DNA of 63,503 nt, the filler included, from Asterionella formosa (lineage: Eukaryota): the NCBI GenBank assembly GCA_002256025.1. It is 10 parts of 10 records of this genome, joined end to end, with 100 filler letters (N's around TTAATTAATTAA, not from the genome) between each part and the next. Parts side by side here need not be neighbours in the genome. Positions count along the whole stretch, not along the records: positions 6,373 to 12,640 come from NKIB01012761.1; 9 more parts are not named here. One strand, 5' to 3'. Below the pieces are notes generated by a model. The model was given only the letters and a program-made list of their open reading frames with translations, did not search any database and had not been told where the DNA came from. Below are positions 1-63,503 of the stretch, in pieces (position 1 is the first letter of the stretch; each line of letters opens with the position of its first letter). The position numbers and the translations under genes were made by a program.

Positions 1-1
1 T

Positions 2-217
2 GGGAGAAAGATTGGTAAGGCCCTAGTCCACTGTCTTGAGGACATAGTGACGATGTCATGGGGCTATGACCGTCTGTATCTCCATGTGGATCTTGATAAT
101 GACCCTGCTTTGAAACTGTATCAAACTGTAGGGTATAAAGATGTGGGTAAGCGATGGAATCCATTTTGGGCCGGAAAAGCTGCAGAAATCGCATATTTTT
201 CCAAGAGACTAAAATAG
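2..217 (+). CDS. GNAT-family acetyltransferase, 3' end (5' part outside window)
   Basis: Frame 2 reads GRKIGKALVHCLEDIVTMSWGYDRLYLHVDLDNDPALKLYQTVGYKDVGKRW...KRLK*. This matches GNAT motif A end (GxGxxL) and motif B (LHV..N..A..LY...GY). TAG at 215-217. Confidence 0.8.
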   Translation, partial: GRKIGKALVHCLEDIVTMSWGYDRLYLHVDLDNDPALKLYQTVGYKDVGKRWNPFWAGKAAEIAYFSKRLK

Positions 218-411
218 CACTAGAGTCAAATCACAATTAACTTTACTTTCCGGTAGTCAATACTTGAAGAAAAAAACCGAATCTCATGAAACTCTAACCA
301 AGAATATATATCGACATTGATAAAAGCCGAACAATATCATGTAAGTCCAACCAAAATTATATAATAGACTTGATATATGTTGAATGAAAGGCAATTTAGT
401 TGTCTAATAGA

Positions 412-578
412 GGCCGATTTTAAAGTATAGTTATGCCCGACGGTCAACTTCCTGAACTCCGCCGATTTAAAAGTATATTACATGATGGTCGACAGACAAC
501 TTCCTTAACTCGGCCAATTTAAAAGTATAACACAAGATGGTTAACTCGGCTGATTTAAAAGTATTACACAAGATGGTA
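412..578. repeat. Four degenerate tandem repeats with core GCCGATTTAAAAGTAT
   Basis: Core recurs near 413, 460, 512 and 548, followed by related (A)CAAGATGGT/AACTTCC segments. Confidence 0.7.
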
Positions 579-614
579 AAGTGCCACTGTGACGACCTCT
601 ATTTACTTTCTCCG

Positions 615-696
615 CAACAGCGGTGAGATTCGAATTCACGCACACAATGTGCAATCGATTAGCAATCCATCGCCTTAACCACTTGGCCACGCAGTC
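615..696 (-). tRNA. tRNA-Ser(GCT), probably a pseudogene
   Basis: Reverse complement GACTGCGTGGCCAAGTGGTTAAGGCGATGGATTGCTAATCGATTGCACATTGTGTGCGTGAATTCGAATCTCACCGCTGTTG has a D-arm, GCT anticodon, long variable arm and TTCGAAT T-loop. There is one mismatch in each of the acceptor (T.T), anticodon (G.G) and T (A.C) stems. Confidence 0.8.
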
Positions 697-983
697 ATTT
701 AATTTGAAAAAGTCATGCAGAGTTTCGGCAATTTTATGCTTTGTTTCCTAATTTTCTCTACCATCTACATATATGTACCGGCAATCCCCACCCTAGCTAT
801 CGTCTTGCTTTTCGATGAGAACTGTGGTTGTCTAAGTAATTTTTGGTATCTTTAAGCAATTTTTTTAATTTAGGGGCAATATGGGGCATTGTGGATTTTT
901 CGGCAGTTAATTTTAAGTTTGAGCAGCAGGGAACGTCAGGAGTAGAATTTTCATGGGAAAAAGTTTCGGACACATCAAAAATG

Positions 984-1190
984 TGATAAGATGCTATCTA
1001 AAGACGAATTGGCCTGTTAGTGCCCTGCTGTAATGGTAGGTCCAACAAGTTGTGACTTGGCCCGTTCCAGCAGTACTTTTTACTAGGTTAGTATGTATCT
1101 ACGTAGATGGTACAACCACGTTGTACCAGTACCCATCAAGTACTATGGATATCTGATTCATCAGTTGGTGCGGTAAGCAGTAAGTCACCA
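984..1190 (-). repeat. 3' LTR of Copia element 1 (207 bp, TG...CA)
   Basis: Matches 6065-6272 except for a 3-bp indel and one substitution. Confidence 0.9.
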
Positions 1191-4100
1191 ATTCCCCGGA
1201 GAACCCGAGCAATCTTGTTCCCATATTTTATCACTCCTCTTGAATCAATAACCCAATAGTTTGATTGACCATTATAGAATAATGATGATGTCTCCACTGC
1301 TCCTTATCTCCTACTCATAAAGAATACAGGTGTTCTTCCAATGAACATAATCAAACCGGTCACTGACCTGCGTGTGATCTTGTCATGGGCATGATCTGAG
1401 TCAACAAACACAGTTCTCTTTAGGTAGCCAAACACTTTCAATACCCGCTCAAGGTGTCCTTTTCTTGGAAATGCAGAGAATCTTGACAATGACATTGTGG
1501 CATGTGCGACATCAAATCTCCCAATTGTTACTACCCAATTCAACATGCCAATTAACATCTGAAACTTTCGATGTTCGTCATCACTAAGTAGTGTGGTGTC
1601 ATCAAGTTCTGGATGATCATTTGCACTCATTGGAATTGTACTTTTGGGTTGCACACCAAACATCACCTCAATTCTTGCAATCGACTCTTGTATGTATTTC
1701 TTGCATCCAAAACACCACCTGCCCTTCTTGTCCTTCTTGAAGTCGTTCCCAAGGTAATATTCTGGAGGACCTTCAGACTTGATTGTATAGAGACCTGCTT
1801 GAATCCTTCCATTATTACTTCAGGAGTTTTCGACACTATCATGAAGTCATCTGAGTGGGTGCAGATATATTCATAGTGTGAAGTATCATTGCTAATCTTG
1901 TACCACACATCTTTGTCGTACCTAGTTGGCTGGAACCCCATTCCCCGGATCGTGTCCGCAAAATGCGCCCACCAACGCTCAGAGCATGATCTCAAACCAT
2001 ATAGTGTTTTTCGGATGAGAATGATTGATCCCCTCAACTCCTCTCCAAATTCTGGTCCAGCACAGCAGTATACTAGCTCATTAGTGTATGCATTGACATA
2101 AGCATTTCCAACATCTCTACAAAGCAGCTTCAAGTTCTGCTTGTGTGCAATCACATGTAGCATTCTAACTCTTATGCTTTTCACAGTTGAAGAGTAAATA
2201 TTGTTGTCAAGAGCGTCAACTAGAAGTCCGCCAGCCACAAGTCTTGCCTTGCACCGTAGATCTTGTTTGACGTCGATCACTGTCAGTGTTGTCCATTGAT
2301 ATCCGACTCCAGGGTTAAAATCTGGCTTCTTAAATTCAAAACATTCCATTTCGACAAGTGAGGAGATTTCACGTTTGATTGCCTCTTTCCAGAATGTGTT
2401 TCCACTTTGCTCGTCCAATTCCATTGCATGGGTGAAATTTTGTGGGACCTCAAAGCCATACTTGAGAATTTGCTTCCTAATCTTAGGATGCTTCTTCTTC
2501 CTTATGTCGCCATGCCTCACTGTGTACACCTGATCACATCCATCAAAATGATGCTCGTATAACCTTGCAATTCTTCGGACAGCTCATTTGATGTCTTGAA
2601 CTGTTTTCTTTGCCCATTGCATCACTCTATCCAGGCGTTTGGAACGACTGACATTATTGTCTACAATGTATTGTGCTGTCATGTTTGGATGGTCAAGCTT
2701 CAAGTCCTGAAATGATTCCCAGGAGACATTTTCAGTATCCCAGTGCACCTCCAACTCAAGTTGCCCGGCCTTCCAGCGATGTGCTCGAATATCAGTTACC
2801 CTGGAGCCACTCATCTTTGTTGCCTCTGTATGCTCTTCAGCTAGCTCATTATTGATCTCATCACACATTTCAATGTCATGTGTTGCGTCAAGTGGATCAA
2901 AGTCGAACTGAACATCATTGGTGTTGGATGGTGGATTTTTTGATTTGTTGTTGTCGGTTCTGTTGTAGTACATTGCTCCTCTCCCCCCCCCTGCTCCTCT
3001 AGACCCTTTGATGTTTCAATGATCTGAGGAGTAGGAGCAAAAGGAACTAGACGAATAGGATTGTGATCCTCTGGTTCATCTAGAGGTTCAGGAATAGGAC
3101 TGGTGGGAGCGTTCCTTTTGCATTTACGATCCTTCATTTTTGTTATTCTGGACTTGAGCGTAAGGTCACCATAAGGTACCTCTTCACTGTAAGGCTCAGC
3201 TGAAGTTTCCTTTCGTGGTCGAACAATATTACGAATGAGTTCAACAACTTTTTCCCAATTACCATCAGGACATGTCCAAATGCAATAAGTAAATGCATCT
3301 CCATGGTTCCATGCGATACCAACAAACCTTCCTAGAAGAAAGTTTGGGTTTGGGTACTTGGCTGTTGGCTCATAGTAATAGATTGCATGCCAGAAGGAAA
3401 ATCGAAACACATAAATGTCTGGAGTTCTTCCATAAAGTTTCACAATGGGAGTCCTCCAATCCAGTCCCTTATGTGCTGAATGATTTAGGCAATCAGTAAC
3501 CCACATCATGCAATAGCACCAGAACGTCAGTGGAACTTTTGCCAAGCATAGCTAGAGATAAAATAGTTCGAGATTTAATGTCCTGGATCTTGAGCTCTGC
3601 CTGGTTCTGGTTTTGGTTGTGTGGGACAGAATGGATTTGTTTTGTGATGTTTTCCCGGCTTGTTTTAGTCCACAATGTGCCAGACTGAGTTTGAGAGTTA
3701 TCAGTCAACAAAATGTTGGGAGCTCCAACCTCACATACAAAATCCTGGTACGCTCCATGTGAATGTGCCTCTCTAAACATACAACGTGCAACCAGAAATT
3801 GCGATGGAATATGAATGAAGAGTTGCACACATGAGTAGTTCTGGATAGACTTGATAGATGAGAAAAACTAATCCAAATCTGTCCTGCCATCAAGTCGATT
3901 AGGATGAAGAGGAATTAGACGCTTCTTTTGATGCTGTCTGGGTGCTTCTCTATTCTCCATTTCAACTGTTTGGGTGCAGAGCTGTGTTGTTGCTTCAAGT
4001 GTCTTCTTGGTTACAATCTCAGTTGAATTTCCAAGATGTTTCTCCCATAGAGTTGGCTCCTCTTCAACAATGCTTCCGCGTCCCCTCCTAGATGACTGCT

Positions 4101-6064
4101 TCATCAACTCAGATGAGTTGCTGATAATTCGTGGTGTCAACCAATGAATTGTGTGGGAGTTTGCTTCTTTGATTGTAGGTAGGCAAACATTGAATGCAAG
4201 AAGTTTTTCATCATCAGTGAACAATAGTTTAATCTGAATGTCGTCAACCTCAATGCATTGCAAACCGCCATCCCGTTCAGAAATGTCATGAACAATAACA
4301 TTATTACGCCTCATCACATGAGTGTTGATCAGCGCTTCTGTTTGTTCTGGTCTTTCATCAAAGGCTGCTCCCCCCAACCCAAGTAAATAGGTTTCTTTTT
4401 TTTCTGGATGTTCATAAGCAGTGACTGCATTGACAATTGGAAGAGTAGGTCCATCCATATGGGCCCCCCAACCATGCAGTTTTGCGCTCTTGCTCACTTT
4501 TTCCAGAACTCTCCAGCATCTGACTCCGCCAATGACCTCAAATTCAGTTCCTCCATCAGGCACAACCCTTGCTGCTTCCCCAGAATGCGTCCACATTAGA
4601 GTACTGGGTTGCAACATCCCTTTTTCTTTTTCCTGGGAGTCTCCTTCTTAGATTTCTTCTTTTGGGTACTTGTTTTAGGATTTATTTCCTGGTCACTATC
4701 ATCTCCATCATCCTCACTGTCTTTGTCATCAGAGTCCTTGATTTTCACATGAGGTGTAGCCGTATCGCATAATCCAGAAGCTGAGGTCTTTGTCCTTCTA
4801 GCCTTCTTCTTGTGCTTTCTTGTCTTTGGCTTGTTCTTGGAGTGGCATCCCTTGTCAGATTTGACTGAGTTGTCATCTTTCTTGGCATCTCCATTGGCGC
4901 CAGTCAACTCGTCGACATGAATTACCCTTCCTTCATTATTCCAGACACTTCTCCACTTAAATAGATCTTTCTTGATAGAATTGGATTTAATTGTATTGAG
5001 TAAGTGTGTGGGGAGTAAAGGAATTTGGTTGTCTTTAGATGATTTAGGTGTGACTCCGCCTCTACTTGTAGAAGTTGTTGCGTGCCTTGCCTTGGTGGTG
5101 GAACTCTCTCGTGAGAATCTTTCTAATTCCTGTTCTCTGCTCCGAATACGCTGAACACACTCATCAAAAGTCTTGTTGGTGTCACCACAAAGGTTCTGAA
5201 CACAAACATTATAGTCTTCATCCTCAATTTGATCAAGGAATTTAGTCCGCTTTGTTGCTTCAATGTAGCCTTCATGTTTATCTTCCAACTTTCGACTGCA
5301 GAGAATGATTGTGTTTATGTACTTGTTAGCTTTCACCTTATTGGACAGTCGAAAATCATTGAGTTGATTCCTGTAGTGATCAATAAGGGTCCTTGATACT
5401 TATGCTTTTCCATACCACATCTTTAATCCAGTCCAGGCATCATGTCCACTCTGGAGCCCATTTGCATCAATTATATGATGTGCAGTCCCCTTATACAGTG
5501 CTTTCTTCAGCATGTTGTATAATTCACGGTCACATGCCATACCTACTGTATCAGCTGGTACTGGCTTGCCTGTATCTGTCAAAAGTATTGCATATGCCGT
5601 CTGCCCAAGTGTTGCACCTGTACCAATGTACCATTCCTCCCAGTCGATTGGATCCCCGGAAAAATCCTTGAGTGCATCAACATATATTTTCGGGGCCCCA
5701 CGCGTAGGGTCTATAGGCATGGCTGGTACTGCTGGTACAACTGCTTGTGCCGCAGTGGCCATGGGCATGCTTAGTGTCACCATGACATTCTGCATAGTTG
5801 TTTGGACGTTTACGACATGTCCTCTTGCGAGAAATGTCCCAAGTCTTGCCAACTTGCGCCTAAGCAGGATAGAAGAGTTGGGAAGTAACTGGACGATGTC
5901 CGCTTCTTCGAGGACGGAAAGGTTGTCTGTATTTGTCACACCGGCGTTTGCAAGTGTTTCTAACTCATGTTGAGTCATTCCACTCAATTCCACCACTTTC
6001 GGATCCATCGTTCTACTAGTCACTCTTCGTCGGCTCATGAACTAGTAGACTCGGTCTCATAATC

Positions 6065-6272
6065 TGATAAGATGCTAGTATCTAAAGACGAATTGGCCTG
6101 TTAGTGCCCTGCTGTAATGGTAGGTCCAACAAGTTGTGACTTGGCCCGTTCCAGCAGTACTTTTTACTAGGTTAGTATGTATCTACGTAGATGGTACAAC
6201 CACGTTGTACCAGTACCCATCAAGTACTATGGATATCTGATTCATCAGTTGGTGCGGTAAGCGGTAAGTCAC
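6065..6272 (-). repeat. 5' LTR of Copia element 1 (truncated by gap)
   Basis: Near-identical to 984-1190. On the minus strand it is followed by the PBS-like GATTATGAGACCGA and the gag ATG at 6038. Confidence 0.9.
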
Positions 6273-6372
6273 NNNNNNNNNNNNNNNNNNNNNNNNNNNN
6301 NNNNNNNNNNNNNNNNTTAATTAATTAANNNNNNNNNNNNNNNNNNNNNNNNNNNNNNNNNNNNNNNNNNNN
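6273..6372. other. Artificial contig spacer (N-TTAATTAATTAA-N); also at 12641, 19007, 25369, 31730, 38087, 44442, 50797, 57151
   Basis: An identical 100-bp six-frame-stop linker recurs nine times. The contigs between them decrease in length: 6272, 6268, 6266, 6262, 6261, 6257, 6255, 6255, 6254, 6253. Confidence 0.98.
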
Positions 6373-6925
6373 ACTACAGAGAATCTAGGTCTTTCAATTC
6401 CAGGTAATGCAACTGCTACCAGATCGTTCTCAATGTAATCAAACGAGAGAGCAGAAACGCGTGTCCAGAGGACTCTTTGGATTTTTTGTTGATTTGAAAA
6501 TCCGCGCACCCGAAAATTGCAATAATTTACCAGTAAACAACAATCCGCAAAATTTCTTCCAGATGCATTGGGAAGCATGAGGGATGAAGCGGGAGCTGGG
6601 TCAAACTAATAGGGGGAAACACGTGATGATGAATGTCAATCATTCTGGGTGGGGTTTTCCTCTATTGCTTTCTGACTAATGTTTACGCGGTATATATTAT
6701 ATGCCGTATAATACCGGTATTACTCGTTCGATCACGGTGGAGGAGCGAAAGAGTACCGGTACGTAAGGACAAAGTACTACGAACGTAGACGAAAAATAAT
6801 CAAAACTCTCGGCGCAACCTTTTATGGCCATACATATAGTCGTAGGTTCGTAGCTATGTACCCGTATTCCCTATGTACCGGTGTAACACCTTCGACAATG
6901 CTCGCGATATGTACTTGTATAGAAC

Positions 6926-9900
6926 TGTTGAAGTATCTACCGGTAGTACTCTTGAGTAGTATATGTCTATACTTAACTCTCAGCTACCGGTAGCTATTTC
7001 TCGTGATCTACTTCTAGATCTTTAGTAAATGTCAGAAACTCACTTTCTGCTTTACTTTATTGTGAGCTTTCTACTAGTACTTAGAAAGAGCTCCTTCCTA
7101 AGATCCATTTTCGATCTTTCAACTTCTACTTCAATCATCTCATCATTGTCTTTACCAAAACAATTCTGTGGTCCCTGGGAGCCACATTTACTATAACACA
7201 TAGTTGGAGTATAATCATAGTTGCAGTCACTTTTGTGACTTGACTCAAATGATCCCTTCACTATTTGTCACTCTCCCTGATCTCTGGTCCAACAGTCCAG
7301 TGTACCGTTTGAGATATTAGATGCATGTAGATCATGGATTCTGGTTATGACATTCTTTGACAGAAGATCAGATAGATTCTTCTCCGTGTTGACATATTGA
7401 ACTCTTATGTCTCCACATTCAACTTTCTCACGTATAAAGTGATGTCTCACATCAATGTGTTTTGTTCGTCCTCCGACTTGCTTGTTCTTCGATAGGAATA
7501 TTGTGCCAGTATTATCTTCTGATATAATGCTTGGTGGTAGTTCAACAGTAGCAATTTCGTTTAAAAGATGTGCAGTGAACATTGTTTCCTTGGTCCATCT
7601 GACAGTGACACATATTCAGCCTCAGTGCTTGACAATGTCACAATTGCCTGCCCTTTTGATATCCAATTAACTAGTGCAGTACCGCCAATGGTTCCCAAAT
7701 AGGCACTCGTTGATTTTCTTGTGTCAGGATTATCACCAAAAGAGCTGTCAAAGACATCTTGTACACATAGTTCTTTTGGTGGTCTCAACTTCAATCTTCG
7801 ATTTTCGGGTTTAGCACAAATTACCCAAGTAGTCTTTCTACTGCGTTCCAGTGCTCATCACCTGGATTATCCAAATGTTGTGACGATTCTCGGCATGCAT
7901 TGGAACAAACAGGACCAATCTTTTTAACGTAGTATAGTAGCTTGCCTACCATAGATCGGTACACTTTATGCTTCACTGGATTCCCAGTTGAATTTCTCAG
8001 CGTAGTGCTGGGGAAAGCCGGAGTTGCTGCATCTTTTGGAAAATGTCCAAAGATATCTTTGAAATCGTCTTTCATACTACCTTGGACAAAACTTTCCATA
8101 CTACTCTCTAAGTAGCGTCCTGTAGAATCCTCTCCCCATTTGTACCGCACGCCCAGGTGTTTCTTCAATTGTCCAAGTTCTTTAATTGTGAAATATTTCT
8201 GTATCTCCTTCTTGAACACTCTAAATCGCTAGGCTTTCCGGCTACTGCGCAGTCGTCAACGTGTGAGGCAATTAGTAAGACTAATCTCCCATTCCGTTTC
8301 AAATAGAAAATACATGGGTCCACTTGACATTGAGTCAGACCAAATAATTTCAAAATTTCAACCAGTTTCTTAAAAACCTGCAAAGCTCACTGAAGTGTCC
8401 CATACATCGCTTTTTTGAGCAAGATGCATTAATTTTCGGTGTCGACTTTTGTTTCATAGCCAAGCTCTTCTATTCCTTCTGGCCAGCCAATATAGATTGC
8501 TTCGTCCATATCACCTTCTAGGAATGCCGCTTCCACATCAACAATTTCGCAAATCCATCGTTAGTTAACATCCTTGCTGTGATTATAGAGTGTGATTGCA
8601 AAAACTGTTCTTGTTGTTGTATCTGTTGCAACTGGGGCGAATGACTCTGTGAAGTCTACGCCAGGGATTTGTACATATCCCTTCACAATGTTGATACTTT
8701 CTCCCATAAGAGTCCTTGTGACTCATCAGAAAATTTAGCTTTCAACATTGCACTGACGCTTCTGTCTCTAATAGTCACAAATTTGCGTTCCACCATACCG
8801 TTTTGCTGTGGGGTGTGTAGAGCAGTAAATTTGATAGTGATATTAAGCCTGTCACACATTGAAGAAAGTCCCTTGATATTTTCCCCAGCATTGTCACATC
8901 GCAGGTACCAAATGATGTAGTTGGCATTGCGTAATTTAAGCAATAGTGGTTCCACTGTAGCCGCCATCTGCGACTTTTTCTTGACAAAGAAACTCCAGGA
9001 TTTTCCACTATATTCATCAACGACCAAAATCCAGTAAGTACTCCCGACAATACTAGACTTCTTGTAAGGGCCACTTATATCTGCACCTAAACACTCACCT
9101 GCCATAGTTGCTACTTTAGGTACAGCCTTTGATTTTGCTTTAGCCAAAGCACATCCCTCACATGGCTGTAGGGCTCCACTGGTCTCAATACCAATCAACT
9201 TCAATGTAGCACGCAGAGCTGCCTCGCTAGTGTGCCCGAATTTGTCATGTGCAACATTGATGTCCATACTTTTCTTAGTTGTAGGCTTAACAGGGTTGCC
9301 GGTCGTTGGTGCAGCTTCCTCGTTGTTGTCCTCTGTGGACAATGCTGTTTTGTTGCCGTGCTTTCTAGTACCATGCATATAGTAGAGCACACCATTGGCC
9401 TTGCTCTTGAAAGTTAGTCTGTCGTGCTCCCCTTCCTTGCGTAGATTCATCTTGTCCTTGAGAATACCAACCTCGAATCTCTCATTTCGCACAAACATAC
9501 CGACACTTAGTATATTCTTGTGGAAGGTAGGTGTATATAGGACCTTCTTCAGGAGTAGGACCTTCTGTGTAGCAGCATCAGTGAGGAGGATATCACCACG
9601 TTTGGTACATAAAATTTCCTCTCTATTGCCAACGATTACTCGAGTCTTGACTGTTTCGATATTTGTCATACCAACATCGCACGTAGTGATATGACTTGTA
9701 GCTCCTGTATCCGCTTACCATTCTTCAGTCTTGACATCATCACTCACTCCACAAAATTCGTTATTTTCGATTTTGTTTTTGAACTCATTGTCGCTCGTTG
9801 TCTTGATGAGTTTGATGCCTTCTTTCGCAGTTTCTTCGTCGTCATCGATCGTAATCGTCACCCCAACATACATTCCGGTTTCTTTGTCTTTGTCCTTTTC

Positions 9901-11139
9901 GTCTTTCTTATTTTTCTCAGGGCAATCTTTCGCAATGTGTCCAGCATACTTATTACAATTGAAACATTTGACTCCTTTGCCAACGGCTTCATCGTCTTTT
10001 GCTCGTTTCTTGTTCCCACCACCAGCAGTGTTCGCTTTTGATCGGCATTCCGCTGCCTTGTGTCCCTGCTTTCCACAGTTGCGACAGTTCCCTTTAAACT
10101 TTCCTCCGACAAACAAAGCCAATTCGTCTTCATTCTTGTCTGTTGTCTTGAACTTGCGCTTGTAGAACGCCCTGATCTTAGCCTTGATCTCCGTAAGCAT
10201 CACGTTCTTTACTCCTTCAACCATAGTAATGACTTCGCTGTACTATCCTGGAAGTTTGTCAATGATATGCGTGATAACTTCGGCGTCCTTTTTCTCGAAG
10301 TCGATATCAATCTGTATCATCCTGTTCCTGATGTTGTCTAACTTAATGAACCATTCATCAGGGTCTTGTTCCGTGTCCTTGAGGTTGCGTTGTTGAATTC
10401 TCCAGCAAGATGAATCAAATCTGATGCTTCGTTGGGCGCATACCTGTCATTAAGATTCTTCCATCCTAAGAAAGCATCGCCATCGATTAGGTCCTTCATC
10501 TTTGCATGGTTCACTAACCCAAAAGCGATTCCAGTACAGCTGAGGATTAAAAACTGGTAAGCCGATATTCCTCATAATTTTTCTACTCTTCGTCGTGCGT
10601 CGAAGTCAAATAGACCGCATCTGAGCATGGTTTCATGTCGTTGGCATAGGCATGGCGAAACCCCTTGCTTTTGGCCAGAGCAAGCGCCTTCACGCTCCAC
10701 TCATGTCAATGGTTTTCGTCTCCATCAAACTTGATGGTTCCGACTTTCTCTTCTGTTGTAGTCATGCTACTTATCTTTTGCTTTGTAGATACAAAGGTTC
10801 GTTTATACGTGTTGAAGTATCTAGTCCTCTTGAGTAGAATATGTCTATACTTAACTCTCAGCTAGCTATTTCTCATGATCTACTTCTAGATCTTTAGTAA
10901 ATGTCAGAAACTCACTTTCTGCTTAACTTTATTGTGAGCTTTCTACTACTTAGAAAAAGCTCCTTCCTAAGATCCATTTTTGATCTTTCAACTTCAACTT
11001 CAATCCTCTCGTCATCGTCTTTACCAAAACAATTCCGTGGTCCCTGGGAGCCACATTTACTATAACACATAGTTGGAGCATAATCATAGTTGCAGTCACT
11101 TTTGTGACTCGACTCAAACGATCCCTTCACTATTTGTCA
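6926..11139 (-). mobile_element. Copia LTR retrotransposon with both LTRs and 6-bp TSD; internally deleted and pseudogenised
   Basis: LTRs at 6926-7270 and 10810-11139 (TGTTG...TGTCA). TAGAAC flanks both sides (6920-6925, 11140-11145). PPT is AGGGAGAG. Gag starts at ATG 10765 and has two CCHC knuckles; protease DTGATSH is frameshifted; GAG-pre-integrase H..H..C..C and integrase DNAGE/NGMVER are present; RT has SHVDD; RNase H has TEAEY and RTKHIDVRHHF. The integrase C-terminus is joined directly to RT 'KGYVQIPGVDF' near 8680. Confidence 0.95.
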
Positions 11140-11570
11140 TAGAACCAGGTACCAGTTAAAAATGGTTTGCTTTGAGGCACTTAAGGTTGCGGCCCTCGGC
11201 TTGACCCTAGTTTGGAGAAAACGTCGCTAGGGTTGTAAAAACGGCATGGAACAGGGAGTTTGCTGCTATGAGTTCCCATGATTCGAGTGTCCATTTGAAT
11301 ATTTGAATTAAATAGGAGTCGGCGCCAGATAGACAGAGTTCCATTTTAAACAAAAAAAAAAGATATTTAAACGTTTATACTATATCTACGTTGCTGAATG
11401 TAGACATAATTTTGTTCCACGCCATAAACATATATAAATCAGGAGTATGCCTAAATGTATATTCATGATAATTTTTGTCCGTTTATATTGAATCTTTGTT
11501 ATTACTAATTTTACCTACCAAGTACCGGTACATTACATCTAATAAATTTAGTTCAAGTATGGCTGGCGTA

Positions 11571-12640
11571 ATTTTACAAGACCGGGAGGATACTTTGGCC
11601 GATCTGGAGCAGGAGGTGAGTAAATTCAATTCAACCAATTAGAATATGTGTAGTGACGCGGGAACTTACCCTGGAGTCTTTTCGGACAGAGAATTATTCA
11701 GCGACACATACCTACGCAAGACTCTAAGTCTACGAGGACGTTTTTGCACGTACTAATTCCGATTCCAATATTTTGGCGACTGTTGAAAAAACTGATCGTG
11801 TCGACTTTTTGGAAGAGGATTGCTCTACATCTACTGGGTTTCATGACGATTAAAATAGATAGCCGTGTACCCTATAACGTCAGGAGTTAACTTCTGGAGA
11901 GAAGTGGCAGTTATGTATCGTAGATATTTAGAAATGTGTTGATTGAGGTACATCATAAAAATATTTTGGGAAAAAACGGACCTCGCAATTTTTAAGGTTG
12001 CGGCCCCGCAGTTACACATAACGAGGTCTGTTTTTTTCCAAAATAATTTTATTATGTACTTCAATCCACACAGTACGAGCAACGAAATAAAATAGCTAAA
12101 GCTAAACTTAGCTTTCAACAATACGACCACTTTGCATATGCTTAGATACAGTCATGGGTCGACTTAGGGGTATGATCTAAATACAGATATGGTAAGGACC
12201 TCATTTCTGGAGAGAAGTGGCAGTTATCCCTCTTGGAATCGTAACTATCCAAAAAAATAGTCAAAAAAGGGGGCCATGAAGCTTTAAAAAAATCTACGAG
12301 GGATAACTGCCACTTCTCTCCAGAAGTTAACTCCTGACGTTATAGGGTACACGGCTATTTATGTCATTCTTCATGAAACCCCGTAGATGTAGAGCAATCC
12401 TCCTCCAAAAAGTCGACCCGATCGGCTTTTTCAACAGTCGTCAAAAGATTGGAATCAGAATTTGTACATGCAAAAAGTTCTCGTATACTTGGAGTCTTGC
12501 GTAGGTAGGTGTCGCTGAATAATTCTCAGTCCAAAAAGACTCCAGGGTAAGTTCCCGTGTCACTACACATATTCTGATTGGTTGAATTGAATTTATTCAC
12601 CTGCTTCAGATTCGCTGAAGTATCCCGGTCTTGTAGAATC
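11571..12640. repeat. Long imperfect inverted repeat (arms about 11571-11950 and 12265-12640), MITE/foldback-like
   Basis: For example, GTACCCTATAACGTCAGGAGTTAACTTCTGGAGAGAAGTGGCAGTTA (~11867-11913) is the reverse complement of ~12304-12350. Homology continues to the contig end. Confidence 0.85.
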
Positions 12641-12740
12641 NNNNNNNNNNNNNNNNNNNNNNNNNNNNNNNNNNNNNNNNNNNNTTAATTAATTAANNNN
12701 NNNNNNNNNNNNNNNNNNNNNNNNNNNNNNNNNNNNNNNN

Positions 12741-15130
12741 ATTGAGACTTGTCAAGAAACCAATTTCTGTGGGAAGTGTGCCAGTGAAAGTATTGTCAGA
12801 CAAAACTAGATCAGTGAGACTTGTCAAGAGTCCAATCTCTGTGGGAAGTGTGCCAGTGAAAGTATTGATGGACAAATCTAAATAATTGAGACTTGTCAAC
12901 CTCCAAATCTCTGTTGGAAGTGTTTCAGTGAATTTATTGTTGGACAAAGATAGAGAAAAGAGATTTTTCAAGAATCCAAACTCGGTCGGGAGTTTACCAG
13001 TTAATCGATTAGGACCCAATGATAAGAATGTTAAGCTTGACAAGAGTCCTAGCTCAGTTGGAATTTTTCCAGTCAGATCATTTCCATTTCGAATTTGGTG
13101 ACCTCCATGTCCAAAGTTCAAATGTCCTGTAATCATTATGTATTTACAAAATATGAAAAATCAATGATTTGCTGTATTCTTTTGTCACAATTTTTACCCT
13201 TCAATTTTTTCATTTACTTACGTAGTTTTGTCAACTGAGGCCAATTTGAACTGATATTTCCAGATAATAAAACATTGTCGCCAAAGTCCACAACAACTGT
13301 GTCACAACAAAAGGTTGTTAGTATTTAATCACACTTTTCTATCACAATTGTTATTGCCTGTACTTACAAAGATTGGTCATATTTCCAAAAATGGATGGTA
13401 ATTCTTCAATGAAGTTAGCTGAGCAGTTTAAGTACTCTTTTATAATATTTGGAAAAATGAGAAGTTGTATCAGAAATTAAAAATCATCAAAACCTTTTAT
13501 TTTTTTGTCACTCACCTATGTTTGAAAGATGACTGAAGCTCAGAGGTAAGTTAAAAATTGTATTGTTGCTCAAGTCAATGTGATCTGATTTAAATGACAA
13601 AGGCGAAATCAATCAGTTAGATTGCATAATTTTTTTAAAGCAAAACATGTTTATCACAATGCACTTACTCATTCTTTCACTTAGAACTGCTACTTCTGGA
13701 GGAATGGATCCAACAAGACCTTCACCACTGAGTTGCAGTGATGTTATAAATGTTCCATTGCAACCAATTCCTTTCCAATCACAAAAGTTGTAGTCGCCAT
13801 ATTCATTTGGTTCTAGCCATTTTTCATAAGTATCTGATTGAGACAGAGTACTAAGCCACGTTTTTCCAACTGCTTCAAAATAGATTACCGCCAAAACATA
13901 GTGTTGGAGCAAGTTGAAATCAATTTCAGGGCTTTGCTGTGGTATTAGCTTCTTTTCTAACCATGACATGGCCCTATATTGAGATGTGCCAGCAGTTTCA
14001 AGTGCTGCACCATCATCAAATGCATTGTCAGCCAAGTAACCAAACAAATTTGAAGAAGGGCTTTGTGATGGAATATCTGTTGGAGTCATTGTTGGAATAT
14101 TGCTTGTTGTTGGAGAACCTGTTGGTGCTAATGTGGGGTTAGGGGTTTGCTCAGGTTTTGTGAGCTGAATGGGAGTTGCAATGATGGTGACTAACAAGCC
14201 AATTACCAAAAATAACACCAAGGCTGTCCGCACTTGACGTTTACATTGAGCTTGTTCTTCAGCTTCAATGTCAACAACAGAGGCTCTTGCAAGTTCTGGA
14301 TCAACCACTAGCTCAGCATTGAATAGTGTTGTATGTTCCAGCTGGCCATCGTTGGTGTCAATAGCAACATTGTCATTCACATAAGAATTGTTCTGTGATG
14401 ATGTCACTAATCCCAGTACTGGAAATGCACCAGGAAGTGACTGTTGTGGTGGTGGTGGTGGTGGTGGTGGTGCTACAACTTCTTGATTCGGAACTAACTC
14501 TGGTATTGCCACAACTTCTTGAGCCGGAACTATTGATGAGATATCTTCGACAAAGTAACCAGCATCATGGTTGTCTTTGTGATGCACCACTGGTATCTTG
14601 TGAAATGTTTTGACTTCTTGGTCTTGTTGTTCAACTTTTGCTGCCTTTGGAATATTGGTTTCATTACTGTACTCAACAGACATCTTGGAAACTTTAGGCA
14701 CTGCTGCCAGATATTCCAATAAAGTAGTCCCTTCCAACTCTTCCTCCTTTGCTATTTCTGCAAAAGGTTGGGAATGATATTGTCCAGCGGTAGCAGGAGA
14801 AGCAGCAACTGCATATGAACTTTGGTCCAAACTGTTTTGCAAGTCTTGGAGAGTTAGGATGACTGACTTTGACATATTGGCAGAGGTTGCATATCTGCTG
14901 GAATCATGGTCATCCTTTTCTGAAGATGTGGGTGCCAACTTCTTGTCCATTTGCATTTTGGCACGACTTCTCTCAGCAATTAGGTGCTTCTTTACGGTGA
15001 ACGTTAATTCTTCTTCGTCACATTGAGTCAACAAAGCGGGGGGTTTCTTCACATCAAATGTGTCAGTGGGCTCTTTCTTCTTGTCTTGACCGTCATCATC
15101 ATTCTTCTTGTTATTGTTGCTTGAAGACAT
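12741..15130 (-). CDS. Type II membrane LRR protein (diatom receptor-like protein); exons 15130-13669, 13584-13516, 13436-13368, 13296-13222, 13126-gap
   Basis: Disordered N-terminus with PGAF motif, one TM helix (ALVLFLVIGLLVTIIA), PT-rich stalk, LRR N-cap (FCDWKGIGC) and plant-type LRRs (LxLxxNxFTGTLPTEIG). GTAAGT/GTGAGT donors and AG acceptors splice into a continuous frame. Confidence 0.88.
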
Positions 15131-15424
15131 GGTTTGCCTCGTTGTTAACGATCTCGAAGGCGAAGAGAACGGAATTAATGGATGATGATGAATTATGACT
15201 CAAAATCCAATATATTTGTATCGGTTCCATTCATACCGTTACGCACGCGTGTGAAAAGCATTTTCGCTCAATATGGATGCACAAAATAATCACTCCCAAT
15301 GTCATCGTCAAACCAGCACACGCATCAGAGTATTCAAAGATTATACTGTTGCCCGAATTTAAAGGTACTCCAAAAATGCTTAGAAGCAAAGATGATTGTG
15401 CATACGACGAAACATCCATGGGAA

Positions 15425-15900
15425 CGACTTGCCTGGCGCAAGTCATGATTAGTTGGACATACCGGTGAATTTTTAGCGGGCACTTGAGTATTTGATAATT
15501 CTGTTGGAATTTTATGTGAATAATGCTTACACCGAAAAATTCCATTGGAATGATTTGAAAAAAATGAACAACTTGTCTGGCGCAAGTCACGATTAGTTGC
15601 ACCTAGATTTTTAACGGACACATGAATATTTATAATTCTGCTCGAATTACCGTACCGGTATGTGAAAACAATGACTAACCTGCCTTGCGCAAGTGAATAT
15701 TAATACCTGGTAATTCTTTTGGATTTATGTTAAAAAAAAATGATGAACCTGCCTTGCGCAAGTCATGAACAGTTGAATATTTCATTCAAATTATTTGAAA
15801 AATTGAATGGCCTGCCTCGCGCAAGTCATGGGAAGATGCGCAACCAGATTGATAAAAGTCCGTTGGAAATAATTTGAAAAACATGAATGACCTGCCCTTG
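15425..15900. repeat. Dispersed array of about six CTGCCTTGCGCAAGTCATG-like motifs
   Basis: Copies near 15428, 15572, 15678, 15747, 15810 and a partial one at 15890, separated by AT-rich spacers of variable length. Confidence 0.75.
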
Positions 15901-16399
15901 AATACCGGTACATAATAATAATAACGATTATTCCATTGGAACTATTTGAAAATGATGAAAGTGCCGGTAAGTGGGGTCTAAACAAATATATATCTGCTTA
16001 CACATAAACCGTTTGTACGGTCAAAAAAAGTAGCAGTACGAAAAGTCACGTACAAAAACGGTTTTTTTTATCTAAAATCGACCTCCCATCACGTTTTCCA
16101 TAAGAACCGCAAAAGATCGCAGAAAAACTATTTTCAGCATAGTTAAAAACCGAAGTTCCTTTCAGGAACCTTAATTTTATCTTGTTGGTTCATTGCATCG
16201 CTCATTCTTTGACTTCCATCGTATCTTGTCATGTAGGGTGAGGAAGTGGCGCCATTGCAGTTGCAACTGGTACTGCAGCGTCGCCACACATCATAGTGTC
16301 ATGGTATCTGGTAAGTAGAAGTTGCTTTGTTGTTGGGAATGGAAGATTGCCTGCTCGCTTGTAACATGTTGCCATTGTTTTCGTTTGCGCCACTGTCCA

Positions 16400-17050
16400 C
16401 TCTGTTGACTGTTTGTTTAGAGTTCTGATTGCATCAACCTTGTTTGCAAGCGCTGTGTGTGCATCTATTTTCTTATACTCTCACTCACTCTGCACTTCTT
16501 CCGCACGTGTATTGTTTATTGCTTGCAATCGCCCTTCGTGCTGTTTCTTTTCATTGGTCCTCATGATTGCAATACTGTACTATCCTGATCAACAAGGGTT
16601 CCAGTTATGCCTTGGCTCAATTTTAGTCCGGATGGGGGAATGGAAGAGACTGGTTGATTATTGTTTGCAGATTCGGGGTTTTTCAGTTGAATTTCCGGAT
16701 GAAAGAAGTTGTAGTTCATTGAACCCCAACCTCATTCAGCAACAGCTTTTTGTTTTTTAGCAAAATGGGTAAAGTATTCATCCCATGATTTCGACACCAG
16801 ATCAACAATGCATATCATCCTTTCCAACAGCAAAATTGGCACAGCGCCTTTCCTTTGGGGTGATTAAGTCTCTCTTGCATTTCGTGAGTTGGACGTTTAA
16901 ACTTGGATCTTGGATTTGTTGTCAGGGGTAAAAATTGATGAGATATGTCCTAGCAATGACTGTGAATAATTTAGTGTCATAGTTACTGGTAATTGTACTA
17001 TTGAATGAGTCGCATTTCCTGCCTGATTTAGTTTCTGCAAATGGTACTGG
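16400..17050 (-). mobile_element. Highly decayed pogo/DDE_1-like (Tc1/mariner superfamily) transposase relic
   Basis: Minus strand reads IVDLVSKSWDEYFTHFAKKQKAVAE*GWGSMNYNFFHPEI, then LKLSQGITGTLVD. This resembles the 'AW..SF....KAIAERGWGPLNY..L.HPE' C-terminal region of DDE_1-type transposases. Many stops. Confidence 0.4.
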
Positions 17051-18417
17051 ATCATAGTAGGTTTTGTTAGCCAAGCCAGCAGCATAGCCGCCTTAGATGA
17101 TACAATATTCAAGACTGCACAACATGGCTGGTAGTTTGCCATTGCTATTTGCCTTTAAAGTTCTTCCTAATTCCATGCCTATATTATTTTAAATAAGTGA
17201 CATGAATGTCTTATCCAAAGTATTAGGTAGCTTTCTTGTTGTAAGTTTCATTGTTGTTAAGGAGATGACTGCGATTTGCTTTATTTTGCGGTATGTCGGA
17301 AGCAATTTCTGATGTGAATTATGGTCTCGGACATGAATATATGGCTCGATTTTTTGGCCTTCAAGAAATATTGTATTCATTTACCAATAGTGACTAATTG
17401 ATTGATTTATTGCTATAGTACATTGTCCATGGCGGTTAAACGCAACTAAATATATATTAGATATTAAATGTTTTCCATGAATGTATATGTGTATTTCCAG
17501 GCGATGCCGGCTCTATGGTATAATTTTTTTCCACATTTGGGCCGATCGCTACATTCCGACACATTTATCTGATTATCAAAAGCACAAACCTTATCCGGCA
17601 ACTAGATATGTTGTATCAGGCGCAACATCAGGAACAACTTTGTCTTACTAAAAATAGTCATAACTAGAAAATCATAAAAAAAATCTATGTATACACAGTG
17701 AATATTATATTGTTAAGTGACTCAAAGCCATTCGAAGTGGCTCAAAGCCATTTTTAACTGGTACTACTACCTGCTGGTACCAGCAATTCTTTAGATAGAG
17801 AAAGTTCGTAAATTCTCAGAGCGATCGAATTGCTAATGTCACAATTGAAAAAATAGGCAATAGAAAAAATTATATGTAAGTTAACAGAACTGTGTAAAAA
17901 TCTTATGTTATCTTCAGTAGAAACCTTGAAAATGATCAGCAAGCCAGCAAGCTGCAATCCGTGAAGTAAGTTGCTTCTTGCTGGTATCTGCATAGTAAAA
18001 GCCTTTACGTACTTAGCAAAGGATTCAAATTAATTTAGCTTGTCCATCATTTTATTTTCTATCACAGAAACATATTATTTGAAACATAGTCGTGATAGCA
18101 TCATTGTTGTTAAAAGTAGTAGTTATGGCAACCGATTCATCATCTCAACCATATTGGTTGCACCAAATGATAGACTATATCACAGCTAAAATGAAAATAG
18201 TTTTAATTGCTACAATGATTGCATGCAAGTAAATTGGAGGCAGATGCTGTGCTACTTAGTATTGGACAAATGATTCTGCTACTAGTTGTAGTACACTCAT
18301 AGAGTATCTAAGCACTGCTCTGCATTCCAGAGAGTTTTTGCAGTTGAAAATTATCAGGTCAGTTTTTAAATCTGATGCCATTTTGTCGCCCCATTTGATC
18401 ATCCATATAATGATTCC

Positions 18418-19006
18418 ACCAAAACATTTATTTGATTACACTTCTACAATGAAGGAGATCCAGGAGACCCCAACGGATTCCTTGCTTTCTTATGCCAACC
18501 TTCCTGAACATTGCCAGTTTCCCACCAATGTTGTCTGCGAATACATAATGCAATAGTTTATCATGTACACAATTGTTGGTAACATATACCGGTAGTAGAG
18601 TACATGATAATCATGAGTGCCTCCCGAAACCCCAAATAGTAGTAACAATTGCCAAAACATTCTTTGATTACACTTCTACAATGAAGGAGATCCAGGAGAC
18701 CCCAATGGATTCCTTGCTTTCTTATGCCAGCCCTCCTGAACATTGCCAGTTTCCCACCAATGTTGTCTGCGAATACATAATGCAATAGTTTATCATGTAC
18801 ACAATTGTTGGTAACATATACCGGTAGTAGAGTACATGATAATCATGAGTGCCTCCCGAAACCCCAAATAGTAGTAACAATTGCCAAAACATTCTTTGAT
18901 TACACTTCTACAATGAAGGAGATCCAGGAGACCCCAATGGATTCCTTGCTTTCTTATGCCAGCCCTCCTGAACATTGCCAGTTTCCCACCAATGTTGTCT
19001 GCGAAT
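18418..19006. repeat. Tandem repeat, 232-bp unit, about 2.5 copies, runs into gap
   Basis: Sequence from 18573 is repeated essentially identically from 18805. The first copy (from ~18418) is slightly diverged. Confidence 0.95.
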
Positions 19007-19106
19007 NNNNNNNNNNNNNNNNNNNNNNNNNNNNNNNNNNNNNNNNNNNNTTAATTAATTAANNNNNNNNNNNNNNNNNNNNNNNNNNNNNNNNNNNNNN
19101 NNNNNN

Positions 19107-20760
19107 AGAAATGAGTCGTCATTGCAGACAGAATGGTAGTGATACCTCCTGCATCAGCAATCGCCACATTGTTGTTTTCATTCTCAGCCAACTTCTGAAG
19201 TGCTCCACAACCATATTCTTGCACATTAGCATTAGAGAAATGAAACTTCATTGTAGACAGAATTGTAGTGATACCTCCTGCTTCAGCAATTGTCACCTCA
19301 TTCTTGTCATCATTAGCCACATTCTGAAGATTCAACAGACCTTCTTGAATGTCAGCATTCTGCTCATTCATTTGCATCTCTGAATGAATTGAAGCAATCT
19401 GAGACAAAGTACACTCTTTTTGTCTGGCATGCTCATTCACAAATGGAAAGTCTTGGTGGGTAGGGACATGTGAAGGATTGAGTGATATGTTTGATTCGTA
19501 ATTCCTATTGAGATTAGGTATCATCAAACCATTATTGACATTGAAAGTCTCTGCAATGGCCTTGGCATCATCACCAATTGATTTGTCTGAAATATAAAGT
19601 TTAAACAAACTAGGATCATTTTCTTTCAACCATTTGACAGATATTTCCAAACCCACTTCAGCACTTGTGACCGTGTTGTTATCTTTATTCATAACCAACT
19701 GTTCAAGTGCTGCACAACCATATTCTTGCACATTAGCATTAGAGAAATGAGTCTTCATCGCAGACAGAATCGTAGCAATACCTCCTGCATCAGAAATTAT
19801 CACCTTGTTTTCGTCATGATTCTCAGCCAAGAAGGCAAGTGCTGTACAACCATATTCTTGCACATTAGCATTAGAGAAATGAGTCTTCATCGCAGACAGA
19901 ATGGTAGTGATACCTCCTGCATCAGAAATTATCACCTTGTTTTTGTCATGATTCTCAGCCAAGAAGGCAAGTGCTGTACAACCATATTCTTGCACATTAT
20001 CATTCGAGAAATGAGTCGTCATTGCAGACAGAATGGTAGTGATACCTCCTGCATCAGCAATCGCCACATTGTTGTTTTCATTCTCAGCCAACTTCTGAAG
20101 TGCTCCACAACCATATTCTTGCACATTAGCATTGGAGGAATGAAACTTCATTGCAGACAGAATTGTAGTGATACCTCCTTCTTCAGCTATTGTCCCTTGC
20201 TTGGTGTAATCATTCTCAGCCCAGGTTCCAAGCTTCAAGAGACCATTCATTTGAATGACAGCATCCGACTCATTCTGTTGCATCTTTGAAACAGTTGAAG
20301 CAATCCGAGATGAAATTGAAGTGGCAGTAGACCCTTCTACTTCAGCAAATGGCACATTGTTGTTGGCATTCGAAGGGGCAGTAGACCCTTCTGCTTCAGC
20401 AAATGGCACATTGTTGTTGGCATTCGAAGGCAAGTTCTGATGCTCTTTAGCTGCCTTCTTTGTCGACTCATCTATGGAAATGGATTGAGTGGGATTGCTA
20501 TCACTTGGTGTTGGCCTTGTTGGAGAAGAAGGATGTTTGCGGTACCTCTTGGCATCAACCAGTTTTTGAATTTCATTTTCTAGTTTTTCACCAATTGAAT
20601 TACTATAGAGATTAAGTTTAGTCAAGACAGTATTGACCATAAGAGCCTCTGCAATGGCCTTGGCTCCATCATCACCAATTTAATTACAATTTAGATCAAG
20701 TTCAGTCAAACTTGGATCATTCGCTTTCAACCGTTTGACATCTTCTTCCCATGAAGACAT
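19107..20760 (-). pseudogene. RI-like LRR plus armadillo-repeat protein with one in-frame stop; 3' truncated by gap
   Basis: MSSWEEDVKRLKANDPSLTELDLNCN*IGDDGAKAIAEALMVN... (TAA at 20680-20682) continues in frame into ~43-aa ARM repeats (AGGITTILSAM..H.SNANVQEYGC.AL..LA). Confidence 0.8.
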
Positions 20761-21624
20761 TGTCAATGCCGTCTTGAATGTAATGAAAGTAGTCAATTGT
20801 TTATTCGAGCGACTTCTTTGTCTGGTTCTTGTTCGTGTTAAAACTCCTTTTCTCGTCGTCGTCGTGATTGAAAAGTGATAATTCTTGAGTCCTTCTGCCA
20901 AAATAGTTTCTGTACGATTTATCGTAGAATTCTACGTAAAAGATGCAACTCATTGCTCATGCATGATAGATGGAAGATGCCGGAAATTTTGTCCATCTCT
21001 CCTCCTCATACATACCGGTATACTGGTACCTGGTACCTGGTACCACGTACAGGTACCGGTAGTATAGCTACACCATCATATCATGATGCATTTTTTTTTC
21101 GGGCTGTTCCAAGGCGCCAGGAGAAAACCTACCGGTATCCAGCCGCTTTGCCCGCCTGCCCCACCGAGGTGGGGTGCTTGGGGGGCATCATGGGAGGATT
21201 CGAGCTCCTCCCACCAGTTCACGTGTTAAGGAATGTTTTTGAGGCACCCCATCATCCAATCATGTCCCAGTGTCCAGTGAGGCACCCCGCCCCTCTCACC
21301 TGGGCGAGGTAGTGTGAGACTTTCACTCACTAAAAACCTGTGTGCAGCCCCAGTCTTGACCAGTACGCGGTCTGCCCTACCCGTCGGGGCGTTGGCATGA
21401 TGATGATCACATGGAGCACTTGACATGTACAAATAGAATTCGGATGCCGCGACTAGCAACATGTTTGACGTCCAGACTGAAAATTTGTATACTAATCCTC
21501 TATCTCTCTTCCCGACAGCTGCTCCGAGAAATTTGGAATCGTAACTACCCAAAAATAAATAAAAATAAAGGGGGCAATCAAGCTTTTAAAAAAATCTACG
21601 AGGGATAACTGCCACTTCTCTGCA

Positions 21625-22926
21625 GGAATCACTTGGTAATCATAAGATCGACAACGGAAATTAACACGACGTAAGCGTTCGTCAATCATAACTTGTCGAC
21701 GTTGATGTATCAACTGTAAATCTGTAATCAAAGGAATATTCAATATCATATCACGTTGAAAAACCCATGCGCCTGGTGAAATACATAATATACTATGAAT
21801 GGTAGTTCGAGTTGCATATGATGCAGTTGCAAAACATGTATCCACAATATTTTGGGCTTGAAATTCATTCATTGGAGGGTGGGCCTTTAACATAACTCGT
21901 AGACTAGCTATTACTGATGGATTGATGTAAACGTTCACAGATAGCATTTGCTTGTGGATTCTTGACTGTAGTAGTCACATCTTTAATTCCATTCAACACC
22001 AACATGTGTAAGAAAGGAGCACCAGTAAATTCACCTCCATTGTCATGTATACAACGTTCTGGACGGGGATATCTGGCTAACCAGTCATTTTCAAATTTCA
22101 TTGCAATATATTCTGATGTTTTGTTATTGATACATGAAATTTCTGCCAAATTGGTGACCGTATCAATACAAGTTAGAGCACGAAATTCAATTGCTTGAGT
22201 AGCCACTGTTATCTTCCATGGACCAATTAAATCTACTGCAACTTCTGACCATGGTAATAACAATGCATTCCTGGGTGGAAGTTCACCAAAACCAGTACCA
22301 GGTAATTTTGTACGTTGACATGCTTCACATACTCTTACAATATTTTCCACTCTTGCTTTTAATGTAGTGTGATAAAAATGTGTAGCAATTGTAGCATTTA
22401 ATCTTGTCATACCCACATGAGCTAACATCTGATGATACCAATTAATAATAGGATCCAATAATGATCTAGGAATAGCAATACGCCAAGTATCTCCTGGATT
22501 CTTCACAAAACATATTAAAAATATATAATGAAAATTGATAGAGGGAAATTTTAAAAGGATATGTTTGTTGATTGAGAATCAATTGTTTATCCAGCAATTG
22601 TCTATCATGTATTAAGCTATAATCCAGAGGATATTGAATATTGTCTGTCAAGATTGGATGATTAAGGAAACAGGTAAGCAAAGGCTCATCATCTAATTCA
22701 ATTGAAAAGGTAGAAGTGGATGTTGATGCTGGAGATTTCGGTCCAATATCATCCCCCAAAATACACTCAAGCCTCGGGAGGCGAGAGATCATGGAATCTG
22801 CAATAGCATTGTCAGTCCCTTTCACATAGGGAAAAGTAGGAAGATATTCTTCAATATAAAGTCTCCATCTAAGAACACGTTGAGTATGTAAAGTATTATA
22901 AATAAGATATCGATGATCAGTGTGAA
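21625..22926 (-). mobile_element. Ty3/Gypsy pol fragment (RNase H end, integrase), frameshifted
   Basis: VHTDHR...QRVLRWRLYIEEY...KGTDNAIADS; H2C2 zinc region (WYHQMLAHVG...CEACQ); VAVDLIGPW; IHDNGGEF; NPQANAICERLH. RNase H precedes integrase, which is the Gypsy order. Confidence 0.9.
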
Positions 22927-23130
22927 CATCGTCTGCAAATAAAAAACTATCATATTTCCATGATGCATCATAGGATTGTGATCATCTGATCATTATTTTT
23001 CGTTATATCACCTAATTATTTTGATAAATGCCCTTGTAATTTAAATAGTAACCCTTTTGACTACATATATTTAATTTTTATATGTATTATTTCTATTAGA
23101 TTCCTGTATACGAATTTCTTGATAGGATAA
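22927..23130 (+). mobile_element. Terminus of a repeat family beginning CA(C/T)CGTCTG(C/T)AAATAAAAAA (putative DNA transposon TIR)
   Basis: Begins exactly where Gypsy homology stops. Homologous to 30596-30730 and, inverted, to the segment ending at 38621. Confidence 0.6.
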
Positions 23131-24392
23131 TGTACCAGCTAAAGTTATGTAATTTGGCTCGTCATTTCCATCCGTCACCACTCCGATTTTTGCAACAACA
23201 ACGAAATACTAGCGATGACAAGTGGAATGATTGTTTGCGACAACGACGTCTTCAATTGTTGGTCAAGTGATCATTATATCTTTGAGTAATCGTCATGTGC
23301 AGTGAACATTTGTTCATAATCATTCAATTAAGAGTTTACAGAGAAGAAATCACTCAAACTCATAGTGGTTCCGCACACAGCGCACATTGTACATCCGTTA
23401 ATCCGTTTCGTCGACTACCAGCATTACAATCTCGCCAATCAACCCGTAAACAAACACATTCTACTTGTTCTCGTTGACGTTTTCAATTCTCACATGATAC
23501 TACATCGACTATTGAGATTCAGCATAGAAATAGATACGAAAATGTGCGTGACTACTGTCCACATAGCTATAGTTATAGAATGATTCTGATTACAATATCT
23601 TTTTCATGTCGCTCGTTTCTGCATTTGGCATGCTGTACATGTATTTACTATTGAACTTGTCCGCATCTTTGATACCATCACCCAAGAGAGCGAAAGCAAG
23701 TGGCTCTCTTCATTGTTGTTTGCTTGTAGGAAATATTTGATATCCGTATCATCATTTGCTTGTTGGAACTGTCCGTTGCCTCAAACCTGCTTGGCGTGTG
23801 CGTACACAAACTGTCGACTTGTTTTCATTGGAATGTTGTTCTTGTATTCACTGTTGAACTTGTCCGCTTCTTTGTTACCATCAATCGAGCGACAAGTGGG
23901 TCTCTTCATTGTTGTTTGCTCCAGGAAAGCAAAGTCGGTGTCTGTGTCATCCCCATCAATAGAGGGACAAGTGTCCTAAGTCATTGCGGTTTGCCACTGG
24001 AAAAATTGGTACCTTTGGTATCGTCATTCGCTCGTTGGAACCACTGTCCGTTGCCTCAAACCTGATTAGCGTGTGTGTATCATGTGCACTGTCGACTTGT
24101 GTACATTACAGGAGAGACTTAGCTACTAAAGTGAGTGTTATAATATCATACTCCGTAGTACAATGCAGAATACTACAGTTCCCAATCATCTTATCATGAT
24201 TGATAAGATGATAATGTGATATCACGATAGTGTGCGTTACATCTATGCATACATCACCAAAGTATGATACGTAATATTGAATAAAGTATATCACATGATC
24301 ATTATATAATTCATGAACTTCATCCAAGTGATGTAAAGGTTATATTTGATCTGGATGAGAACCCAGAAAAGGTAAATAACAATCCATATATA

Positions 24393-25130
24393 TACCAAGG
24401 TGATTGTCATCCACTTCATCACGAAAGTAACTATGTTCTAATTGTGTATTGCAAAAGATCAGATGAGGAGGAAAACAATCATTTTGAGCATTATCTTTTT
24501 GCTAGAAATGATGGATTAGCTATGTCAAGTCCGTGACCCAGGAAAAGATGCAAGGCAGTGTGGATGAACATAATGATCAAGTATTTCACCTTGCCCGTAA
24601 GTACTGCATCATCCCCAGATGCAGCAAAGAATTGGAATTGTTATGCACCGATACAGGATATCTTCCACAAGAATTCTATATACCTGAAGAAATTGGGTTC
24701 TCGGAATCTTTCTATACTGGCACCAAAGCACCATTGCAGATCAGTATGGCCACTGAACATGATTCCATGTTATTTCAACCAGAAGATGACAGTGGATGGT
24801 CATGTGGAACTTTTACAATTGTGAAAGTGTTGGAAACTCTATTGCAATTAGAAAGCAATGGCAAAATCATACCAAGGTGATTGTCATCCACTTTATAATG
24901 ACAGTAACTATGTGCTAATTGTTTATTGCAAAAGATCAGATGAGGAGGGAAACAACTATTTTGTGCATTATCTTTTTGCTATAAATGATGGATTAGCTAT
25001 GTCAAGTCCGTGATCCAGGAAAAGATGCAAGTCTGGATGAACATTATGATCAAGTATTTCACCTTGCCCGTAAGTACTGGTACTGCATCATCCCTGGATG
25101 CACCAAACAATTCAAAGGAATGGCAAAACC
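24393..25130 (+). pseudogene. Partly duplicated, decayed coding region with a possible Ulp1-like cysteine protease motif
   Basis: ~24393-24635 is repeated at ~24871-25115. Translation gives VIVIHF...NYVLIVYC...NDGL and FQPEDDSGWSCGTF, resembling the H..D..Q.xxxxCG order of Ulp1/SENP proteases. Confidence 0.35.
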
Positions 25131-25468
25131 AAATTTCTTGGCAACCGGGCACAATTACGTTTGGAGACGGATTCCTGGAAAGTTTTAAAACGTCAGGTGG
25201 TAGCAACTGATCGAACAGACGATTTGTATCTGTTACATCTAACCCACCAACCAAGTCAACACACTTTCATCTTGGAACAGTTTGGCCTCAGCCAAGTGAC
25301 AACGACAAACATTCGTGAGGATATGTTTCATTTGGAAATAACTGTTCTTCAATTTTGTATCGACAAAANNNNNNNNNNNNNNNNNNNNNNNNNNNNNNNN
25401 NNNNNNNNNNNNTTAATTAATTAANNNNNNNNNNNNNNNNNNNNNNNNNNNNNNNNNNNNNNNNNNNN

Positions 25469-27608
25469 TTGGCGACCTCAAGCAATTGTGCATGCTAGAC
25501 GCACCCCTAGCTGAGAAAGTTCCAGAGAGGCGGAGCCTTTTCTTCTTGGTTCCAGAGCGGCTGGGCTTTCTCTTTTGGGTGCTCGCCACCAATGATTTTG
25601 ATCGAAGCAAGACTCTCCCACTCCTCGATTTAAATCAAGAACCAATACCTAACTGGACCGTTTTGGAAATCTTGGTGGATCTTGGAACAAAAGATGCGGC
25701 CAATATATTCTTTCAGATAGAGGAACAGCTGACAGGGTCTGAAGAACAGGATCAGCTGGAAATCTCCATCTATAATCATAGCGCAACGAAAGTAGCGTCA
25801 TTTCAGTCCATTGCTCAAGTTAAGGAAGAGACATGGCAAAAGGTTGCCAATAGGGCTAAGTTGTCCACGCTTCCCAAGCTCAAAGAGTGGGGTGATAAAT
25901 ACGGAAGGTTTCTTGGAAAATATCTAATACAGGAGGAGAAGCATTTGTCAGATACCTGTGTCGTTTATTTTGGAACAGAAATTAAATCTGAAAACACAAA
26001 AGAAACCAATGTAGCTCTCAAATTCTTCAAAGACAGTTCTGCCTTCCTGCGTGAATTGAATAAGCGGTACTTGATCATGAGCAAGGGTGGTGCAACCCAT
26101 CCTGCAACCCAATTTGTAATTAATGTGAGAGCTGCATATTCAGACAGCAAGAAAGGGCTGAATGCATCTGCTTATCCGAATTTTACAAATTTTGAATCAA
26201 ACCAGAAAATTGAATGGAAAAAAGGAGACATTGAGTTCAATCATCTCCTAGTCATGGATTGTGGGAATAAGAATGACCTCAGTGATGTTATATCCCATGA
26301 AAACATTGCGGGCAAGGACGTGCATGCAGTGCGTTCCATTGCAATCCAAATTGCCAAATTTGTAATGTTATGCACGGAGATGTGAAGGCTCGAAATTTCG
26401 TGTGTCGTGGGGAGGGTGTTGGATATGCTGCGATCGATCTTGATAACGCAGCATCAATAGACGAAAATGGCGAGGAGGTTGGTCAGAAGCGAACAAGCTC
26501 TGGATACTTGCCTCCCGAACAGGCTGCTGTTGAATACCATAAGCTTAACAAGAAACATGGTGAGGGTCCTCCAAGAGTTAAAGCCAGTCATGAATATGAC
26601 AAGTGGTGCTTTGGAGTCCTTCTTTATTATCTCTGCACTGGTAAACAACTGTTTGTTATGGATGTTCGTGAAGAAGTAGAGCTGGATGAGCTACAGAAAA
26701 TAGTAGATTGGAGTGATGAAGATTGTGTTAAAAAGGTTGATAACTATGTGCATGACGATGATGACTGGAATCCCATGAAACTTCTGCTACAAAGACTGCT
26801 GAAGAGAGATCCTGACGAGCGCTATCATTATTGGGATGATGTTCTTAAGAAACTTAAAGCTGTTGATATGTATAACAAGATGCAAGAGATTGGAAATGGA
26901 ATACAAGTGATTGAAAATAAGGTGGATGCGCATCAAAAGGAAATACAAGGTGTGAAGGCTGAAGTGACACAAATAAATCAATATATGAAAGCTCAAATGT
27001 CACAAATAATGAAGATTCTTCGTACTATTGATGCTAAATTAAAGGTGAGCTGTCCCAGATTTGTCTGTATTAAACTATCCAGTAAAAAAGCAGGGGCCAC
27101 GAGAAATAACATGACTTGGCTAAGCAACTTGGCCAAAACTGAAGTGGCTATATCCTTTATTTGCCAGCATTCATTTGAAGTTGTTGAAGAAACAATTTTT
27201 TTTACCAAGATTAACAAGCAATGGGTGGAAGATATGGCACCTATCATTCAATTTACTCTGGTTTCTCTAACTTTTGCAGCTGAAGGATTAGCCATAACCA
27301 TGTTTGATCCAATTATGGCCATGATTGCATCATTGTTGAGATTAGCCAATGAATTGCTACATGATCAGCTTGGAGTGAGTATAGATGAATTGCTAAACGA
27401 TAAGCTTGGAGTGAGTCTAGAATCCCTTAAGGATCGAAATGATGGAGTGTTTCTACCTCCACTTATTGGAAAAGCATACAAAATAATTTCTGAGAAGGCT
27501 TATAAAGAAAAGCATTCTGGGTGGAAAAAACATCTGGTCTCTGTTAAATCAAAAGATACAGGCGATGATATATGGGTGAAGAAAGAGTTTGAAGACAATT
27601 ATTTTTGA
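25469..27608 (+). pseudogene. Protein kinase plus coiled coil plus C-terminal domain; frameshift near 26360; 5' truncated
   Basis: VALKFF (VAIK) and alphaC RE lie in one frame. HGDVKARN, DLD (DFG equivalent), GYLPPE and D.WCFG lie in the next frame. A short deletion before CNVMHGD would explain the shift. Confidence 0.8.
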
Positions 27609-27849
27609 TATGGGTCAGGGCTGTTCTTATCATTTTTTAGTGTTAGGGTTAGATTTTTTTGTTACCTCTATTTTTTTTGTCCTCATACCGAGTGATTATA
27701 TCTTTTGTTCATTATATGACTGTGCAGGGTGCTCTTGCTTTTCCTGCCTCAAATCTTATATGTACAAATATATATACATCAATCAGGGAATTTGTTATTA
27801 GCCTCAAACGGTACAAGTATGGAATCTTTGGATGGCAACTACAACAGGG

Positions 27850-30439
27850 ACAGGGACAGAAAAATAAGAAACAAGCACTAGGTCGTGGCTGGGTTATAGG
27901 CGGAGGGCAACCTATGTCATCCCTCCACCCAGACAAGATTGGAGGTTTCCTGGGAGGAATCACGGCCACAAACTTATCCTCAGAAGAACCCTTAGGAGTC
28001 GAAATGGACCGAAAGCCTGAAAGCATCTCACCCAGGAGCATCTCTCGCGCACAACCCAGCAAGCGGTTGTGGGATCGGCCTCGCTGGTGCGCATTGATGG
28101 GGTTAAGTCTTTGCCACCGGCATCAGAATCTGCCAAAGTTCAAGTTGCTGATACCCAGAAGAAAAATGGATGAAAGGGCCCTTCATGAAACTTGACAGTA
28201 ATGACACACAGACAGTTGTATTCCACATACCATCAGGTAAACGTTACAAGGACTATCGATTGAAGCAAGGCTCAGTGATACAGCGTGCTAGCGTAACGAT
28301 ACGCTATGTAGAAGCGAACAACTCGGAAGATTATCAATCGTTAGTAGCCGTCAAGAACAGCACTCAGTTACAGGCAAAACTTACTGCCGATTTTGGGAAT
28401 GTGGTTTCTTTGGGGACGCTAGATGGAGGTGTTCAGAGTTCACGTGAAAAAAGCCATCAAGAAGTACATGTACAGCGAACCGTTCATGCAGGGTTGGTGT
28501 TATTCGGCAAGACAAAAATGTTCAATAGTCAAATTGACATACAACTGGAGATCTGCGTTGAAAAAACAGAGGAGGCTCCACCTGTCACCCCTAATGTACC
28601 TCCAACCCCGGTTGAAGATGTAAAGCTTCCTGCTAGGCCTACGCCTCCAACAGATCCAACCCCGATTGAAGATGTAAAGCTTCCTGCTAGGCCTATGCCT
28701 CCGATACCACCAGCACCCACTCCTGGGCCTGTGATCGACCTAGAGAAGACACGCAGCCTTTTAAAGAAAAAGCTAGCTGACCCAATGTGTTTGTTGAGCG
28801 AATCAGAAAGCATTGCCCTGCTTTCATTGTGTGTTTCAGATGGAGCAGAGAATGCGAAGAAGATTGCAGATAAGGATGCAGTGATTGTGATCGGGAATAC
28901 CGGAGCCGGTAAGAGCACATTTGTTAACTACTTGCTGGGCCGTGATATGATAGAGAAAAACCCCAAAGAGCTTGGGGTTTACAGAAAGTTGTTGTGGTAA
29001 GGTCAAAGTTGGAAGGTGGCCAATGCGATGAAGTCATGCCAATAGGCCATGATAAAACGTCTAAGACGTTCATGCCCCACATAGCAGCAGACCTTGGTAA
29101 CCCTGCGCAAGCCTATTGCGACTGCCCTGGGTTTTTAGACAATAGGGGCGCGGAGATCAACATTGCAAATGCAGTCAACATCAAGCGGGCTTTGCAAGAA
29201 GCCAAGTGTGTGAAGGTGCTAATCCTGATCAACTACTTTAGCCTTTTGGCTGACCGTGGCCGTGGTCTTACGGAAATGCTGGAAATATGTATAAAGCTGT
29301 TTGGGAGCACGGCCAACCTAGAACGTTTCAAAGATGCCCTACTACTGGGCGTTACACAAGCACCCAAGGATGGAGACTAAAAAGCCCTTAAAGAATGGCT
29401 GATAGAAGACACGCCCGAGGTCATGAAGGTATTGTCTAAGCGCTTGTTTTTGTATGACCCGCTGGACCGTGGCGGATCAGATTTCTGGAAGCAGGAAAAA
29501 TGTGCCATTGAGATTGCTGCGCTCAAGGGTATTCCGGAATCTCAGTCATGTAAAATGTTTCAGACAGTACTGACAGCCGATGATGAGCAAAAGTTATTAG
29601 AGATTGTAGAAAAGCAAAGCAATATGCTGCAAAAGGAACTTGATTGTGGAGCCCATGGCAAGGCAGGCTCCTGCTGGCAAGTGCTACAAAAGCTTCGTGT
29701 GATCGACAACATTTGTGTAGAGCGGATGTTGAATTCTATCCAGCTACGGTTACGGAATTTTATTACAGAACATGTTGCTTTGTTTAAGGGATATGTGGTA
29801 AACTACCAATTTGAGAAAGCAAAAGAGCACCTGCATGAATTGCGCAATATGGGCAGCCATTTTGATAAAGCAGACTTAGAGCTAGATCTACATGCATTAG
29901 CGTCTCAATACACATTGTGGCAAAAAAAACAGGCTACTGAGCTTGATCGGGAGCGATGCTACCGAGAAGATCTGGAGAGGTATGCAGCCGATACCAAGGA
30001 ATTACTTCGTGTCAATGAGACACAAAAGCAAGAGATGGAATCTCGGCTAACATTGCATTTATTGGAACATGCCCAGAAGACCTCCAATCTGCATAATATG
30101 ATGAAATGCCGTGAGGCTGACTATGACAAACAGTTTGCGAAGTTGCAAGAAGAGAGCACTGTGGCGCTTCTTAAGCAAAAAGAGATGCAGTTGTTAAACC
30201 AGGCATTGAGTGCTGAGGGGCGGGCAAAGTTCCAAGAACAGCTGCAGCGCTCTTATGATGAGAAACTAGCAGCGACAGAGGCAGAGAAGGCCTTGTTCCT
30301 CTCTAAGTTCAAACCTTTTTTGCAGCAGCATGAGGGGAAAATGCAGAAGATAGGCAAACTAAAGGCTCTGTTTCAGGTCACACTTCCTGTGGTCTTTAAT
30401 GTTTTAGCCAGCAAGTTCTTCCAAATGTTCTCTGGTTGA
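27850..30439 (+). pseudogene. Intronless P-loop GTPase (TRAFAC, AIG1/MMR_HSR1-like) with Pro-rich linker and C-terminal coiled coil; several lesions
   Basis: G1 GNTGAGKS, G2-like SKT and G3 DCPG. Frameshift near 28990, in-frame TAA at 29378-29380, upstream stop near 28170. A 54-bp tandem repeat (PTPVEDVKLPARP) sits at ~28602-28702. Confidence 0.75.
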
Positions 30440-30730
30440 ATCAGCCAATTGACCAAAATGCATGAAATGTTTTGAAATACTGCCAAGGTGTATGCAAGCA
30501 TTCTTCCTATTACTTGCATATACCTGATCAGTAACTGAAATAGTATTATCAAAGCCCCAAGAATCTGACAACAGTTTTTTATTGATCCAGGCTTTGTCTG
30601 CAAATAAAAACTATCATGTTTCCATGATGCATTGTAATTTAATTAGGAACCCTTTTGACTACATATATTTAATTATTATATGTATTGTTTCTATTAGATT
30701 CTTGTATCTCGAATTTCTTGGTAGGATACA

Positions 30731-30752
30731 TAGGGTTAGGGTTAGGGTTAGG
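30731..30752 (+). repeat. Interstitial telomere-like repeat (TTAGGG)~3.5
   Basis: TAGGGTTAGGGTTAGGGTTAGG. Confidence 0.75.
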
Positions 30753-31297
30753 ACTAATAGAAGTGCAATCCAATTAATTCTCTTGTTGGAGCAAATATTT
30801 ATCTAAATAATCATAGGGAATGTCTAATTGCATCAGATTCAACATTTGGAAAATTAAATGACAATCAAGAACTTCACAAACTCTCTGGAATGAAGAAAAT
30901 TGCTTAGATGCTCAATGAATCTATTAGAAGCATTCCAGTAGCTAGCATATCTGCCTCTAGAGAATTATGAAAAAGAGGAACTAAATTAATGTAGAGAGAA
31001 GAAGCCTTGCGAAAAAAGTGTAGGCGGCAACACAGTCGCTCCATAAGCAACAGAAATCTATGAAAATGGCGCCTGGGGAGATTGCCCTACATCTAAGCCG
31101 CGTATTACGTGAAGTGACCATCACGTAAATAAGCCTAGTTGATTTTGAATGGATCACATGAATTAGTTGAATACATCAAAATGCTTACTTGAATATATCT
31201 ATATATTATCTGAATACATCACGTTCATTATTTGATCAGAGTATCATGCATGCATTCCTGATCATCACTATATTACGTGATCACCTTCACAAAATTA

Positions 31298-31376
31298 ATT
31301 GAAATACTTCACATTATTATTTGAAACTTCACATAATTATTTGAAATACTTCACATAATTATTTGAAATACTTCAA
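31298..31376. repeat. AT-rich minisatellite, ~23-bp unit TTGAAATACTTCACATAATTAT
   Basis: About 3.5 tandem copies are visible. Confidence 0.85.
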
Positions 31377-31829
31377 TTAATTCTGTAATTCAGTTCACAT
31401 TGCCTTAAATTTTTGTCCACGTAATTCTATAATATGGTTCACGTAATTTATTAAATTTTTTTACGTATTTTAAAAGTACTATCAAATAATGTTGATTACT
31501 AATTCAACAGCCGGTATTTCACATTACATGGGAAACAAATCTCGATATGCAATCAAACGAAGCAGTTCTTTCAGAATGGCATCTTCAGTCTTGATAAGGC
31601 AAGCATTATGAGAAGTCTGTAAGGACAATGCAAGACAAACAGAAGCCATGCATTCTGAATGAAAAAATCATTCATTCTTGAAGAGGCATTATTGCACGAA
31701 GTTGCAACATGAATGCATCACACACTGGCNNNNNNNNNNNNNNNNNNNNNNNNNNNNNNNNNNNNNNNNNNNNTTAATTAATTAANNNNNNNNNNNNNNN
31801 NNNNNNNNNNNNNNNNNNNNNNNNNNNNN

Positions 31830-32789
31830 TTGGAGGAATTTAGGTTGTTTTTCCCAGGCCCTAGAAGAAGATGGAGTGTTAGAAGACCTAGCTTCCACTA
31901 ACCTGTCTGTGTTTGTAGCTAGGTTCGAAGCAGCGCTCACTAGTGCTGCGGCTACCTGCGCCATACTTTCGTCACGTGAGTTTCTGATGTCAGTTTTTGT
32001 GGGTGTGATCTGCGCGCCGTCCGTCTGCCGAATCTTGGGTGAGTTGATGTGCATGCGATGTAGCGTGGCACTCCAATCCATTATTTCATGCGTCGTCGCA
32101 TAAGAGATGGGAAGGGAGATTTGGTTTGGTACCATCTTCGCGGTGTATAGGAAGCTCAAAAAATACTCTGCAGATGCGTACACTTGTTTGCGGATCGTTG
32201 CCTTTTCGTCGTCGGTTTGGGTGGTGCTAAGATTCGCCTGGTTTTCCGCGAGTGTTTTGGCTGCAAGGCGAGCGAGGAAAAAGAGTTCAGCTGGGTCATC
32301 GGTGGAACTGGAGGTGAGGACGTTGAACAGGAAAGGCGGGACTTTGACAAGATGGTTGATGTTGGTGTTCATCACGGTAGTCGCCGTGAGGAGCAAGGTG
32401 CTGAGTTGTTCCGGAGTGGTGGCATGATCATGTAAGGCGTCGTAGTTGGGAATGGTGGTTGTGATGGCTGCGAAAGCGTGTCTGGCTTCGAAAACCACTG
32501 GTTGGGCGATGGATCCCAATCCAAGGAGAGCTACATAGACCGGCGCCGATTTACCCCAATTGTTGCCTGTGAGGACGCTAAGATTGTGGCAAAAATGGAC
32601 TTTATGGTCAAGAGGGCCAATCATGGCATGGAATTTAAAGAGGGTGTTACTAGTGAGGAGGGTTTGACGGGTTTCTGGCGTGGTTGCGTGCTCAAGCGAG
32701 GTTGCAAAGTGGTGAAACTCGGTCAATAGATCGTTTCGAGCGGCGAGAGTATCCGTAAAATAGTTCTTCCAGGTGTTTACGAGAATCAT
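31830..32789 (-). mobile_element. Intronless ORF, probable ORF1/gag of a DIRS/Ngaro-type retroelement (3' truncated by gap)
   Basis: Long open frame with CHNL...G.......VALLGLGSIAQPV and WS..LH motifs, reminiscent of ORF1 of diatom tyrosine-recombinase retrotransposons. No catalytic domain lies within the contig. Confidence 0.4.
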
Positions 32790-33523
32790 GTTGTTGCTAG
32801 AGATGTTGTTTAATGATTTTAGACTATAAATTGCGAAAGGCTTGGCGATGCATGCTTTAGACTGCTTCTCTGAATCGTTATTCAAAGAATTGTGTGCTTC
32901 ACCCTTGCACTAATTCACTTGTTTAACCTCGCGTGGTTGCTCTTGTCTTCCCTTGTCTTAGCTGCCGACTCTTGGTTGTTCGATTCAACTCTAAAAGCTA
33001 GAACTTAATAGTCGCATTGTCGCTATATTGAATTCTCAGCTTCGACTCCTTCGATTTGCGTCGCGTGGTTTGTATCATCCGGTGCTCGCATGATATACTA
33101 ACTCCATCGCGTCCGTCCTTGTCCGTAATATCAAGAATGCGTAACGGTACGGATGAAGCAAACTGGTTACTAAATTACATATGCCATGCATCACACTTGA
33201 GATGTTCCCGCCCTACATACGATCTTGTTGCCTGTCGCCATGACACGTTCATAAATGATTGGCTCATATACCGGTATGATTGAATCAATGATGTCTCGAC
33301 AGAACAATGTGACCTAACTTTTGATGGACATTTTGTTTTGGATGGAATTCGCGGTAGTGGACAACGAATCCTTGTTGGGGAGGTATGTCATAATTATTCG
33401 AATCCGTAAATCAATGTCTATAATAGTAAAGATAAACCTTTTTTTGCTTTGTCATTATCGCTAAATCACATAACCATGCAATATAGGAATTCGCAGAAAC
33501 GCACAAACAGCTCATTCCTATTT

Positions 33524-34580
33524 CTATGGAAGGTCCTTTCCAAGAACTTGCTCGAATAGTTCTCGGTCTCGTCGGCTGACCACACAACCAGCTGTGCCAG
33601 AGGCACCGAGTGATTGGTAGCCACAAATGCAAAATGGAGAGACACAACAGACAGGACCATCTGGCAATTTAACACCCACGCAATCAGAATTGGTAGTACA
33701 TGGAACGACATCAGGGAAGTTCTGATAAGTAGGAGACATGGGTGTCGGACATGACCAGGGGGTAGGCGCAGGAGTTTGGACAGGAGGAGGAGTTGGGGCA
33801 GGAGTAGGAGCAGGCGTAGTGGGGTCTGGGTCAGCTGCACATATGTGTTCACTTCCAGAGGTGTCAGCAAGACCACAAAGGCACAATGGATAGACGCAAC
33901 ACGTTTGGTAGCCAAATTCGATAATACCAGCGCAGTCGGAGCCTTTGGTACATGTGGTTTTTCCAAACATCCCCTTATAGAGATACGAGGTGCTTGATGG
34001 ACAAAACTGCGGAGTTCCAGTCCATGGCTTTTGAGTCTTGTAACTAGTAGGAGGATTTGGGACAAGGGTTGCAGGAGGAGTTGGCGATGGAGTTGCAGGA
34101 GGAGTTGGAGGGGTTGTTGGGACAGGAATTGGGACAGGGGGTAAGGTAATGATAGGAGGCGAAGTAGTGGGATCTATACGGTCATCAGTGAGACATACTA
34201 CTCCTGTTCCAAGATTCGAGGGTTCGCAGATGCATTGTGGATAAATGCAGCAATCCCCTGGATCGACACAGTCTGCATTCATTGTGCAGGGTATGATACC
34301 CTCATTTTGCCAATAGCCACTAGAGATGCTTGAGGGGCAGGTATAGTCGGTTCTTCTTCCTGTCATGTACCGGAAATCAATTGGTTAGTTTGGGCTCCAT
34401 AGAATGACTGTGGGGTTCCATCAGGAGTCAACAGTTCGAATATGTTCACTTACGCCTTGGAAGATCGCCCTCACTAAGCAATTTTCTATCACCATTTTCA
34501 TCTACTGCTGTGTGATATCCTCGAAGTACTGAAGCAGAGGATAGAGGTAATAGAGTAACGATGGCAAGAGAAATTTTCAT
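33524..34580 (-). CDS. Secreted Cys-rich protein with three 8-Cys modules and Pro/Thr linkers; exons 34580-34454 and 34359-33524
   Basis: Signal peptide MKISLAIVTLLPLSSASVLRG. A 94-bp intron has GTAAGT donor, CTAAC branch site and CAG acceptor. The spliced frame is continuous (320 aa). Module pattern CP...Y...C....DC...CC..P.C.C...C. Confidence 0.85.
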
Positions 34581-36038
34581 TGTATTTTGATTGAACGGTT
34601 TAAACAATTATGAGCCCATCTTAATGTTGATGTGATTTCTGCAGAAAAACTAGACGACATGAATGAATTAAACTCAAAACGAGAACACTATCAGTGTGAT
34701 GAGAGCTTCTAAATATTTCTTGATCGGCATGGTTACTTGGAGTTATTTAAAAGTCTTGCTTCAAGTGAACATGTGTTTTCCGCGCCAGTGAAACAGTTCC
34801 TGATGATTGGTGGAGCCCGCCTGCGCAAACAGCACAATATGTTTTCACACGCATAGATGTGAGCCAAGGAAGGAGACCATTCAAGACTGTGCGAGGTACA
34901 TTCCGGTATTTACAGTACATAGTGTACCGGTACCGGTAAGGTTGGCAAGTAGAGGTGAGTCGTGTTTGTTGCAATACCGGTAGAGCACGGCGGTGGTATC
35001 GCCAGGTAGCCTTCGGGTAGGCCTGGTATTTAAAGTAATCGTAACCCTATTGAAAAAAATTGAACACTTTTTGCTCGGCACACTTTGTCATGTACTCCAG
35101 AGTTGCAAAATGCTAAGCACACGCGTGCTCAATTGTTCTTGCTTTCCCCTTGTCTTCACCATACTCCCGCCAATCCAAGCCCAGTTGCAGCATTGTAATA
35201 ATTTTATTGAGCAATGAGCTGAACTTGCCCTTGGAAGGCAGGGCAAGGCCCAAATATATGCATTGGAGTTGACTTAAGTTACTTCAGGAAACGTGGTGGT
35301 TTGTACTAAACCATCCCTCTGAGGGCACGCACATGCACTAAACCTTCAATTCAAGATTTATCTCACTTATGTTCTTGATAGAGTGAGACACTAGAAATTC
35401 CTGTGTTCTCATTTGTTTGTTGCAATGAAAGTTTGTTCTTACCTTGGCCTCATCCTGCATGGCGTTTGCGGCTATATGAGGTGGCATATGGCTGGCAAAA
35501 AGTATTCTAGAGATTAGTATCCTACATTCTTTTCAATAAATGAGTAATATGGTGTCTTGATATTAATTTCTAGCATGAACCAAAGTGTTGGACGTATGCC
35601 AACGTGCAAAACGCATCATTGGAAGTCTAGAAAAAGCTACAAATCATACACACTCTAGGAAATAGCTAGTATTCGAGGCAATAAGTCTGCCTAAAAAGAA
35701 ATTTAAGGGATCATTGTTTCCTTTTAGGTTGTTGTGATGCTAAGGCAACGAAGAAAACGGATTTTGATTTTGTGCTGCTATCGATAATGGCTGTGCATCT
35801 TATGGGAACTGGGGCATTTTGTTCTACAGTACAAGTACCGGTAGTACAGGAATGAAAAGAATACAACCAAATACATCGTGTTAAGAAAGTTCAAAACCAA
35901 ATTTTCTACCCACTATGCGCATCTAAGTGTATCGCTGTAGACTTGCACTTCAATTGTTCGGAATTCCAAGCTCTCTGACTCTTGTTCAACACTTTCCATA
36001 CTTCTTTTACACAAAACAAATCAACATATGGGTCTCAT

Positions 36039-36794
36039 TTATACTTCAGGAAGGTCCTTGCCTAGCACTTGCTCGAAAAGTGCCCTGTCTCGTCTCGTGA
36101 CAACGCACCCCACGTAGCCCGATGCACCAAGCTCTTGAACACCACAAACACATTGTGGAGAGACACAGCAGGTAGGACCATCCTGACTAACAAAACCCAC
36201 GCAATCGGCGTTGGTAAAGCAAGGTTGGACATTTGGGAATGCTTGGTACATCTCAGATACCGATGTTGGACATGTCCTGCCAACAGGAGGTGGTGGCGGC
36301 GGAGAAGTTGGGGCAGGAGTAGGAGCAGGCGTAGTAGAACCTTGGTCAGATACGCATACGTGTTCATCGCCAGATGTGTCCGCGAACCCACAAATGCAAA
36401 GTGGATAAACACAACAGTTTTGGTGGCCAAATTGTATGATCCCAGCGCAGTCAGCATTTGAGGAACATGATGTCAATCCGGGAAGATTTTCATAGAGATG
36501 GGAGATACTTGATGGGCAATAATGTGGAGTTTGTTCAAGAATCTCTCTTCCTGCTATTATGCAATCACTTGTGGTTAGTGTGGGCTTTGTATTGTTCGCT
36601 ATAGTTTGCGTTCCATCAAGATTCGATTCGCGTGTTATTGACTTACGTACGGAAGCACCTTCGATCGCAGCGAGCAATCCTTCGTCGGCGTTGTTTTCTA
36701 CTGATGTGCTGCGAGATCCCCGAAGTACCGAAGCAGAAGATGATAGAGGCAACAGGAATAGAGCTGTCAATAGGATTGCAAGGGATACCTTCAT
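36039..36794 (-). CDS. Secreted Cys-rich protein, tandem paralog with two modules
   Basis: Signal peptide ...SSSASVLRG. Modules and C-terminus (RRDRALFEQVLGKDLP) are closely similar to the 33524-34580 product. Confidence 0.88.
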   Translation of the reverse strand: MKVSLAILLTALFLLPLSSSASVLRGSRSTSVENNADEGLLAAIEGASVRKSITRESNLDGTQTIANNTKPTLTTSDCIIAGREILEQTPHYCPSSISHLYENLPGLTSCSSNADCAGIIQFGHQNCCVYPLCICGFADTSGDEHVCVSDQGSTTPAPTPAPTSPPPPPPVGRTCPTSVSEMYQAFPNVQPCFTNADCVGFVSQDGPTCCVSPQCVCGVQELGASGYVGCVVTRRDRALFEQVLGKDLPEV

Positions 36795-37261
36795 TGTGAA
36801 GGGTATCGTTTGAAATTATATATTGATGATTGATTTTTATGAGGGATAGAAGGAATATATTGTGACAAAAACTTTAATGAGAACTCAAATGAGAATGACC
36901 ATGAATGATTGACATTATTGTTCTCTACCAGTACCTACGATTCACTCGATCGCAACTTGTACCATCAGGTACCTCGTACTCGGAGAACCCTGGTACAAGA
37001 TTCCAAGTCTTGCTTCACGATCGAAAATATTTGTGTGTGTTGGTGTGTGCTGGTGACCACTATAGGATAAAAAAGATATTGTAGAAGCCGATAGGTATGG
37101 GACTAATGATATGTTGATTTTCCAACGAACAATTCCCAACCCAAGACCTGAACTCGAGGCTACGGCTTGGAACAGTACCGGTTAACCAAGTTACCTCGTG
37201 TCCCACATCGGACCTAGGTACCGGTACAATCATCCTGGAGTAATGGGACCCTGGTACCAGG

Positions 37262-38086
37262 TGAAGTATCTAACTAGAAGTAGTAGTATTTGTTGAATAT
37301 ATGAGCTTATTTGTTAATCCTTGTGTGTAACTCGTTCTCCAAGTCGACACCAAAGTATACAATGAGGGTTAGTCGAGTTCTCTCATTATTGAGTTCTTAT
37401 ACATACATGATATAACACTAACCCTATATACATCTGTATTGATGCGCAAGATCGCTCACTCTCCCACACCAAGGGAAAACCTTTTACCTTTGAAAAGGTT
37501 TGATGTAATGGATATTAATTCAGTCCGTAGTATGCATAGTTTGTTGAAAAGTAACTGGACCATTGGCATATACTTGAATAAATAGAATAAGGACCTCGTC
37601 CATGGTTATCCAAGGTAGTAGGATTATCCGATAGGATTAAAACCTCATCAACAACCTTGTAATCGCAAGAACGACGACGGAAAGTATCACGACGTAGTCA
37701 TTTGTCAATTATCACTTATCGACATTGATATCCCAATATCAATTACATATCTATAATCAAATCATGTTGTAAAACCCATGTTCCTGGTGAAAATACACAA
37801 TGTACTATAAATAGTAGCTCGAGCTGCATATGATGCAGCAAACTGGTATCCACAATATTCTGAACTTGAAATTCCTTGATTGGAGGATGAGCCTTTAACA
37901 TGACTTGTACATAGGCTTTTAATGTGTATGAAAGGAATACCAGTAAATTGACCTCCATTGTCATGTATACAACCTTCTGGATGGAGATATCCGTCCAACC
38001 AATCATTTTTAAATTTCATCGCAATATATTCTGATGTCTTATTATTGATATGTGAAATTTCTGGTAAATTGGTGACTGTGTTAACT
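37262..38086 (-). mobile_element. Gypsy 3' remnant: decayed integrase plus putative 3' LTR (37262-37417)
   Basis: 37650-38086 is homologous to 21640-22170 (KFKNDWL, CIHDNGGQF). GRGPY..I.VYANG / IRRL-type integrase tail is present. A TG...CA-bounded segment follows. Confidence 0.7.
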
Positions 38087-38229
38087 NNNNNNNNNNNNNN
38101 NNNNNNNNNNNNNNNNNNNNNNNNNNNNNNTTAATTAATTAANNNNNNNNNNNNNNNNNNNNNNNNNNNNNNNNNNNNNNNNNNNNGGGAGGGGGAGGTG
38201 GAAGTGAAAGCGGCACCAACAATCATTGC

Positions 38230-38621
38230 GATGAGAGCATTGTAGAACATTCTGTAGCCACTTAAGATATGATAGAATCATAGAACCATTCTTAGCTAAA
38301 TATAGTTCTAAATATCGATCAATTTCATCCTATTTTAGACAGTGATATCGATGAGAATTACGATCATGCTAAGATAGATGTATGACAAAAGTATACACAT
38401 CATATGACCATGTTTAACTAATTATATGATGCAATGGTATTATAACTATGATAGTCTCATCATACTTCAAGCTCGGTAAAAGTTTACTGCATGATCATAA
38501 TTATATGATACATTGATCATATTTTTGATCGAAAAACTATCATATATTTGAAAATCCTGTGCCACTTAGCGTACGATACCCTTGATCATATTTTCATGAT
38601 ATTTTTTATTTACAGACGGTG
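38230..38621 (-). mobile_element. Inverted terminus of the CACCGTCTG family with AT-rich GATCATA-type subterminal repeats
   Basis: Reverse complement from 38621 reads CACCGTCTGTAAATAAAAAATATCATG. Many GATCAT/ATGAT motifs lie inside. Confidence 0.55.
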
Positions 38622-38639
38622 TTAATGGCATTCCCAGCT

Positions 38640-40212
38640 TGTTTGGTGATCGCAACTGAGTGTCTATACGAAGTGGCACCAGGTAACAACTACAAGTAGA
38701 GTCTCAAAGCTCCATTGGTATGGCCGTTTTCCATGGCACCTCCATGAACCACTGTATCACCCCGCATGAGGTAAATGTACTTGAAAGGAACATTAAGTAA
38801 CATGGCATGTTGACATTCTTCCACTTTACCCTTTGGATCTAACTGAAGCCTGTTCTCAAGTGACTCTCCATCCCAAACATTTAAGGAGAACCACCATCTC
38901 CTAGCGACATATCCAATCCCCATGGAATGCATGTTTCCACATCAATTATATCCATTTCTTCATGTTGATAATCGCAATGTGGCTCTTGCCTACCATTCGA
39001 TTCAAGGAAAGTGTGAAGTAATGTACAGGTATGAGGCATGATACTCATCGTGATATAACTAGTTTCGTCACTAATAACCGATTGCGGTACAGCTCCTGGA
39101 ATGCATATTGACAACAATTGCCAAAACATGCTAACATTGTAGTGGGATGTAGTATCCGAGATCTTCATTCCATCGATGAATCCGCCATATGAAATCAATG
39201 ACTTTGCGCTGCCAATCATCTTTTTATAACATTATTCAAGGCGGTTCCTGAATTTAAAAGTTTTCTTGATAAGTGCCTTAGTCTTGCGATCTGTTCTGAC
39301 TTGGCCCAAAATCCAGGAGGTTCCGATGTCCAGAAACGGCCAATTCTTCATCCCAAAGAAACTATCGGGAAGAAACGACAAATTCAAGAAAAACATTCTG
39401 GTGGAACTTACACCTTTGATATGTATTGTTGTATCGTTTTCAACAATAAATGTCACCACCTTCATGGACGCGGCTACTTTCTCAAGAAAACTTTGTAGCG
39501 GTTGAATGTGTTGAAACTTTGTCAATGCCCAAACCTCCTTGACAAAACCTCGAACCAACTTAGCGTTTTTAGAAGTAACACAAAATACATGCCATCCAAC
39601 CTTCTTGCCTCCCTTTTTTTATAATAAGAAGAAATGAATTTACAGCATCCAATATTTTGAGCACGATTTTCAAAATTACATCCAGGTCCACATTCGCATT
39701 GTTGTCAAGGTGTCCTTGTAGGAAAAAACGGAGTAACCTATGGTCGTTGTGGTGCCTATGCTGATCTGCGGCTAACACGCGATCACTTACTTCTGTGCGC
39801 TCAGCCAAGTTGCGCGGCATACAATCATCACGAAAAAAGTTGAGAAGAATTAGCGATTCGTAATTGAGCCAGCAAGCAACGAACTGTGCGGTAATCTGAT
39901 CAATCTTGATCTTTATCCATGCTTCCTTCTCTAAAATAGAATCAAAAATCCAGGTAAAGGACATGAATTGTGCCATGGGACAATTTTCTTGATTTCGGAA
40001 GCCTTCCGGGCATGGTCGAGAACAGATGTATCGGAAACCCTGTCCTACACATTGACCAACGCTTTGCTTGGCCTTTGTGTAGCATACAAACTGGCCAACT
40101 TCGCCAGCAGAATTACCCTTCAATACTGAAACCAAATCACTTGTCACAAGAGAGAGGTCCTCATCTTCGTTCCGAGCAGCCAACTCGTCATTGGGCTTTT
40201 GCGAGGCACTCA
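38640..40212 (-). pseudogene. Fragmented gene ending in a 2OG-Fe(II) dioxygenase-like (PhyH-type) domain
   Basis: QEPHCDY (HxD) ... LNVW ... RGDTVVHGG ... ALRL spread over consecutive same-strand ORFs broken by frameshifts and stops. Confidence 0.55.
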
Positions 40213-41311
40213 TGGTAGGAATTTTTGATAACATATGATGGATGTGGTGTACACATTGTTTGTGAATTACGTACATGAAGATGTAGACGACGTCTACTAC
40301 CAATTCTACCAGTAGTACAAGTATTGTATTGTGATGTTGAGGCATGTTGATAACATCTTAGAATCAGATAAATTCTTATATGTCTGATTTTGTGTCAATT
40401 TGGACATCCAGTGCATATTAACGATGACAATACAAAATTGTAAATAATTCTTGATATTCCATTAGTAAACAAAAATAGTCATTAAAAAATGTACTTTAAA
40501 ACTTTGTTTTCCCCCCTTCTTCTGTAATCATTGAATGGCTGTGCTTGGCCTTGGTTGCCATTGTCATTGCTGTTCTTGCTTCTACTGTTACTATCACTGC
40601 TTTCTGGTGAGACAAATCAGACTGCTCCCTTGGAGGTCGTGTGCTGCGCTGTAAAGGAATCCATCGAAAAGAACACCAAATAAGCAAGAAAATGAGCACA
40701 TTGGAATAACTCTGGATGTCAGCTATTACTGGCATTGTTACTCACCCTTGTATGTCACCAGACACTTCAGCCTTGCCTGTTCTTGACTCATCTTTGGCCT
40801 CCCAGACATGGTTTGATTGTTGGAATTGAATGTGCAGTGAGCGAGAAGAGTCAGTGACGCAAATTCATTGAGATGATTAACATTCATCCACCAGTCATGC
40901 ACAAAAAACTGAGTTGGAGATGTACATACAAATTGTTGTACTGCTATTGCGTACCTTTTTACAATGGATTCAGGGAGTGCACGCCAGCAGCATCCGAAAT
41001 CATTATAATCGCCATGAAAGAATACACATAAATGAATGAACTAAAACTAGTACAAGATCCTACAGAAGTTCTAGAGGGGCTTGTACCACAAGGTGCCGGT
41101 TTGGTCATGTCAACTCTACCTGCATATCTGTACTTCTCGGCTCCTGTGTACTGTATATATTTTGCTGCTTGATGTATTATGTGGTTGTTTTATATAAATA
41201 AAATACAAAATACAAATATTTTATTATAGGTAAGAATGGGCCTGTGATTCCTCATTTCGATGAAATGTATGCATGGACATCACGGCCTTCATATACAATT
41301 CACTTTGAAGC

Positions 41312-42865
41312 ATGTCGAACTCATATGGATTTGACTTTCTGAAGTCTCAGCATACCTTAGGAGGGATCGATGCACCGAAACCGGCTCTTTCCACTGCGTC
41401 ATCTGTGGCTGTTCCAGTCGTGTCGGCCGCTGATGTCTCCCACAAGCCCGCCCTCGAGAAGCAAGCAGATATTTTGAAGTTTCTCAAAGCTCATCGATCT
41501 GCTGGCTATTTGGGACCTTCCATTATTTATAAGGGCACTGGAATTGACTTGGAGGAAGCGGATGAGGCTGTGGCGAAGCTGCTGCAAACAAATGCAAAGA
41601 TTTCCATCGAACATGTTCCTGATCCCGAGAATCCCAGCGTTATGGTGGCAAACTATGCCTACCAATCGAAGTATAACCACGTGCGAGATCGGGCTAGCTT
41701 GCTCGCTCAAATAAATCGATCAAAGTACGGATGCGATCGCAGAGACCTGATAGATTGCTATGACGGTGTTGACGAGCACATTCAGTCGTTGATTACAGCT
41801 GGTGATGTTATCGCCATTTCCAACAGCGAAGATAAGACTGTTATTTTGTTTCCTCGGGGCGATTCATTTCTGATTGAGTTGGATGGTATTATTGTTGCAC
41901 CAATGGATATAGCTAATCCGTCAGCAGCAAATACAATCCTAAGTGATGACGAAATTGTCAAGGCCGCTATGGAACGAAATCGGTCGCGAGAGCACCAGAA
42001 CATTGTGTGGGTAAATACAGACATTGATCCAACGAAACAGGTGAGACGAGGAGAAGCTATCTGTGTGGGAGGACAGTGGTTTAGAGTCTCTAGTGCAGTG
42101 AAGGCCGGAGTCCCGCTTTTCGAACAGCCAGCTCGGGCTCAAGCCCCGCTGACTGTCACCGCCCTACAGGATTTGAGCAAACGAAATGAAGTCGATGGTT
42201 ACATAAGACCTTTTACTAGCAAGATACTCCCCCTGGATGGTCCTCTTTCCTTGGAAGCCAAAAACAACCTGCAAAAGTCCAAAGAAGCGAGACAGCTTGT
42301 ACAAAACCTAGCAGGTGGACGAGGTCATTCTGGAGGAGCAGCTCAATTGCTTTCCTCCTTGGCACATGCCACCAACCCTGCATCTCTGGCGGCGTCCTTT
42401 GCATCCGCGGTTGTCGGAGGAGGCCGCAAGCGACCAACAGCTCACAAAGCATCTCACTCAGCAGCTTCTGTTGATCAAGCCCGAAAAGCAGCACAATCCG
42501 CACTAGAAGCAGCATCAGACCCCCATTTATCCCTCTATACACATGCACGTCGTCATGGCTGTACAAAAGATGTTCGTGATATGTATTTGAAGACTCGAGC
42601 TCTGGTACCCACAAATGAAATGGAATTGTACAAATTACTCGTGGAACACAAACTCTTGGATGAAGGTGAAGCTTGGCGTCGAGATAAACTTAAGCGAAAG
42701 GCCAATGTGGACAATGATGGAAAACCCAAGAAGCGACGATACTATGTCCGAAAGAACCAAAAGTTGACGAATGGTTTCTTAACAGGAACTGCCATTGGAG
42801 CAATTTTGGCGGATGCTGCTGAGAAACAGAAGCAAGGAAAATCTGTTGGCGATGGTGGTATGTAG
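41312..42865 (+). CDS. GTF2E2: Transcription initiation factor TFIIE beta subunit with a large insertion
   Basis: Tandem winged-helix-like region (LQTNAKI...YAYQSKYNHVRDRASLL...DLIDCY...LITAG...ILFP) and basic C-terminus (VP..E..LYKLL...KKRR...KLTN). Confidence 0.65.
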   Translation: MSNSYGFDFLKSQHTLGGIDAPKPALSTASSVAVPVVSAADVSHKPALEKQADILKFLKAHRSAGYLGPSIIYKGTGIDLEEADEAVAKLLQTNAKISIEHVPDPENPSVMVANYAYQSKYNHVRDRASLLAQINRSKYGCDRRDLIDCYDGVDEHIQSLITAGDVIAISNSEDKTVILFPRGDSFLIELDGIIVAPMDIANPSAANTILSDDEIVKAAMERNRSREHQNIVWVNTDIDPTKQVRRGEAICVGGQWFRVSSAVKAGVPLFEQPARAQAPLTVTALQDLSKRNEVDGYIRPFTSKILPLDGPLSLEAKNNLQKSKEARQLVQNLAGGRGHSGGAAQLLSSLAHATNPASLAASFASAVVGGGRKRPTAHKASHSAASVDQARKAAQSALEAASDPHLSLYTHARRHGCTKDVRDMYLKTRALVPTNEMELYKLLVEHKLLDEGEAWRRDKLKRKANVDNDGKPKKRRYYVRKNQKLTNGFLTGTAIGAILADAAEKQKQGKSVGDGGM

Positions 42866-44541
42866 TGCATTACATGCATGATGGTGGACTCTCGAAGCAA
42901 TATCGACTAAGGTGTATGTTGCCCGTTAATATAAAATGAAAATAGGCTACATTCGTTGATGTGATCAGGACACATGCATGAACATCCTTGATAATGTCAT
43001 CTGTTGTTGCCTGCTACTCACTAGCCATTCTTCTGTAGTGCAGCCCATCGCAAACCTACCAGCAAGTGAATTCCTATAGCTAATAGTCAATCTCCTAATG
43101 TGTCATTGCTTAGTATACCTATGACAAGGGAATGAAGGGAGGAAATTAGCTAACAATGCATTGGTGTTTCATAAGAACGTACCTGCCAACAGGTGAAAGA
43201 ATGAACTTCAGCACATCAAGCACCACTTTGCAACCTACTCTCCTCCCAGGGAGTACGACTCACCCAAAAATTCCCTGTGTGCCAACACCAGAAGTCACCA
43301 CATTTGTTGGGATGATCCTTGGAGGGTGCAGATTTTTCGATGCCCTCGCTGGACATGCCAGGAAGAGCTACATGGGCAACCCTATTCACCTAGTGTAGTT
43401 GTAAGGCGCTATATGAATGAAGTTAATAATAGAATGTACCTGCCAACACCAAATAGTCATCAGAGCAGCTCTGCCAAAATCAGCAGCCAACAGCATGCAT
43501 GCTTGCAGACCTTGAAATGTGGTCAATCTCATTTGGTTCTGACACATGGCAGTTATGCAGTGTTTACTGCAGAGAGGTCCAGTAGTTTTGCTATTTGTGA
43601 GCTTTTTTGGATTCAGCTCGTCACCAGCTGGGCTTCAAACAACGGCCAAGCAATAGAAAGCATCACTAGGGGCATCCCAAGCAATGATTAAAGAAATGCT
43701 CATAAAACTTAAATTCAAATCCGGGCCTGCACAAAACGTTAGCTATGTTATTCAACGTCTGTAGAACAAAATAGTTTTTGTTCAGAAATGCATGCTCGTT
43801 AGTTTATTAAGCTCAATCTCTTTGGCAGTAATAGCTGATATTACACGCATGGATACAGGTCAATACGCTGGTCAACGAAAATCAATAGCCCTAAACAACG
43901 CACAGGTATCGCTATTTAGCGTTATGCTCGCCTAAATATACTAATCAAACCGATGCACGCACCTATCGCCTGCATCGTCTCATGTAGAAAATGAATATTT
44001 CTTCTACAGAGGGCTTTCTTTTGAGGACGTGGATCGAGGAGGCCGATTAAAAGAATTGGTTCAACTATACATGAATAGAGAGAGTGCTTTGGTAGTATTT
44101 ATTAATCTCGCCGTTGTATGGATATCAAATCAACAATTATTCTTGTAGTCACAACCACTTCAGTCTGTAGGCTGAAAGGGAGACTCTGTTCATGGAGGTT
44201 CTGTTTGGGAAATTTTGCCCAGCTAATGACGAGCCACGAGCTGCGAGCTGCAGCTTGAGTTTTTACCAGTCGGTTTCGCCAAGAATACATGTATGAAACC
44301 AGTCAAATTTGGGTAAGATTCTTAGATAAGTGAGTAGATGCATTTACCCCACAAATACATCAGACTGGAATCAAATCAATTACAGCATCAAATGATCCAA
44401 CAGCAGCAGATCCAAATGTAGCACCAGCACCAGCACCAGCANNNNNNNNNNNNNNNNNNNNNNNNNNNNNNNNNNNNNNNNNNNNTTAATTAATTAANNN
44501 NNNNNNNNNNNNNNNNNNNNNNNNNNNNNNNNNNNNNNNNN

Positions 44542-45257
44542 GCATTCACTTTCTCAGCTGTAAACCCGTGTCTCCACCTAGCCTCACTACATCCATCCCT
44601 CCTCTTAACGGTGCTATTTACGTCCACTGTCAAATTCTTAAGGAGGTTGTATCAAGTGCTGCTGAGGCCGAATTAGCTGCTTTATTCCACAATGGCAAAG
44701 AGGCATATGCTATTCGCACCATTCTTGCTGAGCTTGGTCATCCCCAACCTTCTACCCGTATTGTCACCGATAATAGCACTGCCAGTGGCATCGCCAATGA
44801 TACTGTCCGACAAAAACGTTCCAAAGCTATGGATATGCGTTATTACTGGGTACGCGATCGGGTTCGCCAAGGCCAATTTCTTGTATACTGGAAAAAAGGT
44901 AGTTTGAATCGTGCTGATTATTTCACTAAACATCATCCCGCTTCCCATCATATGTTGATGCGCCCGCACTATCTCCATTGCCCTCCATCCCTCCCTAGTC
45001 CTCCTAACTATTATGCGTGCTTGGCTTCCGATGCTGATAGCATCTCCCTCCCCGCTCCTGTTCTTCTGCCTGCATCTGTTGGTGAGGGTGTGTTAATATC
45101 TGCATATGATGCTCCATACATGCGCCGTACGAACCATACCGGCGCAGCCACCAGATTAGGTACATGCGTGAGTGCTGACAACGATGTACTTGGAACAGCA
45201 ATAGAATAGTCATAATATTGTAGTTCACCTTTATTCACGATAAGGTTCCCCTCAACA
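44542..45257 (+). mobile_element. Copia 3' end: RNase H plus 3' LTR (45091-45257)
   Basis: SSAAEAELAALF...TDNSTA...KRSKAMDMRYYWVRDR...NRADYFTKHH. PPT GAGGGTG is followed by TGTTAA...TCAACA. The pol frame runs into the LTR (stop at 45209). Confidence 0.9.
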
Positions 45258-45745
45258 GAAATATCTTTTTCCTAAACCTAAAGTAAATTTAATTGGTTCT
45301 ACAGCGATACAGAGTACCAGGTACCAGGTAGAAACAATTTATGCCGAACACACATTCTGTACAGCAGAGCAGGACGAGCTGTTTGCTGTTCGTCGCCACG
45401 TGGAGGAAATAATTCAAAATCATGACCACGAGGATATCATCAAAAAGCGTACTGGTCCTCCGAGTACCCTGGTATCAGAGCAAGTTCCGGTAATCTCGGT
45501 ACCAGTTACCAGGGTACGTAGTAACAAAAGATCAGTTTATGATTGGTATGCATACATGTAAATTCTTGAGGCGACCTCCTTTTGTTCAATTCCAGCAAAG
45601 TAACCAACGTGGTTGCGTGCATTGCAGTGTCAGTATTCAGCGCTTGCAGGTGGTGTACTGTATACACAATACTATCAAAAGAAACTAGAGGACGGGTAAT
45701 TGATCGACGAGATACAGCACCGGCCCACACAATTATAGCGAAAAT

Positions 45746-47365
45746 ATGCGACCTATTAGGACATGGATGATCAGAATCGCTTGCTCATTGTTGCTGTCGA
45801 TTCATGCAGTCAGCGCTTTCGTTGCTCGACAATCGACAGGATGGTCCACCACTACTAGAATCCAGGCTTCCGCAGGAAATCTAGCTCCTATTCCGAATGA
45901 ATGGCAAGGGGAAGTCCTCCGGGTCTTGAAGCAAGTCATTGATCCCGACTTGAATGCCGACATTGTGTCTCTTGGGTTTGTCAAGAATCTGAAGTTGGAG
46001 GACCGTAGCGTTTCATTTGACGTCGAACTAACCACCCCGGCTTGCCCGGTCAAGGATCAGTTCGCAATGGAATGCGTGAGCCTAGTTAAGGCCCTAGACT
46101 GGACACAGGATGTGTATGTTACAATGACAGCACAAGAAACGTCCAGGGATACTGACACTATGGGTATGGCACAAGTAGGTGCCGTGATCGCCGTTTCGTC
46201 ATGCAAAGGAGGGGTTGGAAAATCTACCACAGCGGTCAACCTCGCATACGCCCTTCAGTCTCTGGGAGCAACAGTTGGAATTTTTGATGCCGACATCTAC
46301 GGACCATCCCTTCCGACCATGGTAAAGCCCGACGACGACATTGTTAGATTTGTGGGACGACAGATCGCTCCTTTACAACGAAATGGAGTGAGACTCATGA
46401 GCTTTGGATACGTTAACGAGGGATCGGCGGTCATGCGAGGTCCCATGGTCACACAATTGCTGGATCAGTTTTTAAGTGTCACTGCCTGGGGGCAATTAGA
46501 TTATCTCATATTGGATATGCCACCTGGAACCGGGGACATTCAACTCACCTTGACACAGCGACTCAACATTTCTGCAGCAGTGATTGTCACTACACCTCAG
46601 GAGCTATCTTTTGCTGACGTGGTACGTGGAGTGGAAATGTTCGACTCAGTCAATGTGCCTTGCGTGGCTGTTGTCGAAAACATGGCTTACTACGAGTTAG
46701 ACAAAGCTCCCCAGATCAATGTAGCGAAGCTAAAGGTTGCATTAATGGAAAAACTTACCGCAGAAGGCCTGGGTCAGAATGGAGTTACCCCTTCTGCTTT
46801 AGTGGATGAATTAGTGCAACTGGTGCAAAACAGCCAGGAAGAAAAGGAAAACGTCAAAATATTTGGTCCTGGTCATAAGCAACGGCTGTCTGAGCAATGG
46901 GGAATAGAGCACACCTTTTCAGTTCCTTTGATGGATCGGATAGCAGCGAATGGAGACTCAGGTACACCGTACTTACTTGAAAATCCAAATACCCCACAGG
47001 CTGACATCTACAGGGCACTTGCCTCTTCTGTTGTCAGTGAAGTTGCCAAAGCCAAGTACTCTGGAGCAAATGCACGACCCCTCATTTTTTACGATGAGCA
47101 GAAGCACATGTTGCAGGTGGATGATGACTCTATTCCACCTGCTGAACTAAGGCGATTGTGTAGATGTGCTGCATGTGTTGAGGAAATGACAGGCCGCCAA
47201 ATCTTGGTAGCAAACCAGGTATTGGACTCTATTTCCCCCACGAAGATGAGTCCAACTGGAAATTATGCACTTTCTGTTAACTGGTCTGATGGTCACCGAT
47301 CGTTGTACCCATACCGCCAAATTCGCTCCTTAATGCAGGAAAAAACCAAGGCTAGTGCAAACTGA
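45746..47365 (+). CDS. HCF101: Plastid Fe-S cluster carrier HCF101 (DUF59 + Mrp/NBP35 ATPase + DUF971); true start may be 45767
   Basis: Signal peptide ending AVSA-FV. VIDPDL...LTTPACP; SCKGGVGKST; DADIYGPS; MRGPMV; DMPPGTGD; C-terminal CRCAAC and GNYA...WSDGH. Confidence 0.95.
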   Translation: MRPIRTWMIRIACSLLLSIHAVSAFVARQSTGWSTTTRIQASAGNLAPIPNEWQGEVLRVLKQVIDPDLNADIVSLGFVKNLKLEDRSVSFDVELTTPACPVKDQFAMECVSLVKALDWTQDVYVTMTAQETSRDTDTMGMAQVGAVIAVSSCKGGVGKSTTAVNLAYALQSLGATVGIFDADIYGPSLPTMVKPDDDIVRFVGRQIAPLQRNGVRLMSFGYVNEGSAVMRGPMVTQLLDQFLSVTAWGQLDYLILDMPPGTGDIQLTLTQRLNISAAVIVTTPQELSFADVVRGVEMFDSVNVPCVAVVENMAYYELDKAPQINVAKLKVALMEKLTAEGLGQNGVTPSALVDELVQLVQNSQEEKENVKIFGPGHKQRLSEQWGIEHTFSVPLMDRIAANGDSGTPYLLENPNTPQADIYRALASSVVSEVAKAKYSGANARPLIFYDEQKHMLQVDDDSIPPAELRRLCRCAACVEEMTGRQILVANQVLDSISPTKMSPTGNYALSVNWSDGHRSLYPYRQIRSLMQEKTKASAN

Positions 47366-49673
47366 TGTAGTTTATGGTATTCCTTTTCAAATCAACAACA
47401 CTCTGCTGTACATTCATCAAATTATTACCAATGCAAAAATATATGTTTACATATTTCCATTCTCTTGCCTGTTGTAGAATGCTGACTAGCAAGAGTATTT
47501 CCTAGGAACATGCTTATCCCCAATTTAAAGTGACAGGAAACAGATCAAATGTTCTGTAGTATATCCTTGTCTCTACTAGCTAAAGAGGAAAAAAATTCCA
47601 ATTGCAATCCTCTGATATGACATCCTCATTGAATGCTTTATGGAATTTTGTATCATGCAACTATTAGATATCTTGTAATACTGTGACATATAATGCATCA
47701 ATTATAGGGAAATTGGACATTTACTTGCGCACATTTCTTACTAGCTCAGCAAATTAGCCTGGAAAATCAAGATTTCACGGGGGCAAAGGCAGCAGTGTTG
47801 TATGCAACTGGAATAGTAAGAGTCAAGCCCAGTTAAGGCCATTAAGCGGAGCTCCTCCATGGATAAATTTGTTATGCCTTGTTGCCAAGCTTATTTGGCA
47901 CTTCTTAACTCGCTGTATCAGCATATATACTGGAGCTGGTTTCCTTGTATGACATGAGCTTGATAAATCTGTGACATCCACCACTGCACTTCCCCTGAGT
48001 CTAAAAACAAGTAATGAATGTATAAAAGTCACCCAATTTATAATGTTTTTCCAATCTCCGCATGTCCTGCATCCCAACACCCTGTGGCATGACAACATGT
48101 GTGCGCACTATCAATGATCCAATAACTGTGCAAACACAAAGAAGCTTCACATTGAATTAAATAATAAGTTCATGGCTGGCGAATAGCAATGCCCAACGGT
48201 GTTCCAAGATTTTTGTCACTTTACCCTCCTGGCAATATCAATTTATCTAATCTAGCTATTTACCATAAAAAACACAACCTGGTGCTCGTTTTTGTCATTA
48301 CTGTCTTTTTGAAAATTTCCCTCTATAGAGCATTAAAGTCCATACATGTGTGAAACTACAGTCGAAATAGTGTGGTACCTCCTGGTAAGAACGGTATTTG
48401 CTTCAGCAGATACCGTAGAAAGATGCAGTTCATATTTGAAGAGCTCTCCGCAATTATTTCTGGAGTACGTGATATATAACATGCGAGAGGAAATAGCTTA
48501 AAATTGAGCGACTTCGTAGTCTCAATGAATTCGAGCTCTTGAAGTTAATGAATAAATAGAAAGACAATGGTAGATTACGTTTGTTTACTGAGTACCGGTA
48601 TTCAAGCGTGTCAGACCTCAAAAGGCTACCTGGTACCTACTCATTATACAGTAGGAGTACCACTATATTGGATGACATAGATGTGTTCAGACGTGTTCAG
48701 TACTTTGTGTTGTCTTTTTGTGCGTAAAATCGATACGAACCTGCAAAATAATATAGGTTTGTCGTTAAATACAGGACCTGCCGGTACATATTTTTGATAT
48801 CATTTTAACGCACTTTTTCAATTTTTTTATTTAACAACATAAAAAAATCATAGATATTATTCCGCGAGGTCAGAGACAACGAAACAGGCGCAACAAGATG
48901 CATACTACCGGTACATTCCTTATGAAGCCAATACCGGCAAATGTCTATCGTATCTAATTTTCTCCTGAATACCGGGTGGTCCGAAGGACAAGTACCAGTA
49001 TACGGTACCTCGTACGTAAAATGAAGGCTACCTACCTCGTATGACAAACGAGAGAGAAACTAAAAGAATTCTTTACATACAGGTTGAATGTAATTTATCT
49101 GTAACAAGTGAAATATGAGCATAGCGTCTGCTCGCTTCCTGTCGAAACACTTGTGCAGTATTCTTTGGTTGCGATCGCTAGAAAGTGAATGATATTCTAT
49201 TCATACATGTGCCCGTGCGACGTTTCCATATCATACGTTTTTCCCATACTCGTCTATAACAACTCTTCTACCAAAACGGTAAAGTATACCACCATCCTGT
49301 TTGCTGTTTGCTCTGCAATTTAATACCAGGTATACCTGTACAAATTATGCTCGATGAGGTCACAGCATCCACTTGCATGGGATTTCGTAAAAAAGACCGG
49401 TAAAAACGACGACATCATGCACCTCTCTAAAACTCTACGTGTTGTCGTACCGGTATGCATATAATTAGTCTTTCTCTTGAAATCAGTAACACCCAAAGGT
49501 TGCCATCTCTGTTATTGTTGATGGATAGTATCTGTGAGTGGACTTAGCAAGAGCGAGCACAGGAGATAGCGTTGTCCCGCATCGACCGGATCCGTAGCGA
49601 CACCCACATCATAATCTTTATCGGCGTTGTGCAGCATCAAACACACATTTTTAGCCGCCTCGAGTATCGGAAA

Positions 49674-50796
49674 ATGAGCGAACAGGACACGAATAGGACC
49701 AACGCCTTCAGTGATGGTGGCAGAGAACTTTCTGATGAACACCAAGACAACGAGTCGATAAACACGACAAGAAACGATGGAAACGGTAGCATTTCTTCTC
49801 GTGTCCAGCATCATGAGCAAGATGATTATGGACAATCTCACGACCAGAACCCTCTGACAAAGGATGACCACCAGCACGCTTTAGATGGACGAAAGCATTA
49901 TTTCGAGGTTCTGATTCCGTCGGCGAACGCCTTTCGAAGCTCGAGTGAACAGAGTCATAGCAAACGACGGGCTCGTAGTCAGAGCTTGTTGGATCCTTAC
50001 GGTAGCGAAATCGGAAATGTTGACGACGATTTGCGAGAATCCAAGGTTTCCGCTTCGAGCTCAAGGACGAATCCTTGCGGAAGAATATCTGATTCAGATA
50101 ATTCGGAATTCAATTCAATTGGTTGCGGCGACGAGCGCATCTTTCCAGGTCATCCAGATTATCTTGACCAGGACAAGCAATACAAACCAAATACCTCGTA
50201 CTACAAACCATCGCATCGCTATGAATCGAACTACCACTATCAGAAACCCGTTACCAAATCATTGATGACTGGGAGGTCTGGAAGATTAACTTTCCCAATA
50301 CTCCCAGTTGCAACTAAAGTTTTCCGATCGCCGCCACAAGGTTATCAGAAGCGGAGTCAACCTAACGAAGCGTTCCTTGAACGAGGCTTCGGCCAAGAGG
50401 AATTGGAAGAGGGTATCGAAAGAAGATTTGTTCACAAACCCAAAAGTGCTGTTACTGGAAGAATGTTTGCAGCAGAGCATTCCAGCTTCGAGAGCCCATC
50501 CGTAGCTCGTGGCTACTCCAGCGCCTTTGCTGCTTACGAGGACCCCCGCGACTACCCATCCGATGAAGTTGTCGGTACGAAGTTTGTAAGATATCGTGAC
50601 GAATACCCATCTCGCGCAAAACGCTACCACAGTTCTATGGAAGACCGAACTCCTGTTTCATCTCGTTACACGACAAGGAAATATGCCATTGAGTCTGAGG
50701 AAGAAGCTTGGTTACGCAGGCCATTCACGAATATGCAGGACGATAGCCGCTATGGTCGTTCTCAGGCACTTGCATACGATGGAACCAGAATGAACC
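49674..50796 (+). CDS. Hypothetical low-complexity, hydrophilic protein (3' truncated)
   Basis: Open frame of more than 370 codons from ATG 49674 to the gap. No recognisable domain. Confidence 0.55.
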
Positions 50797-51225
50797 NNNN
50801 NNNNNNNNNNNNNNNNNNNNNNNNNNNNNNNNNNNNNNNNTTAATTAATTAANNNNNNNNNNNNNNNNNNNNNNNNNNNNNNNNNNNNNNNNNNNNGTAC
50901 AAAATCAACCGTCAATGCAACCGGGTTGATTTTTTCTTTGTTGTACAATACTGTATTTTCTCGTGATCAAGTACGGAAAAATACCGTCAAGGTATTTTAC
51001 CATCCGCAGTAGAACGATACTTGAGGCCTACAGAAAAATACAACCTGGGTTGATTTTTACAAGTAATACAGAGGTACTAGTCTACTTATTGGTTATTGTA
51101 CGACCGCACCGCTTGGTACAAGAATTGGTGAGTTTGTTACTGGTAAAAAAGGGAAATGGTCCGTAAACCAAGATAAACTCGGACAACCGGCAAAAATTGG
51201 AAAGTTATCCACCACAACTGCAGCC

Positions 51226-52062
51226 ATGTCGTTCTATTACACCTCTTCACGTGCCCTATTGGGTCGTTCTCGCGCACTCACTTGTCGTTGGTTGAGTACA
51301 GAAGGAAAAGAAGCAACAAAACAATCAGAAACTGTCAATGAAGTTCTGAAAACGGCAGCCAAACAAAACGATAAAGGCTGGTGGCACTCTGCTGAGTTCT
51401 GGGGCGGCATTGGAGCTCTTGCTGGCTGGGGTATGTCTGGAGCTGCAATTTACGATGCTACCTTGCAAGGTCCTGAGGTTATCAGTTTGAATATGACCGG
51501 AGTGCTGATTATTTACTCGTCCTTGTTTGCCCGTTGGGCATTTGTGGTTAAGCCACAGAACATGCTGTTGGCTGCTTGTCACTTGGCCAACATCTGCGCT
51601 CAGACCAATCAGATGCGAAGAGCTTTGGAGCACAAGATAAACTCTGGTCGGGAACAAGAAGTCAGGGATATGGCCTCGAACGCGGCTATTGTTGGTGCTG
51701 TGGGCGCTGGCGCTATTCTTGCCGGTCCCATGATGCGAACGACTTTAGGCAACGCAAACTTAGGTATCGTTTCGACCTTTGCCGCTGCTGACGCGGGACC
51801 ATTCACTGTGCACTTCTGGGCACCCATGTCCAAGTGGATGATCAGTGGAGCTAGTTTTCTCGACCTTCACAGACCCACAGAAAAGATCAGTTTGCCTCAG
51901 TACACTGCTTTGACGTTTACTGGTTTGTTCTTCACTCGGTATGCTTTGTTGGTCACCCCCATCAATTATAACTTGTGCGCTGTTAACATCGCCTTATTTG
52001 GATCCAGTTTCTGGCATTTGTGCCGAAAGATCAAGGCAGACTATATCGATAAGAAGGATTAA
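51226..52062 (+). CDS. MPC: Mitochondrial pyruvate carrier, MPC1-like and MPC2-like domains fused in one ORF
   Basis: Arg/Ser-rich presequence. Domain 1: FWG..A.WG...AAIYD...PEVIS..MT..L..YS.LF.RWA..VKPQN.LL.ACH..N..AQ..Q. Domain 2: AGPFTVHFWAP..KW...DL.RP.EKIS..Q..AL..TG...RY...VTP.NY.L.AVN. Confidence 0.93.
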   Translation: MSFYYTSSRALLGRSRALTCRWLSTEGKEATKQSETVNEVLKTAAKQNDKGWWHSAEFWGGIGALAGWGMSGAAIYDATLQGPEVISLNMTGVLIIYSSLFARWAFVVKPQNMLLAACHLANICAQTNQMRRALEHKINSGREQEVRDMASNAAIVGAVGAGAILAGPMMRTTLGNANLGIVSTFAAADAGPFTVHFWAPMSKWMISGASFLDLHRPTEKISLPQYTALTFTGLFFTRYALLVTPINYNLCAVNIALFGSSFWHLCRKIKADYIDKKD

Positions 52063-52212
52063 AGATCGGTGAATGCTGCAACCTCAACTGGAGCAGAAAT
52101 AACAAAGATACCTTTCATTACATTTTGCAGATTTATGATAATAATCATTAGTCTTTTGCTTGCTTCTCTGATTAATTACATCATATCCTGTCGTTGCCGC
52201 TTCTGGTCAGCT

Positions 52213-52569
52213 TTATAATTTTGATTTCGGCAAGTACTTTTGCGCGGCTCCAATCACGGTCGTCAGTTTCATTGCTAGTCCCATATTGCCCTTGACCTTA
52301 AGCTTTCCCTTCATGAAGGCTTGCTGAGCTGTCAGCTGCTTGTCCATAAGTTCTTGAAACGTAGATAGGGACATTGTTACAGTAAGTTCCGCGTTGGAGG
52401 GAATTGCCCCATTTGCCTTTTCCACAATGCCCATCTTCCCGTCGCAGAGCCAATCCTCGCCGTCTATGCACATGATTACGACAGCCTTGAGCTTGGGTTG
52501 CCACAATGGTAACGCCTCTCGAACCGATGCGAAGATCACTTCTGCTGAATATGAATCCATGTTTTGCAT
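52213..52569 (-). CDS. SCP2 sterol-binding domain protein, peroxisomal
   Basis: AQQAFMKGKLKVKGNMGLAMKL signature and C-terminal SKL (PTS1). Confidence 0.92.
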   Translation of the reverse strand: MQNMDSYSAEVIFASVREALPLWQPKLKAVVIMCIDGEDWLCDGKMGIVEKANGAIPSNAELTVTMSLSTFQELMDKQLTAQQAFMKGKLKVKGNMGLAMKLTTVIGAAQKYLPKSKL

Positions 52570-52699
52570 CTATCGAAAATGAAAGGATCTAGAGGTTGTA
52601 GATGAGTTACGACGCCTTCGTCTCGTTCTCTGAGAAAGGACAAGGCGAAAAGCGTTGCACGACAGGTGAGGTCTTCACATCAAAAATTGAGTGTGATGA

Positions 52700-54170
52700 T
52701 GTTAGAGAAATTATTGTAGCAGACATGCCGGCATGAAACTTACCTGCATGATATACCGCTGTACGCATTGAATCAAATCAATCAAAAAGAATAAAGATTC
52801 GACAATGATCTGCACCAGCACAAATAAAACTCATAATTCTATAAAAGCATTTAGGAATGATTGCAATCAACCGTCGTTCATATATACAGCCAATTTGGTC
52901 CCTGACATTTCCTTAAAGATACAGAATGCAATAGAAGGCTTCGGGACACAATTTCAACAGATTTCATTGAATTATCTCTGGCCAAGAAGCAACAGAAGAC
53001 AAGAAACAACATTAGGCAGACCGTGGACAGTCCAAAGACAAGAATTGAGTGTACCAGCCTATTCAGAGTCCGAAGAAGTCACAAAAGGCGCAAAATGAGT
53101 GGAAAGGAAGGTTTACCAATAAGGCTCATGTCAAAGACAAATTCCAAGCAAAGGAAGGGAGCAATAATGCATTTCATACCAAGAAGAAGTCTATTAATGA
53201 CTACAACTACTACCTAGGATCAGCAATGCAGGCATCTGACTGTGAAACCACTACAGAGTACTTGATTACTATATCAAGAAAGTGTTCTACTATGGCAAAG
53301 ACATAGGAACCATGCTCGAGTTACTAGAACCAACAATCACATTGGCATGGAAGCCAGGAATGCAGGTGAGCTCTGCAACTACAGATGAAGTTCGCTCGCA
53401 CTACAGAGAATCTCTAATTTTAAATAGAATTTAAAGATAATTATGACGCTTACAGCAAGAGGGTACAGACCCACAAAAACAATTATACCAAGGCATACGC
53501 GTTGCTCTGGGAGAGATGCAAGAAGGCCATGAAAAAAATATTGAAACAAGATTGGATTACATTAAAATCAAGAATAACCCAATAACATTGCTTGTTGCAA
53601 TTAAAGGACATGCAATAAATTATCAGGAGAATCGATATTCAATGTTGATCATTTTAGATGCAATGAGAACGCTTTTGCCTACAAAGCAGAGGGAAGGAGA
53701 GAGTCTACAAGATTTTACAAAGATGTTTCGTATGGCATGAGATGTGCTCACGTCCCACTTTGGGGGACCTATAACAATCCTAACCAAGAAGTTCATTGAA
53801 GCCATGAATGGGTACAACAAGAAGGATCATACCAAGGTGAGAGATAAATGTCATGAACAGTCTTTCAGTCATTTCCTGGCCTAGTTATACCTTGACAAGA
53901 ATGCGGATAAGGCCAAATATGGATAAATTCTGACCGGGCTTAATACTCAGCCAACAGTCACTCATCAATGATCAATACCCAAAAACAGTATCACCAGCCA
54001 AGTCAAACAATGTTCTCAGTAATCATAGATTTGATATAACAAATAAGGCAGGCAGTTGTAAGAATCCAGGCAATCATAATAAGGATAAGGATCAAAAGAA
54101 TGCAGAGAAGGAAGACAAAGACATGATGAACTTCTCAGTTGCACAACTAGCTAGAAGGAAAATGATACTA
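52700..54170 (+). mobile_element. Decayed Copia (CoDi-like) 5' region: putative LTR 52700-53011 and gag
   Basis: KAYALLWERC..AM...IE.R.DY..IKNNPI.LL.AIK...KQREGESLQDFTK.F gag-like motifs with many stops. A TGTT...AACA-bounded segment lies upstream. Confidence 0.65.
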
Positions 54171-54174
54171 AATA

Positions 54175-56235
54175 CTGTCTATTTCCATTTAGACATTCCT
54201 CAGACTACATCTAGTCTTCGGAAACGTGTCGAAATCAACAGCCTACTAGCAGACACATTCTGACAAGGCAGTGGCCTAAGGTTTGGTTGCAACTGTAAGA
54301 TAGTTGAACAGGGGGAGTACTGTATAATCAATTTTCCTGAACCCCCTGGAGGTTGCTTTGTGGGTACTTCGCTTTTGAATATATAAATCGACCGATAGAA
54401 TACTAGAATACCGAGCCAGAAATACTAAGTAGAAATAGCATAAATGGTTTTTGAATTCGGTGCTAAGTAAACATGTGCCTTTCCCAAATCCGGGTTCAAA
54501 ATTCGCATCCAATCTCCGGGTTCTGCGGCAGTCGAGTTGCGCTTTGTTGATCCACTTTCTAGGCATGACGAAATATGTTAGATGAGCCATGGCATGACGT
54601 CTTGCCCTGCCATTGTCGATCGAGATGTGAATGCTAGTGTATTTGCCAGCAGATGGAAAAATGTCGTTGTCGTGATCATCTTTTGGCTAACTGACTTCGT
54701 AAATTCCGCCAATTGCTTATGGATGTAACTTAGAAATGCGTCTAATTTCCAGTGACCAATTAGCATGACCATGTAGTTTGGCACTCCTGATAGAATCATA
54801 GCCATTGCCGCAGCGCTGCACATGGAGTGTAGTCCTATGTCGAGTGGATCATGTCCTAGTTCTTGATCACCTCCAAGTGCCGTCGCAAGTTTTCGAACGC
54901 GTTTGATGGCGGTCTCGGATTTTTTGTGTATGTGTGGCTCCCGGACTTGTAGGTGTTTATTGTGGAATCTGCGGTTTGTCCAGGGATAGCAAGGATGCGA
55001 TTGACAACACAAGCACCTTGACGGACAAGACACATTATTGGGACTGTTGTGCAACTCAGTGTGATCATTTCGTCCTTCTCCCCATTCTTCTGGTCGCGAA
55101 ATGTGATGCAGATGATTTCGGCAAGATGGTTTGTCGCGCGATTTATTTTGTGTGATATCTGTGTGTTCCTGAATGAAGTGAATGTCTTGGATGCGTAGCA
55201 GTTTGGTGTGTTGTTCACCGTGGATGGTCAAGTATTCACAGGAGCGCATCGCGAAGAAAAATGCTAAAATAATGAGGGGGCCCATGCAAGTGACGACTGG
55301 TGTCATGTCTTGAAAATATGATTTTAAAATAAATTCGATTGTTAACGCTCCTCGTTGATGTTTAACGACTGGATCGGTACATCGGTAAGCAGAGAATTGG
55401 AGGCGTAAAATTCGGTGAGTCTTTCCATGTATGTTTGTCGCAGGGTCAGGTCTGTTGTTCTCCACAAAGGTCGCCGATAGAGATGCAATGGTGTCACCAA
55501 GTGTCGCTGATGCCAGAGGAGTGTCTCAATGTGTACTGAACTCGGCCTGCCGGACGGCATGCGCGAATGCTCCGATGAGTCGAATGCGTTGTTCTGGTGA
55601 GTGGTTTGCAAGGAATGGATTGGTGACATCACAAAATCCATCGGACGCCAGGAATTCGGTCCAAGTTTGGAAGACGCAATTGAGCTTCGCTGTGGTGTTA
55701 GCCTTGGGAGCGCGCCCGATCTGCAGCCATGCATAAGATAAGCTTGGAGGCGATGTCGGTGGGGAGCGGCGAGATGGAGAAATTCGGGGGTATCTGGCTG
55801 GTGGGTGGCCAAGTGATGGATGAGATGTGTAAGTTGTGCGTTTGATAGATGATGGTCATGAGAGAGGGAATCGGCTATCATGTTGTCGTCTCCGGGGATC
55901 CATTGGCTGTAGTTACATGCTTGGGTTTGCTCGAGGATCACAGCAAGCCAGTGAGATATTGCTAAATGGGTCGATTTTTCTAGACCCTGAAACCGTGCGC
56001 CACCGCGGTGAAGCCAATAATCCGCTGTCAAGCTGTCCAGTTGGGAGAGAATACAGCCAGTCGTTGGGTCTGATGTTACCAACTGCGGCTACAGTTGCAA
56101 TGGTGGTGATGGATGCAAGGTACTCCAGTAGGTTCGACACCAGATGTCCCCGACATTCAGTTCGAATTTCGAATTGCCAGGCTCCGCCCGATGTGAGCGA
56201 GAAACCGAAAGAATAAATTTTTTGCATAAAAGTGT
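54175..56235 (-). mobile_element. Tyrosine-recombinase retrotransposon (DIRS/Ngaro-like) 3' fragment: RNase H plus YR
   Basis: RNase H: SNLLEYLAS...SQWIPGDDNMIADSLS. YR: AFFFAMRSCEY, ITFRDQKNG, IGLHS(M)C.AAAMAM, IGHWK.DAFLSYI. Catalytic residues are partly mutated and there are frameshifts. Confidence 0.88.
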
Positions 56236-57288
56236 CAGAAAATGCATAAACCGTCAGTCAGGGGAGTTCGTGATCATTTCTGCAATTCGAAATTTTTATT
56301 TGCGTAAAGAACAAGCAGTCTATTGTCGAATGGCTTAACGTATGTCTATAGTAAGCTGTCAAATGCTGACCTTATAAAGATTCCATAGAAATATGAACCA
56401 GCCATGACAATTAGTATGTACATAAAACTCACTACAAAATTGACATAGAGGAATTTGTTGCATCTTGAAATGTTGTCATACCTTCTCCGAGAATACTGTC
56501 GCTCAGGTTTTCTCATCTATTTCCACAAAACATAGAAAGCCTTATCTAGTCAAAGTTATCAAGCTAATCATCGCGGACTCAAAACTGTCGCTACTTTGGT
56601 CATATCTTAAAAACTGAGCAAATGACGACAAAAAAACTTCCAGCGCCGATTTCAACTTTTTGTTGTCAATACTAGTGCAACAAATTTTATTATTGAACGA
56701 TAATCTTGTTTATGTTAGTCTTCATACACGTGCGAAATAGGAATTGTTCTTTGTCAATATTCGTGAAGATATTCAACTCCACAATTTCGTCATGGTCAAG
56801 ATGGAGTTGCTGTCTCATTGACCCCATCCCACAGGCAGCTGTACAAACACACATGGAAGTACTGCCTGATGGTATCTGGTACCAAGCATGTATATTATTT
56901 AACGCTATACATGCAGAATGTACAAAGTATATACGAGGTTTGTTGTATGTATGATGTGTTCCATGTCGAAAAGCTAAGTACATCTGATACATTATGCATC
57001 CGTTTTCTTGACAAAATGTACAGTACATCTAAGCCGCGAAATACGCCACTTTTCGAAATTTCGTCTACGTATGAGTGTTAATTATGTGGTACTTCACATG
57101 CATTAATGCCACTCTTCACGTAAAAAAGATTACTTTTAACGGTTTCATGTNNNNNNNNNNNNNNNNNNNNNNNNNNNNNNNNNNNNNNNNNNNNTTAATT
57201 AATTAANNNNNNNNNNNNNNNNNNNNNNNNNNNNNNNNNNNNNNNNNNNNTTTTTTTTCTCGCTTTCGCTGTATTCTTTGTGTCAAGA

Positions 57289-59604
57289 ATGGCACCGCCT
57301 TTAACTCCTTCGTGGCAGTCCAATCAGCTACTCGTCCCTTCGATAGTACTTGGCTTGTCATGCGGAGTCGGCTACTTTATCGCCCACTCTGGATCCAAGC
57401 GCGTCTCGTGGGAAAAGACGTCCAGAGTCCTTGCGCGAGAGATTGTTAATCCCACGATTCCCTGGTGGCTCTTGTTGTTTGGGCAACGCGCTGTCTTCCC
57501 ACTCACTGCCTGGTGGATATGGAATCAGATGGGAGAAGATGATGCAGGAGGGACTTATGGAAAGGATCCTGATTTAACCACTCCAGGGCCGCCGAAAGAT
57601 GCAACTCCCAAAAGTCGCAACGTCAAAATGGCCGTCGACGGAAGAAGCGCCTCACAGATGGACACGGTCAAAACGAAGAACTCGACTGGTGAATCTCGAC
57701 CAGTGCCAAATATGGATCTTTCGGTTCTGGAACAAATTGTTGTGCCGCCTGACTTGACGAAGAAGTCATCGACTGAGCCTCAGAGATATTTGGAGATGCT
57801 CGTTCACAATGTATCGCACAAAGACCTGGTGTTGAGCTTGGACGCTAGGGACAATGGTGAGTATTGCCTGTGTCGGCCTAGATTCTCAGCCTTTGATTTG
57901 TACTCCAGACGAATCCTGGCAGCGATACCAGATAATCCTGAAATTGTTTCATTTAGTCGGTACGAACGATCGGACGCTACACCTAGGTATTCCATTGTCA
58001 CCCCAAGACCAAGTCGACAGAAGAAAATTCCAGCTGGTCTCAAACTGCCTTTTGAAGACCAGCGATTGCATATTCCTTGCAACGAACTCGTTAATTTACG
58101 GGTGAGAGGCCGAGATGCTCCTCGTATCGAACGAGATGCTACCGCCACATCATCAAGGCTTCAGATCGATCATGTCTTCTTCCCCCTGCTGGCCACTCTA
58201 CTGCCTCGATGGAATCAACAAATGAATCAAAAATACGCGACCTCGACGCCTGATGTCAAAAAAGTTTTGATTCTGGTCTCTGGCGTAGGAACACCCCGAA
58301 ATTGGACTCACTCCATTTCCGGAAATTCAACGGAAGCGTGTGCCCAGCTCATGGAGAAATTCATTCAACTCCTACACCCCGAAATTACTATTGTCTTGAT
58401 TCATTCTCAAACAAATCTCTTTAGGTACGACGAGAACATCTTATTTGCCAAGCACGAGCTAGTGCCGCAGATTGATGCCTACAGAGATGCTCATGCCAAA
58501 AACCTACCATACCCAGATGAAATAGATCGATCGAATCTTTCATTTGAAGTGTACGAAGATTGGCCTTTTAGTCCAGACTGGAAGCAGTCCTTTCATATTA
58601 CCTTGAGTTTTGCTGACGGAACGCCTGCTCGTACACATGCCATTCAAACGTCATTGCGACCCTACAGGCCAGACTTTTTGCACTTTTGGCAGCTCCAGAC
58701 CTTTTGGCACGACACAAAAATTGTGGACGATGACATTGAAATGCATTCTTTTGAAGATATGGAGACTGTTCCTGCTATGGATTGTTCTGATGTGCTCGAC
58801 GACGAGACCAAGTCTGTAATTGTAGAAATGAATGCATTTCGACAAGAGTTCTTGGAATTGCTAGAAGGACGGAATGATGTACGTCAATTTTGGTTACGGA
58901 AAACCAATAAGCCTGTTCTGGCTGTACTGTTGGTCCAGCCGCCAAATAAGCCAGCCATCCTGTATCGTGGAACTAATATGGAAGTTAGTATGCCCACGGG
59001 GAGTTTGTGTGCCGAGCGCAATGTGATTGGAACTGCGTTGGCTAGCAATCCTGGTCTGAAACGAGAAGATTTGCGAATGGTTGCAGTATTGGCTGTGCCA
59101 CTACCGGACCCTGAGGAGCTGATATCAAGGCCTACCAATATCAGTCGGAATATGAGTTTTGCAAGCTATTCGAGCGTAGTGAATAACGAGGACGAAGAAT
59201 GGATAATTGGTGAAAATGACGAAGAATGCACGACGGAGCGACTCGCCAATGTGGTTACAGTCCAGAAATCACCTCCAGTGTATCCATCACTTGGCCAACA
59301 AGTTCCGGCCTTTCACTTGCCGGTTCCAGCAAGTGTTGAACCAACTCCTCCTGGAACTCCAATTCGGCGTATCCACTTATATCCACAAGCACGGGAGACA
59401 ACATCCAAACCAATCATGGGTGGAAGTCGTAAACAAAAGCGCACAGTTTTGGTCCATTCTGCAAAGGATCTAAATCCACTGAAACCCTGCGGTGCTTGCA
59501 ATGAGTGGCTCAAGAAGATTGCCGAGTCCAATCCCTACTTTAAGGTTGTGACTTTCACAGACGCGGGATGCTCTGGAGTCTATGTGTGTCCTTGCCAAGC
59601 GTAG
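57289..59604 (+). CDS. Large protein with C-terminal cytidine deaminase-like domain
   Basis: GTNMEVSMPTGSLCAERNVIG and PLKPCGACNEWL zinc motifs. Intact ORF of about 770 codons with a hydrophobic N-terminus. Confidence 0.85.
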   Translation: MAPPLTPSWQSNQLLVPSIVLGLSCGVGYFIAHSGSKRVSWEKTSRVLAREIVNPTIPWWLLLFGQRAVFPLTAWWIWNQMGEDDAGGTYGKDPDLTTPGPPKDATPKSRNVKMAVDGRSASQMDTVKTKNSTGESRPVPNMDLSVLEQIVVPPDLTKKSSTEPQRYLEMLVHNVSHKDLVLSLDARDNGEYCLCRPRFSAFDLYSRRILAAIPDNPEIVSFSRYERSDATPRYSIVTPRPSRQKKIPAGLKLPFEDQRLHIPCNELVNLRVRGRDAPRIERDATATSSRLQIDHVFFPLLATLLPRWNQQMNQKYATSTPDVKKVLILVSGVGTPRNWTHSISGNSTEACAQLMEKFIQLLHPEITIVLIHSQTNLFRYDENILFAKHELVPQIDAYRDAHAKNLPYPDEIDRSNLSFEVYEDWPFSPDWKQSFHITLSFADGTPARTHAIQTSLRPYRPDFLHFWQLQTFWHDTKIVDDDIEMHSFEDMETVPAMDCSDVLDDETKSVIVEMNAFRQEFLELLEGRNDVRQFWLRKTNKPVLAVLLVQPPNKPAILYRGTNMEVSMPTGSLCAERNVIGTALASNPGLKREDLRMVAVLAVPLPDPEELISRPTNISRNMSFASYSSVVNNEDEEWIIGENDEECTTERLANVVTVQKSPPVYPSLGQQVPAFHLPVPASVEPTPPGTPIRRIHLYPQARETTSKPIMGGSRKQKRTVLVHSAKDLNPLKPCGACNEWLKKIAESNPYFKVVTFTDAGCSGVYVCPCQA

Positions 59605-60159
59605 AACTGTAGACTTGCTGAACATAATAGATATGGTAGATCAATAAAATGGTATTATATTTTAATTATCCCAAGCCATAGTTCTGCACTAGACTCGTGA
59701 CTGAATAGCTATCCCGGTATTCTTTTTTAAAACTTATATTGATAGTAATAAATATTTAAGTAAGAAAATAAGAACACAGACAAATACACTTGCTAGTGTC
59801 ATTTTGTGTTGAACAGAACAAATGTATATAGGCCCAGCCTCACTTGTGAAAGCGCAGACCCTAGCATCTCCACATCAAGGAATTGACGTTTCTGTCAGAA
59901 TTGACGTGGTCCTTCTGACTAAAGGACCAATGGCAACGACCAATGGTTTATTTTATTGTATATTAGCCTATGATGGTCTACCGGTAGTGAGGAACCTATG
60001 GCAACCTGATGTCGCAGTAAGAAAGTATCTTTACGAAAGTGAAGGAATCATCGCTCTTTCAAATCAGCCATACATTGAAAAATTACATGATTAATTTCTC
60101 ACAAATCTACACAACTTGCCAAATGCACTTCCTTATTTCCTTATTTCGAATGCAAACAG

Positions 60160-60967
60160 TACATTGTTTTGCTTCCAAGAAGAATGTGCTGAACTTCTGC
60201 GCCAGTCTGGTGCACTAATTGATGAAAGGATACATCGTTCTCGTACCAACATGGGAATGCTGCATCAAGCCCACACCTTTTCACAAGTCGATAAATCACA
60301 AGATTGGATCGGGCACACATCGACTCTGGACAAGGCGGGGTCCAGTGCTAGAAAAAATAAAGATCCAGTGGCTCAAAAACCAGGTGCGGTCCCGGAGTCA
60401 GTTGAGGACCGGAATATTGCAAAGTTTCCAGCCTCTCTGATTCATTCCGCTTCTGCTGGTCCATTCCCTGTAAAGCTATATCGCATGCGGAACATCAAGG
60501 TAGTGAAGACATAATATCCTTTTACCCTGACGGGCGTTCCTTCGGGATTCACGATCCAAAACGGTTTCAAGACGAGATAATGCCTCGATACTTCAAAACT
60601 GCCAGGTATATTTCCTTTCAACGCCAACTCAACCTCTACGGTTTCAGCAAGTGCACCATTGGTAGAGATAATCGAGGCTTCTTTCATGAGTCCTTCATAC
60701 AGAACAAGCCTCTGCTTTGCAAGCAGATCACACAAACAACAGAAGGTTCCAATGGTCGATGTCTATCATCCGTTCCTGGACGATGCCAGCATTCTTGCTA
60801 CAAGTATGAGCACTCCTACAATGCAGCAACAAGCGGCTACTCTTCATCAGTACGACGCTAGCCTACAAGGAATTCCATGGTATCAAACGCCATTTGATGG
60901 CGCTGGATTATCTACTATGATATGCATACATTGCGCTTATCGACATAGGACAATTGTAAAAAGCTGA
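60160..60967 (+). pseudogene. Heat-shock-factor (HSF) DNA-binding-domain gene with a frameshift
   Basis: FPVKLYRM | EHQGSEDIISFYPDGRSFGIHDPKRFQDEIMPRYFKTARYISFQRQLNLYGF...FFHESF. The frame breaks near 60488. Confidence 0.85.
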
Positions 60968-61889
60968 AGCAAGCAGTCATTTGCTGACAAATAACAATGC
61001 GCCAAAAAATTCGAGTGTTGTAACCTAGAACAAGGCTGCCAAGATTCGCCAAGCGTCCATCCCTCTTCTCATTTCGCAGCCATGGCTGTGATTCATTCAA
61101 CTAAAATTAAAGTTATCTCGCCACTCTGCCTGTCTCTAAAATGACATGTTTTTTTGTTTTGATGCTTGAAAGTACCATTACCAGCGGTGGTACTTTTAAT
61201 AAATTGCACGTGGTCAGTCACGAACAAAAATTTGGCTGTTTGTTCTCACGATACACATACGAATATTTACGTGGCGGGACCAGCTCTTACTGGGCGGAGT
61301 ACCTGGTACTGGTCGGATCTGGGACTGAGTCACATACTACCAGGGTCCCAGTACCGGTACCGTTAGATTGATAAAATTGCATCCATGTCCTTACAGTCGT
61401 TGTGCTTGGTACCAGTAGTCTAGTCGTAGATAATATGATTGTATGCAGTATCGCGACTTACAATTCCGGATGATTAACGTGTAAACCTCCTACCACTGTA
61501 TGTATTTACCAGGCAGAGATTGTACTAGTCGTAGTCGTGTGTTTTTACCTTCAAGTATATACCGTACCAGGACCAAGTAGTTTCTAGTCGCCTGCTGATG
61601 ACCAACCCTCGTTTCGATTCATTACCGTTCTCATTCATATCGCCTACCGGTACCTGGTACCGGTATGTGGAATATAAATGATAATATAGTCAGTCATTAA
61701 ACTACCGGTACTTCCGGTATTAGTCAGTCGAAGAAAATCGAATCGGAAGAGAGAAGGTCACAATAAACTCAACCGCCTCTACTCGCAACGACTCAACATC
61801 CAACTCCACTTTCAGCAGATCATATTCCGACTGAACGAACACACACAACTACCGATAGCAACATAACATCAAACTCGCAACGTACCATA

Positions 61890-62423
61890 ATGACGAAAAG
61901 GGTTTCCTTCTCCCACATCAACGTGGCGCCTTTCGAGATTCCATCCGACGCAGAAAAAGTGAGGCGATGGTTCACCAATGCAGACTTTTGCTCCTTTCAA
62001 GATGACCGCAAGGCCTGCATCAAAGCAGTCAAGCTTGCCGACGGCGACTTGGAGCAGCTAGATCACAACATGTACTGCATCAGGGGCTTAGAAGACAAGA
62101 TTTCTGTCGACCATTACAAGGAAAAGATTTGCAAGCGGAACGCCGTTATCAGAATGATTTTGAGGACACAACAGCTGCAAAAGGAACAGAAGAAGCCAGA
62201 TGCTGAATATTTGAAAATGATTTCCATCATGTGCTCCCAAATGGCAAAAAACCAAGCCCTTGCTATGGCCCGATCTGATGAGTTGTCGTGTGACAGACCG
62301 CATAGACGGTGTGGTAGTAAAAGAGATCGAGGGGAAAATCAAGAATCGCTATCACTGCCATGCAAACGATTCGCAACCATGGAAGCTGGAAATGAGTACG
62401 ACCAACGGATGGGTTCCACATAG
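61890..62423 (+). CDS. Diatom-type hypothetical protein (KRVSF / CIRGLE family)
   Basis: KRVSFS...W...D...CIRGLE...R...I..IL..Q..Q...S...S..A...A...A..D pattern. Preceded by a TATAAAT box (~61673) and a CA-rich leader. Confidence 0.8.
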   Translation: MTKRVSFSHINVAPFEIPSDAEKVRRWFTNADFCSFQDDRKACIKAVKLADGDLEQLDHNMYCIRGLEDKISVDHYKEKICKRNAVIRMILRTQQLQKEQKKPDAEYLKMISIMCSQMAKNQALAMARSDELSCDRPHRRCGSKRDRGENQESLSLPCKRFATMEAGNEYDQRMGST

Positions 62424-62775
62424 ATGGGATGCTCTACATGGGGTATAGACATGCCACATATAGACAACGCACATGTACACAAACAAAACAATATGCTAAA
62501 ATACTTTTTCCGCGCTAAATATGGTGAACGCCTACTAGTGCCCTCTTTTTACCACATGTAGCTATCAGCATAGAGCAAACGCGATTCTAGAAAATCATTC
62601 ATTTCCATCATAACTGCTGCAGTCGAGTGATGGGAATGCTGTCTTGTCCTCTATAGTAACATAACACATTCATGCATAACTTAAGCTGATGGCCGAACTA
62701 CTGCCTTTTTCAAAACTCATGACCAACTAGCATTTCACTGGATAAATTGCTCCGAGTGAGTGTCATTCTTGACGC

Positions 62776-62911
62776 AGCAGTCGAATTTTCGAGTCAGTTT
62801 TCTACTCATGCAAAACATACCATGCCACAAGTATCATGATCCAGCAGTCGAATTTGCGAGTCAGTTTTCTACTCATGCAAAACATACCATGCCACAAGTA
62901 TCATGACCCAG
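62776..62911. repeat. Tandem duplication, ~66-bp unit, two copies
   Basis: CAGCAGTCGAATTT(T/G)CGAGTCAGTTTTCTACTCATGCAAAACATACCATGCCACAAGTATCATGA occurs twice. Confidence 0.95.
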
Positions 62912-63503
62912 CCAGTTAGGGAATAGGTAAGACCTAGACCCTATTTAAATGGTCAAGGCATACAATAAGAACGTTTTAAATTCAAGATTACCGCTATTTG
63001 GCTCGTGGACTGTGAGACTGAAAGAAAAATGTACGAGTCTGACAGTACAGATGCTAATTTTACCAAGATTGCTTTCTTGATTAATTATCGCATTAGAAAT
63101 AGTGCAATGGCTTTTTCGAACTCTAATTGTCATGAACAGTTATTTTTCAGATCATGTAAGCAAACCTCGACATTGATTAGGAGTACCAAATACTGCCAGT
63201 ACTATGTACCCCAAATGGGAAGTAGTACAGTACCAGGTACCAGGTACCAGGTACCAGATGACCTCATCTTGCTGCAGCTTTACATCAGACTCCCACCTGT
63301 TGGAGTACCTGGTGACGACTCACCTGGTACTACCTCGTGCTAGTCATTTTGCTTGAACGGAAAACTTGACGACAGATAGATCCCTTATGGTAACAATGTA
63401 ACCATACATCTTCAATTCACGACTGTTTGAAAATCGTCTGTATCATGACTAACGGCAATGCAGTGAGTGATGTACTCCAGTAGCTAGTTTCTTTGTGTGC
63501 GTT

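Follow-up and report, generated by a model that had tools for sequence, protein, structure and literature searches.

Short insertions at duplicated dinucleotides in the repeats of the diatom Asterionella formosa: likely excision scars of two DNA transposon families

The window analyzed here is a stretch of 63,503 nucleotides from the diatom Asterionella formosa (GCA_002256025.1), made of parts of ten records joined end to end. Positions 6926-11139 hold a Copia-type retrotransposon, with its left and right LTRs at 6926-7270 and 10810-11139, both on the minus strand. Identical 6 bp copies of TAGAAC lie beside both LTRs (6920-6925, read on the plus strand, and 11140-11145), indicating that the element is the result of a single insertion. 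Between the LTRs there are 14 substitutions and 15 gap columns, and the left one holds three derived insertions at sites where the right one has a plain TA. Their alignment confirmed the differences at TA described in the first-pass annotation, specifically TA-CCGG-TA at 6938-6945 and 6985-6992 (scars A and B) and TA-G-TA at 7075-7079 (scar C); the repeated CCGG insert, said there to occur twice within 50 bp, has a spacing of 47 bp. The polarity was established over 30 LTR loci, not all of them independent contigs, with 20, 22 and 22 covering the respective sites. The insert was present at two, two and one of them and missing at 18/20 (A), 20/22 (B) and 21/22 (C), which makes the three of them derived insertions. 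Both CCGG inserts were found again on a second contig (L002), which is without the G insert. The interior of the same element has two more, TG-G-TG at 7532-7536, a non-TA site of the same class as scar C that is missing in 5/5 loci, and TA-C-TA at 9051-9055, missing in six of eight loci while the remaining two have a different gap. Among the indels listed, the three extra bases of these two sites were omitted in the contigs of all four runs compared (assembled contigs of 4 of the 24 listed runs, covering 12 of 49 indel rows); for scars A-C these contigs speak neither for nor against the inserts.

Similar events appear elsewhere in the window. In the first Copia element, one LTR reads GCTA-G-TAT (6074-6081, with the TA-G-TA at 6076-6080) and the other one, near 995, GCTAT, as had been reported, two copies being compared. 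The TA-GC-TA at 21905-21910 lies in the integrase region of a Gypsy element and is missing in four of the five other copies; it coincides with the switch between two integrase frames. The same Gypsy copy carries AT-C-AT at 22788-22792, missing in both covering copies. All five indels of the first-pass annotation are present and the four that could be polarized are each a derived insertion. The window also includes one end of a Plavaka-type family (31090-31729, plus strand, CATCTAAGCCGCG...) and the opposite type of end from another copy (57026-57150, plus strand), both preceded by TA and cut by a contig end. Besides, the window has 26 occurrences of the word TACCGGTA where 0.44 would be expected, and the whole genome has 28,528, compared with 1,718 of its reversed form as control.

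The catalog of indels was drawn from repeats rather than random DNA, and the fetched sequence amounts to about 1% of the genome (760,670 bases). Of the 762 unique short indels, 281 were scars (1,621 of 3,403 when counted by pairs), at a density of about one per 2.4 kb and one per 29 substitutions. Our analysis indicates that they come from two processes and not one, although in each class no pair is duplicated more often than TA. The CCGG insert was located between TAs in 14/14 cases and nowhere else, and the ten cases that could be polarized were all insertions. The second class, XY-G/C-XY and XY-GC-XY, makes up 267 of the 762 and occurs at nine dinucleotide types, with TA at 52 of 166 assignable 3-nt events and 18 of 76 assignable 4-nt events. 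When the flanking repeat was of exactly 2 bp, the middle base was G or C in 89/90 of the 3-nt indels, a count that omits the 103 of 192 with a repeat of at least 2 bp that are also plain tandem duplications, and the 4-nt indels had GC in 26/32 and CG in 0/32. Where polarizable, this class gave 167 insertions and 20 deletions, versus 124 and 140 among the remaining short indels. Whether the middle is G or C is independent of the neighboring bases, the ratio of G/C to GC shows no difference between TA and non-TA sites (p 0.28), and G is favored at +1. Rarer forms were XY-CC-XY (three events) and XY-GCC-XY (two). A G templated by the flank (palindrome or P-nucleotide) was rejected, G and C being equally frequent for every neighbor, and so was a 3-bp duplication plus one base, since every such 4-nt case can be read again as XY-GC-XY. 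TA-CCWGG-TA (73 against 1.8) is not explained by a model of two families. As its source we considered an 88-bp MITE, whose flanks were a direct CWG repeat in six of 13 listed copies, inverted in two and unclear in five, a pattern that makes insertion into CCWGG more likely than scar formation.

The first-pass annotation had predicted a family with CC...GG ends that duplicates TA, and such a family does exist. DDE_1 (PF03184) gave 93 matches (the search for the Tc1-type DDE_3 gave zero), and five full pogo-type copies run from CCGTA to TACGG between two TAs (L051, L056, L140, L155 and L163). L051 and L056 contain PF03184 above the cut-off and have terminal inverted repeats of 33-37 bp, L056 with an open frame of 433 aa; one pogo-type family has ten copies that are about 99-100% alike. 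The filled/empty pair L155/L061 has the TA duplicated around the element, and a scan for such pairs reduced 72 candidates to one clean inverted-repeat element, again a pogo. The CCGG, CCG and CGG middles fit the terminal bases CCG... and ...CGG with both copies of TA retained. In a 200-kb sample, TACCGTA and TACGGTA appeared 42 times versus 14 expected, element ends not being involved, and TACCTA and TAGGTA 55 versus 79, favoring overhangs of 3 nt rather than 2. The middle CCGG would be readable from CCG overhangs annealed through CG, and TA-CCGG-TA was very probably made by pogo-type elements. A pogo locus with filled, empty and CCGG states was not found among the fetched loci, and the process was therefore not "seen directly" as had been claimed; neither is the undescribed TA-directed cut-and-repair system, proposed as an alternative, needed.

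For the second class the best candidate is the Plavaka-type family, with ends CATCT...AGATG (602 exact ends versus one in the control). Eleven of the twelve copies with both ends read had matching 2-bp duplications (TA four times, AT twice, and GA, TG, CA, AA and TT), and empty sites bear out this duplication. The dinucleotides enriched among its targets tend to be those enriched among the scars (rho 0.87 and 0.65); with TA excluded, the correlation with the GC scars was not significant (rho 0.52, p 0.15). A C at -1 is found in targets and scars alike (0.35 and 0.38). Nine of 71 Plavaka-type ends abut a scar, versus 3.5 expected (p 0.01), and two repeat sites are occupied by the element in one copy while a different copy carries a scar at that TA (L002/L024 versus L014/L015, and L226 versus L106). 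As for the transposase, a protein encoded by L307, a contig with a Plavaka-type end, is 47% identical over 399 columns (the L307 frames match at 47-54%) to P0001, which matches PF18759 Plavaka with an E value of 4.9e-16. The frames of L307 have no Pfam match of their own (0/8 proteins), and the fetched loci of this genome provided a C-terminal fragment of the transposase only (L130). Read by eye, the L307 frame contains CRDC and stops before the H(3)H stretch seen in P0001. The search for Transposase_21 (CACTA) gave zero matches and carries no information, its control search being blank too. Plavaka-type elements are the probable makers of the XY-G/C-XY and XY-GC-XY scars. At a single TA site such as scar C (7075-7079) the origin may be Plavaka-type or pogo.

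We consider it rather likely that these indels are heritable scars left by the excision of two cut-and-paste families of DNA transposons. The pogo-type elements insert at TA, duplicate it and upon excision would leave 3-nt CCG overhangs on each flank; if these pair by their terminal CG and one base is filled in per side, TA-CCGG-TA would result, and if they pair in full, with C:C mismatched in the center, TA-CCG-TA or TA-CGG-TA. The Plavaka-type elements, of the CMCT clade and with C...G ends, make 2-bp duplications and have a loose preference for C-[T/A][A/T]-G sites. With such ends simple overhangs predict CG, but GC is what is seen, and from this we infer that the terminal C is flipped by a hairpin on the flank. 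Excision would pass through one hairpin per flank, the first nick falling one base within the element so that its terminal C remains in the loop. Opening the loop 5' and filling in would leave a G following the left duplicate and a C preceding the right duplicate, hence XY-GC-XY, and retention of one side alone would give XY-G-XY or XY-C-XY. This flipped-base geometry is absent from the literature consulted. That the cycles of both families, the Plavaka-type one with its own-end nick and hairpin, yield about half of the short indels in repeats is a proposal that we put forward tentatively.

The strongest rival, unlikely in our estimate, keeps pogo for TA-CCGG-TA and ascribes XY-G/C/GC-XY to another transposon, one that ends in G...C, duplicates 2 bp and leaves 1-nt overhangs. 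Such an element would yield G, C and GC without any extra step, as a simple analogue of Tc1-type footprints, and it could sit outside the 1% that was fetched; the Plavaka-type family, moreover, over-uses TA compared with the scars (34/71 ends versus 18/76 GC scars, p 0.003, and 52/166 G/C scars, p 0.018). However, no G...C-ended 2-bp family came up when the fetched sequence was scanned for filled/empty pairs, for inverted repeats and for the boundaries of repeats, the G-ended families detected duplicate 3 bp (TNA, AGT) or TTAA, and a high-copy family with 2-bp duplications and a similar target bias is already resident.

Somewhat less probable still is that the second class reflects host repair of 2-nt staggered breaks of the Spo11 or topoisomerase VI type, with an untemplated G added at one or both ends after fill-in. 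The genome has two TP6A_N genes, and the XY-CC-XY and XY-GCC-XY events would suit repeated addition of G. But plain 2-bp duplications amount to 17 events (with 2-3 bp repeats and mixed polarity) versus 267 scars, so that the addition would be nearly obligatory, for which we know of no precedent, and the scars beside Plavaka ends would be left unaccounted for. SPO11 and Top6 do cleave with 2-nt overhangs, and in yeast the bases that Spo11 favors relative to the dyad are C at -2 and A at -4 (PMC11922745 and PMC13040014), positions at which the scars have C at 0.38 and A at 0.35. Nevertheless, in these accounts the yeast enzyme is nearly indifferent to the dinucleotide in the center, and the SPO11 of mouse favors AT, with G at -3, whereas the scars favor TA.

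The first-pass annotation had treated all its indels as TA-directed, made by one family with CC...GG ends or by the undescribed system; the single-family reading stands for TA-CCGG-TA and not for the G and GC inserts as a class. TA is indeed the commonest pair, and TA-C-TA and TA-G-TA could be trimmed CCG/CGG overhangs, a possible origin for some lone TA-G-TA such as that at 7075. The non-TA events (114/166 G/C and 58/76 GC) largely refute it as a general source; the G/C to GC ratio, which does not differ between the two kinds of site, and the absence of GC from pogo ends also speak against it, and it is very improbable. An origin of the differences in deletion at microhomologies, in slippage of the polymerase or in faulty assembly is scarcely credible, for although many 3-nt events double as tandem duplications and the long form is in the majority at 20 of 187 polarizable scars, it is the minority at the three LTR sites, the middles of the non-tandem events are G or C in 89/90 and GC in 26/32, a second contig has both CCGG inserts as well and the other short indels lack the bias to insertions.

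Excision footprints are known from single-element assays; here the scars appear to be a leading natural source of small insertions. If pogo and Plavaka do supply about half of the short repeat indels, excision scars are a main class of mutation and a readable record of the chemistry and target choice of each family. If the link to Plavaka holds, this would be a first testable statement on how DNA is cut by a little-studied branch of the CACTA/Transib/RAG clade. LTR dating, indel-based distances and "promoter motifs" like TACCGGTA in diatoms may reflect transposon scars, and the 3-base ones are able to add single codons. Among the papers listed for TACCGGTA, none was about footprints by title or abstract, and the literature reached, mostly outside subscription papers, described neither such scars in diatoms nor footprints of Plavaka elements.

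Among the known systems, the footprints of Tc1/mariner elements (Sleeping Beauty, mariner, Stowaway) are the most similar to the TA-CCGG-TA scars, with TA on both sides and a middle taken from the element termini; in the parts consulted of PMC7827188 and PMC4561436 they arise from 3-nt 3' overhangs repaired by end joining, and the pogo element Passer leaves 0-4 bp (PMC9976928, likewise in part). The canonical Tc1/mariner footprint is of 3 nt, whereas here the 4-nt CCGG predominates, which we read as 2-bp annealing of CCG overhangs, and unlike those footprints the scars are fixed at the density given above through a natural genome. PIF/Harbinger elements, abundant and young in this genome, also have G...C ends, but as far as the consulted text of PMC4561436 goes they make a 3-bp TNA duplication and excise precisely; the scars have 2-bp duplications without TNA context, which discards these elements as their source, and the Harbinger families found here had 3-bp duplications wherever both ends were read (150 of 423 candidates scored; 30 loci and 8 stretches). 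The CATCT..AGATG family has the 5'-CA..TG-3' ends and a duplication within the 2-5 bp of the CMCT clade (EnSpm/CACTA, Mirage, Chapaev, Transib, Plavaka). It shares with PlavakaB the CAT...ATG ends, the varied 2-bp duplication and, judging from a homologue, perhaps the Plavaka-type transposase. According to the portion of PMC12730594 available, which describes no excision footprint for it, PlavakaB elements end in CATCA..TGATG, duplicate 2-3 bp and are grouped with Transib and RAG1. The fifth base is different, and the family is thus Plavaka-type and PlavakaB-like rather than a member of PlavakaB. The host here is a diatom, whereas the described Plavaka families are fungal, and red algal in what was accessible of bioRxiv 2025.02.11.637652. 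RAG works through hairpins (PMC7827188, in part), and in hAT (Ac/Ds, Hermes) and RAG the consulted sections of PMC2921059, PMC4561436 and PMC7827188 describe a flank hairpin that is opened and filled to leave an inverted base at the joint, as proposed here for the Plavaka-type family. In those systems, Ac/Ds included, the inverted bases come from the flanking DNA and vary by site, whereas the bases inserted here are not complementary to the flank and are always G or C, so that a hairpin route requires the first nick to fall one base inside the element.

The indels that the first-pass annotation had described are real, and those at 6938, 6985, 7075, 6076 and 21905 have all been confirmed. Three of them belong to a Copia-type element whose gag and pol domains are enclosed by LTRs at 6926-7270 and 10810-11139. 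The same six bases flank the pair (6920-6925 and 11140-11145), a target duplication of 6 bp; in Copia elements 5 bp is the commoner length. Aligned with each other, the two LTRs show 14 substitutions and three gaps, the latter due to TA-CCGG-TA inserts at 6938 and 6985 and a TA-G-TA insert at 7075, all in the left LTR. Over 30 loci of the LTR family the inserts were present in only 2 of 20, 2 of 22 and 1 of 22 of the loci showing each site, respectively. They are therefore derived, that is, insertions and not deletions. A second contig (L002) had both CCGG inserts and lacked the G, so that either the G is younger or the L002 copy is recombinant. The TA-GC-TA at 21905 was absent from four of five other copies, and no polarity was assigned to the insert at 6076. 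At 6845, 80 bp before the LTR, the contigs of three other runs diverge into one common other sequence, and the Copia insertion may be absent from the populations behind them. For the 3' end of another Copia family (44542-45257), at least 34 other copies exist, with 98-100% identity. A repeat at 11161-12640, possibly Kolobok-like, has GGTTGC ends adjoining TTAA and long internal inverted repeats; in the contigs of four runs, its summed depth exceeded the depth of the unique flank roughly a thousandfold.

We aligned the window and 217 loci, a set that is repeat-rich by construction, all against all, and catalogued the clean indels no longer than 12 bases. There were 762 unique events (859 in a looser first pass), and sizes from one to six bases accounted for 231, 68, 218, 117, 25 and 39 of them, three- and four-base indels each being commoner than two-base ones. 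With XY as any dinucleotide, the pattern XY-G-XY or XY-C-XY was matched by 191 three-base events, XY-GC-XY by 76 four-base events and TA-CCGG-TA by 14 six-base events. When exactly two bases of flanking repeat were required, which leaves out tandem duplications, 89 of the 90 three-base events had G or C in the middle, and 26 of the 32 four-base events had GC, CG appearing in none. Where polarity could be scored (at least four copies), the G/C/GC scars were 167 insertions vs 20 deletions and CCGG 10 insertions and no deletion, compared with 124 vs 140 for other indels of 1-4 bases. Later copies outside the catalogue gave 14 G/C and six GC scars among 54 indels. Scars amounted to one per 29 substitutions, counted over aligned pairs that are mutually dependent. 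CCGG was found between TAs only, whereas G, C and GC occurred at nine dinucleotide types, TA being the commonest. The footprint reading of the first-pass annotation was right in kind, but its one process becomes two classes of scar.

The CCGG class is the expected footprint of pogo-type elements, at an unusual density, and very probably such elements made it. In the 68.4 Mb assembly (15,436 contigs) DDE_1 had 93 matches and DDE_3 none. The search for TA-flanked elements with CC/GG ends yielded two families with CCGTA...TACGG ends, while a third has a CAGT end after TA. Ten copies within one of these families were about 99-100% alike, and the TA duplication was visible in one filled/empty pair; at no locus did we find the filled and the CCGG state together. 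According to PMC7827188, the footprints of Sleeping Beauty and mariner arise from repair of the 3-nt overhangs that these elements leave. CCG overhangs, one per flank, would give CCGG by pairing through CG, and CCG or CGG if fully paired with a mismatch. The word counts of the 200-kb sample fit this model, with an excess of TACCGTA and TACGGTA (42 vs 14 expected, none at element ends) and a deficit of TACCTA and TAGGTA (55 vs 79). The window had 26 occurrences of TACCGGTA itself (0.44 expected), the sample 76 (1.6 expected) and the whole genome 28,528, vs 1,718 for the reversed word. TACTGGTA and TACCAGTA (56 vs 7.5 expected) would be the expected products of CpG decay of the scar. TA-CC(A/T)GG-TA was also in excess in the sample (73 vs 1.8), forming tandem piles (L120-L139; in the window, e.g., 11146-11153). 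We found no element with ends matching it, and our first idea on its origin failed. Loci L028:2077-2165, L114:178-265, L164:1146-1233 and L173:4972-5059 are copies of an 88-bp inverted-repeat element that is bounded by CWG on each side and frequently sits inside TACCWGGTA words. The window contains artificial linkers (44 N, TTAATTAATTAA, 44 N) between its ten separate contigs, at 6273-6372 and eight similar places, which inflate its TTAATTAA counts. It also holds a long open frame (57253-59601, plus strand) with an LmjF365940-type deaminase domain (PF14421, E 1e-62). One of the proteins encoded in the window has a largely Bacillariophyta cluster as its nearest match, and runs from fresh water and algae contain the DNA; the genome is therefore probably that of a freshwater diatom.

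For the G/C/GC class the data point to a specific candidate source with an unusual putative cut geometry, and we favor, with some reserve, a Plavaka-type family as its maker. A boundary scan detected ends that read CATCTAAGCCGCG and are flanked by two bases of varying sequence; exact ends of this kind number 602. Both ends were obtained for 12 of 16 copies sought, and 11 of the 12 had a matching 2-bp duplication (seven different sequences), confirmed by empty sites. Among 71 distinct ends, TA was the duplicated pair at 34, CA/TG at 16, AA/TT at 10, AT at 6 and others at 5; the fraction having C at -1 was 0.35. Dinucleotide enrichment at ends and scars was correlated (rho 0.87 for three-base and 0.65 for four-base scars), and a scar adjoined 9 of the 71 ends vs 3.5 expected (p 0.01). 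Two repeat sites, one inside the LTR family of 6926-7270, had the element in one copy and a scar at the same TA in another. The 3-kb copies lack a long frame. These non-autonomous copies carry decayed frames (L225:1844-2035, minus strand), presumably resembling part of a captured leucine-rich-repeat gene. The same end occurs in L307, a metagenome contig that shares 268 identical bases with locus L086; the L307 frames had no Pfam match, and the protein encoded there is related to P0001, which is a PF18759 Plavaka. The L307 record is labelled marine, yet the identical end is that of freshwater genome copies. We found no report in the open-access literature of scars linked to Plavaka.

The share of TA was higher in the Plavaka-type ends than in the scars (p 0.003 and 0.018), and therefore further families, or some different cause, may also be involved. 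A host break-repair route of Spo11/Top6A type seems improbable: the genome has two such genes, and the scars share C at -2 and A at -4 with yeast Spo11 as described in PMC11922745, but plain 2-bp duplications are rare. Harbinger families were rejected as a source of G, C or GC, their duplications being of 3 bp, and PMC4561436 describes their excision as precise. One Harbinger-type family (L189-L209) is probably very young: its transposase matches, about 40 in all, score identically and are uninterrupted, and it has GGGTCG ends flanked by TNA. Another Harbinger-type element (L213:312-3396) has GGGCGCGC ends and an AGT duplication rather than the usual TWA.

Returning to the Plavaka-type source, simple overhangs from C...G ends would give C, G or CG. 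A flank hairpin with the first nick one base inside the element would hold the terminal C in the loop. Were the loop opened on its 5' side, the bottom strand would keep a C overhang, and fill-in with G would produce XY-G at the left and C-XY at the right. If it were opened on the opposite side, two 3' C overhangs would remain, whose mismatched join would be resolved to C or G. Such a hairpin would account for G, C, GC and the missing CG. PlavakaB, as described in PMC12730594, has CATCA..TGATG ends and 2-3 bp duplications and falls in the same clade as Transib and RAG1. The flank hairpin step is modelled on RAG and hAT, the nick inside the element being the addition of the present proposal.
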